Source: Anaeromyxobacter sp. (GTDB lineage: Bacteria; Myxococcota; Myxococcia; Myxococcales; Anaeromyxobacteraceae). From it: DNA of 64,000 nt. A program made the translations under genes and the position numbers. The stretch lies in assembly GCA_049840735.1 (NCBI GenBank), contig JASGJN010000004.1, positions 1-64,000 of the forward strand, in the 5' to 3' direction. The notes under the pieces were generated by a model. That model was not told the DNA's origin and did no database searches. It saw only the letters and a list, made by a program, of their open reading frames with translations. Of this stretch, positions 1-64,000 are shown piece after piece (position 1 is the first letter of the stretch; each line of letters begins with the position of its first letter).

Positions 1-73
1 TATTTCCCTGCTCAACTTGGCAGACTACGTATTGCTAAGGTTAATAGGGAAACACGATAGATCAACAGCACCT
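1..73 (+). other. Oxford Nanopore adapter remnant plus native barcode cassette (library artefact)
   Basis: TACGTATTGCT (26-36) matches the ONT adapter 3' end. It is followed by flank AAGGTTAA (37-44), barcode-like TAGGGAAACACGATAG.. (45-65, resembles NB04 as recalled) and flank CAGCACCT (66-73). Confidence 0.9.
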
Positions 74-1426
74 GGCGGTGCATCTGCCGACCAATCCTAC
101 AAGCGGGAACTGCACGATGCCATGTCCCGGTTCCTCCCTCATCACGGACTACCTCTGCTCAGCGACGACGGCCGCGTCCGCTGGACCGCCAGGCTCCTGG
201 CCATTGTCGCGGTGCTGACGACTTGGAGTTCGGGCTCCACGCTGCTGGACCGCTTCGCATTGGCCCGCACTGCGGCCATCGCGATGTACCCCACACGCAA
301 ACGCCCGGGCGACAGTGTAGAGGGCTTCTTCAAAGCCCTCTGCAACTCCGGCGACGCCGTGCTCAAGACGCTCTGCGAGCACTGGCGGACGTGCGTTCGC
401 AAAGTCGCCGGCCAACACCGGCTCACCGACGGCTGGCTGGCCATCGGCGTCGACGGCTCCAAGATCAACTGCCCCCGCACGCTCGCCAACGAAAAAAGAC
501 TTGGCGTCAGCGGCAAGAACAACGGCGGGCCGCAGTTGCTGGTCACCTGCCTGTTCCACGCCGCCACCGGCATGCTCTGGGGCTGGACCCGCGACGGCAT
601 CTGCGGCGCCGGCGAACGCACCCAGCTGCGACGGCTGCTGCCGCTGCTGCCGCCCGAGGCGATGCTCCTGGCCGACGCCGGATTCTGCGGTTACGACCTG
701 CTCAAGGCCCTGGCCGGCCGGGGCAACCACTTCCTGATCCGCGTCGGCTCCAACGTCACCCTGATCAAAAAGCTCGGCTTCGCCACGCGTGAAGGGAAGC
801 AGACGGTCTACCTCTGGCCGCTGACGATGCAGGGCCGCCAGAAACGGTTTATGCCGCGAAAGCTTTCGAACGTGAGCCCGCCGCTGGTGCTGCGGCTGAT
901 CGAACTGACCGACGAAGCCGGCAAGAAAATCTTCCTGCTGACCAACGTGCTGCAGAAGTCCCGGCTCAGCGACTCCACGGCCGCCAGGCTCTACCGCCTG
1001 CGCTGGGGCGTTGAGGTGATGTGGCGAGACCTTAAGCAGACCCTGGGACACCACCAAGTGCTCAGCCGCACGCCCGAGCGTGCCGAGGCAGAACTGGACT
1101 GGGCGATGGCCGGCCTGTGGCTGCTGCAACTGCTGGGCGGAAGCCGGATGAAGCAGGCCCGGCTTTCGCCGCAAAGCCACAGCCCGGCCCAGACACTGCG
1201 GGCGGTGCGGAGTTGTCTGACCGGCGGCCGAAGCCGGCGTCAGAGTCTGCACATGCGACTGGGCATGGCCCGCAAGGACACTTACCGCCGCCGCGGCAGC
1301 AAAGAAGCGAGACATCGCCCGAGAAAACGCACCCACCGCCCGCCAGGACGCCCTAAAGCGCGCACGGCATTGGCGATCGAAAAGCGAATAGTCCACAGAC
1401 TTTTTGCACAACCACCACCAAAATAG
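74..1426 (+). CDS. IS4-family DDE transposase (5' end cut by read start)
   Basis: VDGS, LADAGF and YRLRWGVE..RDLK (YREK) motifs and a basic C-terminus. The first ~19 aa of the listed ORF derive from adapter sequence. Confidence 0.88.
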   Translation, partial: GGASADQSYKRELHDAMSRFLPHHGLPLLSDDGRVRWTARLLAIVAVLTTWSSGSTLLDRFALARTAAIAMYPTRKRPGDSVEGFFKALCNSGDAVLKTLCEHWRTCVRKVAGQHRLTDGWLAIGVDGSKINCPRTLANEKRLGVSGKNNGGPQLLVTCLFHAATGMLWGWTRDGICGAGERTQLRRLLPLLPPEAMLLADAGFCGYDLLKALAGRGNHFLIRVGSNVTLIKKLGFATREGKQTVYLWPLTMQGRQKRFMPRKLSNVSPPLVLRLIELTDEAGKKIFLLTNVLQKSRLSDSTAARLYRLRWGVEVMWRDLKQTLGHHQVLSRTPERAEAELDWAMAGLWLLQLLGGSRMKQARLSPQSHSPAQTLRAVRSCLTGGRSRRQSLHMRLGMARKDTYRRRGSKEARHRPRKRTHRPPGRPKARTALAIEKRIVHRLFAQPPPK

Positions 1427-1573
1427 TCAGCGGCGTAGCGTGGCACCAATTCGCGAATCATTTTCAGAACAGGCCTCTTGGTTCCGGCCCTTCAGGCCGA
1501 AGACGCAATTTGAACAAACCGGCCGACTCGCTGTAACTACTGCTACCAAGACGATTGCAACCCGAGTTCCCCC

Positions 1574-2326
1574 ATGAAAAAGACACTGAAAACCACCCTC
1601 GCGCTATTCCTGACCGCCGGCATGGCCGTCGCCATCACCCACGCGGCCGAACCCGCCTCCAAGGTCGAGTCCAAGACCGACGCCAAGGCTGCTCCGAACA
1701 CGCTGACGGAGCAAGAAAAGAAAGACGGCTGGCAGTTGCTGTTCGACGGCAAGACGACGACCGGCTGGCGGCGGCTCGGCTTCGACGCCGTCCCCGAAGG
1801 CCCCTGGATCGTCAAAGACGGCGCGCTCGTCCATCAGGCCGGCAAGCAGAGCGGCAACGACATCATCTTCGACAAGCAGTTCGAGAACTTCGAGCTGTCG
1901 TGGGAATGGATCGTCCCCAAGAAGAACGGTAACTCGGGCATCAAGTACCGCGTGCTGGAGACCAAGGGCAAGAATGGCGCCTTCGGCCCCGAATACCAGA
2001 TGATGAACGACCCCGGCGTGACCGACAAACACTCGACGGGTTCGCTGTACGACATGCTTCCCCCGGTAAACGCCAAGCTCGCACCGGAAGGTGAGTGGAA
2101 CCACTCCCGCGTCATCATCCGCGGCAACAAGGGAGAGCACTGGCTCAACGGCCAGAAGACGGTCGAGTTCGAGTTCGGCAACGAGGTGTTCAACGAGGCG
2201 CTCGCCAAGAGCAAGTTCAAAGGCAAGGAATGGGGCAAGCAGCCCAAAGGCTACATCGCACTGACCGACCACGGCGACGAGGCGATGTTCCGCAGCATCA
2301 AGATCCTGGAGCTGCCGGCGAAGTAA
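1574..2326 (+). CDS. Secreted DUF1080 (3-keto-disaccharide hydrolase-like) protein
   Basis: Signal peptide; GWQLLFDGKT..GW, NSGIKY, EYQ, GEWNH and GYIALTDHG motifs. Confidence 0.85.
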   Translation: MKKTLKTTLALFLTAGMAVAITHAAEPASKVESKTDAKAAPNTLTEQEKKDGWQLLFDGKTTTGWRRLGFDAVPEGPWIVKDGALVHQAGKQSGNDIIFDKQFENFELSWEWIVPKKNGNSGIKYRVLETKGKNGAFGPEYQMMNDPGVTDKHSTGSLYDMLPPVNAKLAPEGEWNHSRVIIRGNKGEHWLNGQKTVEFEFGNEVFNEALAKSKFKGKEWGKQPKGYIALTDHGDEAMFRSIKILELPAK

Positions 2327-2408
2327 CGCCTTGATGCCCCGAGCCGGCTTTGGCGTTCGACCACGTTCTGGGCATGCGTTCCTGCCCCTGCCATACCTTG
2401 GCGGCTAA

Positions 2409-4744
2409 GTGACGCGACCGTTTCCAATCCTCCTTGTGTTGGCCGCGCTTGCGGTGGCCTGCGCATCGCCATGGGCTGAGGCCGGTTCGGTATCGCCAGC
2501 CGACCGCGCCTTCTTCGAGAACCGGATTCGCCCGGTTCTGGTGAAACACTGCTTCGAATGTCACGCCGCCGGCGCGAAGAAGGTGGGAGGGAAGCTGCTG
2601 CTGGACACGGCGGAAGCCCTTCGAAAGGGGGGCGAGTCGGGGCCGCTCCTCATCGAGGGTCAGCCGGACAAGAGCCTGTTGATTCACGCCCTGCGTTACG
2701 ACGGAACGGAGATGCCGCCGAGCAAGCCGTTGCCCGCTTCGGTGGTGAACGACTTCGTCGAGTGGGTGAAGCGTGGAGCACCCGACCCGCGCGGTTCGCC
2801 GGTCGCGGCCAAGGCGGGGTCACCCGACAAGGGTGAGAAGGGGGACAGGCTCTGGTCCTTCCGGCCGGTTTCGAATCCGGCCTTGCCGGGCGTAGGGAAT
2901 GAGTCCTGGCCGCGCGATCCGATCGACCGTTTTGTCCTGTCTCGCATCGAAGCGGCGGACCTCAAGCCCACGAGCGACGCAACGCCGCAGACGCTGGTTC
3001 GGCGTCTCTACGTCGACTTGATCGGCCTCCCGCCAGCTTCGCAGCAGGTTGCGCAGTTCATCGCCGACCATCGGCGGGATGGAACCAAGGCGACCGAGCG
3101 TCTGGTGGATGAATTGCTTGCCAGCCCTCATTTCGGCGAGCGATGGGGCCGGCACTGGCTGGACGTGGCCCGATACGGCGAATCTAACGGCAACGACGGC
3201 CTCGGCCGAAATCCAACCTTCCCGCACGCCTGGCGCTACCGCGACTACGTCATCGCCGCTTTCAACGATGACACACCCTACGACCGCTTCCTGGCCGAAC
3301 AGATCGCAGGCGATCTACTGCCGGCGGATTCCGACGCGCAGCGAGACCGGCAATTGGTCGCGACCGGCTTCCTGCGCGCATGGGTTCGAAGCCCGCCAAG
3401 GCGATGAACACGAACTTCGACATGGATGTTGTCGCCGACCAGATCGACGTCATCGGCCGGGGTGTCATGGGGCTGAGCGTCGCCTGTGCCCGTTGCCACG
3501 ATCACAAGTTCGATCCCATCCCAACGCGCAACTACTACGCGCTGGCGGGTTTCTTCACCAGCACCGAACCGCTGTGGGGGATCGCCGGGAATGAAGGCGC
3601 TGACCGCCCCAGCGACGGACCTTCACGTTCTGAAGTCACCTGCCGCCGTTCCACCGCCGAAGGGCTTTGTCGAAACAGTCGTCACGCTGGAGTCGAACAC
3701 CGGTAAGCCCAAGTCGGTGCCCAAGCCGAAGTGGGCGCCGGGAACGCCGCTCGCGATGGGGGTGCGCGATCGCGCCAAGCCGGCCGACTGCAAGGTCAAC
3801 GTCGAAGGGGAAGCGAACAAGCTCGGAGAGGTCGTCCCGCGCAGGATTCCTTTCGGCGTGCGGCGATGACACCGCGCCGGTCGCCATCGACGCCAAACAG
3901 AGCGGCCGGTTGCAACTGGCTCAATGGCTCACCGGCCGCGAGCATCCGCTGACCGCACGCGTGATGGTCAATCGGGTCTGGTTGCACCTGTTCGGCGAAG
4001 GGCTCGTTCGGACGCCGGACGACTTCGGCCTTTATGGAGAGCTGCCTTCGCACCCGGAATTGCTCGACCATCTGGCGAATCGATTCGTTGAGAATGGCTG
4101 GTCGATCAAGCGGCTGATCCGCGGCATCGTCCTGAGCCGCACCTATCAGCTTTCGAGCGATGCTGACGCGGCGACCGTTCGAGCAGATGGACAAGACCTG
4201 CTGCTGACCCGTCACCTGCGACGCCGATTGGATGCCGAGTCCCTGCGCGACGCGATGTTGAGCGTCAGCGGGCAGATCGATACCAAGCCCTCCGAAGGAT
4301 CGCTCATCCGTCATCGCGACATCCTGATCAACCTGGCGGGCAACCTGCATCAGCCGAGCAATCATCGCAGCGTCTACCTGTGCTACCTGCGAAGTTCGCC
4401 GCCTCCGGAATTGGCCGCGTTTGATCTGCCCGAGTTCACCTCGGTGACCGGCCAGCGCGACGTCAGCACCATTCCCGGCCAGGCGCTGCACCTGTACAAC
4501 AGCTCTTTTGTGATCGAGCAAGCCCTTGCATTTTCCCGGCTGCTCTCCGGCGAATCGGCGGATCCTGCAACGCGCACGAAACTGGCCTGGCAGCGCAGCT
4601 TCCACCGTGAACCCGGCCCAAGAGCTGCAGGAAGCGGTCCGATTCGTAGAAGTGACGGCGACCGAACTCGGTTCGGAAGAAAAGGCCTGGGCGGCGCTCT
4701 GCCAGGCGATCTTGGCGGCCAACGAGTTCCGCTACGTTGATTGA
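2409..4744 (+). CDS. Planctomycete cytochrome c / DUF1549 / DUF1553 protein (frameshifted in this read)
   Basis: CFECH and [11 protein letters not shown] heme motifs, [41 protein letters not shown]-terminus ANEFRYVD. Spread over several frames. Confidence 0.88.
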
Positions 4745-4773
4745 CGGGGCGGCCCTGGAAGGAGATGAGTGAC

Positions 4774-6131
4774 ATGCAACACTCCCGACGAAGTCTGCTT
4801 CAGTCGCTCTCCTGTGGCTTTGGCTACCTCGCCTTACAGGGCCTTTGCGGTCGGGCAGCGACAGGGGCTTCGTCGCCGGCCACAGTGGGCTTGTCGCCGC
4901 GCGTTCCTTTGACGCCGGCCCGAGCCAAACGGGTGATCTTCCTCTGTATGGCTGGCGGGCCTGCGCAGATGGACACCTTCGATTACAAGCCGCAGATCCG
5001 GAAAGAAGCCTCACCCCGGATCGGTCACCGAATTCAAGCAGCGTGGCCAAAGCGGGCTGTGGGTGTCGGATCTGCTTCCCCACACGGCGCAATACGCGGA
5101 CGAGCTTTGCGTCATCAACGGCATGAACGCCGACACGGGGATCCATGCCCAGTCATTCCTGCAGTTGCACACCGGCGATCGGCTGCGGCCGCGGCCGAGC
5201 CTCGGCTCTTGGGTGAACTACGGCCTGGGCACCGTGAATCAGAATCTGCCGGGCTTTATCAGCCTCAACACGTCCAAGACGTCGGTCTACTCCAGTGCGT
5301 TCCTTCCCTCGATCTACGGCGGCACGCCGATCGGCGTGAACGGCGAAGACATGGGCAAGGCCACGATCGCGAATGTCTCCAGTTCGCATCTGCCGCCCGA
5401 GGCGAAGCGGCGGCAGTTGGACCTGATCCAATCGATGAACCGCGAGCACCTGGCCCAGCGCCCGGGTGATGCCGAATTGGAAAGTGTCATCCAGTCGATG
5501 GAACTGGGCTATCGCATGCAGTCCGAAGCGCCGGGCCTTCTCGACCTGAGCGGCGAGTCGCAGGCGACGCTCGACAGCTATGGCATCGGAACGGAGAAAC
5601 CGTCGGTCGGCACCTGCAAGAGGTCGGATTTCGGCCGACAGTGTTTGCTCGCCGGCGGTTTGCCGAAGCGGGTGTGCGGTTCATCGAAGTTTGTCACGGA
5701 AGCTGGGACCAGCACAAGAACCATCGCCGAGATCTGAAGGCCAACTGCGAGGCGACCGATCAGCCGATCGCCGCCCTCCTGGGCGATCTCCGACAGCGAG
5801 GGCTGTTGGATGACACGCTCGTTGTGTGGGGCGGCGAGTTCGGCCGGCCCGGACTGACCCCCGGCGACGGCAAGGACGAGACCGATCACAACTACCGCGG
5901 CTTCACCTTCTGGCTCGCCGGCGGGGGTGTGAAGGCGGATACGTCCACGGCAAGACCGACCCCACCGGCGCCCAGGCCGTGGAAGGGAAGGTTCACTTCC
6001 GCGATCTGCACGCGACGATCCTTCACCTGATGGGCTTGCCCCCGAACGAACTGACCTTCTGGCATGCCGGGCGCAACCATCGCCTGACCGGGCCCGAAGG
6101 CGGGACCGTCGTTCATCCCGTGATCGCGTGA
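4774..6131 (+). CDS. DUF1501 protein (frameshifted)
   Basis: SRRSLL twin-Arg-like leader, [38 protein letters not shown]; follows its usual DUF1553 partner. Confidence 0.88.
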
Positions 6132-8621
6132 CCGTTCGTAGTGACCGGAGGAGGGGACGGGTGGTTCGCGTTCCGCGCCTCTGAGTTGGGGAAAAACCGA
6201 AGAATCGTATCGGCGTAAAGTTTGTGGCCCGGCGTTCCCGGGTGGTTGAACCAGTTGTGCAACTGCGAGACGGGCGCGATGCCCTTCGCGGACTGGTTCA
6301 TCCATTCGGTGAAAACATCGGCCATCGCGATGTTGTCCTGCGTCGCCACCTCTCGCAGCGCTGAGGCGATCTGCTCGCGGGGAACCCAGGTGTCGTGGAC
6401 CGCGTCGAAGTACGGATTGCTCTGGATGGGGGGCACCAGAAGGACTTCCATCCCGACCGCCTTCGCTCGGGCGATGTAGTCGCGGATCTTCGCCTTGTAC
6501 GCGGCCGTACTGGGTTTGCCGGTATCGTTCATTCCCAGCGCAATCACCAGCAGGTCCACCTTGTGGCCGGCGTTGTGCGGGTCCAGAACCCGCGTCTGGA
6601 ATGTCGTCTCCGCCAGTGCGGCCGAGACGCTCCCCTGGTGGGCCGGGGTTTCGATGACCGTCGCCGTCGGGTAGCGGCTCCGCAGGCCATCGGCGACAAG
6701 CCGTGTGTAGGTCCGGGAGGGATCGAACAACCAGTCGGTCGCCTCTGCGCCGCTGGTGATGCTGTCGCCGAAGAACGCCACGTTGACGGACCCGCCGGCG
6801 CGGAGCTTGGCGAGGGTCTTGGGGATGGTGCCGGGGTTGATCGGCGCGACCGGCGGCACGTCGCGAATCATGTTGATGTCGCGATCGAGCACCTTGAAGC
6901 CGGTGGCCACCGCGCCGTCGAGCGTGTTGAGATGGACGCCGGCCAATGCCACCGCGCCCGCGTCCGGCGAGGGCAGCGTGGGAACGACCGGCGCCGATAC
7001 GCCGCGTTTCACACCAACGGTCCCGTCCGGCAGCACCTGGAGCAGGTCCAGTCGCTGAAGGGTCGTTCGGTAGGTGACGCTCAGCGACCCCGACTCGTAA
7101 GCGCCCAGGCGCGATTTCACATTCAGAATCTGGCCCCACTCCTCGTTCAACTGGTAGTCGACGCCGCGCACGTAGACCTGTCCGGTGACGGCGTTGGTCA
7201 CGACGACGCTGCCGGGAATGATGCTGTGGTACGGACCGCCGAGCACGACGGTATCTACCGGCGGCATCAGGTTGATGGACGGGTCGGGCCAGCGCCAGTC
7301 GAACCGCTCGTCGGTGTAGTTCGGCGGGGCGTAGCCCGTCCAGGTGAAGCTCTTCACTTCCGGTCCGTCGAGGGTGACGGTTTGTTCGGGCACGGCGATG
7401 GTCGCGCCCGCTCGGCAGCACCACGCGTCCTGGTTTGACGACGACCGACAGGCCCGGCGTCTCCGTAGCGACGACCTGCGGCTCATCGGGAAGCACGACA
7501 GGCGGCGGCGATGTCGGCGGGGGTGAGGTTGGGGGCGGTGAAGTTGGGGGCGGTGACGTGGGCAGGGAGCCGCCGGTGATTTCGACGAAATTGATCCGGG
7601 TCTGGCCGGTCGCCGCTCCGCCGACACCCAGCGTCACTTTCCCGTCGGCCACTGAGACACTGGTGGTGGCAGAGGTGAACTGCCCGGCGCCGAGATTCAC
7701 GTAGGCCAGGATGTTCTTGGTCCCCTCGATCCAGACATTGTTGCGTGTTGAGACCGCGGCATCGCCGACGCCTACCTTGACGGTGTAAACGCCGTCGGGC
7801 AACGCCAGTTCCCACTTCGCGCCGGCCTTCACGGCGACATCGGTATCGAGCACCTGGTCGGCGAGGACGTTGCGGTCGACCACCGCGTCGGCGTGGCTGA
7901 TGCTCCAGCCGTAGGTGTAACTGCCCCGGCTGCCGTAGACGAGCCCACTATCGACAAGATATCCCGCGGCCGTCGGAGCCGGGGCAGGCTGGAAGTTGAT
8001 CTTCAATCCGCCGGCGGCGGGGGGCGGCGGAGAGGTTGGCGGTGGAGACGTCGGCGGAGGAGATGTTGGGGGCGGCGACGTTGGCGGCGGTGATGTCGGA
8101 GGTGTTGCCACCTCGAGGTAGTCGATTCTCGTGGTGCCTGTCGCCGCCGAGCCGATCCCGATCGTCAGCCGTCCGTCGGCGACATTCACCGTGATCGACT
8201 GGCTGGCGAACTGGTTCGCCGCCAGCGAGCGGTAGTTGAACAGTTGCACCCCTTCCACCCAGACGTTGTTGCTACTGGCGGCGGCGGCATCGCCGACGCC
8301 GAGCGTCACGGTGTACTTGCCGTTGGGCATCGCCAGTTCCCAGAGCCCCTTTCTTTTCACGGCGACGCGGGTGTCGAGCAATTGATTGGCGTTGACGTTG
8401 CGGTCGATGACCGCATCGGTGTGGCTGACGGACCAGCCGTAGGTTTTTCCGTTCCGCGAGGCGAAGGTGTTCCCGGCATCGACGAGATAACCCGCCACCG
8501 CAGGCGCCGATGCCGGTTGAAAATTGATCTTCGCGATGGCGGCCATCAGCAGTCGCGTTTCCAGCGACTGGCATTCGGTGATGGCATTGGGTCGTGGCTT
8601 GCGCATGACTTTCTCGGGCAA
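6113..8621 (-). CDS. Secreted LEPRxLL protein: two malectin/CBM-like domains, Pro-Thr-Ser linkers and an SGNH/GDSL hydrolase (frameshift near 7420)
   Basis: QSLETRLLM leader, two KINFQP..GYLVD domains, (PPTSP)n linkers, FFGDSIT, LGMND and NHP motifs. Confidence 0.75.
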
Positions 8622-8740
8622 TCGATCGTCCCGCCCTGTGCGATCCGTAGACGCGCACCCTCAAGTGTGCCCCTCAATGACCGGCTCCCTCCCAGTGCTG
8701 CCATTGTATCGCAATTGACTGCTCGCGAGGACCGCACTCG

Positions 8741-10643
8741 CTACTTAGGAAAAAAGCGAAGAATGCTATCGGCGTAAATCTTCATCCCCGACTCGTCCGG
8801 ATGGTTAAACGTGTTGTGAAGCTGCGACGATGGGGCAATGCCACGCGTCGCCTGGTTCTGCCACTCGGCGTACACGTCGACGAGCGCAACGCCGGTCTCG
8901 GCGGCAACATCGCGAATCGTCTTCACAACCTGGGCGATGGGCGTGGCCGCGCCATTGGCATCGAAGATCGGACTGGGCGCCAGGGGCGTCACCAGCAGCA
9001 CCTCGATGCCGGCGGCCTTCGCCTGCTGGGCATAGCTCAGCAGCGACGCCTTCATCGATCCGTTCCCGCGTTCCCAGTCGTTCAACCCCAGCGCGATCAC
9101 CACCACATCGACTTTCCTCGTCCCCCCCTTATGCGGCTTGAGCACCTGCTCCTGAAACAGCGTCACCGCTTCCTGCGTGGTGATGCCCGGCTGCCAGGCG
9201 GCGATCTCCTTGACCGTTGTGCCGAACCGTTGCGCCATCCCCTTGGTGACCAGCGTGGTGTAGGCGCCGGTGCGATCCTGCCACCAGTTGAGCGTTTCGG
9301 CGCCCGCCGTCACGCTGTCGCCGAGGTAGGCGATGTTGACCGACTTGCGCGCAGCAGCTTCTGCAACGTCCCGTTGACCGCCTGCGGATTGACCCGCGCC
9401 ACAGGGGCGGCCGGGGCGATGGGGTAGATGTCGCGCGCCTTCAGTGCGTAGCCCGACCGCTTGGCGCCATCCAAAGGCGAGATGTGAATGCCGGCCAGCG
9501 CGAACGCGCCGGGATCGGCCGCGGGCAACTTTGGCACGGTCGCTGCGGGCGTTCCCTTCTTGATTGAAAGCGTTCCATTCGGCAGGACCTGGATGAGGTC
9601 CAGTCGCTGCAGCACGCTGTCGAACGAGATCTTCACCGGCGTGACATCCGGCGTTCCAAGGCGATTGCCCACGTTGACGATCTGGCTCCAGGTCGCGTTG
9701 AACTTGTAGTCGACATTCGGCACGAACACCTTGCCCGCCGCGCTGCGAACGACCACCGAATCCGGAATCGTCAGGTGATACAAACCGCCGGACGCGCCGT
9801 CATGCCGGTGGGGCGGAGATTGGTCGAGAGGTAGTAGTAGGGCTTGCCGTCATCGACGACGGCGATGGTTTTCGGTGCAACGGTCTGCCAATCCCGGTGC
9901 ACGATCTGCGGGGCATCGAACGTCAGGCTGCCGCCGGCCACATTGACGACCGCTCCGTTCGGCAGGGTGACTTTGCCCGGGGCGATCTTCACTGACATGT
10001 CGGCGAGCGGCGTGACGGCAGGGCGGACGTTGGGCGTTGGAACCGTCGGCGGAACGATGGGGGGCACCACTGGCGGAACAGTCGCCGAACTGACCTCGAC
10101 ATAGTTCAGCCGAGTCGCACCGCCAGCCGCCGACCCGATGCCGACCGTCAGCTTCCCATCGGCGACATCGACCGAGATCGATTTGCTCGCAAAGGCGTTG
10201 GCGCCCAGCGGCTGATAGTTGAAGAGCTGCTTGCCTTCGACCCAGACGTTGTTGGTGCTGGCCGCCCCGGCGTCGCCCACGCTGACGTTCACCGTGTACG
10301 TGCCGTTGGGGAGAGCCAACTCCCACTTGCCGCCGGCCTTCACGGCGATGTTCGTGTCGAGCAACTGGTTGGAATTGAGGTTGCGATCGACGGCGGTTTG
10401 CGCGGCGTTCCATCCGTAGGTTCGACCGCTTCGAGCGGCATACATCGCGCCCGCATCCACGAGATACCCGCTGACGGCAAGCACGGCGGCCGGCTGGAAG
10501 TTCACCTTCGCATCCCCAGCCAGAAGCAGGCGGCTCTCGAGCGACTGGAACACCGATGAACCGATGACGTTGCGCCCCGCCTGAGTTGCGCCCCTGACTG
10601 CATCACTTCCTTCACCACAAACCTCACGGATAACCAGACTCAA
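8741..10643 (-). CDS. Paralogous LEPRxLL / malectin-like / SGNH hydrolase (frameshifts near 9780 and 9350)
   Basis: QSLESRLLL, KVNFQP, LGLND and NHP motifs. Shares LQRLDL.QVLP.GT and GIAP.SQLHN.FNHP blocks with the neighbouring gene. Confidence 0.75.
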
Positions 10644-10853
10644 CGACGCGACAAAACAACGACCGCAAGTGTACAGACGGACCGGTTATCCCCCGCCAGG
10701 TTTTAAGTCGCAGTTTGAAGAAAATCGTCGAGCGAGCAGCAAGGCGACCCATTGGGCGTTGCAACCGAATTGTGGTTGAAGAGGGGCACGCACTGACACC
10801 GATCGACGCGAATCTACCTTCAGCGCGGCTCAGCCGCAACGAAAGATGGAGAA

Positions 10854-10946
10854 AGCCACAGAGACGCGGAGGCACAGAGGGCGTTTCGACTCACGCGTGA
10901 AACGCATGTGTCGAAATGCTCTCTGTGCCTCCGCGTCTCTGTGGCT
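10854..10946. repeat. Intergenic inverted repeat (CCACAGAGACGCGGAGGCACAGAG family)
   Basis: About 37-bp near-perfect arms AGCCACAGAGACGCGGAGGCACAGAG.. / ..CTCTGTGCCTCCGCGTCTCTGTGGCT. Confidence 0.85.
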
Positions 10947-11013
10947 CTCTCTGGGTCGCGTAGAGTTCTGAATCCCGATTCCTATGCTGCCTGGTTGGCG
11001 AAACCGCAAGCGG

Positions 11014-14000
11014 TCAGGCGGGCGTCGGCGTCGGGCCGCCGGCGTCGGCCTTCTTCGATTTCGGGCGGGTAAAGCGGACGAGCTGATAGCCGATCCAGAT
11101 GACGATCATGCAGGGCACGATCACCACCAGGCCGAAGATCACCCACTGCAGCACCTTGAACAGCCCGTTCAGCGCACCGCTCATGCCTTCGCGGAGCGAT
11201 TCGCCGAACCCCTTCTCGGAAGCAACCGTCGCCGGCGTCGCATAGGTGACTTCCACCCGCGAGCGGGACAGCAAGCCTTCGGGCACGTTCTCGTTCTGGC
11301 GGCTCTGGTTGGCGGTCACTTCGCCCTGGCCGCGGACGTTGGTGATGAGCTGCCCGATCGCCGCCAGCGGCACATCGACGACGACGCGCGCGCGCCGTCT
11401 TTGCGATTCTGCCGGGCCCGCTCGGCCTCGATCTTTCGTCCGCCCGCCGCGATCGCCGCCGCCTCCAGATCGCCGATCGCCTTGTCGATGTTCGCGGTCT
11501 CGACCGTCAGTTGGAACACTTGGCGTGGCGGCTGCTGGCCGGCTTCCTTCACCGACAGGCTGTAGCGGATCTTGGTGTCGACGGTGCCCTGCGTGTCCTG
11601 CGAACGCTCGATCGAGCGGTTGAAGACGTCGGTGTTCTCCGACAGCACCTGCTCGATGATCTCCCGGTCCGACCGGTTGATCACGAACACCAGCGTGCCG
11701 GTGATGTCGCTGCGGTTCTGCACGGAAAGCTGCGAGCTGAGCACCAGCGCATCGGTGATGCGCAGTGCATCGACCAGCTTGTTGTACCGATCCTTCGCCG
11801 ACGGCGCGACGACCACCATGCTGTGTGACTCGCGAGGCTGCAGCGTCCGCTCATCCACCACCGTGACGATGTAGCCGATCTTGTTCTCGACCGTCATCGG
11901 GCTGTCGGGGAGACGGGCCGTCGCGCGGCTGGTCGTCAGGCCGGCGTCTTTCATCGCCTGCTCGAACTTGGCGGCGTTCTCCCGCGGCGTGGCGAAGCGA
12001 AGGCCGCCGTTGGGGTTGGCGCGGTCGGCGAGATTCAGGTTCGAACCCACCACCCGTGCCCCCGAGTCCTTCGCCGCACGAACCAGCTTGTCGAAGGCGT
12101 CCTGCACCGTTCGCGTGGCGACCGTGGCGTTGATCGTTTCCCGCGGCGACAGGCGGATTTCATCTACCAGGCTGATCGACAACCGGATCTTCGAATCCAC
12201 CGTCGTCTCGGTGTCGTTCGACCGGACGGCGCTGCGGGAGATGATCGCCCCGGCTTCCCGAAGAACGCCTTCCACGGTCGACCACTTCTCGCGGGACGTC
12301 TCGAACTCGAGCTGCCCGGTGATGTTGTTGGCGTCCTGCTCGTTCAGTTGCGAGGTCACCACCCGGCCGCCGGCATTCGTGGCGGCATCCAGCAGCTTGC
12401 GGAACGATATCGGCACATCGGCCGCGGCGACTTGCAGCGTGGTTGTCTCGCGTGCCGGGACCTGCGACAGCGACACGATCTGCAGCGAGAAGCCCCGCTT
12501 GGCTTCGGTCGTGTTCTGGGTGTCGGGGTTGATCGCGACATCCATCCGCATGACATCGACGCCGGCGCGAACGGCGCCCAGCAGCACATCGGCCTTGTCC
12601 GACTGCACCTGGAAGACGATCGTGCCCGACGTCTGGTCGGCGCGAGGGCGGTTGAGCTGCGAGGTCTTGATCGTTCCGCCGGCGGATTTCACCTGGTCGA
12701 TGATCTGTTTGAAGGTCGCCTCGACATCCTGGGCGGCGAGGTTCAGCGTCGTCGTCTGCCGGGGCTCGATGTTCGCCAGGTTGTAGATGTGAATCTCGAA
12801 CTGCGTCTCCCGCTTTTCCACGCTGCAGACCGGGCACGATCGGGCCACTGCCCCCTTCGGTCGCGGTCTTTCGGCTGATGTCCAGCCTCGCGAGCTTGCC
12901 AAGCTGCTTGAGCCGGTCGATGACCGGCCCGGCGGCGTCGGGCGAGACGCTGGCTTTGATCGTCGCCGACAGTTGTCCGGCTTCGAGTTTCTTGAGGTCT
13001 GAATCGATCACCCGTCCCTTGGCCTGGTCGATCGCCTTGAGCACTTCCGAGCGAACGTTTTCGACGTCTTCCGACTCGACCGGCGGTGTTGACCGTTTCA
13101 ACCTCGAACGCCGCGGTGGGGGAGCGAACTTCGCGCTCCTGCAGCTCGACGACCAGCGTCGCCATGGAGACGAGGTTGTCGTAGTACTTGATCTCGCCCT
13201 GAAGCAGTTCGAGTTTCTCCCGCCAGACGCCGAGCTGTTTCTCGGCTTCGAGAGGTCCTTCACCTCGCCGCCGGTGGCGATGATCGCCAGCAGCCGCTTC
13301 TCCATCGCCAGTGCGGCGCAAGCTGCGAAGCGATGTCGGTGTAGCCGCTCGGTGACGTCTTCGGCGCCGATGCGCTGGTTCTTCAGATCGCCCATGCCGC
13401 GCAGCTTCAGGACCAGCGTGTCGAGCCGTTCGGGCGGAACGCGGACGGTGACCGAGCCGCGCACCTTGCCGTTGGGAAGCTTGTCCGACGAGGTCTTCGC
13501 GACATAGCCGCCTTCTTCGGTGACCAGCTTGCTCACCTGGACGAGCGCTGTCGAAGCTGTCGACTTCGAAATTGACCACACCGTTGCGGATGATCTTGCG
13601 GGCCTGGACTTCCGGCGGCGGGGGAAGCGGTTCGACCGGATCGGGTTTCACGATCCTGGGCGGGGTGGTTGCGTGCGTTTTCTCGGCCGGCGTATTCTCG
13701 GCGGGTGGCTTCTCGGGCGTCTTCGAAGTTCGTGCCTCTTCTCGTCCGCTTCGACCGCCAGCTCACGGTGACGTTCGACTGAAACTTCAAACGTTCCCCG
13801 CTGGGGCCTGCGGCCGTCTTATCGTCGCCATCGATATCGGCGACGATGGTCTGGCCGCCTAGGGCCAAGGTTCCGTTGCCCGCCTTGGTGAACCCGGGCC
13901 CGCCGCCTGGGCCGGGCTTCCCTTCGGCCAGCCCCTCCACCTTCTGAGCATCAGAAAGGCCCTTGAGCTGGTTTTTGCGATCTTCCTTCAGCTTTTCGAG

Positions 14001-15443
14001 TTCCGCCTCGCCTCTGGCCGAACCGGTTTGCGCCGGGCGATACCACCGGCCATTCTCGGCATTGGCGCCGAAGGCCCAGCCTCGCGAATCGGCGACGCCC
14101 TGGCCGGCTTGAGGGCCGCCTTGCGGACCGGGCTGACCGGTGGGCGCTGCCACGCCCAGCCTGACTTCGCCGAGCTTGTTCTCGGCCGCCGTTCCGTTGG
14201 CGATCTGCAAAGTTCCGCCGGAGACCGCCGTGGTCCCCGCATAGGAATTGTGCGCCGTTCAGGGTAATCGCGTTGTTCGGCAGTGGCCAGCCGCCGCCGT
14301 TGAAGTTCAGAGTGAACGGCACGTCGGAGGAGAGCACAATCGCATCGCCGGCGGAACTGGCCGCCTGGTCCACCTTCTTCTTCCGTCCTTGCCGGTCACA
14401 AAAACGCCTCGAGTGACGGGGTCGGCGTTAGCGACCTCGGCGAAGTTCCGCACGCCGGTCCTCGGTTCGCCGGAGGACGCGGGGCCGTCCTGCGGAACAT
14501 TCTCCTTGCTCGCGACGCACCGAGAGACGTCGCGGCGGACGATGTGCCGTCCACCGTGATCGCGCCGGCCCGAGCGATCGCCGGCGGCGGAGGAATCTCG
14601 CCAGTTGAAGAAGTTTGCTGTGCTCGCCGGGCTCTCGGATCTGGCATATGTGCTGAAGTAATAGTGCGCGTACGAGTCAGTGAGCTGGGCATTGGTTCGC
14701 TCCCCCGTCGAGGGGCCAGCGCGCATCACTCATCGTCGATGCTCGTAGTTTCACCAGCCTCTGGAGATCGTCCCCCGCCACTGCGGCCGAGTTGCTTTCG
14801 ATGATTCCGCCCACGATGGTCTCACTCAGGGCCTGCGATGCCGCTCTTGGCCTTCGCCCTTGCGGTCTGCTCCGCCACGAGTTGCGACTGGGTGCCCGCG
14901 ACTTCTTCGACCTTTGCGTCCAGTGCTGATCGATAGGCAAGCGATCGCCCATCAGCCTCCAGAATTTCGGGCGTCGCGATCGCCCCGGCTGGCAACGTTT
15001 TCGTGCTCCTCCGACACGCGCCGTGCCAAAGTCCGTGCTTCACCCGCGATGTCCGGGTCTATGCCGCCTGAGTTGGCAGACTGGCTCTCCACCGCCACGC
15101 TCATCCCATACCCCACCGTCCCGATCACCAGCGACGCCGCCACGCCGACGGCGATTCGGCGGACCATGGGATGACGGATGGGCCTCGACAGGCGCATGAT
15201 CAGCGACGGCCGCGAGTACTGCGGGCGGAGGGCGCCGATGAGCCGGTCCTCGTACGCCGCGTCGGGGACGGCGTCCGCCAGGGCGGCGACGAGCTTGGCG
15301 TCGGCGGCGCGGGCGGCGTCGACCGCGGCGGCGCAATCGCCGCAGGCTGCGACGTGGGCGTCGAACGTACGCATCTCGGCGTCGTCAAGACCGCCGGCGA
15401 GGTAGGCATCGATCAGCGGGAGGATGTGGTTGTCGGTGGTCAT
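11014..15443 (-). CDS. Large putative anti-sigma factor: zf-HC2 N-terminus, DUF4349 with repeated domains, C-terminal TM helix (multiple frameshifts; may be more than one gene)
   Basis: IDAYL..DAHVAACGDC, a TM segment, RKIIRNG..VRVPPERLD..EDVT (DUF4349), several repeated ~90-aa units and a hydrophobic C-terminus; lies downstream of an ECF sigma gene. Confidence 0.6.
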
Positions 15444-15548
15444 TGGAGTTTTCGTTGGAGTTTCGTTTGGTAGGGCGGGCACTGCCCGCCGAGGAAGTTC
15501 ATCGAAAAGTCGGTACAGCACACGAAATCACTTACGGACGCAGCGTTC

Positions 15549-15654
15549 CAGTGACACGGGCTTCCAGCCCGTGCGAGAGGCGCCGGACTCTCAGGCAATG
15601 AGCGACTGCTCTACTCCCGCATCGCTCGCACGCGGCTGGAAGCCCGTGTCACTG
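15549..15654. repeat. REP-like doublet (ACGGGCTTCCAGCCCGTG family)
   Basis: CAGTGACACGGGCTTCCAGCCCGTGCGAG with inverted partner CTCGCACGCGGCTGGAAGCCCGTGTCACTG. Confidence 0.8.
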
Positions 15655-16425
15655 ACAACGCCTTCTTCGACACCGCTTTCCTCGCCCCGCGCCTTGTCCG
15701 GCGGGCGGTGTCCGCCCTACGGTACCTCGCTCGCGCTCTATGAGCTGTCGCAGGCGGTTCATTCCGCGGCTGAGCAGCCCGCGGAGAGAGCCGTTACTCA
15801 GGCCCAACTGCTTGCAGACGGTCGCGTAGTCGGCCCCGGCGAGGTAGCGCATGGAAATCGGGGCGCGATACTCCTCCGGCAGCACCCGGAGCAGGCCCAG
15901 CAAGCGGTCGTGGGTTTCGCGTTGCTCGGATTGCTCCGAAGGCGACAGGCCGGGGTCGCGAACACCCGACAGCACATCGCCGTCACCGTCGCCGCCGGCG
16001 ACGACCTTCTCGCGTCCGCGCTTCTTCCGGCGATCGTGCCGGCCGGCATCGATCCTGACCGTCCTCGCGATCGAGAAGAGCCAGCGGCGGAACCCGGAGG
16101 CATCGGGAAGTTCGTGAAGCTGATCGATGCTTCGCCAAGCGATCAGGTAGGTCTCCTGGACGAGGTCTTCGGTCCGCTGGCGGTCGCCGGTTTCGAGGTA
16201 GAGCCGGGCGTAGAGCATTCGCGCCGTGGCGCGGACGAGCGATTCGAACGCGGCGCGATCGCCGTGCTGGGCCTGACGGACGAGGGAAGCTTCGTCGACG
16301 CCGTCGGGCGCTCCGGAAAGTCGCATCCGTGCTCCGGGCGAGGTGGAGACGCCGCGCGTCAGGGGCTTCATCGCCGACGCCTGTCCGCCGGTGTAAAGGT
16401 CGTCGTCCGGGGGTATTCGTGTCAC
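15649..16425 (-). CDS. ECF RNA polymerase sigma factor (3' end uncertain)
   Basis: AQHGDRAAFESLV, EDLVQETYL.AW, FRRWLFSIAR, LPEEYR and region 4 GLSNGSLRGLLSRG. Confidence 0.85.
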   Translation of the reverse strand: MTRIPPDDDLYTGGQASAMKPLTRGVSTSPGARMRLSGAPDGVDEASLVRQAQHGDRAAFESLVRATARMLYARLYLETGDRQRTEDLVQETYLIAWRSIDQLHELPDASGFRRWLFSIARTVRIDAGRHDRRKKRGREKVVAGGDGDGDVLSGVRDPGLSPSEQSEQRETHDRLLGLLRVLPEEYRAPISMRYLAGADYATVCKQLGLSNGSLRGLLSRGMNRLRQLIERERGTVGRTPPAGQGAGRGKRCRRRRCQ

Positions 16426-16544
16426 GCCGCTGCCTCCGGGGTGGATCTGCGGCCGTTCACCCTACCCGGCGACAGCCCGCACATCATGAGGAACGACAAT
16501 GGGACGAAGAACGGCGCGCGAAAGTTGCGTCTAGGGAAGAAGGT

Positions 16545-16650
16545 GATGGAGTAGTGGGGTGGTGGGGTGGTGGGGTAGTGGGGTAGTGATAAATCGGTGA
16601 TTGCTCGACACTCCACCACCCCATCACCCGACCACTCCACCACCTCCACC
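16545..16650. repeat. Octamer G-rich repeat with inverted C-rich partner
   Basis: (GGGGTRGT)n at about 16551-16589 and CACTCCACCACCCCATCACC.. at about 16609-16650. Confidence 0.7.
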
Positions 16651-17981
16651 TCAATCCGCCGCGCCGCCTTTGCCTGCTTGCCTGGCGATGTTTGCCGGGC
16701 GGGCGTCTTTGTACTTGTCGAGCGCGGCTTGCAGGGTTTCGCGGGCGGCCTTGGCTTCGGGCGACAGGGCAGCGGCGTTGAGGGGGGACTTTTCCAGGAT
16801 GTCCGCGGCGACATCGAACATTTCGCCGTCGCGATAGAGCTTGAACCGCTTGTCGGCGGCGAACTCCTTGCTTGCCTTGGGGCCGCCTTCGCGGGCGTAC
16901 CAGCTATAGATCCACTGGCGCGGCGTGCCGGTTTCGCCTTGCAATTGCGGCAGGAAGCTCGTCCCGTCGAACGGAATACCGGCCGGCGAGCCCAGTTCGG
17001 CGGCGGCCAGCAGCGTGGGCAGGAAATCGGTCGAGTCGACCAGGTCGTCGCACACCTTCCCCTTGGCGATCTTGCCCGGCCAATTGGCGATCAGCGGCAC
17101 GTGCATGCCGGGATCGGTCGACTTGCCCTTGCCGCCCTGCGACTTTGCCGTCGCTGGTGTTGGACGTGATCGCCGTGGCTCAGTGCCGTTGTCGCCGAGG
17201 AAGAGGATCAGAGTGTTGTCGCGGATCTTTAGCTCGTCGAGCGTCGCGGTCGAGTTTGCCGATCAGCTTGTCCATGTAGGTGACCATGTCGCCGAAGTGC
17301 TGCGGCGACTTGCCGTCGCTTTTCGCCGAGTGCGCTTGGGATCCCAGTCCTTGCTATCAGGGCGTCGGCTGGTACGGGTCGTGCGTCAGCATCATCGTGT
17401 AGTAGAGGAGGAACGGCTTGGTCCTTCTTGCGCGTAATGAAGTCGATCGCGAAATCGTTGACCAGATCGGGGCCGTACTCTCCCTTGCTGAAGTCGAGCT
17501 CCTTGCCGTTGTGCTCGATGCCGGGGTTGGCATAGCGGGCGGGGCGGCGGGTGTGCTGCCAGAGGTACGATTCGTCGAAGCCGAACTTCTGCGGCAGATC
17601 CACCTCCCGACCGAGTTGCCACTTGCCGGCAATCGCCGTCGCGTAACCGGCCTTCTTCAGCAGGTTGCCGAAAGTGATCTGCGAGGTTTCGAGTGCGCCG
17701 AAATGGATGTAGTTGCGGACGTTGTACAGCCCCGTCATGAGCTGCACGCGCGTGGGCGTGCAGAGGGGCTGGGCGAAACATCGCGTGAACCGCATGCCAT
17801 CGGCGGCAAGCTTGTCGAGGACCGGCGTCTTATATGAGGTACCGCCGTTGGCGCCGACCGTCTCGTAACCCAGATCGTCGGCGAGGATGAGGACTAGATT
17901 CGGCTTGGCGCTCGCCGCCGAGACGGTCAGGCCGTGTGCGACGAGTGCCAGGAAAAACGCGAGTGTAGACCATCGGCTCAT
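16651..17981 (-). CDS. Sulfatase, arylsulfatase A-like (frameshifted)
   Basis: Signal peptide, [17 protein letters not shown] formylglycine motif, [17 protein letters not shown]. Confidence 0.88.
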
Positions 17982-18071
17982 GAGGGCTCCTGAGTTCCCC
18001 AACGGCCGGGATGGAAGGGTTATTGTCACCGAGGCAAGACCGCCGCTCCGCTGCGCGTCGAGGCCGACCCG

Positions 18072-19032
18072 TCAGAGCCAGTTCTTGCGTCGCATGAACT
18101 GCAGCAGCCCGAGCGTCACCACCAGGCACGCCAGGCAGAACCAGTAGAAGCCGCCTTCGATGTGGGTTCCGGGGATGTCCGGGAAGTTGACGCCGTAGAT
18201 CCCCACCAGGAACGTCAGGGGAAGAAACACCGCGCTCAGCACGGTCAGGCGATTGATGACGCGGTTGGTGCGGTGGGCCACGATGCCCATGTAGAGGTTC
18301 AGTGTTTCCGCGAGCGACTCGCGAATTCGGTTGTCAGATCGGCGACCAGGCGATCGAGTGCGCCGGCGAGGCGCTCGAGGGAAGGAATGGTGCTCTCGGC
18401 GACGAAGTTGGTCCGCCGGGTGATCGTTTCGTGAAGCACCTCGCGGGCGGCGAGCATCGCCTTGCGGAGGGTGACCATGTCGGCCTGGATCTGCGCCGCC
18501 TGCTCGAAGATCGAGTCATCGGTCGCGTTCAGAATGCCTTCCTGCACCTTGCCGCTCTGGCGGTCCAGGCGCGGAATGTCTTGCGGTAACCGTGAATGAG
18601 CTGGTCCCAGTATTCGTAGAGCAGGAACCCGCCGCTGCGGGCGAAGCGAAGGAAATCCCTGCGGTAGATACGGCGGACGCGGTCGATGAACTCGACCTTG
18701 CCGGTGTGAATGGACATCAGGTAACGCTCGCCGACCACGATATCGACGAAGAACGAGTTGAGCTGGCCGTCGACGAAGAGCAGCGACGTGAGCGTAAAGT
18801 GGAGGGCATCGTCGTAGACGTCGTGTCGTCCGTCGATGTCGGGGCCGGTGATCTCGTCGGCGAGATCCGGGGCGATCTGTAGCTCGGCGATCATCGCCTT
18901 GACCGCCTCGGATTCGTCCTCCCGGTCGATGTCCACCCAGCAGAACCGCCCGGCCTCGCAGGCCTTCTGGATCTCCTTGGGGTCGATCGGCTGTTCCTGC
19001 TTAATTGCGAAGTCAAACTCGATGGCGTGCAT
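18072..19032 (-). CDS. CorA-family Mg2+/Co2+ transporter (frameshifted)
   Basis: WVD motif, TNRVINRLTVLSAVFLPLTFLVGIYGVNF (GMN-like GVN) and two TM helices. Confidence 0.85.
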
Positions 19033-19152
19033 GTTGGGTTGTGAAAGAAGGGCGGATCCGACGGAGGCATGGAGACACGGAGGGCAATTCGGCGAACGGC
19101 GCAAGTTGTCATCTCGAGATCCGCGACTCTTTTTTGGCGACACGACCCTCGA

Positions 19153-19293
19153 ATGTCATCCTGAGGTACTCCGAAGGACCTTGTATCCCAGGCGGAAGAG
19201 CGCTTCAGTTCCGAAACGCGATCGATCGGTTTGTCATGTTCGATGAACTCTCGTCTGGGATACCAGGTCCTTCGGGGTACCTCAGGATGACAT
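19153..19293. repeat. REP-like doublet (GTCATCCTGAG..GAAGGACCT family)
   Basis: ATGTCATCCTGAGGTACTCCGAAGGACCT with inverted AGGTCCTTCGGGGTACCTCAGGATGACAT. Confidence 0.85.
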
Positions 19294-19333
19294 CAACAAG
19301 TCGCGAGCTCTCAGATGTCATGGATGAGGCCAC

Positions 19334-20620
19334 TCACTTCCCCGGCGCCTTCCCACGACCAGGGCTTGCGGCGCTTCGGGGAACGAGAGGTTGTTGAACT
19401 TCCGCTGGACCTTCTTCCCGAAGAAAAGTTGATCGGCAAAATCCATCAGCGTGGACCAGTCTTCGAAGTTCTGTTCGTGCTTTCCTTCGCGGTAGTGGAT
19501 CGCGATCTTGTCGCCGGCGCCCAGGTAGTCGTAGACGACCTTCGCGGCGGTGTAGGTGACCTGCGAACCCTCGGGGTTGGCCCAGAGATCGCCTAGGGCT
19601 TCGCAGGTGAGCAATGCCCGGGGAGCGATGGCCGCCTTCACGCTGTGCTGGTCGATCGGCAACCGATCGATCTTGCCGATGAAATCGGTGAACTGCGGTT
19701 GGAACCAGTAGGGGAAGCTCTTGGTTATCCGGTCGATCGTCTCGCTCTTGTCAGCCTGGTAGCGGTAGCAGCCCGCACCGCCGCAACCGGAATTGTTGGG
19801 CACCGTGAGTGCGATCCGGTCGTCCATCAGGCCGGCGACGATCGTCGTCTTGCCGCCGCGGGAGTGGCCGGTGACGGCGATCTTCGATTTGTCGACGTCG
19901 TCTCGGGTCATCAGGTGATCGATGACGCGGTGATAGCCCCACGCCCAGAACGAAACCGCCGAGGCGTCGAGGTCGGGGTACGCGGCGTAGCCGGGGCCAC
20001 TGCGGTCTCCCTTTTTGTCGGGAACGATTTCAGTCCGGTCGAAGTCGGCCAGCATGTAGCCGCGCTTGGCGATTTCGGCGGCGACTTCGGGCTTCACCTG
20101 CCCCCAGCACAGATCGCCGCGAACCACCACCGGGAAGGGCCCCTTGCCCGGCGGCACGGTGATCATCAGGTGAAAGGGCACCTGCTTCTTCGCGTCGTTC
20201 TCCGGACCGACGGTCAGCACATACGATGACCTTCGTGCCGTCGGGGTATTCGATCTTGGGTTCGGGGGCGTCTTTCGGGTCGGCGTTCGATCCGCTGCGC
20301 TTTGGCGGCATGTACGCTGGGTCTTCCTTCACCCGCACCTCGCCGGTCGGCGGGACGGGCGGCAGGGTGCCGTACTCGTACGTCTGGATGACCTTCTTGA
20401 GTTCCTCCCGCCGGCGCGGCCAATCCTCAGGCGACTTCACGCGGGAGCCGTCGACGAACAGGAACGGATCGGGAAGCTCCTTGATGCTGGGCAGCTCGTC
20501 GACCGGCGTTCGCTGCGTGATGCCGATCGCGGGTGCCTTCGGTGTTTCGTCTTTCGCCATGATCGATGTCACCGACAGAGATGAAACAGCCAGTAGCGAT
20601 AGAAGTGTGCGGCGGTTCAT
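19334..20620 (-). CDS. Glucuronoyl esterase-like alpha/beta hydrolase, CE15 (frameshift near 20220)
   Basis: Leader MNRRTLL, LPDPF..W..RREE, WAWG, GHSRGGK nucleophile motif, SGCGG, DQH. Confidence 0.85.
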
Positions 20621-20715
20621 GAAGGAAAGCATCGCCGCACGGCGGGGTGGGATGCAAGGGGGAATGACTGATGGGCTCTCTCTGGCGGGTGCAAACGGCT
20701 GGCGCGGCAGGAGAT

Positions 20716-20927
20716 CACCACGAGGGACGGGACACGGAGGGTAGCTCGACTTCTCCCGCTCCTCTGCAGGACCGGGGCGGCTGGAATCACAGATGCACAC
20801 AGATAAGAGTCAATTTGGCATAGTTTCCGATCGGTGCCGATCTGTGTGCATCTGTGGTTCCAGCCTCCACCGTAGCAGAGGAGTAGAGAAGTCGAGCTAC
20901 CCTCCGTGTCTCCGTGCCTCCGTGGTG
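20716..20927. repeat. Long nested inverted repeat (MITE/REP-like)
   Basis: GACACGGAGGGTAGCTCGACTTCTC.. / ..GAGAAGTCGAGCTACCCTCCGTGTC enclosing CACAGATGCACACAGAT / ATCTGTGTGCATCTGTG. Confidence 0.85.
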
Positions 20928-20963
20928 CCCTCCATTTCTTGGCTTGCGCACGAGAAAGCATCA

Positions 20964-23900
20964 CTACTTGTAAACTCGATCCTTGTCGTCTTTCCGAATC
21001 GCGTCGAGGACATCGAAGAAGATGTGATCGACTTCGCCGTCGCGGGCGAAGATGGAGTCGGAGCCGCCGCGGCCGTCGATGGTGTCTTTGCCACCGCCGC
21101 CGGTGATGCTGCCGTTGCCGCCGTCGCCGACGATGAGGTCGTCGCCGTCGTCGCCGAAGAGGGAGGTGATCCAGCCGTTGGTGTCGTGGGCCTGGATGCT
21201 GTCGTCGCCGCCGCCGTGAAGGGTGATCGTCTCGCCGTTGTGGTAGTCGAGGATGAACTGGTTGGCGTTGAAATTAACCGAAGGGTTGAGCGGCCGTGCG
21301 GTAGCGTGACGCGGGTGAAGAAGATCCGGTCGTCGTCGGCTGGTGCCGTTGATGATGATGCCGTCCTGGCCGGCGCCGAGGTCGAGGTTGTCACCGGGCT
21401 GAGCGGTGACGGTGTCTTTGCCCGCGCCGCTGATGATGATGTCGGGTGCCAGGCCGCCGGTCATGACGTCGTCGCCGTCGCCGCCGTCGAGGGTGACGGG
21501 GATCGTAAGGCTCGAGGCGTTGATGATGTTGTTGCCGCCGGCGGCCTTGACGATCACCTGGCGATCAGTGCCGTGGCGAAGCGTGCCGCCATGGATGCCG
21601 TTGATCGCGACTACGATCGCCCGTCGACTTCTTGACGTTGATCATATCGCGGGCGTCGGAGCCGTTGACGACGAGCGTCGACGTGCTCTTGTCGAAGTCG
21701 GTCGCCAGGGCTTTCTGCGGATCGCGACTTCGAACGTGCCAAGCGTTCGGGGGCGGCGACGCCGGTGATGTCGGCACCTGGCCGGCCGACCAGCTTGATG
21801 GTGTAGACGCCGTTGTCGGCCGGATCCCAATAGCCGCCGGGCAGACGACGTGGTAGGTGGCGATGGCCTTGGTCGCGTCTTGCTGGCGTTGGTTCAGCGT
21901 CAACTCGGCGAGCGAAACGAACCCACCGGGCTGGCCACGCGCGAGTGTCCCTGCGCATCGAGGATGGCGCATTCGACGGCGGCGTTGTCGCGGTAGGAGA
22001 CCGTGAGCAGTTTGGTCGTGATGATCTCGATCTCGTGCACCGTTGCGAGAGGTTGGCCATCGGCGGGACTTGGCGGGTGAGGGAGAACGAAGTTGAATGC
22101 GCGGTGAGGTGCCAGCTGCTCGGGGCGGGTTGTCGAAGACGATCTTGACGGCGTGGTTCCCGGCCGACAGGTTGTTGGTGAAGAGAATGACTGTCTTATA
22201 GCTCGGGCTTGACGCCCGCCGTCACCGGCAGGTTGAGCGTGCCGCTGGCGTTGACGCCGTCGATCTCCACGTGGAACTTGCCGCCGGCCTGGCCGTTGCT
22301 CAGCCGGATGGCGAACTCATGGATGCCGGTCGAGGCGAGCGTTGACGCTGTACGCAAAAACTCGCCGGCGATTGCCAGGCCGACGCACGTCGAACCGGTC
22401 GCCGGAATCGAGGCTCTTAGAGATGTCGACATCGGTCACGCGGTATTGGCCGCCGCCGTTGCCGGCGGTCGTTGTCCTTCCAGCCGAAATCCTTGGCCAT
22501 ATCGAAGTCCTCGGCTTCGATGAGCGCCGGAGATCGGTTTGCCGCGTAACGGGATCTGCGGGAAGAAGAACGCTGCTCGCGCCGCTGAAGCCCGGGAGGT
22601 CGCCGGCTGAACGGGTCGAAGATGCGAGGCCTTGGGCGGTCCCGCCGTTGGGGTTGACGAAGAAGTGGATGTCCCAGATGCCGCTCGTGCCAGGGCTGCG
22701 GGAGAAGCGCGATCGGGCGGCGTGTGGATGACCTTCGACCCCTTGCGGCACATCGTTGGCCGGCGGCGTCGGCTCGAACGTGCCGCCGAGGATGTGGTGG
22801 AACCCGGCCTCGTGTACCAGCCAGGCGTCGGCCGGGAAGCCGGCGAAGGTGGGATCTTCGCCGGGTCGTAGTCGGTGCCGTAGCCCCACGAAACGAGCGT
22901 GTAGGGGAAGTCGGGGAAGGCATCGGTCGCGTCGCGGCCGGCGCTTGGGGGCGTAGAGCAGGATGTCGGGACGGCCGAGCTCAGACGGCGTCGTTGTTGT
23001 TGATGTCCCGCGCAAACGCCACGCCCATGCCGTTAGAAGCTGTTGAAGTTGTGCGATGGCACATACCCCTTGGCCAGCAGTCGGCCGACGCCCGACCTGG
23101 CTGTCGAGGATCGTCAGGTCGCCCAGGAAGTTCCGGACGCGGACTTCGTCCTGCTCCATGGCCTGGGTCGAAGTCGGCGGGGTTGTTGATGTCGATGTAG
23201 TCGGGTTTGCCGTCCTCGTCGCTGTCGGCAAGGTTTCCGATGTGCGGATGGACGTTGATGATGCCCGGCGGCAGTCGATCTTCTTCTTGCCGAGCCGTCG
23301 GCGTTCATCACGAACACCTTTTGCGGCCCGGCCAATAGCAAAGGACCGCCGACGGCTTTGAAGTAGGCGATCTTCGTCCCATCCGGGCGACCACGTCGGG
23401 TCGCCGCCGCCGCCGATGTGGAGGAAGCTGTCGTCGATCGTCAGGTTCGGGCCGTACGTGCCGGTGGCGACGTTGATCTTGTAGACGTCGCCGAAGGGGA
23501 GCGTGTGCTCCTTCTCTGAAGTGATGAGCAACTGCTGGTCGCCCGGGCCCCCAGACGGCGTCGTGCTCTTCAGCCTCGAGCCCCGCGACCAGACGGTTGC
23601 CGGTGCCGTCGGCGTTGATGACGTAGATGTCTTTCTCGGCGTCGAACACCCCCAGCACGCCGCCGTCGAGGATTTTCGTGTACGCCAGCCGTGTGCCGGC
23701 GCGGCTCCAGGCGGGTTCGTTCTCGGCTTCGGGCGCCGAGGTCGTGAGCCGCTGCGGGTTGCAGCCGTCGGCGTTCATGATCCAGATGTCGAGGTTGCCG
23801 ACGCGGTCGGAGCGCGAACGCGATCTGCGAGCCATCGGGCGAGAAGACCGGCTCGGTGTCGATCCCCAACGATGTGGTGAGCCGACGGATGTTTGTCCCG

Positions 23901-24240
23901 TCGACGTTCATGATCGCGATTTCAAAGTTGTTCGTCTGCCCGGGGTCCTGAAAACGGCTGGTGGTGAACACGATCTGCTTGCCGTCGGGAGAGAAAGACG
24001 GGGTGGTCGTCGGGCAGATTCAGGCCATGGCCGGAGAACTCGAAGTTGTCGGTCTGGCTGGTGGTGATCTGCTTCATGTCCGAGCCCGTCGAGCCGGCTG
24101 ACGAAGATGCCGCCTCGACTTCCGCCGAAGTCACCCACGATCAGCCCCGCGGCCCAGGTGAGCAGGGCGTCGGCAGCCATCAGGCGACGGGATTCGAGGG
24201 ACTCGGCGCAGTAATTCCGGCAGGTTGGTCGGAGAGACAT
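20964..24240 (-). CDS. Large secreted LEPRxLL protein with PD40/TolB-like propeller, CBM6-like domain and RTX Ca-binding repeats (many frameshifts)
   Basis: ESLESRRLMA; PVFSPDGSQIAF and MNADG repeats; IEAEDFD..YRVTDVDI; GGDGDD/GGGGKD nonapeptides at the C-terminus. Confidence 0.6.
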
Positions 24241-24330
24241 GGGATCTCCAAGCATCAACCTTACCGAATGTGATCCGGCTCGCGAAGCAAATTGCGGGGA
24301 ATTGCGGGTGAAGCGGGGATTCGAAGAGGA

Positions 24331-24446
24331 GCACGAATCGATACGAATACACACGAAGCTTCACGAAGGGAGAGGACTGAATGTACGACCCATGTCCCGC
24401 GACAGTCCTTCGTGAAGATTCGTGTCGATTGGTGTCAATTCGTGTT
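24331..24446. repeat. Intergenic inverted repeat (CACGAAT..CACGAA family)
   Basis: CACGAATCGATACGAATACACACGAAGCTTCACGAAG versus CTTCGTGAAGATTCGTGTCGATTGGTGTCAATTCGTG. Confidence 0.7.
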
Positions 24447-24610
24447 CCTCTTCGGCCTGAAAGGTGCAAGAGTTCCGGGGCATCAATGAAAAGCACCGTG
24501 CTCTCAGCCATCGAGAGCACGGTGCGAGGGGAACTCAGCATAAGAGAACCACGGAGGACGCGGAGTTCTGTGAACGCCCGTGAACGCCGTGGTGGGTCTG
24601 CTTCTGCGGT

Positions 24611-25177
24611 CTAGGCGACGCGGAGGTCCGACGTCAGCTTGATCGGGTTGGCGATGTTGAAGCGGTTCGGGCTGGTCGCCATAACGGTCTGGTGGATCTT
24701 CTGGAACTGTTCCGGCGTTCCGTTGCCCTTGATGCGGACCGTGTAGTGGATGGAGTCGTAGCCGGGCTTGACGTTCGTATCGAGGCCGAGGAAGCCGCGG
24801 AGATCGATGTCGCCGGACGATTCGATCTCGACGCTCTCCAACTCGATCCCTTCGAGCGACGACAGGGCCACGTAGCCCACCATCATGCAGGAATTGAACG
24901 CTGCCATCAGGTACTCCTGCGGGTTGGCGTGTAAGTTGGTGCCGCCGAGCTCGGTGGGTTCGTCGGTGCGAAGGCGGAAGTTGCGGGCGAGCCGGCGGCC
25001 GGAAACCTCGCACGCGACGACTTCGGTTTCGGTCACGGCGCCGGTCTGCCAGCGGGTGGTGGCGCCCCAGCGGGTCTGGGCGTTGGCGGGGTCGCGCTGA
25101 ATGGCTTCGACCAGCTTGTGGATGGTGCTGGTGTTGACGCCGTTGACACGTTCACTGACGGTTGCGACTGCGGACAT
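24611..25177 (-). CDS. OsmC-family protein
   Basis: DEP.ELGG....NPQEYLMAAFNSC, DIDLRGFLG, TSP. Confidence 0.9.
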   Translation of the reverse strand: MSAVATVSERVNGVNTSTIHKLVEAIQRDPANAQTRWGATTRWQTGAVTETEVVACEVSGRRLARNFRLRTDEPTELGGTNLHANPQEYLMAAFNSCMMVGYVALSSLEGIELESVEIESSGDIDLRGFLGLDTNVKPGYDSIHYTVRIKGNGTPEQFQKIHQTVMATSPNRFNIANPIKLTSDLRVA

Positions 25178-25361
25178 GATGCTTCTCCTGAAATGTCCGA
25201 CCGAAGCCGGACGTCTTGTTACTATTGCGAGCTAACTCGGATCGACCGTCGATCCATATTGGCTGGCCGCACAGAACATGCATCACGAATCGGCGAGGGA
25301 AAAGTGACTCAAGGTCACTCTCGGAGTGACTCGAAGTAACGCTGCTGTCGCCCACACTGCC

Positions 25362-26007
25362 ATGACGATGGTCACGCTCACAAAATCGGCCGCGGAACTG
25401 TTCGGCGTGCGATCGAAGCCGAAGAACGCCAAGGATCGGCTGATCGAAAAAGCGATCGATCTCTTCTACGTGAACGGATTTCAGTCGGTAGGCCTGGATA
25501 GGGTGATTGCCGAGACGGGGGTCACCAAGACGACGTTCTACCGGCACTTTGAAAGCAAGGACGACCTGGTGATCGCGGCGCTTCGCCGTCGCGACGCCTG
25601 GGAGAACGGCGCGCTGGAAGCGGGCCATCCAGCGCCGCGCCGGCGACAATCCGGTGGCGCAACTGCTGGCGATGTTCGATGTGCTGGACGAGTGGTTCAA
25701 TCACCCCGACTTCGGCGGATGCATGTTCATCAACGCCGCCGCCGAGTTCCCCGACCCCAGAGACCCCGTCCACCAGGTGGCGGCGGAACACAAGCGCCTT
25801 GCTCGCGACAACGTACGCGATCAGGCGAAAAAGGCCGGCGCGGCCGATCCGGAGCAATTCGCCGACCTGTACACGGCGATCCTCGAAGGCACGCTGGTGC
25901 TAAGGCAAGTGCACGGCCGGCACGACGCGGCGAAACTGATGCGTGGGACGATCGAGCAGTTGGTGGAGAAGCACATCCCTGGAACGCTGAGTTCAAGCTC
26001 GGCATGA
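25362..26007 (+). CDS. TetR-family regulator (frameshift near 25620)
   Basis: HTH ..GVTKTTFYRHFESKDDL and GCMFINAAAE; divergent from the OsmC gene. Confidence 0.88.
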
Positions 26008-26012
26008 ACGCA

Positions 26013-26152
26013 TTTGTCATCCGAACGCAGCGAAGGACCTTGTATCCCGCCGCAGAGAACTTCGAACACGTCACACCAGTGATCGGTGTTGCGTGTTCGA
26101 GGCCTCTTCGCCTCGGATACAAGGTCCTTCGCTGCGCGCTCAGGATGACAAA
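26013..26152. repeat. REP-like doublet (GTCATCC..GAAGGACCT family)
   Basis: TTTGTCATCCGAACGCAGCGAAGGACCTTGTATCC / GGATACAAGGTCCTTCGCTGCGCGCTCAGGATGACAAA, between convergent genes. Confidence 0.85.
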
Positions 26153-26164
26153 ATGGGTGCTTAT

Positions 26165-27679
26165 TTACGTCGCCGTGAAGCCCGCCTTCACGTAACTGAC
26201 GATCGTCTGGGCGAGGTACTTCAGGTTCCAGTTGCCCTTGCCGAGCGTTCGGGCGAGGGAGACGTACGTCTGGTTGGTGCCGCCGACTGACTTGCCGGGG
26301 GTGCGGGTGGCATCGACGTAATTGATCGCCTTGCGGATGCCGCCGGGGTTGGTCGCGGCTTTGTTGTAGACCTTGGTCGTGTAGAAGTTGTTGGAGTAGT
26401 TGCCGGCCATCGAGCTGCGGATGATGGCGTTGTACGTCGCGATGTTCTGGAAGTGGTTGTTGGTGACGTTGAGGTTGTTCAGCGCCTTTCTGGCCGGAGC
26501 CGGGGGCCATGCCGCCGTTCACCCAGAAGCCGACGCTCCAGTTGTAGATCACGTTGTTGGAGATGGTCAGGTCGTTGATGCCGACGGCCTGCGAGGCGTT
26601 GTCGTTGCCGGAACCGACGCCGAGCATGATCGCGGGCAGGCTGGTCGAGGGATTGCCGTTGGCGATCACGTTGCCGCTGACCATCGTGCCGCCGCGCTTG
26701 ACGTTGCCGATTTCGATGGCCACGCCGCGGGGATTGGCGCCAATGTTGTGCGTGTCGAAGAAGACGTTGTTGACGACGCGGCCGGTGACGCCGCCGGGCG
26801 TGACCGGCGAGCCGTTGACCAGGCCGAAGCTGAGGCCGCTAGCGTTGTTGATGAAGACGTTGTTCTCGATGATGCCGCCGCCGCGGGCCTGCAGGCCGTG
26901 GCTCGAGCCGTTGGAGAAGACGTTGCCGCGGGCGACCAGTCCGCTGCTGCTGGCGCGGACATAGACGTTGTGATACATCGTCGACGCCGACTTGCCGTTG
27001 CCCCAGCCGTTGTGATCGAAGACGTTTTCTTCCAGCGTCAGGCCGGCGACGCCTTCGGCGAACAGGCCCTGGGAGTTGTGGCCGCCGCGGGAGTAGGCGT
27101 CGGTGATGATGGACCGGCGGACGGTGACGTTATTGACCGGGCCGAAGTACTTCTGAAGCACGATGTTGTTCACGTACTTCGTGATCTCGACGTCTTCGAT
27201 GTTCAGGTTGTCGATCGCGCCGGCGACGGTAATGCCGTCGGCGACCGCGACGCCGTCGCCGATCAGCTTGATGCCCTGGATGTAGAGGTTGTTGACCGGC
27301 GTCTTGCTGCCGACCGCCAGGCCGAAACTGGAGCCGGTGTTGATGACCGCGCCTCGCCCGTGCCGTAGGAGCCGATCACCAGGGGCTCGGTGGCGCTTCG
27401 GCCGTTCTTGTGCCAGATGCCAAAGTTGCCGGAGAAGGTTTCGCCCCGCTTGAAGAGCAACTGATCGCCCGTCCCGGAGCGAAGCAGCGAGATGCCCTTG
27501 GAGATCGACTTGATCGGCGATGCGCTGGAGAGGCCGGTGTTGGTGTCCTTGCCAGGCGCGATGACGTAAATGACGCGCGAGCCGTTCTGGGGCGTTACGA
27601 CCGTGAAGCCGGCGGCGTCTTTGGCCACCGAGAGGTGCAGGCGGTTTTCGAGCGACTCGACGATGACCCGGGAGGTCAC
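26165..27679 (-). CDS. Secreted LEPRxLL right-handed beta-helix protein (frameshifted)
   Basis: VESLENRLHLS, GDQLLFKRGETF, Asn-rich PbH1-like repeats (ENVFDHNG, NNVF). Confidence 0.72.
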
Positions 27680-28096
27680 CGATGCCGGCGATACAACGTC
27701 TCGCCACGCAGGCCAGTGGAGTGCGAGTCACGGTCGGCGACGGCTGGTTGGGCCGGCGAAACGAAACGCAAGTTGCGACCGCGTGCAAGGACGCACCATC
27801 GCCGACAGAGAAATCGGCACGAAACCTCCCGTAAAGGAGCAAACACTGGGATGAAGTTCTAAATCGGGCCGGGAACCAGCCGGCCCGTACGAGATCAGGA
27901 GTGACGCAGGCGAACCCGCGCCGCCTTCCACCCGATTGAGCGGCGGCAACTTAAGGGCCGGTCAAGTTCGATTCCATCGAAAATCCGGCCGAAATGCAGT
28001 CTTTTTTCGCGGTCCCCGCGAGCCGCCGCAATGACCGATAATTTGCGCAATTAGATCGGTTTATGAGGTGATGGAGCGTGGAGGGGGGGCGAAGGT

Positions 28097-28132
28097 ACTG
28101 AATCTGAAATCTGAAATCTGAGATCTGAGATC
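28097..28132. repeat. Heptamer microsatellite (CTGARAT)n
   Basis: CTGAATCTGAAATCTGAAATCTGAGATCTGAGAT. Confidence 0.75.
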
Positions 28133-28180
28133 GCAGACCCGAAACCCGAATCGGAACGTCTGAAGTCCCCGCGAAGAAAA

Positions 28181-28660
28181 TCATCCCAGCAGAGCCCTGG
28201 CGCCGCCACGACGGCCGCCGTCAGTGCCGTCGCGATCAGAACGACGCCGAAGCAACCTCCCTTGGATTGCTTCGCCGCCCGCTCTTCGAGCGAGCTAAAG
28301 CCGCTCGATGCGGCTTCAAGCTGTTCGACGCGGGCCTTTGCCTCGGCCAGCCCGTCCCCCGTCTTTTCTCGCCATAGCTTGATCGCCTGGATCTTCTGCC
28401 CGGAGCGGCACCATCCCGGCGATCTGCCGGCGGGTGGCGTCGTCTACGCCGCCGGCGGCGGGTGACGACGGGAAGACCGCTTGCGTCCCCGGCGACAAGT
28501 CGGATGTCAGTCCGGCCGCCTCCATCGCCTCGACCGCGTCCTTGGCTTCCTTCAGCCCGACGTCGGTGAACTCGCGATACAGCTTGATTGCCTGGATCTT
28601 CCGTTCGGCCCGAAGCTCGGCTGCCACCTGTCGTTGCTGGTCCGGCGTGAGCTGCTGCAT
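28181..28660 (-). CDS. Small protein with two ribosomal L7/L12 C-terminal-like motifs and a hydrophobic tail (frameshifted; 3' end approximate)
   Basis: KIQAIKLYREFTDVGLKEAKDAVE and a second KIQAIKLWREKTGDGLAEAKARVE, then GGCFGVVLI. Confidence 0.6.
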
Positions 28661-28808
28661 GGGTCCTCCGCGTGCGTAGCACAGGCTTCCAGCCTGTGGC
28701 TTCGATCGCGACATGCTACCCGGATGCCCCGTCCGATTCGTTACCTGCCCAATTCTGCTACCCGCCCAATTCGTTACCCGGCCCTGCGCTGCGTAGAATC
28801 GACCGACG

Positions 28809-29510
28809 ATGCGGATGACCGATCTCGGCCAACTCGCCTACCGCCCCGCGTGGGACCTGCAGGAGCAGGCGCACGCCCGCGTGCTGGCGGGGGGTGAGGA
28901 AGAGCTGCTGCTGGTCGAGCATACACCGGTGATCACCCTCGGCCGCCGTGGAAGCCTCGAAGGGTCGGACATGGCCCGCAACCTGTTGGCGTCGCCTGAG
29001 GCGCTGGCGCGGGTGGGTGTGGAGGTCGTGCAGTCCGATCGTGGCGGCGACATCACCTTTCACGGCCCCGGGCAGATCGTGGCTTACCCCATCGTCCGGC
29101 TGAACGACCATCGGCTGAGCGTCGGCGCTTACGTCCGCCGACTGGAACAGGCGGTGATCGACACCCTGGGTGATTTGCAGATCTCGGCCCGCCGCGAAGA
29201 CGGCGCCGTCGGCATCTGGGTGGATGACGTGGTCACAGGCCAGGCGGCGAAAATCTGTGCGGTCGGCGTGCGCATCAAACGGGGCATTTCGCTTCACGGC
29301 ATCGCGCTCAACGTGACCACCGACCTGAACTACTTCAACCTGATTGTCCCCTGCGGTCTCGTAGGCCGACCGGTGACGAGCGTGCAGCGGATGCTCGAAA
29401 CCGCCGACGCCGGCGAACTGTTTGCGCATGTTCGCGGCGCACTGGCTCGACGGCTGACGCAGGTGTTCGTTCGACAACCGGTCTCGGCCGTCAAGGCAGA
29501 TGTCTGCTGA
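28809..29510 (+). CDS. lipB: Octanoyltransferase LipB
   Basis: LLVEHTPVITLG, DRGGDITFHGPGQIVAYP, KICAVG, HGIALN, IVPCG. Confidence 0.95.
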   Translation: MRMTDLGQLAYRPAWDLQEQAHARVLAGGEEELLLVEHTPVITLGRRGSLEGSDMARNLLASPEALARVGVEVVQSDRGGDITFHGPGQIVAYPIVRLNDHRLSVGAYVRRLEQAVIDTLGDLQISARREDGAVGIWVDDVVTGQAAKICAVGVRIKRGISLHGIALNVTTDLNYFNLIVPCGLVGRPVTSVQRMLETADAGELFAHVRGALARRLTQVFVRQPVSAVKADVC

Positions 29511-29526
29511 AGGGCTCACATACGAC

Positions 29527-32441
29527 ATGGCACGCATCCTTTTCCTATTGTCGATCCTCATGGCCCCGCTTTTCAGCTTGGCCGATGAGCCCGCGCGGCT
29601 GCCAAGCCCAACCTCGCGGCGGTGGCGCAGAAGCTTGCCGATGACATCAAGGCCTACCGAGAGACATCCGACAAGCTCTCGCCGCGCGATGCTTCGACGC
29701 AGTGGCTCGCACTGTACGACCGGGCGTCGGCGGTCTGGCTGCAGGGTCGCAGCGGATCGGCGGCGATGCGGGGGCAGGTCGACACGCTGGCAACACAGCT
29801 TATGGTCGCGCTGCCGCGGCCGGCTCGTCGGCGCGAGCTGGAGACGGCAATCGATGCCCGCCTTGTGCCGGCCGACGCCGACGGCAGCGTACGGCATCTC
29901 ACGCTTCGCCTGGCCGCCGCACTGCTTGCCGGGAACGGGCCGGAGAAACCCAGGTCGCTGCAGGAGCTTCGCGACGCGATCGCCACGGGAAACGACGCGG
30001 TCGCCGGACAGGGCGCCGCAGACGACCTGACGTCGCTCGAACGGCTGGTCGGCGAAGCCGCCGAGCCGCGAGGCAGCGTGGCGATGTTCGAGAAAGAGAT
30101 CGAGCTTCTCGGCGACGATCCCGAGCAGGACGCTTTCGATCCCCGATCTCTACCGCCATGGCAACCCGGCGATCGTCGAGACCCTGCTCAAGGCGGCGGT
30201 CGTCGGCAATGCCCGCATCGAACTGTCCGGCGGCGATTACACCGACGGCCGCGTGCTCGAACTGTCCCGCAAGCATGTCAGCTCGATGAAGATGCCCCAC
30301 TTCGAGCTGATCCAGGACGAGTCGACTCTCGATCTGTTCGCCGAGATGGAGCAACGATTCTCCGACGATGCCAAGGCCGAGCGGGCCCGCATCAGGCGGG
30401 GCGAGCCCGGCTGGAACAGCGGCGGCTCGGCGCGTTGACCGCTACAAGGCCCGGCGGTTTCAGCTTTGCAAGCTGATCCGCGACGCCAACACCGCCGAGG
30501 CCGACAAGCTTCTTTCGAAGCTGCTGGCCGATACGGATTCCGAGTCGGCCGTCGCCGACGACGGCGTGCCATCGTTTCAGATCCTGCTCGAAGACATCGA
30601 ATGGACCGACGCCCGGTTTCAGACGGTGGCATCTCTCCTGAAGCGGTATCCGCACGCTCCGCTCTGGGAATTGGCCGGCCGGGCAGCGGTCCGAACGGGA
30701 AGCTCGATCAGTGGCTCGAGATCGCCGACAAAGTTCCGGCCGACGCCGAAATCGTGACCACCGACGGCGCCGCTGCGCGAGCTGGCGGTCGATCTGCTGG
30801 TTCTGGCCGACCGCGGCGCGGATGCCGTCGCCCACCTCCGCCAGCTTCCCGACCCGGCCAAGGCCACGCTCGACGACTTGTACGCCGCGGCGTCGCTGGC
30901 GTCTCTCGGCGATCAGCAGAAATCGGAGAAGGACGTCACGAAGGCCGTCGAATGGATGCAGGCCGCGACGAAATGCACCAACGGGCGCCGCCACCGGCGA
31001 AGAAGACGACCTGGAGGATGCCGCTGCCGCCGCCCGGTATCTGTCCGACGCCCTGATGGTTCAGAAGAGGCTTGCCGGACGCCGTGGCAACGCTGCTGGT
31101 CGCCGCGGAGTTGTGCCAGTCGTACCCGCTGCTGTCGACGAACCTACTGTCCGAGGCGATGGCGATCTATGTCGATGCGGGACAGTTCCCCCAGGCGATC
31201 GAGCTTCTGGACACCGCCGACTCCTGGCACGCCGCCGACCTGGCATCCCTCATCGCGCATCCGTCGCGGGACGGGCGGCGACTGGGGACCGTGGCCGGCG
31301 CGGCGCTGATCCAGAACGGCAAGCGGACCGCCGGCCTTCGGGCGATCGAAGCCTCGTTGATCCAGGACATCGATCAGCCGTCGGCGTTCAAGGTGTTGGT
31401 GGCGGCGGGGTCGGGCGAATCGTTCAACGAAGCGTTGTCGGTGTTCGATCGCGTCATTCGGCGCGTCCATTGTCGCCGCTGCCCCTGGCGTGGAAGGCCG
31501 AACTGCTTCGCCAGGCCGGCAAGCTGGACGCCGCCGAGGAAGTAGCCGCCGCGGCGATCGCGATGGGCGCGACCGATGCTGTGACGCCGGGCTCCAAAGA
31601 CTTGCTGCAGGCCCATCGCACGATGGTCGCCCTGCTGAAGGCCCAGGATCGACCGGCCGACGCCGCGGAGTTCGACAAGGCCGTGGCGGCGGCAGACCGG
31701 ATCGCCGCCGTGGGGGATCGACCAGCGGGCGAGATGTTGAAGGCCGCCGAAGAAGCGTCGGCACTGTTCCCCACCTGGGCGTCGCTACGGCTCTACCTGA
31801 TGGAGGAATACATCGACCGCGGCGACACCGGCAAAGCCAGGCAGGAAACGCAGGCCGCCGCCGGCGACCTGCTCAAACTTCCGCTGGAGAAGCTCGAACC
31901 GCATGCCGTGATCGGCGGTCTCGATGTATCACCCGATTTTGCGTAGTGAGGTCGAGCGGCTGGCCAAGGTCCGACTCGAAGAAGAACCCGCCGACGCCCT
32001 GCGCCGAACTATTTGCTGGGCTTGGCCCAGCTCGGCAACGGCCGTTCGGCCGAGGCGGCCGTCGCCTTCTCGGCGGCCACACTGCACCAACCGAAGTTCG
32101 CCGCGGCGTGGGTGGCGTTGCGGGACCACGGCGCGACGGTCGCCGCCCGGTCCGATGCCTGCGCTTCAGGTGGCCGCGTTGCCCGGCCAGGTGGGACAGG
32201 ACCACTTCGACCCGGCTGAGGTCATCGAGCCTCGGCGGTTGTGGGAGACCGTCACCGCCGCCCGCCGAGCCCTGCCGCCGCCGGTGACGGCGATCTACCC
32301 GCTTGCGCCAGCAAGGCCGATCCTGATGACAAGCCGGGTGACGGCGTCGAGCATCCGACGCCGGGAGAAGTGCTGTCGCAGACCCTCTTGATGCAATCCT
32401 TGAAGTCGCTCCTGTTCCTGCGCCTGCCTGACGAGCTGTAG
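29527..32441 (+). CDS. Large secreted helical/TPR-like protein (many frameshifts)
   Basis: Signal peptide MARILFLLSIL and Ala/Leu-rich helical ORF pieces (e.g. WKAELLRQAGKLDAAE) across several frames. Confidence 0.45.
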
Positions 32442-32468
32442 CCGCCCGCCGCGCGGTAGAATGCCGGT

Positions 32469-33629
32469 ATGAAGTTCCTATCCGCCATCACGCCCTGGCC
32501 GACACCGACGATGTGCTTGTCGAAGTGCTGCAATCGTTTCGCAAGCAGGGCATGCCAGCGCCGATGTGGTGTTCGTCTTTCTGACGTCGCACCACACGGT
32601 CGAGGCAGACCGGCTGGTCGAAAAGCTCTGGCTCGAGCTCGACCCGCAGTGCATGGTCGGCTGCTCGGGAGACGGCGTCCTCGGCGGCGCGATGGAAATC
32701 GAACGCCAGCCGGGTCTGTCGGTCATGGTGGGGCAGCTTCCCGGCGTCCGGTTTCACCCGTTCCACATCGCCGACGACCTGGACTGGCGGCACATGCTGA
32801 CCGACGAAGAGGATCTGGCCGAGCGTGTCGGCTATGGTCCGCTGACGCGCGGCATCGTCGGCTTCGGCGACCCGTTCACCACGCCCGCGGGGCAATTGCT
32901 GACGGCCCTCGACGTCGCGTGTCCGAACGCGCCGCTGGTCGGCGGGATGGCCAGCAGCGGCCGCCAGCCGGGCGAGAACATCCTCATCCGCAACGACCAG
33001 GTGCTGGACAAGGGGTTCGTCGGCGTCAGTATCAGCGGGCCGGTCGCGGTGCAGGCGGTCGTCAGCCAGGGGTGCCGGCCGATCGGCAAGCCGCTGGTCG
33101 TCACCAAGGCTCGGGAGAACATCATCGAACAGCTCGGCGGTCGCCCGGCGATGGAAACGCCTCGCGCAAAATCGTCAACGGACTGGGCTCGCAGGACGAA
33201 AAACTACTGGCCAGCGGATTGTTCATTGGACGCGCGATCAGCGAATACCGCGACACGTTCGGCCGCGGCGATTTCCTGGTGCGGAACGTGATTGGCGTCG
33301 ACGAGCAGGCCGGATCGATCGCGGCGGCGGACTATATCCGCGTCGGGCAGACGGTGCAGTTTCACGTCCGAGACGCCGCCACCGCCGGCGAAGACCTCGC
33401 CGCGATGCTGGAAGTGCAGAAGGGCAGCCCGGCGGCGGGTTCGCTGCTGTTCAGTTGCAACGGCCGGGGCACACGCATGTTCAACACCGCCGGCCACGAC
33501 ATCGGCCAGGCAAAGAAGGCGATGCCACAAACCCCGGTGGCCGGCTTCTTCGCCGCCGGCGAGTTCGGCCCGGTAGGCGGCAAGAACTTCATCCACGGCC
33601 ACACGGCGAGTTTCGCGATGTTCCGGTGA
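32469..33629 (+). CDS. FIST signal-transduction domain protein (frameshifted)
   Basis: DPFT, GGMAS, VSQGCRPIG, FHVRDA, FSCNGRG, GFFAAGEFGP, HGHTAS. Confidence 0.88.
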   Translation: MKFLSAITPWPTPTMCLSKCCNRFASRACQRRCGVRLSDVAPHGRGRPAGRKALARARPAVHGRLLGRRRPRRRDGNRTPAGSVGHGGAASRRPVSPVPHRRRPGLAAHADRRRGSGRACRLWSADARHRRLRRPVHHARGAIADGPRRRVSERAAGRRDGQQRPPAGREHPHPQRPGAGQGVRRRQYQRAGRGAGGRQPGVPADRQAAGRHQGSGEHHRTARRSPGDGNASRKIVNGLGSQDEKLLASGLFIGRAISEYRDTFGRGDFLVRNVIGVDEQAGSIAAADYIRVGQTVQFHVRDAATAGEDLAAMLEVQKGSPAAGSLLFSCNGRGTRMFNTAGHDIGQAKKAMPQTPVAGFFAAGEFGPVGGKNFIHGHTASFAMFR

Positions 33630-33646
33630 ATGGATTTGCGCTTTCC

Positions 33647-33813
33647 TGTAGGGTGGGCTTCAGCCCACCGGTTATGTTCGAGCACTCGCTGTGTGACCAC
33701 CGTCGAACGCTGCCTGGCATCGCGACGCGACGGAAAACATCACGCTCATTGCCGAGGGTGCGATCACACAACGGGTATTCGAATACAACCGGTGGGCTGA
33801 AGCCCACCCTACA
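33647..33813. repeat. GTAG-type REP doublet
   Basis: TGTAGGGTGGGCTTCAGCCCACCGGTT and its exact inverse AACCGGTGGGCTGAAGCCCACCCTACA, between convergent genes. Confidence 0.9.
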
Positions 33814-33828
33814 AGATGCCACCGCGCA

Positions 33829-34957
33829 TCACGCGAGGCCGCACAGCACCTCGCACCCCTTTGCCAGCTTTTCGTCGGTGGTCGCGTAGCTGATGCGGAA
33901 GTGCGTGTCTCGCCCGCTGAACACGTTGCCGGGGATGATCAGGACGTTGTTCTCGATCGCCTTGGCGACGAACTCGCGTGGCGGTCGTGGCCGGCGGGGG
34001 CCTTGGGGAAGATGTAGAACGCGCCGTCAGGCTTCTGCGACCTCGAACTTCTTGCTGAGCATCTCGTACGCCATGTCGCGCTTCTTCCGGTACGCGGCGA
34101 CGTAGTCGGCCATCGGCACGTCGATGCGCCGCGAGCGCCGCGTGCTGGAAGGGGCTGGGGGCGCAGACGAACGTGTACTGCTGCAGCTTGGTCATCTGCC
34201 CGATGATCTCGGCCGGGCCGAAGGCGTACCCGAGCCGCCAGCCGGTCATCGCGTGGCTCTTGCTGAAGCCGCGGAGGACGATCGTGCGGTCGTAGATTCG
34301 CGGGCGGGCGTCTTTTCGATGCGTCCCGTAGAGGAACGGCTCGTAGATCTCGTCCGACAGGATCAGCAGGTCGTGCTTCTTTGCGAGCTCGACGGCGGAC
34401 TGCACTTCGTCCTCGGTCATCACGATGCCGGTCGGGTTGCTGGGGCTGTTGAGGATCAGCAGTTTCGTCCGCGGGGTGATCGCGGCTTCGACCCGGTCGG
34501 CGTGGAAGCGGAAGTCGGGGTAGCTGTCGACGGTGACCGGCTTGCCGCCGGCCAGCGTCAGCAGGTGCTTGTACATGACGAAGTAGGGGTCGAGGAAGAT
34601 CGCCTCGTCACCGGGGTCGATGACGGCCTGGATCGCGAGCATCAGGCCGCCGGACACGCCGGAGGTGATCAGCACTTCGCCGACGTCGCGGCCGAACTCC
34701 GTCCGTCAGGTCCTTCCGTAGCCGGTCGCGGAGCGGCGGCGATGCCCTGGGTCTGCGTGTACCGGTTGTCGCCCCGGCGGATCGATTCGATCGCCGCGTC
34801 CTTCGCGATCTCCGGGACGTCGAAGTCGGGCAGGCCGATCGAGAGGTTGATCGGGTCCTTCATCTTCGCGGCGAGGTCGAAGACCTTGCGGATACCCGGA
34901 GGCGTCGACGCCCCTGGAGCGGGCGGAAAGGAAGTCATTGAGGTTGGCCGGCGGCAT
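33829..34957 (-). CDS. Class I/II PLP aminotransferase, aspartate aminotransferase-like (frameshifted)
   Basis: INLSIGLPDF, NSPSNPTG, SDEIY, FSKSHAMTGWRLG. Confidence 0.9.
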
Positions 34958-35015
34958 GATGGGATTGTTGTGTCGGAAGCGGTTTCTGTCCACGAAGGGT
35001 CACGAATTGAGAAAA

Positions 35016-35052
35016 TGTCCGTGACACGGCTTGGAAAGCCGTGTCACGGACA
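35016..35052. repeat. Perfect hairpin / REP-like palindrome
   Basis: TGTCCGTGACACGGCTT-GG-AAAGCCGTGTCACGGACA. Confidence 0.7.
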
Positions 35053-35150
35053 GCTACGCGTCGCACGACCGTTCGGTGCATAGAGAGAGCATGCGCAGGT
35101 GCGACGTTCGTCGCGCCTGCGTGCTTCGGGTTATCCGGCTTTGAGCGGGA

Positions 35151-35418
35151 TTACTTCTTCTTGGCGGCCGGGGCGGCCTTGGCGGCGGGGGCCGCCTTGC
35201 CAGCGGGGGCGGCCTTGCCGGCCGGAGCAGCCTTGCCCGCGGGGGCGGCTTTGCCGGCGGCGGCCTTGCCGGCCGGGCGCTGCGCCGGCTACTGCGGCGG
35301 CGTCGCCTTCGACCTTCTTCTCGGCCTTCACCACGGCGGCCTTGCGGTGGCCGACCTTCGGCAGGCCGAGGGGGCTGTTCTTGGTTTCCGACCACTTTTC
35401 AAGCTCGCGGAGCTTGTT
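35151..35418 (-). CDS. PVC-superphylum small basic protein, N-terminus missing
   Basis: KLRELEKWSETKNSPLGLPKVGHRK followed by an Ala/Pro/Lys tail. The conserved N-terminal ..RNVL.R.ER.. block is absent because the sequence switches to a tRNA locus. Confidence 0.7.
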
Positions 35419-35425
35419 GCCCATC

Positions 35426-35508
35426 GCCCAGGTGGCGGAACTGGTAGACGCACCAGATTCAGGGTCTGGCGGCCTCAAAACCGTGGAGGTTCGAATCCTC
35501 TCCGGGCA
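35426..35508 (+). tRNA. tRNA-Leu (CAG)
   Basis: GCCCAGG acceptor, D-arm GCGGAACTGGTAGACGC, anticodon arm CCAGA-TTCAGGG-TCTGG, long variable arm, GGTTCGAATCC T-arm. One base appears missing in the 3' acceptor strand. Confidence 0.93.
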
Positions 35509-35512
35509 CACC

Positions 35513-35549
35513 GAGCGGGTCGGCGAAAGCCGGCCCGCTCTTCTTTTTG
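35513..35549 (+). terminator. Rho-independent terminator after the tRNA
   Basis: GAGCGGGTCGGC-GAAA-GCCGGCCCGCTC followed by TTCTTTTT. Confidence 0.75.
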
Positions 35550-35596
35550 CCCCCGGTCTGCCCGCGGGGGCGGATCCCCTTGACATCCCCGGCCGG

Positions 35597-36648
35597 TTGC
35601 AGACGAGTGCCGTCCCACGGATTCATACGCCTGCGATTGTCGGCGCCTCCGGTTACACCGGCCTCGAGCTGACGCGCCTGCTGGCGCGCCACCCCCACCT
35701 CCGCCTCACCGCCCTGCTCTCGGATCGCCGGGCCGGTGAGAAGGCCGGCCAGCGCCTGGCGCTGGAGGGCCCCGCCGCAGCGCTGGCCTACGGCGCGCTC
35801 GCGCAGGCCGAGGAGCTGGACGCGGAGGTCGTGTTCCTGGCCACGCCGGCCGAGGTGTCGGCGGAGCTCGCCCCCAAGCTGCTGGCCCGCGGCCGGCGGG
35901 TGATTGACCTCTCCGGCGCGTTCCGGCTGGCCGACGCCGCCGCCTATCCGCCCTGGTACGGCTTCACCCACCCGGCCCCGGCGCTGCTGGCGGAGGCCCG
36001 CTACGGCCTGCCCGAGCTGGGCGCGACGGGCTGCGCGGCGCGAAGCTGGTGACCAACCCCGGCTGCTACGCCACCGCCATCGCGCTGGCCGTGGCGCCGC
36101 TGGTCCGCTCCGGGCTGGTCTCGGCCGAGGGCATCGCCATCACCGCCATGAGCGGCGTCTCCGGCGCCGGCCGCAAGGCCTCGGAGGACTTCTCCTTCGT
36201 GGAGGTGGCGGACGACGTGCGCGCCTACCGGATCGGCAAGCACCAGCACGTGCCGGAGATCGAGCAGACCGTGGCCCGCTTCGCCGGGGCCTGCGGCCCG
36301 CTCTCCTTCACGCCGGTGCTCACGCCCATCCGGCGCGGCATCCTGGCCACGGCCGCCCTGCGCCTGGAGGCGGGCGCCAGCGCCGCCGACCTGCAGGCCG
36401 CCGTGGAAGGCGCCTACCGCGACGAGCCCTTCGTGAAGGTCCGCGCCGCCGAGAAGGTGATGATCAAGGACGTGGTCCACACCAACCGCTGCCACGTGGG
36501 CGTGGCGCTGGACGCGCGGGCCGGGCTGGCCATCGCCGTCTCGGCCATCGACAACCTGGTGAAGGGGGCCGCCGGCCAGGCGGTGCAGGCCATGAACGCG
36601 ACCCAGGGCTGGCCGGAGACCACCGGCCTCGACCTGGTGGGAGGCTGA
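35597..36648 (+). CDS. argC: N-acetyl-gamma-glutamyl-phosphate reductase (frameshift near 36030; start approximate)
   Basis: [54 protein letters not shown]. Confidence 0.95.
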
Positions 36649-36652
36649 TCCG

Positions 36653-38756
36653 GTGATCAGGATCCCCAAGGGCTTCCGGTTCGGCGGCATCGCCTGCGGG
36701 CTCAAGCCGCAGCGGCGCGACCTCGCGCTGGTGGTCTCGGATCACCCGGCCTCCGCGGCCGGCGTGTTCACCACCAACCGCGCCGCCGCCGCGCCGGTGC
36801 AGGACGCGCGCGCGCGCGTGCCGGCCGAGGGGATCCGGGCCATCGTGGCCAACTCGGGCAACGCCAACGCGCTCACCGGCCCGGCCGGCCTGGACGACGT
36901 CTCGGTGATCCGCTCGGCGGTGGCCGACGCGCTGGGGCTGCAGAAGCGGGCGGTGCTGACCGCCTCCACCGGCGTGATCGGCGCGCGGCTGCCGGCCATG
37001 AAGATCGTCACCGCGCTGCCGGCCCTGGTGGAGCAGCTGGGCGACCACCCCGACCTCTGCGCCGAGGCCATCATGACCACCGACACGCGCCCGAAGATGA
37101 CGGCGCGCGAGGTGACGCTGGGCGGCAAGGTCGCGACCATCGCCGCGGTGTGCAAGGGCTCGGGCATGCTGGCGCCCCAGCTGGCCACCACCCTGTGCCT
37201 GCTGGTGACCGACGCGGCGGTCTCGCCCGGCGCGCTGCAGGCGGTGCTGCAGCGGGCGGTGAGGAAGACGCTCAACATGGTGACGGTGGACGGCGAGACC
37301 TCCACCAACGACACCGTCTACCTGCTGGCCAACGGCCTGGCCGGCAACGCCCGGCTGCACGAGGCCGGCGCCGACCTGGACCGCTTCGAGACCGCCCTCA
37401 CCGACCTGCTGGGCGAGATGGCCCGCGCCATGGCGGCCGACGGCGAGGGCGCCACCAAGATGGTCGAGGTGGTGGTGGCCGGCGCGCCGGGCGAGGGCGA
37501 GGCGGAGGAGCTGGCCCGGGCCATCGCCTCCTCCCCGCTGGTCAAGGCGGCGCTGTTCGGCGCCGATCCGAACTGGGGCCGGATCCTGGCCACGGTCGGC
37601 GCGCGCGCCGGGGCCCGCGGCTGGGCCATCGACCCCTTCGGCGCCACGGTGGCGCTGCAGGGCGTGACCGTCTTCTCCGCCGGCGCGCCGGTGGAGTTCG
37701 ACCGGGAGGCGCTGCGCGCCAAGATGCGCGAGAGCCGGGTGGACGTGGGCGTGATGCTCACCGGCGGCCAGGCGCGGGCGGTGGCCTGGGGCTGCGACCT
37801 CACCTACGACTACGTGAAGATCAACGCCGACTACAGCTCCACCATCGTCCAGAAGGAGGACGGCGGCGTCGCCAAGGACGACCGCGTGGCCAACTACAGC
37901 CCCGCCTTCAAGCGGGCGCTGCTGGTGGAGGCGCTCAAGTACATCTCGGCCTTCTCCGGCCAGGTGGCGGTCATCAAGTACGGCGGCGCGGCCATGGTGA
38001 AGGACAGCCTCAAGGAGGCCTTCGCCGAGGACGTCACGCTGCTGAAGCGGGTGGGGCTCAAGCCGGTGGTGGTGCACGGCGGCGCGCCCGGAGATCACCC
38101 GCACGCTGGAGAAGCTGGGCGAGCGGAGCGAGTTCGTGGACGGCATGCGCATCACCGACGCGCAGAGCCTCCCGGTGGTGGAGATGGTCCTCTCCGGCAA
38201 GGTGAACCAGGAGCTGGTGGCGCTGCTCAACGCCCGCAACGCCGGGGCGGTGGGCGTCTCCGGGAAGGACGGCAAGCTGCTCCGGGCCCGCAAGGCGGTG
38301 CACGCCTCCGGCCGCGACCTGGGGCACGTGGGCGAGGTGGTGGAGGTGAACACCTCCTTCCTCCGGATGCTGCTCGACGGCGGTTACGTGCCGGTGATCT
38401 CGCCCATCGGCCTGGCCGACGACGGCTCCGGCCTGTCCATCAACGGCGACGACGTGGCCTCGGCGGTGGCCGAGGCGCTGGGCGCCAAGAAGCTCATCTA
38501 CCTGACCGACGTGCCTGGCCTGCTGGAGTCCTCGCCGGACGGGGAGCTGGTCCGCCAGACCACCGCGGCCGACCTGGCGCGGCGCATCGAGGCCGGCGCC
38601 ATCACCGGCGGCATGAAGTGGAAGGTCAACGCCATCCTGGCGGCGCTCCGGGGCGGGGTGCCGCGCGTGCACGTGCTGGACGGGCGGCAGCCGCACACCG
38701 TCATCGCCGAGCTCTTCACCGACCGCGGCGTCGGCACCCTGGTGACCCCGACATGA
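36653..38756 (+). CDS. argJ: Fused ornithine acetyltransferase (ArgJ) and acetylglutamate kinase (ArgB); read frameshift near 38090
   Basis: [25 protein letters not shown] and DGEGATK, then in frame [14 protein letters not shown]; the next frame continues GMRITD, INGD, GGM and ELFT. Confidence 0.9.
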
Positions 38757-39241
38757 GCAACGCCGATCGCCGCCGCGAGGCCGTGGCCCGCATCATCCGG
38801 ACGCGCCGCATCGGCACGCAGGAGGCGCTGCTGGAGGCGGTCGTCGCCGCCGGCTTCCAGGCCACCCAGGCCACCCTCTCGCGCGACCTGGCGCGGCTGG
38901 GGGCCCGCCGCGTCTCGCGCCCCGAGGGCGGCTCGATCTACGAGCTGGCCGAGGGCGCGCCCGGGCCGGCCGACGAGCTGGCCACGCTGCGCCCGCTGGT
39001 CTCCCGGCTCGACGCGAACGGCTCGCTGGTGGTGATCCGCACGCACCCCGGCAGCGCGCCCGCCATCGCGCGGGCCATCGACCTGGCCCAGCTCCCCGAG
39101 GTGCTGGGGACCATCGCCGGCGACGACACCATCTTCGTGGCCCCGGCCGGCGAGCTGCGCCCGCGCCGGCTGGCGGCCCGCCTGGCCGAGCTGCTGGGCA
39201 CGCCGGCGGCGCTGGGCGACGGCGCGCGCGCCGACGGCTGA
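38753..39241 (+). CDS. argR: Arginine repressor
   Basis: TQATLSRDL and [12 protein letters not shown] overlap with the upstream gene. Confidence 0.93.
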
Positions 39242-39254
39242 GCCAGGCGACGGC

Positions 39255-39927
39255 TCAGCCGCAGAATCACCGCGCCGTCCACGGTGCGGCAGTTCATGTC
39301 CTTCTTCTGCTGCTCGTAGCGCTCGTCCATCTTGCCGGCGTCGAGGAAGCCGCCGCCCCCGCTGCCCTCGATGGCGCGGGTGTGGGCGTTGGTCTCGCGC
39401 GCCGGCGTCGGCTCGCCCGCCCCGCCGGCCGGCGCCGGCTGCGGCGACGCCGGCGCGGCGCCCTGGGGTGAGGCGCCCGCGGGCTGGCCGCCGGCGGCCG
39501 GCGGCTGCTCCGGCGCGGGCTGGCCGCGGCCGTTCTCCACCACGCCCACCGTGGCCGTCACCGGGCGCGCGCTGTGGACCCGGTCCGGCGGGACCGCGGC
39601 GCCGCCGGTGTAGTGGACGGAGCCGTCCTCGCCGGTCCAGCTGTAGATGGTCGCGTCGTCGAGCCCGGCGGGCTGGGCGCGCGCCGCGGCCGGCAGCGGC
39701 GCCGGCTCGGCGGCCGGGGGCGGCGGCTCGGCGGGCGCAGGCGCCGCCTCGGCCTGCGCCGCCGGCTCGGGCTCGGCCTCGGCAGGCTCGGCCTCGGCGG
39801 CCGGCTCGGGCGCAGCGGCCTCCCCGGCCGCGGGCTCGGCCGGCGCGGGCGGCTCGGCAGGCGGAGCCGAGGGCCGGCTGCAGGCGAGGCCCAGCGCGAG
39901 GAGGAAGGTGGCAGCGCGGAGACGCAT
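39255..39927 (-). CDS. Pro/Ala-rich lipoprotein with DUF4124-like motif
   Basis: Lipobox-like LGLAC and IYSWTGEDGSVHYT. Confidence 0.65.
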
Positions 39928-40016
39928 GTGGGCTCCTGTCCGCCGCGCAGGCGCGCGGCTGGAGGATGGTCTCACGCCGCGCCGGCCGGTGCCAGCCCGC
40001 CTGCCCCGGGGCCAGC

Positions 40017-41235
40017 TCAGCCCAGCGCCGCCAGCCGGTTCCACTCCTCCAGCGAGCGGATCACGCAGTCCTCGATGGCCAGGCCGGCGAAGTAGTTGCC
40101 GGTGATGGCCAGCCGCGAGCCGGCCAGGCACTGGTCGATCTCGCGGACGATCTCGCCGTGGCCGATGGCCGGCGAGGGGAGCGTGAGCCGCTTCTCGACC
40201 AGCTCGCCCAGCTCCGCCTCCGGCACGCGCAGCACCTCGGCCATGCGCCGCAGGCGGGCCTCGCGGGGCACGTCGCCGCGGAAGTGGAAGGTGAAGGAGC
40301 GGCGCTTCCCGTCGGGGAACGGGTCGCGCGTCACGCAGGAGTAGAAGAGGTCGTCCACCGGCACGACGAAGGCGCAGTCGGGCATCCAGCACTTCTCGCG
40401 CGGTAGCACCAGCCCGACGCTCTCCACCTCGACCGTCTTGACCCGCTGGATGGCCGCGGCCACCTCGTGGAACGCGCCCTGGAGCACCCGGACGGCCTGG
40501 TCCGGCGTGGCCGCGACCGCCACCGACGGCGCCTCCAGCCTGCGCCCGTCGGCGGTGCGGACCGCGTACCCGGCGCCGGCCGGCTCCACCGCCACCACCT
40601 CGACGCCCTGCTCCACCGTCACGCCGCGCGAGCGGGCGGCGGCGTCGCAGACCAGCTGCAGGCCGCCGTCGAAGCCGAAGCTGCGCACGAACTCCTCGCG
40701 CCGCGGGCGCTTCTTGAAGAGCGACCCGGGCCCCTCCACCGGGAAGCCGTCCGCCTTCTGCGAGGGCACCGCGGCGAAGAAGGGCGAGAAGATCCGGTCG
40801 TAGTTCCGCCGGCCGACCAGGCTCGAGTAGTAGGAGTAGACGGTTCTCGCCGTCCTTCTTCTTGAACACGCCGCGCAGGAACGCGGCGCCGGCCTCGAGC
40901 CAGTTGAGCTGCAGCAGGATCCTGGGCGGCGTGAGCCAGGTGTAGCTCGAGCCGCGCAGCAGGCCGAACTTCGCGCGGGCCTCGCCGCGCTGGACGATCT
41001 TGCCGGCGATGCCGCCGGTCACGGCGATGTCGAGGAAGTTGCCGTAGCTGTTGTAGACGGTGTGCGCGCCCATCTCGAACCAGAAGCCGTCGGGCCGCCG
41101 GTGCGAGTGGAGGCACCCGCCCACCCGGCGGTCGCGCTCCAGGACCAGCGCGCGCTTGCCCGCCTGCCCGGCCCGCCAGGCCAGGGCCAGTCCGCTGATG
41201 CCGCCCCCCACCACGATCACGTCTGCGGTCGCCAT
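40017..41235 (-). CDS. FAD-dependent oxidoreductase, HemY/protoporphyrinogen oxidase-like (frameshift near 40845)
   Basis: VVGGGISGL, RVGGC, EMGAHT, TGNYFAGLAIEDCV. Confidence 0.75.
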
Positions 41236-41377
41236 GTCTCTGCCGTCACCCCTGAGGAGCCCCCGGCGCCTGCCGGTCCCTCGCGAGGGTCGCAGAGAAC
41301 GGCGCGGCGCGCCAGCGCTCGTTTCAGGCGCGCGGCCGCGGGTGGCCGACGCTCCGGGGAGGGCTTAGACAAAGGCC

Positions 41378-42257
41378 ATGCGCATGCGGATCGGGTTCAT
41401 CGGCCTGGGGACCATCGGCGAGCCCATCGCCAACAACCTCCGCAAGGCGGGGCACGACCTCACGGTCTGGAACCGCACCGCCGCCAGGGCCAGCCACCTC
41501 ACCGCCAGGGGCGGCCGGCTCGCCGCCACGCCGCGCGAGTGCGCCTCCGGCCGGGATTCTGGTCTTCACCTGCGTCGCGGACGAGCGGGCCCTGGCCGCG
41601 GTGCTGGACGGCCCGGACGGCGCGCTGGCTGGCCTCGGGGAGGGCGACGTGCTGGTGGACCTCACCACCGCCGGCGTCGCCGCGGCCCGGGCGGCCAGCG
41701 AGCGCGCGGCCCGGGCCGGGGCCCGGTTCCTGGCCTGCCCGGTGCTGGGCTCCAAGGCCGCGGCGGAGCAGGGCCAGGTGGTGCTGGTGTGCGGCGGCCC
41801 CGGCCCGGCGCGGGAGCGGGCCCGCCCGGCGCTGCACGCGATCTCGTCCCGGCTCTTCGAGCTGGACGACCCCGCGCAGGCGGCGCTGATGAAGCTCTGC
41901 ATCAACGCCATCGGCGGCGCGATGATCACCGGCTTCGCCGAGGCGCTGGCGCTGGGCGGCGCCGGCGGGCTGGAGATCTGGCGGATGGTCGAGGTGCTGC
42001 AGGCCTCGTCGTTCCACTCGCCGCTCTTCCTCATGAAGGGCGAGCTGATCGAGAAGGGCGACTACGCGCCGCGCTTCCGGCTCAGCCTGGCGGAGAAGGA
42101 CCAGCGGCTGGCGCAGGAGGCGGCGGCCGGGCTGGGGTGCAGGCTCCCCATCAACGATGCGGTCCGGAGGCTGCTCCACGAGGCGGCGGAGGCGGGCGGC
42201 GACCGCGACTTCTGCGCGGTCGCGGAGCACCTGAGGAAGAAGAAGGGGCTGGGCTGA
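41378..42257 (+). CDS. 3-hydroxyisobutyrate/6-phosphogluconate dehydrogenase-family oxidoreductase (frameshift near 41555)
   Basis: IGFIGLGTIG, WNRT, PVLGS, MKLCIN, FRLSLAEKD. Confidence 0.88.
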
Positions 42258-42388
42258 TCCCTGGCCTTCGACTCCGGGCCGCTTCGCGGCCCTACGCTCA
42301 GATGGAATGAAGCGGCTGGCCTCCACCTCGGGGTGGTGGCACGAATGCCCCACAACGCGGTCAGAGCCGCAGAGAGTGGAGACCAGCC

Positions 42389-43423
42389 GTGGACCATATT
42401 GGCATCGACCTGCACAAGAAGGACAGCCAGCTTTGCATCCTGAACGCGGAGGGCGGGGTCCTGGAGGTGCGGATCCCCACCCGGGCCGACCGGTTCGCCG
42501 AGGTGCTCGCGAACAGGCCGCGGGCCAAGCTCCTGCTGGAGGCCTCCACGGAAAGCGAATGGGTGGCGCGGCACATCGAATCGCTCGGGCACGAAGTGAT
42601 CGTGGCCGACCCGAACTACGCGCCGATGTACGGGACGCGGACGAGGCGGGTAAAGACCGATCGGCGAGATGCCCGAGCGCTGGCCGAGGCTTGCCGTTCA
42701 GGGACCTACCGAGCGGCCCACCGGAGGTCGGAATCTCGGCGGACGGTCGCTGTCCGCCTGTCGGTGAGAGACACGCTGGTCCGCACCAGGTCGCGGTTCA
42801 TCACGGTGGACCCCGGACGTCCTTGCGGAGCCACGGGCTACGGGCCCCGAGCTGCGAAGCCGAGCACTTCGCGCGAGTGGTGTTGGAGATGGCCCTGCCG
42901 GACGAGGTCCGCGACGAGGTCGAGCCGTTGCTGCTGATGTTCGACACGCTGAACGCCCGGATCGCCAAGGCCGACGCTGACCTCGAGGCCATCGCCCGCG
43001 ACAGCGCAGTGGTACGGAGGCTCACGACGGCGCCAGGCGTGGGCGTCGTGACGGCCATTGCGTACGACGTCGTCATCGATGATCCCAAGCGCTTCCAGAG
43101 TGCCCAGCAGGTGTCCGCCTACTGCGGCCTGGTCCCTAGCGAGCTGAGCTCGGGCGAGAAACAGCGCAAGGGGCGGATCACCAAGACCGGCAACGCCAGG
43201 GTGCGCTGGCTTCTCGTCCAGGCCGCGCACTGCGTCTTGCGCAGCAAGAGCGCAGAGTCGCTGCCGCTGCGCGAATGGGCGGGGAAGATCCACCGGCGGA
43301 GGGCGACGCGCAGTCGCCGTCGTGGCGCTGGCGCGCAAACTCTCCGGAATCCTGTTCGCGATGATGAGGGACGGGAAGGACTTCGACGGCAGCCGCACCT
43401 GCAGGGGAAACGCGATGGCCTAG
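42389..43423 (+). CDS. IS110-family DEDD recombinase/transposase (frameshifts near 42810 and 43300)
   Basis: IGIDLHK, LLEAS, KTDRRDA (DEDD); PGVG; GLVPSELSSG serine loop; ITKTGN. Confidence 0.93.
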
Positions 43424-43718
43424 ACGACCGAAATCGGACCCAGTCGGGCGGACGCCGGGCCGGAGATCCGGGAGTGAGGCGAAAGCGGGTTTCGAGACAG
43501 GGTGAGCGCGAGTTCGGCCTTGGCCGGTCACCAGGAACGGCCGTCGCTCAGATGGCGCCCCCTGCTCGAATCCCCCACTGCGCCGGCGGCACTGCCGCCC
43601 CTGTTGAGCGCGAATAGAAGGCTGATGGAACTCGCGTTCGCCTGACTCCCTGACCGATGGCCAACCAGCGCCGCCCAGGCTTCAGGACAAACGACATCAC
43701 CGGCCCTTGACCGGGGAC
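43424..43718 (+). ncRNA. Putative bridge/seek RNA in the IS right end (boundaries unknown)
   Basis: Stem-loop 43491-43570 with internal-loop segments GTTCGGCCT and CGCTCAG matching the two halves of the target. A second loop holds ATAGAAG, matching the IS right end. Confidence 0.75.
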
Positions 43719-43787
43719 GCCGCTTCATAGAAGGCCGAACGGTGAGGGCCGGACCCGCAGAGCCGGGCCGCTGCGCGGCCCTACGCT

Positions 43788-43995
43788 CAATGCCGGTCAC
43801 TTAGGCAGCCGCCAGTTGCGGTCGTAGTGGCTCATCTTGATCTTCACCGCCCTCGGGTATCGACGTTTGGAGCGGCGAGGTGGCAAGACGAACTGGCTGA
43901 GATCTTCGGTGCTTCTCTCGATGAACGCCGAGAGCTTGCCTGGGCTCACCAGCGCAGCCAGGCGGAGGGTGTCGCGAGCCAGTCGGAGTTCGCTC
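43788..43995 (-). pseudogene. IS4-family remnant: terminal inverted repeat plus transposase C-terminus
   Basis: CAATGCCGGTCACTTAGG resembles the IS4 terminus (TAATGCCGATCAGTTAAG as recalled). Peptide ..SPG..LPPRRSKRRYPRAVKIKMS is typical of IS4-group C-termini. Confidence 0.75.
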
Positions 43996-44043
43996 AGGCC
44001 GAGCGGGGGCGGCACCCCGAGTTGACCCGGGGTGACGCAGGAT

Positions 44044-44093
44044 CCGTTCGCCCTGAGCGTAGCGGGCCCGCAGGGCCCGCGGAGTCGAAGGGC
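44044..44093 (-). repeat. REP-like element (CCTTCGACTCC-hairpin-CTACGCTCAGG.CGAACGG family)
   Basis: CCGTTCGCCCTGAGCGTAG-CGGGCCCGCAGGGCCCG-CGGAGTCGAAGGGC; same family at 42263, 47442, 47619, 47949, 56008, 56655, 63581 and 63688. Confidence 0.85.
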
Positions 44094-44102
44094 AGGGATT
44101 CG

Positions 44103-44480
44103 CTAGTGCGTCGTCATCGAGAGCGCGTCCCCCACGACCTTGACCAGGTCGTCCAGGTGGAACGGCTTCTTCACGTAGCCGGCGGCGTGGCCGATGGGCT
44201 CCACCACCCGCGCGACCTCCTCGGGCGGCGTGGCCGACACGAACAGCACCTTGGGGCACCGCTCCCCGAGCGAGCCGCGCAGCCGCTCGAACAGGACGGC
44301 ACCGCTCATGCGGGGCATCCGATAGTCCAGCAGCGCCAGATCCGGGGGTTCGCGCTCGGCCAGCTCCAGGGCTTCCTCAGCGGTCGAGACCGAGACGGCC
44401 GTGTGCCCCATGCGCTTGACCGCCAGCTCGAGCGCGCGGCGGACGATGTCTGTGTCGTCTACGATCAGGACCTGTGCCAC
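44103..44480 (-). CDS. Single-domain response regulator
   Basis: VLIVDD, LLDYRMP, VSA, KPF. Confidence 0.9.
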   Translation of the reverse strand: MAQVLIVDDTDIVRRALELAVKRMGHTAVSVSTAEEALELAEREPPDLALLDYRMPRMSGAVLFERLRGSLGERCPKVLFVSATPPEEVARVVEPIGHAAGYVKKPFHLDDLVKVVGDALSMTTH

Positions 44481-44655
44481 GTCGTGCGTTCTCCGGTGCT
44501 GCTCCCGGTCCATGGCACATGCGCGTACCGTGCCGCGGCGCGCCGGAGGAATATGTCCACGGATCAGGGGATTGCACCGGCTTCGCTGAGAGTGAGGATG
44601 ACCCCAGGGTCCCTCGTGCCGGGTATCCTACTTCCCACCCCTGCCGGAGCAACTG

Positions 44656-45720
44656 TCAGACAGGCGAGCCGTAGCGCGCCTGCATCCTTCGGACGCGCTC
44701 CCCGAAGTGGCGCCTTGCCGCAGCGGGGGCGATGACCTCCGCCTGCCCCCCCAGGGAGAGGGCGAAGCGGGTGGCCCACTCCTCGCCGGCCTTCACCTCG
44801 ATGACCGCGCTGCCGTCCTCGCCGCGCTTCACCAGCGCGATGCCGGGGCGCGAGAGCGCCCAGCCGGCGGCCGCCGGCGAGATGCGGATCCGGACCGGCT
44901 CGCCGGAGCCCTCGGAGAAGAGGCGCGCCCGGGCCAGCTCGGCCTCGGCCGGCGGCTCGAACCGCTCCGCCAGCACCTGCACCTCGCCGATCCGGTCCAG
45001 GCGGAAGGCCAGCGCCTTCTCGCGCGAGGCGTCGTGGCCGTAGAGGTACCAGTGGCCGAACCGCTGGGCCAGCGTGTAGGGCTTCACCGTCCGCTCGGTC
45101 TCGGCGTCGCGCGAGGCGGAGTGGTAGGCCAGCCGCACCGCGCGCCGCTCGGCGATGGCGCGCTGCAGCCGGCCCAGCACCGAGTCGCGCGCCGGCGGCG
45201 CGCCGGCGTAGATGCGCCCCACCAGCTCGTCGAAGGAGGCGCGGCGGTCGCGCGGGACCGCGTCGCGCAGCGCCCTCACGGCCCGCTCGCGCCCCTCGCC
45301 GCCCAGCGCCTGGGCCGCGGCGGCCAGCGCGGCGGCCTCGCTCTCGGTGAAGCGCGGCGGGCGGGAGAAGGACTGGTGCAGCGCCACGTAGACCCGGTCC
45401 CCCTCCACGTACAGGTCGAGGAAGTCGTCCGGCGCGAAGGGCGGGGAGCCCACGTTGAGCAGGAAGTCGAGATCCTCGAGCAGCTCCTTCTCGGTGCAGC
45501 CGCAGCGGCGCGCCAGGTCCTTCACCGGGATGCCCGGGTGGCGGACCGCGTACGGCACGAGGAAGAGCACCCGGCGCAGCCGGTCGCGCGGGTCGTTGCG
45601 CGCTTTGTCGGCCCGCGGCTCGGCCTTGCGCGCCCGGGGCGCGGCGGCGCCCCTCCGCCCGGCCTGGGCCTCCGGGGCGGCGGCCTCGCGGCGGCGGGCG
45701 GGCTTGCGGGCGGCGGTCAC
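44656..45720 (-). CDS. PafC-like HTH-WYL protein
   Basis: RLRRVLFLVPY..DLDFL HTH; ERTVKPY, GHWYLYG, AFRLDRI; GTG start overlaps the upstream stop. Confidence 0.85.
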   Translation of the reverse strand: MTAARKPARRREAAAPEAQAGRRGAAAPRARKAEPRADKARNDPRDRLRRVLFLVPYAVRHPGIPVKDLARRCGCTEKELLEDLDFLLNVGSPPFAPDDFLDLYVEGDRVYVALHQSFSRPPRFTESEAAALAAAAQALGGEGRERAVRALRDAVPRDRRASFDELVGRIYAGAPPARDSVLGRLQRAIAERRAVRLAYHSASRDAETERTVKPYTLAQRFGHWYLYGHDASREKALAFRLDRIGEVQVLAERFEPPAEAELARARLFSEGSGEPVRIRISPAAAGWALSRPGIALVKRGEDGSAVIEVKAGEEWATRFALSLGGQAEVIAPAAARRHFGERVRRMQARYGSPV

Positions 45721-46719
45721 GCGATCACCTCCGCCAGCGCGCCCAGCACCTCGCGCGCCCGCTCGCGCAGCGCCTTCGGGGCCAGCACCTCGGCGCGGTC
45801 GCCCAGCGCCAGGACGTGGCGCAGGAGCCCCTCGCCGTTGGTGACCTCCAGCTCCACCACCACCCCGCCCTCCTCCTCCCGCACCCGCGCCCGCGGGCCG
45901 AAGGAGGCGAGCACCTCCGTCGAGAACCGGCGAGTCGAGCCGGACGCGGGCGCGCAGCGGCCCGTGGACGGTGTACTCCCAGGCCTCGCGGGTGGCGTAC
46001 TCGGCCAGCGAGAAGTCCTTGCGCGGCTGGAAGTCAGCGGTGCGCGGGGCGGAGGGGTTCACCTCCAGCGCCTCCACGCGCGACAGGTGGAAGGTCCGGA
46101 TGTCCTTGCGCAGCAGGCACCAGCCCACCAGGAACCAGGCGCCGCCCTTCTGGAAGAGACCGTACGGGTGGACGTCGCGCTCGGTGCGCACCCGGCGCTC
46201 GGCGCCGGTGTAGGCCAGGTGGACCCGCTTCTTGTGCGCGATGGCGCGGGAGAGCGCCTCCACCTTGTCCCCCACCGCGCTGCCGTCCCCGTCGGCCGAG
46301 AGCTGCTGCGTGGCCACGGCGGCCGCCTCCGAGGCGCCGGGGGCGCGGGCGGCGAAGGAGAGCTTGTTGAGCGCGTGGGCCAGGTCGCGGGCGTAGGGGA
46401 AGCTGCCCTGGGCCAGGGCCGCCGAGCCGGCCACGTAGAGGAGCGCCAGGTCCTCCGGCGGCAGCTGGAGGTCAGGTAGGTAGAACTCGTCCTTGTCGAT
46501 CAGGTAGCCGGCGGGCAGGTCCTCGTCGCCGGCCACGTACCGGACCGGGATTCCCAGCTCCAGGAGATCCGCCTTGTCCCGCTCGAACTTGCGGATGGCG
46601 GCCTCGCCCTTCCCCGCGTAATCGTCGGGAAACTGCTCCTGGATCTCGCGCCAGGAGACGGGCTCGGCGGCCTTCAGCAAGAGGGCCGCCAGATCCAGGA
46701 GCCGCTGATCCTTCTGCAT
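45717..46719 (-). CDS. PafB-like HTH-WYL protein (frameshift near 45925)
   Basis: QRLLDL..RKFERDKADLLELGIP; RDVHPYG, GAWFLVG, RTFHLSRV. Confidence 0.85.
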
Positions 46720-46799
46720 CGGGCGAGAACCTAGCAGGCGCGCCCGGCCAGTCAACGTGTGCTACGATGGGCTGCACGTCGAGAGGCGGGAGCGGTCGC

Positions 46800-47426
46800 A
46801 TGGCAGGGCTGGGGCTCGGTCCACCCGACTTCGCGCTGTTCGAGATCGAGGACCCGGACGACAGGTCCGCGGCGCTCGAGGCCGTGCTGCTGCCCAAGCT
46901 CGGCGCCATCGCGCAGCAGTGCCTCTCCGGGCTGGGCCGCGTGGCCGGCCACGACCTCTTCCTCCACCCCGGCAAGCTGCAGCGGAAGCGCGGCGCCGCT
47001 CCGGAGGAGCTGCTGGTCGCGTTCTGCGAGAGCGAGCGCGGCTTCCGCGGCCTGCCCTTCCTCGGCATCGCGCTCACCCGGGAGCACCTGCACGCACGCG
47101 TGGGCGTCCGCGGCGAAGGGCCGCGGCGCGAGCCCATGCGCCAGGCCCTGCAGCGGGAGGCGGTCAACCTCTCGCGCAAGGGCAAGCCGTTCCGGCGCCT
47201 GCGGCAGTTCTCCGGCTGGAACCACGAGGAGCTGCCCGAGCTGGCCCCGGCCCACTCCGCCGCGTTCTGGGAGGAGCTGGCCGAGGAGCTGGCCGCCGGC
47301 GAGGCCGGGCTGGACGTGGGCATCTGCTGGACGCAGGACGAGGCCCGCAGCGTGGCGCTGGGCGACCTCCTGGGCGTGTTCCGCGACCTGGCGCCGCTCT
47401 ACAAGGTGCTGGTCAACGCGGAGTAG
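46800..47426 (+). CDS. Hypothetical protein, possibly DUF1054/YktB-like
   Basis: DFALFEIED..LLPKL N-terminus and F.DLAPLY C-terminus recall YktB; divergent from the WYL pair. Confidence 0.45.
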   Translation: MAGLGLGPPDFALFEIEDPDDRSAALEAVLLPKLGAIAQQCLSGLGRVAGHDLFLHPGKLQRKRGAAPEELLVAFCESERGFRGLPFLGIALTREHLHARVGVRGEGPRREPMRQALQREAVNLSRKGKPFRRLRQFSGWNHEELPELAPAHSAAFWEELAEELAAGEAGLDVGICWTQDEARSVALGDLLGVFRDLAPLYKVLVNAE

Positions 47427-47441
47427 GCCCTCGGCCTCCCT

Positions 47442-47998
47442 GCCCTTCGACTCCGCTCGCCCTGCGGGATCGCTACGCTCAGGGCGAACGGGGCCCCTCG
47501 GTGCCGGGCGGACCATGACTCAGGCCGGTCGGACCATGACTCAGGCCGAGCGGACCATGCGACTTGGCGCCGCTCTACAAGGTGCTGGTGAACGCGGAGT
47601 AGGGCCGCAGCGTCCCCTGCCCTTCGACTCCGCTCGCCCTGCGGGCTCGTTACGCTCAGGGCGAACGGGGCCCCTCGGAGCCGAGCGGACCATGACTCAG
47701 GCCGGTCGGACCATGACTCAGGCCGAGCGGACCATGACTCAGGCCGAGCGGACCATGACTCAGGCCGAGCGGACCATGACTCAGGCCGAGCGGACCATGA
47801 CTCAGGCCGAGCGGACCATGACCCAGGCCGGGCGGAAACAGCTCAGGCCGGGCGGACCCATGACTCAGGCCGAGCGGAAACAGCTCAGGCCGGTCGGACC
47901 CATGACCCAGGCCGGGCGGAAACAGCTCAGGCCGAGCGGGCTGTGAACCCGTTCGGCCTGAGCGTAGCCGCCGCGCAGCGGCGGCGGAGTCGAAGGCC
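47442..47998. repeat. REP doublet enclosing a ~21-bp tandem array, with an internal ~176-bp duplication
   Basis: REP copies at 47442-47491 and 47619-47668, inverted copy at 47949-47998; unit CTCAGGCCGAGCGGACCATGA, about 12 copies in 47696-47939. Confidence 0.92.
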
Positions 47999-48013
47999 AG
48001 GGATCCGAGCGCC

Positions 48014-48889
48014 CTACGCGCTCTTCTCCACCGCCTCGTCCGTCCCGCCGGCGCCGCCCACCGGGCCCTCGGGCTCGGCCGGCGCGGAGGGCGTGGTGGC
48101 GCGCTTGGCCTCCTGCTCCGTCAGGCGGCGCTCCTCGCGGGCGGCCTGGCGCACCGCCTCGACCAGCTCCTCGTGGTCCTTGCGGAGCGCGTCGTGGCGG
48201 CGGCGCAGCTCGGCGTAGCGATCCGCCGCCAGCTCCAGCTCGCCCTTCTGCACCATGTAGACCCGCTTCTCGGTCTCGAGCCGGCCGCGCACGCCGCGCA
48301 GCGACGCCTCCAGCTCGCCGAGCTTCTTCCTGGCCTCGCCCAGCTTGGCCTCGGCCTTGTCGGCGCGATCCTTCTCGGCGGCCAGCGCGGCGGCGTCGGC
48401 GCCCGGGACGGCCACCGGCGCTGGCGCGGCCACGGCCACCGGGGCCGGCGCGGCGGCGGCGGCCTCGGCGCGGGCGCGGGCCTTCTCGGCGGCGGCGCTG
48501 GCGCGGACCAGCTCGGCCTCCAGCGCCTTGACCCGGGCCGACTGGCCCTCGGCCTCGGAGCGGGCCTCGGTCAGGCGGTGGCCCAGCTTCTCCAGCTCCT
48601 CGCGGAGCGCCTGGGCGCCGCCGGCCTTCTTGGCGGCCTCCTGCTGCTCATAGGCCTTCTTCTTGCTGCGCTCCAGGTCGGCCTTGAGCTGCGCCACCTC
48701 CTCGCGGCGGGCCTTGGCCTCGACCTTCACGTCGGCGGCGGCCTTGCGCGCCTCCTCCACCTCCCTGGCCTGCTGGGCCAGGGTGGCCTCGCGGGCGGCC
48801 AGCGCCGCCTTGGCGGTGCGCGAGGACATGGCGAAGGCGACGGCGGCGAGGACGCCAACCAAGGCGACGACGAGGAGGAGGACTTGCAT
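48014..48889 (-). CDS. Membrane-anchored coiled-coil protein
   Basis: N-terminal TM helix followed by long Ala/Glu/Lys/Arg heptads. Confidence 0.65.
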   Translation of the reverse strand: MQVLLLVVALVGVLAAVAFAMSSRTAKAALAAREATLAQQAREVEEARKAAADVKVEAKARREEVAQLKADLERSKKKAYEQQEAAKKAGGAQALREELEKLGHRLTEARSEAEGQSARVKALEAELVRASAAAEKARARAEAAAAAPAPVAVAAPAPVAVPGADAAALAAEKDRADKAEAKLGEARKKLGELEASLRGVRGRLETEKRVYMVQKGELELAADRYAELRRRHDALRKDHEELVEAVRQAAREERRLTEQEAKRATTPSAPAEPEGPVGGAGGTDEAVEKSA

Positions 48890-49066
48890 GGTGGAGGGGC
48901 TCCGGGTGGGAAGGCTCCTCCTCAGTACCGCGGATGCCGGGCATTGAAAAGCACCAGCGTCCAGGCGGGCAGGCCCCCGCCGCGGCGGCCCGGATGGCGG
49001 CCGGTTAGGGAAGGTCGAGAATCGGGGCCGACGCCGCGGGGCCGCCAGGCTAGGATCCCCCTCCCC

Positions 49067-50625
49067 ATGCGCCGCGTCGCCACCAAGATCTTCCTCGCCT
49101 TCGCGGTCTCGCTGGCCGCGTTCGGGGCCGTGGCGGCCTTCTCGGTCTCGCGGCTGCATGAGCTGCACCGGGACCTGCGGCTGCTCTCCGCCGGCTACCT
49201 GCCGCTGACGCGCATCGCCGCCCAGCTCGAGGTGAAGGACTGGGTGGCCAGCCGCGCGCTGGAGGCGCGGACCCTGGACCCGGCGGCGCGCCAGGCCTAC
49301 CTGCCGGTGGCCCGCGCCCACTTCCCGGCGCTGGTCCGCGAGAAGATCGAGGAGGGGAAGCGGGTGGCCGCCGAGGCCGCCGCCTTCGCCAGCGGCGACG
49401 AGGCCCGCTTCCTGGCCGACGTGACCGCCAAGCTGGAGAAGCTCTCCCGGCGCTGGTCGGAGTACGACGTGGAGGCGCGCGGCCTGCTCGACGCGCTGGA
49501 GGCGGGCGAGGGGCAGGGCGGGCGCGCGGCCCCGGACCTGGAGGCGCGCATCCAGAAGGTGCGCCTGCTGGAGAAGGGGCTCTCGGTGGACGTGCGGCTG
49601 CTGCAGGTCGCCCTGGAGGCGCAGATCGGCGACCGCGTGCAGGGCACCGAGCGCACCGAGGCAGCACCGTCTCGCTGATCCTCATCTACAGCGCGCTGGC
49701 GCTGGCGGTGGGGGCGGGCGCGGCGCTCATCTCGCACCGGCTGCTGGCCCCCATCCGCTCCCTGACCGAGGGCGTGAAGGCCGTGGCGGCCGGCGACCTC
49801 TCGCCCAAGGTCGAGGTGCGCAGCCAGGACGAGCTGGGGCTCCTGGCCCGCGAGTTCAACGCCATGGCCGCCTCGCTCGACCGGCAGCAGGCCGCGCTGC
49901 GGCGGGCGGAGCGGCTGGCGGCGGTGGGGCGCATCTCGGCCCAGATCACCCACGAGATCCGCAACCCGCTCAACGCCATCGGGCTCAACGCCGAGCTGCT
50001 CTCCGACGAGATCGGCGCCCTGCCCGGCCCGCCCCGCGAGGCGACGCAGCTGGTGGCCGCCATCTCGCGCGAGGTGGACCGGCTCAACGGCGTGGCCGAG
50101 GAGTACCTCCGCTTCGCGCGCATGCCGCGCCCCACGCTCGCGCCCTGCGATCTCAACGAGCTGCTCTCCGGCCTGCTGGACTTCCTGGCCCCGGAGCTGG
50201 CCGCCGCCGGCGTGGCGGTGGAGCGCCGCCTGGCCGCCGGGCTGCCGGCCGTGCGGGCGGACGAGGGGCAGCTGCGCGCCGTCTTCCTGAACCTGCTGCG
50301 CAACAGCCGCGAGGCCATGCCGCGCGGCGGCCAGGTGACGATCGCCACCCGCCCCACCGAGGGAGGGGTCGAGGCGGAGGTGCGCGACACCGGCGGGGGG
50401 ATCCCCCCAGGTGACCTGACGCGGATCTTCGAGCCGTTCTACTCCACCAAGCAGCGCGGCACCGGGCTGGGGCTCGCCTACACGCAGCAGGTGGTCGAGG
50501 AGCACGGCGGCACGGTGCGCTGCGAGAGCGCGGTGGGGCGCGGGACGGTATTCACGGTGCGGATCCCTGCGGTCGCCGAGCCGCCGGCGGTGGGCGCGGC
50601 GGACGAGGCGGCGGTGCGGGGCTGA
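49067..50625 (+). CDS. HAMP-containing sensor histidine kinase (frameshift near 49665)
   Basis: Two TM helices, DELG.LAREFN, HEIRNPL, NLLRN, DTGGG, FEPFYSTK, GTGLGL. Confidence 0.9.
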
Positions 50626-50674
50626 ACGGGGACAGGCAGGGCACGAGGGCGCCAGAGGAGGGCGCGAGAGCGAC

Positions 50675-52097
50675 ATGAGACGGCCGATTCGAGAGATCCC
50701 GCTGAGCCGACGGAAGGGACCGGCGCCGCGCGGCGCCGCCTTCAGGGTGGCCGCCCCCCGGGTGCGCACCGGGGCGCGCGCGCGCCGCCCGCAGGACGAC
50801 GGCTGGGGCGAGGTGGACCGCGCCGTGCTGCCCAACGGCCTGCGCGTCCTCACCGCCCGCGCACCGGGGCTCCACTCGGCCATGATCGCGCTCTACGTGC
50901 GGGCCGGCTCGCGCCACGAGTCGGCCGGCCGGAACGGCGTCTCGCACTTCCTCGAGCACCTCTTCTTCCGCGGCTCGGTGGGCTACCCGGACACGGTGGA
51001 GATGAACGCGGTGGTGGAGGCGGCCGGCGGCAGCCTCAACGGCATCACCGCCCGCGACCACGGCTGCTACTACACGCCCATCCACCCGGACGAGGTCGGC
51101 ACCGGCCTGGAGGTGCTGGGTGACCTGATGCAGCGACCGCTGCTCAAGGAGATGGACATCGAGCGCGAGGTCATCCTGGAGGAGATCCTCGACGAGGTGG
51201 ACGCGGGCGGGCGCGACATCGACCCGGACAACATCTCCAAGCGGATCGTCTTCGGGGACCACCCGCTGGGCTTCAAGAATCGCCGGCACCGCCGAGATCG
51301 TCCGGCGCCTGGCGCCGCGCGACGTGAAGGCCCACCTGGCCCGCTTCTACACCGGCAGCAACCTGGTGCTGGCGGTGGCCGGCCCGGTGCGGCCGGCCGA
51401 GGTGGTGGAGCTGGCGGAGCGCCACCTGGGCGCCCTGCCCCGCGGCAAGCCCAGCGTGGACCGGCCGGCGCCGCCCTGGCCGGACGGCCCGCGGCTGTCG
51501 CTGGTGGAGCACGACGACGCGCAGGCTGAGTTCTCGCTCTCCTTCCCCTGCCCGCCCGAGCGCCACCCGGAGTACCCGGTGCACCTGTGCATCCGGCGCC
51601 TGCTCGACGACGGCCTCTCCTCGCGCCTGCCCTTCGAGATCGTCGAGAAGCGCGGGCTGGCCTACGCGCTCCACGCCGGCATCGACACCTTCACCGACTC
51701 CGGCATGACCGTGATCGACGGCGCCTGCGCGCCCCGCAAGCTGCCGCGGGTCATCGAGGAGGTGCTGCGCGTGCTGGGGCGGCTGGCCGCGGAGCGCGTG
51801 CCGGAGGAGGAGCTCCTGCGGGTGCAGCGGCGCCACCGCATGACGCTGGCCTTCTCGCTCGACTCGGTGGCCGACCTGGCCGGCTGGTACGGCGCCGGCG
51901 AGGTGCTCTCCTCGCCGGAGGGGTTCGAGGAGCGCTGCCTGCGGGTGGAGGGGGTGACGCCGGCCGACGTGCAGCGGGTGGCGCGCCAGACCTTCCGCCG
52001 TCAGAACCTGGTGGCGGTGGTGGTGGGGCCGGCCACCCGGCGCGCCCGCGCGGCCGTCGATCGGGTGATCCACCGGAGCGACGTGCTGCCGGGCTGA
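50675..52097 (+). CDS. M16-family zinc peptidase (frameshift near 51280)
   Basis: LPNGLRV, GSRHE, HFLEH (HxxEH), SSRL..EKRGLAY. Confidence 0.9.
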
Positions 52098-52136
52098 GGC
52101 AGCGCCCACCACCCCGTTGGTGGTACCCTGATCCCG

Positions 52137-52463
52137 GTGATCTCGGACTTCGTCATCCGCGCGCTCGAGCGCCTCCGGGAGGATCGCTCCTTCAGCCGGA
52201 ACCGCTACTTCGTGGCGCTCTCCTCGCCCGAGGGGCGCCGCGCGCTGCGCATCCACCGCCACCTGCGCTCGCTGGAGCGCGACCTGGGGGCGGCGGGCGC
52301 GGCCGGCTCGGTGGCGCACGAGGCGGAGCGGGTGAGGCTCGCCATCCGCGGACCGCGCGGGTCGCGCACCGCCTGGCTGACCCGCGCCGAGTTCCGGATC
52401 CTCTGCACCAGCCCCGAGGTGCGGACCGCGCTGGGCCAGGCGGGCGAGGGGGCGGCGCGCTGA
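52137..52463 (+). CDS. Hypothetical protein
   Basis: 108-aa ORF with host-like codon use, coupled to the next gene by a TGATG overlap. Confidence 0.6.
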   Translation: MISDFVIRALERLREDRSFSRNRYFVALSSPEGRRALRIHRHLRSLERDLGAAGAAGSVAHEAERVRLAIRGPRGSRTAWLTRAEFRILCTSPEVRTALGQAGEGAAR

Positions 52464-52868
52464 TGGACCTCGAATCCCCTGCTGCTCACCGGGCACACCG
52501 TCATCGACGCCCAGCACCGCGAGCTGTTCAAGCGGCTGGGCCAGCTCCAGGCCGCGTCGCGCCAGCACCGCAGCCGGGAGGAGATCGGGCGCCTGCTCGA
52601 GTTCCTGGGCAGCTACGTCGAGGTCCACTTCGCCACCGAGGAGGAGGCCATGCTGGGCGCCGGCTACCCCGGCCTGGCGGCGCACCGGGCGGAGCACCAG
52701 CGCTTCACCGCCGAGATGGAGGGGCTGCGCGCCGAGTACGCGCGCGACGGGGCCGGGCCGCTGCTGGTGATCCGGGTGGGGAACCGCGTCACCGCCTGGC
52801 TCCGCGAGCACATCTCCCGGACCGACCGCGGCATGGGCGAGTGGCTGCGCGAGCACGGGGGCGTGTAG
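52463..52868 (+). CDS. Bacteriohemerythrin (frameshift near the start)
   Basis: TGHTVIDAQHRELF, HFATEE, YPGLAAHRAEH, WLREHI..D. Confidence 0.88.
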
Positions 52869-52888
52869 CGGGCGCTGCCGCTTTACAG

Positions 52889-53743
52889 CTACGGCGCGCC
52901 CGCCGACCGAGGCTCCCTGGTTCCTCGGACGGCGAGCGCGCCGCAAGGGTTCAAAGCTGGATCTTCTCCGGACAGGTACTCGGCCGTCCGGCCAGCGATC
53001 ACCACCGAATCGTCGCGGTCCTCGCAGCGCAGCCGGCCGCCGCGTGCCGAGGCCTGGAAGGCCTCCAGGCGCCGCTTGCCCAGCCGCGCCGCCCAGTACG
53101 GGACCAGCGCGCAGTCGATCGACCCCGTCACCGGATCCTCCGGGATGCCGGCCTGCGGGGCGAAGTAGCGGGAGACGAAGTCGAGGCCGGCGCCGCTGCG
53201 GGCCGGGGCGGTGACCACCAGCCCGTGGCCGGGCAGCTCGCGGACCGCGGCCAGGTCCGGCTGGCAGGCGCGCACCGCCTCCTCGCCGTCCAGCAGCGCG
53301 ATCCAGTCGCGCGCCAGGACGGCCTCCCGGGGCGCGCGCCCCAGGGCGCGGACCAGCGCCGGCGGCGGCGCGCCCGGCACCGGCACATGGCGCGGGAAGA
53401 CCATCGAGAGCAGGCCGTCCGGCTCGCGGCTGACGGTGAGCGGGCCGCTCTGCGAGGCGAAGGTGACGGCGCGGGCGCCGGGCTCGAGGTGCGTCAGCAC
53501 CACGTGGGCCGAGGCCAGCGTGGCGTGGCCGCAGAGCTCGACCTCATAGACGGGCGTGAACCAGCGGATGTGCCAGCCGGCGGCGTCGCGCAGCAGGAAG
53601 GCGGTCTCGGAGAGGTTGTTCTCGGCGGCGATGGCGCGGAGCGTGGCGTCGGGCAGCCAGGCCTCGAGCGGGCAGACCGCCGCCGGGTTCCCGGCGAAGA
53701 CCTGCTCGGCGAAGGCGTCAATCTGCCACATCCGCAGCTTCAT
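52889..53743 (-). CDS. PhzF-family epimerase/isomerase
   Basis: DAF..GNPAAV, NLSETAF, RWFTP..EVELCGHATLA, EDPVTGS. Confidence 0.9.
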   Translation of the reverse strand: MKLRMWQIDAFAEQVFAGNPAAVCPLEAWLPDATLRAIAAENNLSETAFLLRDAAGWHIRWFTPVYEVELCGHATLASAHVVLTHLEPGARAVTFASQSGPLTVSREPDGLLSMVFPRHVPVPGAPPPALVRALGRAPREAVLARDWIALLDGEEAVRACQPDLAAVRELPGHGLVVTAPARSGAGLDFVSRYFAPQAGIPEDPVTGSIDCALVPYWAARLGKRRLEAFQASARGGRLRCEDRDDSVVIAGRTAEYLSGEDPALNPCGALAVRGTREPRSAGAP

Positions 53744-53755
53744 GGTCGTGCTCTC

Positions 53756-54019
53756 CTACCGCGCCGCCGCGTGGGCGAACCGGCTGGAGATGGTCGCCGG
53801 CTGGGCCAGCGGGACCACCTCGAGGCGGGCCGGCGTGAGCGCGAACACCACCAGGCGCCCCTTCCAGCTGCTCTCGAACGCCTGGGCGGCGCGGACCACG
53901 TGATCCTGCCCGTCGCGCTGGCGCGTGATCCAGACCTCGCCCGAGCGGACCCGGACCTGGATCCCGTCCCGCCCCACGTCAGCGGCCCACGTCTGCGATT
54001 CGGAGAGGTCGAGCATCAT
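53756..54019 (-). CDS. DUF2917-like small cupin protein (start uncertain)
   Basis: VRSGEVWITR..DGQDHVV motif; divergent from a MocR gene, a typical context. Confidence 0.65.
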   Translation of the reverse strand: MMLDLSESQTWAADVGRDGIQVRVRSGEVWITRQRDGQDHVVRAAQAFESSWKGRLVVFALTPARLEVVPLAQPATISSRFAHAAAR

Positions 54020-54049
54020 GGCGAGGGCATTAGTAAGACTCCCGGACGG

Positions 54050-54115
54050 GACATAACAGATACAGAATTGTCGATTTGCGACCAGCACAGTTACACTACA
54101 TCGGAACCTGTGCTA
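54050..54115. promoter_or_regulatory. AT-richer divergent promoter with candidate MocR operator repeats
   Basis: ACAG direct repeats (TAACAGATACAG, CACAGTT) and an inverted CTGTG between divergent genes. Confidence 0.35.
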
Positions 54116-54125
54116 GCCTCGCGAC

Positions 54126-55577
54126 ATGGCTGAGGGTTCCGCCGCTGCGGCAGCTCCGCACACCCCGCTCTACGAGCAAATCGCCCGCCGCTACGCGGCC
54201 GCCATCGAGAAGGGGACCTTCGCGCCCGGGGAGCGGTTCCCGTCGGTGCGACGGCTTGCGGCGGAGGAGCGGGCCAGCGTCTCCACCATCCTGCAGGCGG
54301 TGGCGCAGCTGGAGCTGCTGGGGCTGCTCGAGGCCCGGCCGCGCTCCGGCCACTTCGTGCGGCTGCGGGCCCGTCCGCCGGCGCCGCGCCCGGTGGCGCC
54401 GCCCGCCAGCGCGGCGGTGAGCCACGTCGAGGTGGCCGAGCTGGTGGCGCGCGTCTACCACGCCGCCCGCGACCCCTCGCTGGTGCACCTGGGCCACGCG
54501 CTGCCCGACCCGGCGCTGCTGCCCACGCGCGCGCTGGCCCGCGCCACCGCCTCGGCGGCGCGCCGGCCGGAGGGCGGGGTGCGCTACGAGATGCCGCCCG
54601 GGCTGCTGGAGCTGCGGCGGGCGGTGGCGCGGCGCGCGCTGACCTGGGGCTGCGTCCTCTCCGAGGACGACCTGGTCATCACCAGCGGCGCCACCGAGGC
54701 CATCCACCTGGCGCTCTTGGCCTGCACGCAGCCGGGCGAGGCGGTGGCGGTGGAGTCGCCCGCCTACTACGGCACGCTGCAGACGCTGGAGGCGCTGGGG
54801 CTGCGCGTCATCGAGGTCCCCTGCCGGCCGGAGAGCGGCATGGACCTGGACGAGCTGCAGCGCCGCATCGACCGGCACGACGCGCGCGCGGTGCTGGCGG
54901 TGCCCACCTTCTCCAACCCGCTCGGCTCCTGCATGCCGGACGAGGCCAAGCAGCGGCTGGTGAAGCTCGTCTCGGCCCGCGGGATCCCGCTCATCGAGGA
55001 CGACGTGTACGGCGAGCTGGCCTTCGCGCCGGCCAGGCCGCGCGCCGCCAAGGCCTTCGACACCGACGGCAGCGTGATGCTGTGCGGCTCCTTCTCCAAG
55101 ACGCTGGCCGCCGGCTACCGGGTCGGCTACGCCGCGCCCGGCCGCTGGCGCGAGCGGCTGGAGCTGCTCAAGTTCTCGCTCAACGTGGCCACCCCCACGC
55201 TCCCGCAGCAGGCCATCGCGCGCTTCCTGGTGGGCGGCGGCTACGACCGCCACCTGCGCTCGCTGCGCGACCACCTGGCGCGCACCACCGCCCGCACCGC
55301 GGCGGCGGTGGCCGAGTCCTTCCCCGCCGGCACCCGCGTCTCGCACCCCTCCGGCGGCTGCTTCCTGTGGGTCGAGCTGCCGGCGCAGGTGGACGCGCTG
55401 GAGCTGCACGCGCGGGCCCACGACGCCGGCGTGAGCATCGCCCCCGGGCCGCTCTTCTCGCCCACGCAGGGCCACCGCAGCTGCATCCGGCTCTCCTGCG
55501 GCGCGCCCTGGAGCGACCGGATCGACGCCGCGGTCCGGCTGGTGGGGCGGCTGGCGACGCGGCTGGCCGGGGGCTGA
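54126..55577 (+). CDS. MocR/GntR-family PLP-dependent transcriptional regulator
   Basis: LYEQIA..PSVRRLA wHTH; NPLG, EDDVY, SFSKTLA.G.RVG. Confidence 0.93.
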   Translation: MAEGSAAAAAPHTPLYEQIARRYAAAIEKGTFAPGERFPSVRRLAAEERASVSTILQAVAQLELLGLLEARPRSGHFVRLRARPPAPRPVAPPASAAVSHVEVAELVARVYHAARDPSLVHLGHALPDPALLPTRALARATASAARRPEGGVRYEMPPGLLELRRAVARRALTWGCVLSEDDLVITSGATEAIHLALLACTQPGEAVAVESPAYYGTLQTLEALGLRVIEVPCRPESGMDLDELQRRIDRHDARAVLAVPTFSNPLGSCMPDEAKQRLVKLVSARGIPLIEDDVYGELAFAPARPRAAKAFDTDGSVMLCGSFSKTLAAGYRVGYAAPGRWRERLELLKFSLNVATPTLPQQAIARFLVGGGYDRHLRSLRDHLARTTARTAAAVAESFPAGTRVSHPSGGCFLWVELPAQVDALELHARAHDAGVSIAPGPLFSPTQGHRSCIRLSCGAPWSDRIDAAVRLVGRLATRLAGG

Positions 55578-55684
55578 AGGCCGCGGCGGGGCGCGGGGTT
55601 GCGCGAGGACCGCAACCTTTCCCGCGGTGGCGGGTTGGAGTGGGCAAGAGGCCGATCACCGGCCCAGTCCTCCGGGAGCCCGCC

Positions 55685-55996
55685 ATGACCACCTTCCTCC
55701 GCACCGCCGCCGCCCTCGCCGCCCTCGCCACCGCCCTCCCCGCCCTGGCGGACCGCCCCGCCGCGCGCCAGGTCCGCCAGCAGGAGCGGATCGGGCAGGG
55801 CGTGCAGAGCGGCGAGCTGACCCGCCACGAGGCGCTCCGCCTGGAGCGGCAGGAGGCCCGCCTCCACCGCGGAATCGTGCGCGACCGCGTCGACGGCGGT
55901 GGCCTCAGCCCGGCCGAGCGCGCCAAGAATCGAGCGCCAGCAGGACCGGATGAGCGCCCGATCCACGCGCAGAAGCACGACGCGCAGGTGCGGTAG
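55685..55996 (+). CDS. Small secreted helical protein
   Basis: Signal peptide; RQVRQQERIGQGVQSGELTRHEALRLE..KHD motif. Confidence 0.65.
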   Translation: MTTFLRTAAALAALATALPALADRPAARQVRQQERIGQGVQSGELTRHEALRLERQEARLHRGIVRDRVDGGGLSPAERAKNRAPAGPDERPIHAQKHDAQVR

Positions 55997-56007
55997 GCGG
56001 AATCCCT

Positions 56008-56700
56008 GGCCTTCGACTCCGGGCCGCTGCGCGGCCCTGCGCTCAGGCCGAACGGGGTCCTTGGTCAGGCCGGACGGGGTCCTTGGTCAGGCCGGACGAC
56101 GTTCCTGGCCAGGCCGGACGGGGTCCTTGGTCAGACCGGACGACGTTCCTGGTCAGGCCGGACGGGGTCCTTGGTCAGACCGGACGACGTTCCTGGCCAG
56201 GCCGGACGGGGTCCTTGGTCAGGCCGGACGACGTTCCTGGCCAGGCCGGACGGGGTCCTTGGTCAGACCGGGCGACGTTCCTAGTCAGGCCGGACGGGGT
56301 CCTTGGTCAGGCCGGACGGGGTCCTTGGTCAGGCCGGACGGGGTCCTTGGTCAGGCCGGACGGGATCCTTGGTCAGGCCGGACGGGGTCCTTGGTCAGGC
56401 CGGACGGGGTCCTTGGTCAGGCCGGACGGGGGCCCTGGTCAGGCCGGACGGGGTCCTTGGTCAGGCCGGGGGTCCTTGGTCAGGCCGGGGGTCCTTGGTC
56501 AGGCCGGGGGTCCTTGGTCCAGGCCGCACGGGGGTCCTTGGTCAGGCCGGACGGGGTCCTTGGTCAGGCCGGACGGGGCCCTTGGTCAGGCCGGACGGGG
56601 TCCCTGGTTCAGGCCGGACGGGGTCCCTGGTTCAGGCCGGACGGGGTTCACTCTCCGTTCGGCCTGAGCGTAGCCGCCGAAGGCGGCGGAGTCGAAGGCC
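56008..56700. repeat. REP doublet enclosing a 22-bp tandem array
   Basis: REP at 56008-56055 and inverted at 56655-56700; roughly 27 units of TCAGGCCGGACGGGGTCCTTGG with variant TCAGGCCGGACGACGTTCCTGG. Confidence 0.92.
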
Positions 56701-56717
56701 AGGGGTCCGCGAGCGGC

Positions 56718-58175
56718 TCAGTACGCCGCCCGCACCCCCGCGCCGGCCAGCAGGGCGCGGAGCCCCTCGGCGGCGTCGCTGCCCTGGAAGGTGAAGCCGC
56801 CGGGGGCGTCGCGGAGCAGCCTGGGCACCGCGGCCTCCGACGGCCCGCACACCACCACAGGCAGCCGCAGCACCTGGGCCAGCTCCGTGAGCAGCCCGTC
56901 GTCCTCCTCGGCCGGGAGCAGCACCAGCGCGCCCACCGCCCCGGAGGCGAAGGGGCGCCAGAGCGGACGGAAGGCGCGGTCGGCCGGCACCTCGGCCAGG
57001 TCCACCCGGACTCCGTCGCCCAGCGTCAGCCGCCCCAGCGTGCCGAAGCCGGAGACCGGCTCGGCCAGCTCGGGCTGGTAGCCCGGCACCGACCGGAACC
57101 GCTCGCCGGCGATGCGCCGCGCCAGCGGCCCGCCGCCGGCCAGCAGCACCTTGCCCACCGTCTGCGGGCCGGAGGAGCGGCCGCGGGCGATGCGCGCCCG
57201 CAGCGCGTGCAGCTCGTGGGCCGCCAGCAGGTCGCCCTGCACCGGCGGCAGCGCCCCCTCGCGCCGGCGCGCGTAGCCGCGCTCCAGCAGCGCCAGCACG
57301 GCGCGCATGGCCTCGAGGTCGGTGGCCGGGCAGCGGTCCACCAGCTCCTGGAAGCGCCGCGGCGTCTCCAGCTGCCGGACGATCTCCTCGGTGACCGGGT
57401 GCAGGCCGGCCGGGATGCGCGTCGCGTCGGCGGCCAGCTCCAGCGTGTCGGCCGGCTGCGGCAGGGACGGGAGCAGCCGGGCCACCTCGTCGGCCTGGCG
57501 CAGCCCCTCCAGCATCAGCTCCTCCAGGCGGCGGTCAATCCGCTCCTGGCCCACCTCGGCGCCGGGGACGAAGGCGAACTGCCCCTCGCGCCGCGTCAGG
57601 AGCCGGTAGAGCGCCTTCTCGCCGGTGGCGGCGCCCAGCGCGGCGTCCACCACCCGGCCGTCGCGCAGCGCGATGGAGGCGCGCTCCCCCTCGCGCTCGA
57701 CCGCCAGCTGGCCGGTCTTGCGGTTGACCGAGAGGATCTGCAGCAGGTCCACCAGCGGGATCTGCGCCAGGTTGCCCTCAATCTCACGGCTCTCGCCGGA
57801 GACCGCCTTGGCGGCGTCGAGCCGGCGGAAGACCTGCTCGATGCGGGCCAGCACCTCGTCCTGGTTGAAGGGCTTCTTGAGGTAGGTGCCGAGCCGGGCG
57901 CGGTCCGGGTCCACCGCCTCGCCGGTGAAGATCACCGGGATGCGCTCGGTGCGCGGGTTGGTGCGCAGGATGCGGATGAAGGTGCGCGAGTCGAGCAGCG
58001 GGCAGCGCTCGTCGAAGAGGATCAGGTCGGGGAAGCGGAGGATGGCGACCTGGAGCGCGCGCGAGCCGTCGCGGGCGGCGTGGACCTGGTAGCCGCGCTG
58101 GCGCAGCGACGGCGCCAGCACGCGCACGGTGGTGGGGTCGGGGTCGGCGAGGAGGAGCTTGCGGGCCTGGGGCAT
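56718..58175 (-). CDS. Atypical receiver, DUF4388 and degenerate small-GTPase-like domain protein
   Basis: LLLADPD..PDLILFD..KPF; EGNLAQIPLVDLLQ..KTG (DUF4388); C-terminal FGTLG..VDLAEVPA..F.PLW..GAVGALVL. Confidence 0.75.
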   Translation of the reverse strand: MPQARKLLLADPDPTTVRVLAPSLRQRGYQVHAARDGSRALQVAILRFPDLILFDERCPLLDSRTFIRILRTNPRTERIPVIFTGEAVDPDRARLGTYLKKPFNQDEVLARIEQVFRRLDAAKAVSGESREIEGNLAQIPLVDLLQILSVNRKTGQLAVEREGERASIALRDGRVVDAALGAATGEKALYRLLTRREGQFAFVPGAEVGQERIDRRLEELMLEGLRQADEVARLLPSLPQPADTLELAADATRIPAGLHPVTEEIVRQLETPRRFQELVDRCPATDLEAMRAVLALLERGYARRREGALPPVQGDLLAAHELHALRARIARGRSSGPQTVGKVLLAGGGPLARRIAGERFRSVPGYQPELAEPVSGFGTLGRLTLGDGVRVDLAEVPADRAFRPLWRPFASGAVGALVLLPAEEDDGLLTELAQVLRLPVVVCGPSEAAVPRLLRDAPGGFTFQGSDAAEGLRALLAGAGVRAAY

Positions 58176-58190
58176 GTCCGGGGCGCTCCG

Positions 58191-60054
58191 CTACAGCGGC
58201 TGGAGATCGTAGAGGGCCTGCAGCTTGGACACCAGGGTGTCCACCAGCGGCACGTCCGAGGTGTGGAAGACCTTGCCCGTGGGCCCGGCCACCAGCCCGT
58301 AGGCCGAGTGCTCGGACATGAAGAGCAGGAACTCGTGGTCCACCAGCCGCTTGTCGCCGTCGAGGAAGACCTCGGTGACCAGCGGGTGGCCGGGCCGCTC
58401 CGGCCCGCCGCGCGGGCCGAGCAGGTAGACGTGCACGGCGCTGTCGCCGGCGCGCGAGGCCGGGTCGCCGGCGGGGAGCGCGGCGCGGATGGCGGCGTGG
58501 CCCAGCCCGCCGCGCACGCCCACGTAGGCGTGGCCGCGGGCGCGCGGGTCGCGGCCGATCTCGCGCGCCACCTCGCGCTGCGCTGCGGCCAGGAAGTCCG
58601 GGTCGGCGGCGATGCGGGCGGAGGGCGAGCTGTCCGGCAGCGGCGCGTCGGCCAGCAGGATGTCCACCAGCTCCCAGAAGGCGGCCGGCTCGAGGTCGGC
58701 CAGGTGCAGCCGGCGCAAGAGCGAGCCGCGCTGGTCCTCGATGCGGTCCTTGGCCCAGTGGAGCAGCTGGTCGAAGTCCTCCCCGTCCTTGGGGAAGGTG
58801 GCGGCGCCCATGGAGAGGAGCAGCGGCGTCTTCTCCTCCAGCTGGCGCACCGAGCCCTCGCGCCGGACCTCGTCGGCGGCGCGGCGCTGGAACATGAGCG
58901 CGCCGAAGTGGTCGGTCTCGGGCAGGAGCACGTAGTACTCGCGCTCCGAGACGCGGGCCAGGATGTCGGCGTCGCGCGAGACGCGGGCCACCGCCGACAC
59001 CACGTCGCGGATCACGCGGCGGTGCAGCTCGCGCCCGGCCTCCTTGCGGATCTGCTCCACGTTGTCGATGGAGAGGACCAGCAGCGAGAAGGAGCGGCCG
59101 TAGCGGCGGGCCTTGTAGAACTCCTTGCCGGCGTAGTCGACGAAGTAGGCCAGGTTGTAGGCGCCGGTCTCCGCGGTCGCGCAGGCCGACGCGCTCCAGC
59201 GCCTGGAAGCGGCGGGCGTTGCGCACCGCGATGGCCGCGAAGTCGGCCATGGTGAGCGCCGCGGCGTGCTCGTCCGGGCCGAACCGGCCCTTGGCGCGGT
59301 CGGAGAGGAGCGCCATGCCCAGGGGCTCGTCGTCCGCCACCAGCGGCACCAGGAAGCTCTCGCCGGCCAGCGGGAACGGCGCCTGGAAGGGCGCGCCGCC
59401 GCGCAGCGCCTCCGACCAGCTGGGCGCCTTCGGATCGATCAGCGCCGGCAGCGAGGCCCGGTCCACCAGGCCGCGGTAGCTGCGCAGCGCCAGCAGCCCC
59501 TTGTCGTCCATCACCCACAGCGCCGCGCCCTGGGCGTCGGTGGCGCGGGCCAGGAAGGAGAGCGTCAGATCCTGCAGCCGCTCGCCGTCGAGCGTGGAGA
59601 GGATCTGCAGGCCCTGGCGGTAGATGACCTGCGACTTGGCGAACTCGATGTTCTCGCTGAGCAGCTTGGAGTGCTCGCGCCGCAGCTGCACGCGCGCCAG
59701 CACCCGCTCCGCCACCTGCAGGAGCTCGGCCCGGTCCACCGGCTTGGTGAGGAACTCGGCGCAGCCGGCCTTCATGGCCTGCACCGCCAGCCGGACGTCC
59801 TCGTGGCCGGTGACCGCCACCGCCTCCAGGTCCGGGTCCCGCCGCCGCGCCTCGCGCACCAGCGCCACGCCGTCCATGCCCGGCATGACCACGTCGGTGA
59901 CCAGCAGGTCGAAGGTCTCGTCCTGCAGCAGCTGCAGCGCCTCCTCGGCCGAGGACGCGGTGCGGGTGGCGTGGCCGGAGGAGCCCAGCACCTCCTTGAA
60001 GAGCTCCAGGAAGAACTTCTCGTCGTCGACGATGAGGATCCGCCCGGTGGCCAT
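58191..60054 (-). CDS. Receiver-GAF-degenerate GGDEF protein (frameshift near 59170)
   Basis: ILIVDD, TDVVMP, TKP; GAF ..AIAVRNAR; RDADILARVSERE at the GGDEF position; SMGAATFP. Confidence 0.8.
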
Positions 60055-60846
60055 CTAGAGGTCCGCCTCCCCGGCGAAGACCCTCGCCGCCGGCCCGCGC
60101 ATCGTCACGCCGACCAGGTCGGCCGCCACCGTGATTTGCAGCGCGCCGCCCGGCAGGCGCACCTCCACCGGCACGCCCGCGGGGACCAGCCCGCGCGACA
60201 CCGCCGCCACCGCCGCGGCGCAGGCGCCGGTGCCGCAGGCCTCGGTCAGCCCCGCGCCGCGCTCCCACACCACCAGGTCGATGCCCTCCGGCCCGGCCTT
60301 CGCGAACCCGACGTTGACGCCGCCCGGGACCGACCGCTCCAGCGCCGGCCCGACCGCCTGGGCGCGCTCGCGGGTGGGCGCCTCGCCCAGCAGCACCGCG
60401 TGCGGGTTGCCCATGGAGACGCGGATGGTCGGGTAGCGCTGGCCGCCCGCCTCGAGCGGCTCCTGCCCGAGCAGCCGGGCGGGGCCCATCTCGACCGACA
60501 CCGCCTCGACCTCGCCGGACGCGCCGCGGTGGATGGTGCAGGCCTTGGGCCCGGAGTCGGTGTCGACGAGGACGGCGCCGGAGAGGCCGCGCTGCTCGGC
60601 CAGGTGGCGGGCCAGGCAGCGGATGCCGTTGCCGCACATGGCGGCCACCGAGCCGTCCGAGTTGTAGATGTGCATGGCGGCGACGGCGCCAGCCGTGCGG
60701 GGCGGCAGGACGGTGAGCACGCCGTCGGCCCCGAGGCCCCGCCGGCGATTGCAGAGCCGCCGGGCGCGCTCGGGCGCCATCAGCGGGCCGTCGACCACCA
60801 CGAAGTCGTTGCCGATGCCGTGGTACTTCACGAAGGGGAGCGGCAC
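60055..60846 (-). CDS. dapF: Diaminopimelate epimerase
   Basis: KYHGIGNDF, NSDGS.AAMCGNG, SMGNPH, ERGAGLTEACGTG. Confidence 0.95.
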   Translation of the reverse strand: MPLPFVKYHGIGNDFVVVDGPLMAPERARRLCNRRRGLGADGVLTVLPPRTAGAVAAMHIYNSDGSVAAMCGNGIRCLARHLAEQRGLSGAVLVDTDSGPKACTIHRGASGEVEAVSVEMGPARLLGQEPLEAGGQRYPTIRVSMGNPHAVLLGEAPTRERAQAVGPALERSVPGGVNVGFAKAGPEGIDLVVWERGAGLTEACGTGACAAAVAAVSRGLVPAGVPVEVRLPGGALQITVAADLVGVTMRGPAARVFAGEADL

Positions 60847-61000
60847 CCGCGCATCATAGCGCGGGCCGCCCCCGGACGGCAGGCTCGCGGCGAGGGCCCG
60901 CGCACGGAAAAAGCGTCGCGCGGGCCGGCGCTTGCGGTCCCCCCGGGGCCCGGCCACCCTGGGGTGGCGCCCGGCCCGGCGGCGCGGTAACCACGTGGGC

Positions 61001-62404
61001 GTGACCACCGCCCGCGCGTTCCTCCCCGACCTGCTGCTCGCCGGCGGCGCGCTCCACGCCGGCGCCGCGCTCACCGTGAAGGACGGGCGCGTGCTGGCGG
61101 TGGGCGAGCCGGCGCCGGGCGCGAAGCCGGTGCCGCTGCCCGGACAGCTGCTGATCCCGGGGCTGGTCTCGGCCCACGGCCACGCCTTCCAGCGCGCCAT
61201 CCGCGGCCGGACCGAGCGGCGCGCGCCCGGGTCGGGCGGCGTCCCGGAGACCTTCTGGACCTGGCGGCGGGCCATGTACGACGCCGCCGCGCGGCTGGGC
61301 GCCGACGCGCTGGAGACGGTGGCGCGCTTCGCCTACGCCGAGCTGGCGCGGGCCGGCGTGACCGCGGTGGGCGAGTTCCACTACCTGCACCACGCGGCGG
61401 AGGGCCAGCCCTTCGCCGACTCCGGCGCGCTGGCGCTGCGGCTGGTGCGGGCCGCCCGCTCCGTGGGGCTGCGGGTGGTGCTGCTCGACAGCGCGTACGC
61501 GCGCCCGGGCGCGCCGGGCGCGGCGCTGGAGCCGGCGCAGCTGCGCTTCTTCCACGCGTCGCTGGAGGACTACCTGGAGGAGCTGGCGGCGCTGCGCGAG
61601 GGGCTGCGGGGCGACCCGCTGGCCGGCGTCGGGATCGCGCCGCACAGCGTGCGGGCCTGCCCGCTCCCGTGGCTGACGCGGCTGGCCGAGGTGGCCTGGC
61701 GCGAGGGGCTGCCGCTGCACGTGCACGCCGCCGAGCAGCCGGCCGAGGTGGCCGCCTGCCGGGCCGAGCACGGGGTCACGCCGGTGGAGCTCTTGCACCG
61801 CGCCGGCGCGCTCGGCCCCGGGACCACGCTGGTCCACGCCATCCACCTCGACGACGCCGACATCCGTCGCGTCGGCGAGGCGCGCGCCACGATTTGCGCC
61901 TGCCCGCTCACCGAGCGCAACCTGGGCGACGGCGTGGTGCCCGCCGACCGGCTGCGCGAGGCCGGTGTGCGGCTGGCGCTGGGCGTGGACAGCCACGCCG
62001 AGGCCGACCCGCTGGGCGAGGCGCGGGCGCTGGAGCTGCAGCTGCGGCTGGTGCGCGGGCAGCGGGCGGTGCTGGACGGGCCGCCGGGCACGCTGGGCGC
62101 GCGGCTGCTGGAGGCGGCCACCGCCGGCGGGATGGCTTCGCTGGGGCTGGCCGGCGGGCGGCTGGCGCCGGGGGAGCCGGCCGACTTCGCGGTGCTGGAC
62201 CTGGCCGACCCGTCCATCGCCGGGGCCTCGCGCGACGCCCTGCTGGACACCGTGGTCTTCGCCGCCTCGCCCCGGGCCGTCCGCAGCAGCTGGGTGGCCG
62301 GCGAGCCGGTGCTGGTGGAGGGGCGGCTGGCCTCCACCGGGCCGGAGGAGCGCGACCTGACGGCCGGTTTCGCCGAGGTGATGCGCGCCCTGTGGGGTGC
62401 GTGA
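61001..62404 (+). CDS. hutF: Formimidoylglutamate deiminase
   Basis: HGHAFQR, FWTWR..MY, VGEFHYLH, APHSVRA, CPLTERNLGDG. Confidence 0.88.
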   Translation: MTTARAFLPDLLLAGGALHAGAALTVKDGRVLAVGEPAPGAKPVPLPGQLLIPGLVSAHGHAFQRAIRGRTERRAPGSGGVPETFWTWRRAMYDAAARLGADALETVARFAYAELARAGVTAVGEFHYLHHAAEGQPFADSGALALRLVRAARSVGLRVVLLDSAYARPGAPGAALEPAQLRFFHASLEDYLEELAALREGLRGDPLAGVGIAPHSVRACPLPWLTRLAEVAWREGLPLHVHAAEQPAEVAACRAEHGVTPVELLHRAGALGPGTTLVHAIHLDDADIRRVGEARATICACPLTERNLGDGVVPADRLREAGVRLALGVDSHAEADPLGEARALELQLRLVRGQRAVLDGPPGTLGARLLEAATAGGMASLGLAGGRLAPGEPADFAVLDLADPSIAGASRDALLDTVVFAASPRAVRSSWVAGEPVLVEGRLASTGPEERDLTAGFAEVMRALWGA

Positions 62405-62449
62405 TTGGAATTGAGGCGCGCCGGCGCGGCCCGGCGTAACCTCCCGCCC

Positions 62450-63564
62450 ATGGACCTCGTGAAGCTGCTCCAGGCCCTGGTCGCCATCGACACCACGTCC
62501 TCGCGCCCCAACGCGCCCGCCCTCGACCTGCTCGAGCGCGAGGCCCGGGCCGCCGGGTTCGAGACCCGCCGCGCCGCCTGGACCGACGCCGCCGGCGTGC
62601 CCAAGGCCAACCTCGTCTGCCGGCGCGGCCCGGACAGCGCCGGCGGCCTGGCGCTGGTGGGCCACACCGACTGCGTCCCGTTCGACCCGGAGTGGAAGGA
62701 GGCGCTGCTGGGCGAGGTCAAGGACGGGCGGCTCGTCGGGCGCGGCTCGGCCGACACCAAGGGCTTCCTGGCCGCGGCGCTGGTGGCGGCCGGGAAGGCG
62801 AGGCAGGGCAGGCAGCCGCTCACCCTGATCTTCACCGCCGACGAGGAGATTGGCTGCCTGGGCGCGAAGCAGCTCCTGGCCGAGGGCCGGGTCCACCCGC
62901 GCCACGCCATCGTGGGCGAGCCCACCTCGCTCACGCCGGTCCGCGCGCACAAGGGCTACTCGGCGGTGGAGATCGGCTCACCGGGCTGGAGGGGCACAGC
63001 GCCTACCCCGACGTCGGCGCCTCCGCCATCCACGCCGCCGGCAGGCTCTGGCCGGAGATCGAGGCCATCGGCGAGGAGCTGAAGCGCGAGCTGGACCAGG
63101 CCTTCTCCCCGCCGTACTGCACCTGGAACGTGGGCGTCATCTCCGGCGGCAAGGCCCGCAACATCATCGCCGGCGAGTGCAGGTTCACCTACGAGTGGCG
63201 CCCCCTGCCCGGCCAGGACCCGCGCCGCGCGCTGCGCATGCTGGAGGAGGCCTGCGCCCGCCTCGCCGCCTCGCTGGGCGGCCGCGTGCAGATCCACGTG
63301 GCCCCGCAGCGGACCGACGCCGCCGCCGTCACGCCCGCCGAGGCCGAGATCGTCCGCTTCCTGGAGCAGGAGAGCGGCAACGCGTCCACCACCGTGCCGT
63401 TCGGCACCGAGCTGCCCGAGGTGAACGGCCTGGGCGCCGAGGCCTGCGTGTTCGGCCCGGGCGACATCCGCGTCGCGCACCGGACCGGCGAGTACGTCCC
63501 GGTGGACCAGCTGGAGAAGGCCGCCGCGATCCTGGTCAAGGCGATTGAGCGGTTCACGGGGTAG
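62450..63564 (+). CDS. argE: Acetylornithine deacetylase, M20 family (frameshift near 62975)
   Basis: GHTDCVP, GRGSADTKG, ADEE.GC, GEPT, AHKG, FGTE, GPG.I..AH. Confidence 0.85.
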
Positions 63565-63580
63565 CGGGCGTCTCGGGCCT

Positions 63581-63758
63581 GGCCTTCGACTCCGGGCCCG
63601 CGGCCGCGGGCCCTACGCTCAGGCCGAACGGACGCTCCTGCGCTCAGGGTAGACGGGCTCCCAGGCCCGGACGCGGCCCCTTCAAGCCCGTTCGTGGTGA
63701 GCGTAGCGCCCCGGGATGCCCCGGCGCCGCAGCGTGGCCGGGGCGCGGAGTCGAACCA
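63581..63758. repeat. REP doublet with two degenerate extra tail copies
   Basis: GGCCTTCGACTCC..CTACGCTCAGGCCGAACGG (63581-63631), then CGCTCAGGGTAGACGG and CCCAGGCCCGGACG, then an inverted copy from 63688. Confidence 0.82.
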
Positions 63759-63774
63759 TGAACGGGCGGATCCG

Positions 63775-64000
63775 CTACGGCACCACCACCGCCACCGCGT
63801 CCAGGTCGAGCTTCACGCGCTCAATCGACTTCGCCACCACCTCGCGGTGGTGCCGCAGCACCGCCAGCGCCCCGTCGATCCGTTCGCGCGGCGCGCCGCC
63901 GTGGAAGCCGGCCTCCACCAGCCGCTCCTCCTCGGCGTCGGCGTGGGCCAGCAGGCGGCCGATGGCCTCCTCCTTGCGGCGCGAGAGGATTCGCAGCGCC
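63775..64000 (-). CDS. C-terminus of a CDS running off the window (possibly RapA/SNF2-like)
   Basis: Open frame ending ..KSIERVKLDLDAVAVVVP*; the family guess rests only on resemblance of the C-terminus. Confidence 0.35.
   Translation of the reverse strand, partial: ALRILSRRKEEAIGRLLAHADAEEERLVEAGFHGGAPRERIDGALAVLRHHREVVAKSIERVKLDLDAVAVVVP

Follow-up and report, generated by a model that had tools for sequence, protein, structure and literature searches.

Two sets of described systems lie close to the element reported here. IS621 and ISCro4/IS622 (PMC11208160, PMC11208158; PDB 8wt6, 9t56) use an RNA with two internal loops, encoded upstream of the recombinase gene, which has a 9-nt left target guide and a CT core; IS621 inserts into a REP. 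In IS621 each right guide is followed by two bases that, once strands have been exchanged, pair with the other DNA. The target carries GC and the donor AT at positions 6-7, and the wild-type handshake AU/GU has been improved to AU/GC (PMC11208158; PMC13626964).

The second set, ISPa11, ISEc11 and ISKpn4, consists of IS1111 elements with a seekRNA (PMC11187229). They have sub-terminal inverted repeats, usually of 11-13 bp, set 7 and 3 bp inside the element ends, a transposase of 330-350 amino acids, a long 3' non-coding region, a guide in which the top-strand match precedes the bottom-strand match, and a single orientation of insertion. ISPa11, whose seekRNA has been sequenced, likewise targets a REP. 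Two papers of 2024 disagree about the role of IS1111 RNAs, target seeking alone or donor binding as well, and the recognition of IS1111 ends is left open in section 14 of PMC11187229. Bridge RNAs have been predicted in 93% of the IS1111 elements in ISfinder, with donor-binding bases in some of them (PMC11208160, section 12).

The present element lies in the window, a stretch of 64,000 nucleotides from an Anaeromyxobacter sp. genome (here G000) of 6.67 Mb. It is a clear further example of the described class of RNA-guided DNA recombinases, and its arrangement has been published before, as has the targeting of a REP by an IS1111 element, ISPa11 (PMC11187229). The element shares all the traits just listed for ISPa11, ISEc11 and ISKpn4, a likeness of layout, but it has another target, another host and a 10-bp repeat. 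With IS621 and ISCro4 it has in common the two internal loops, the CT core and the 9-nt left target guide, and with IS621 also a REP target and the bases GC and AT at positions 6-7 of target and donor. Unlike in IS621 and ISCro4, the RNA lies 3' of the gene, target and donor are read on the opposite strand relative to the gene, the inverted repeats are long, the left donor guide is much weaker, and the transposase is distant from theirs (E 1e-12 to 1e-15). The native right target guide has 7 nt compared to 4 nt in IS621, and the element natively carries the handshake AU/GC, which in IS621 is a product of engineering. Donor guides and handshake bases are readable in this element, whereas the portions of PMC11187229 that describe ISPa11, ISEc11 and ISKpn4 hold neither.

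What appears to be new is comparative support for donor reading and for one handshake in an IS1111 clade, as well as selection of a REP subtype. A search of titles and abstract openings, with subscription papers and ISfinder outside its scope, returned no description of this element, and an earlier name is possible. The readable parts of the PMC11208160 supplements contain none of ISAde, ISAnsp, ISMxa and Anaeromyxobacter, nor either of two right-donor scaffold strings. The clade itself is in that dataset, because one unnamed protein in the supplement shares a peptide motif with it.

Anatomy of the element and its transposase

The following features define the element.

42300..43731, + strand: IS1111-group insertion sequence, with five copies in the genome
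42300..42301, + strand: AG core dinucleotide (CT on the minus strand), the element's own copy by the IS1111 7-bp/3-bp convention
42307..42316, + strand: left sub-terminal inverted repeat ATGAAGCGGC, 7 bp inside the element end
43719..43728, + strand: right sub-terminal inverted repeat GCCGCTTCAT, 3 bp inside the element end
42389..43423, + strand: IS110-family transposase gene, with matches to PF01548, PF02371 and NF033542

The element is 1432 bp long and belongs to the IS1111 group of the IS110 family. The original prediction had named an IS110/IS1111 element with 10-bp sub-terminal inverted repeats, and this assignment holds: the 10-bp repeats and their 7- and 3-bp extensions are the end geometry of the IS1111 group. 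The strings that it had quoted are all in place (AG at 42300-42301 and 43732-43733, the RNA segments 43512-43520, 43545-43551 and 43614-43620, and the stem arms 43491-43502 and 43560-43570). One copy of the apparent duplication is counted as part of an IS1111 element (PMC11187229, section 4). A target-site duplication was rejected, because the 7/3 convention gives one AG to the element; it is also contradicted by the junction dinucleotides, which are unequal in 20 of 71 homologues. The AG is a core common to both junctions, not a duplication, and at 42300-42301 its A is conserved in 100% and its G in 99% of 72 homologues. The long non-coding region downstream of the gene, a trait of the IS1111 group, is present, with 308 bp 3' of the stop codon compared to 89 bp 5' of the start. 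The GC content of the element is 67.8%, that of the genome 73.5%. A scan of 41500-44500 against Rfam, at E up to 5, gave nothing relevant.

An intact transposase of 343 residues is encoded by three of the five genomic copies. It scores 249 bits against NF033542 (cut-off 140) and falls, as compared by length, within the IS1111 range of 330-350 residues. The hallmark domains of IS110 are present, an N-terminal DEDD RuvC-like domain (PF01548) and the C-terminal PF02371. Residues D7, E51, D91, D94 and S254 align with the catalytic motifs of IS621 and ISCro4, S254 being the serine of GLVPSELSSG, the local form of the family motif G--P----SG. With this protein as the query, no further IS110 transposase was found in the genome at a significant E.

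The other two copies are frameshifted. In one of them, the window copy, the gene is broken by a +2 shift near 42810 and a +1 shift at 43304, and if both are real this copy would need transposase in trans. The shifts are possibly assembly errors, because the neighboring dehydrogenase gene also appears split. Split-looking host genes across 36653-46755 (e.g. the dehydrogenase, 41378/41601) suggest assembly indel errors. The second broken copy (G000 C26:118178-119612) differs by insertions of 1 and 7 bases and by several substitutions of its own.

The REP target and the guides that match it

The four copies outside the window are 98.6-99.3% identical to the window copy. All five occupy separate loci, at the same base of the same REP and in a single orientation.

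42263..42299, + strand: left part of the host REP, comprising outer arm, GC-rich hairpin and CTACGCTC; same layout in five copies
43732..43742, + strand: right part of the host REP, core AG followed by GCCGAACGG; same layout in five copies
43512..43520, + strand: left target guide, 9 nt, GTTCGGCCT, complementary to the + strand of the REP right part including the core
43545..43551, + strand: right target guide, 7 nt, CGCTCAG, pairing with the minus strand

The right target guide reads the last 5 bases of the REP left part plus AG. In the RNA the plus-strand match precedes the minus-strand match, as in the IS1111 group. Both target guides together, on either strand, occur in 6 of 20,000 dinucleotide shuffles of 43424-43718.

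The host REP resembles the CGTC-tagged REPs (PMC3733652) in lying between genes, in its palindromic form with a 4-base tag next to the stem, and in its frequent pairing or clustering. Members of that superfamily have a CGTC-type tag, a stem of 8-9 bp and a loop of 4-5 bases, whereas the REP of this genome has the tag CGTT (minus strand) and, in its loop, a long GC-rich hairpin. The words 'myxo' and 'dehalogenans' are absent from the text of PMC3733652. The family pattern is present in 25 of 37 genomes of the genus, G000 counted. There are six PF01797 matches in the genome, and at the three loci inspected for a REP-associated Y1 transposase none was adjoined by this REP. A partial second REP, consisting of the hairpin and CTACGCTCA and missing the outer arms, lies at 43756-43791, 13 bp past the right part of the target. 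Tandem REP arrays with many perfect empty targets are found at G000 C20:653800-655350, C10:71700-73800 and C26:251200-251600.

A loose search found 701 REP-like sites in the genome. At 381 empty canonical sites AG is followed by GG (118), GC (101), CC (80), GA (69) or another pair (13), and these subtype bases covary with the far arm of the palindrome. The GC subtype, the variant that the 9-nt left target guide matches in full, constitutes 106 of 386 sites and holds all five insertions (p=0.0015; with tandem clusters collapsed, 79 of 297 sites, p=0.0012). The predicted targeting of a REP is thus borne out in five insertions of five, all in the guide-matching subtype. The guide fits a subtype with an expansion in G000, where the exact GC-subtype 19-mer occurs 93 times; of the 36 other genomes of the genus that were searched, one has this 19-mer.

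The REP could contribute more than its sequence, if its GC-rich hairpin were a second determinant beside guide pairing, as in ISPpu10, for which such a gate has been reported (10.64898/2026.03.19.712850). The hairpin is present at all five insertion sites, but 99 of the 101 empty perfect 14-mer targets also fall inside a REP, and the genome therefore cannot separate hairpin from sequence. We regard a structural determinant of this kind as possible, if on the unlikely side.

Covariation was examined in homologues drawn from the best 80 of 147 genome loci, the best 80 of at least 513 metagenome loci and 30 loci of the order. From 194 loci, 1 duplicate, 17 with less than 44% identity, 12 partial loci and 48 without a callable repeat pair or flank were left out. 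The 116 loci and the window copy formed 74 groups, reduced to 72 by dropping L082 and L097, in which ends or scaffold were unrecognizable. The inverted repeats served to place the element ends, and conserved scaffold columns mapped from the window copy to place the guides, independently of the target.

In the 72 groups the right target guide matches its own flank at 4.10 of 5 non-core positions on average, compared to 1.60 after permutation. The left target guide scores 3.88 of 7 compared to 1.90 in a fixed register, and 5.29 of 6 compared to 2.68 if a 1-nt shift is allowed. None of 2000 permutations reaches any of these scores, and 28 guide-distinct elements agree. Permutation among kin inflates significance, and nearest pairs and tree counts are the fairer evidence. 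In 36 disjoint nearest-neighbor pairs the own flank matches better than the partner's in 24, worse in 2 and equally in 10. In a protein tree with 69 members, from which L036 and two short sequences were omitted, joint changes at the five right-target positions number 18-35, compared to 33-49 if independent. The right guide is perfect in 32 of the 72, the left in 14 (fixed register) and both in 9, the window element among them. Homologues present in several copies likewise have a specific target and one orientation. The predicted 3' guide RNA with two target guides is thereby upheld. Homologues at other sites with unchanged loops had been named as a possible refutation; instead, the loops change with the sites.

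The closest relative among the matches listed, L005 (67% identity), agrees with the window element in left flank, left end and right guide and differs from it in the left guide; the contig ends before the right flank of L005. The pair is an apparent case of natural retargeting among REP variants. Best matches within the genus are 33-40% identical, and full-length relatives at 55-57% belong to other families; both figures come from a strict first look at 301 genomes of the order and are floors. We infer horizontal arrival of the element, because the nearest full-length relatives are in other families and its GC content departs from that of the genome.

Several relatives deserve separate mention. 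In the clade with a TTGGT left end (L006, L010, L016, L030 and kin) the right junction often has AA or GG in place of AG, and the left guide stands one base out of its usual register; these elements may have a shorter or differently placed core. At least 14 near-identical copies (L042-L057, L072) lie on one Vicinamibacterales chromosome, 12 of them at a common site one base off the right guide, and one at a site where the right guide matches in full and the left poorly. L075, 45% identical and with the same right guide, is inserted in a CGTC-tagged palindromic repeat, which its regions 200-320 and 1740-1860 bear, and its left guide matches fully.

The predicted RNA and probable recognition of the element ends

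Two features describe the predicted RNA as a whole.

43495..43639, + strand: core of the predicted bridge/seek RNA as conserved in the family alignment, containing two internal loops
43522..43542, + strand: hairpin capping the target-binding loop, three of five pairs changed on both sides

The region first proposed for folding, 43424-43718, gives a z-score of -2.0, with 3 of 100 shuffles as good. Segment 43470-43660 is stronger, folding better than 200 of 200 shuffles (z -3.5). A single-sequence fold pairs parts of the guides. In the RNAalifold consensus, computed from a hand-thinned set of 44 of the 71 core sequences, the four guide segments are all single-stranded and lie between short helices. 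A model of 22 pairs has 93.6% of its cells paired, compared to 30-54% in slid controls, and two-sided changes in 11 of the 22 pairs; no shuffle equalled it. The loops are closed by GCGC/GCGC helices (43506-43509 with 43555-43558, and 43580-43583 with 43608-43611), which are nearly invariant, and the closing helix of the second loop shows little covariation. Each loop has a GCGC helix on one side and a helix starting with UG on the other, in opposite order between the loops. The arms of the originally predicted stem are present, but its outer portion overlaps 43566-43568, which in the family alignment are paired with 43623-43625, with weak covariation. A profile of the RNA matched only the five elements in the genome, and no stand-alone RNA copies.

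The second loop and the bases following the right guides contain the candidate donor-reading segments.

43614..43620, + strand: right donor guide ATAGAAG, 7 nt, equal to the element's last 5 bases plus the core
43570..43578, + strand: left donor guide in the register favored by covariation, matching at 4 of 9 positions in the window element
43552..43553, + strand: target-loop handshake AU, equal to the element's first two bases after the core and pairing only after exchange
43621..43622, + strand: donor-loop handshake position GC, matching the target in the window element

These segments bear on whether the RNA reads the ends at all. It might pick the target alone, the protein reading the ends at the inverted repeats and the second loop being structural or dispensable. 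An RNA of 70-100 nt with target matches is enough for ISEc11 (PMC11187229, section 14), the inverted repeats are almost invariant in the clade, and the left donor guide matches poorly. In 69 of 72 homologues the right donor guide is identical to the element's last five bases, but four of the five bases are invariant, which makes most of this match uninformative; ATAGAAG itself is present in 38 of 20,000 dinucleotide shuffles of 43424-43718. The remaining base varies much, and the RNA mirrors it: the guide base agrees in 68 of 69 elements, as the earlier call of this guide would have it, with 6 changes in the DNA, 5 in the RNA and 6 jointly on the tree. The second loop carries the same scaffold motifs as the first. 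The left donor guide had been placed in a register that ends on an invariant scaffold T at 43579, and this must be corrected, since covariation favors 43570-43578. This best of 7 registers scores 3.93 of 7, compared to 2.83 permuted, an excess that comes from positions 3-5 and in part from 7; at positions 3-5 the guide follows the donor at 0.75-0.83, compared to 0.41-0.64 expected. The mirrored right-end base, the tracking left positions and the shared motifs argue against an RNA that only seeks its target, and we consider such an RNA improbable in this element.

The reading in which the second loop pairs with the joined ends is extended by the handshake. With GC in the target, AT in the donor and AU/GC in the RNA, the window element would form four handshake pairs after exchange and none before; all four are found in 12 of 72 elements. 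In 58 of 71 homologues the target-loop handshake is identical to the first two bases of the donor, although the tree holds only about 3 donor changes for each position. The donor-loop handshake shows no covariation with the target across the 72 homologues, its score being reached by 33 of 2000 permutations and by 188 of 2000 in the guide-distinct set. An IS621-type post-exchange handshake, new for this element, is suggested family-wide by the alignment for the target loop only. A 4-nt donor-loop handshake was rejected, because the TG after GC is scaffold.

Proposed mechanism and surroundings

The anatomy, the site and subtype specificity, the covariation of guides with target and right end, and the conserved fold are directly supported. 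On this comparative evidence it is very probable that the IS1111-group element moves by RNA-guided recombination, with a two-loop 3' RNA that reads both the REP site and the joined ends. Transcription, circle formation, protein binding, catalysis and direction we infer from IS621, ISEc11 and ISPa11.

43707..43712, + strand: TTGACC, a -35-like hexamer 25 bases from the right end

The 3' end would be transcribed, probably from a promoter created when the ends join in the circle, and TTGACC is a candidate half of this circle-junction promoter. Of 72 homologues, 50 have a -35-like hexamer at a distance of 25 or 26 bases from the right end. No accompanying -10 box was recognized, and a promoter and terminator scan of the linear element found neither. 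The transcript would be the RNA with two internal loops. Its first loop is predicted to pair, on both strands, with a 14-bp stretch of one REP subtype, the guides overlapping at AG/CT, and its second with the joined element ends, firmly at the right and weakly at the left. The DEDD/serine transposase would exchange strands at the core, and the handshake pairs, formed only after exchange, would favor insertion. Even for IS621 the question of donor excision or copying is unsettled (10.64898/2026.08.31.748434). That the protein reads the REP directly, and that the 3'-end matches are captured scraps or chance, is scarcely credible, because the position of these matches in the scaffold is fixed, dozens of elements show them changing along with the target, and they discriminate REP subtypes 1-2 bases apart.

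For the clade as a whole, we give even weight for and against a stronger reading, in which these IS1111 RNAs are true bridges that read the ends of their own element and use an IS621 handshake, and in which the present element has natively what was engineered into IS621, a 7-nt right target guide and four post-exchange handshake pairs, and distinguishes REP subtypes 1-2 bases apart. If this is true, about 70 naturally reprogrammed relatives on one compact scaffold would make a test system for IS1111 end recognition, and the element would be a candidate editor that is orthogonal to IS621. As a clean natural test case, the element offers exact single-base swaps at the right donor guide and at the one handshake position that covary with the ends.

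Further features are found beyond the right junction. On the minus strand, 43797-44048 is an open frame without a clear start, ending in ...YPRAVKIKMSHYDRNWRLPK and present once in the genome; it had no matches in NCBIfam and Atlas, and we take it to resemble the tail of an IS4-type transposase. A long open reading frame at 44656-46755, also on the minus strand, gave no match in an NCBIfam search as read, and presumably resembles a frameshifted pair of WYL-domain (PafB/PafC-like) regulators. A tandem array at about 47500-47900, which translates to repeated MTQAERT units, adjoins a REP.
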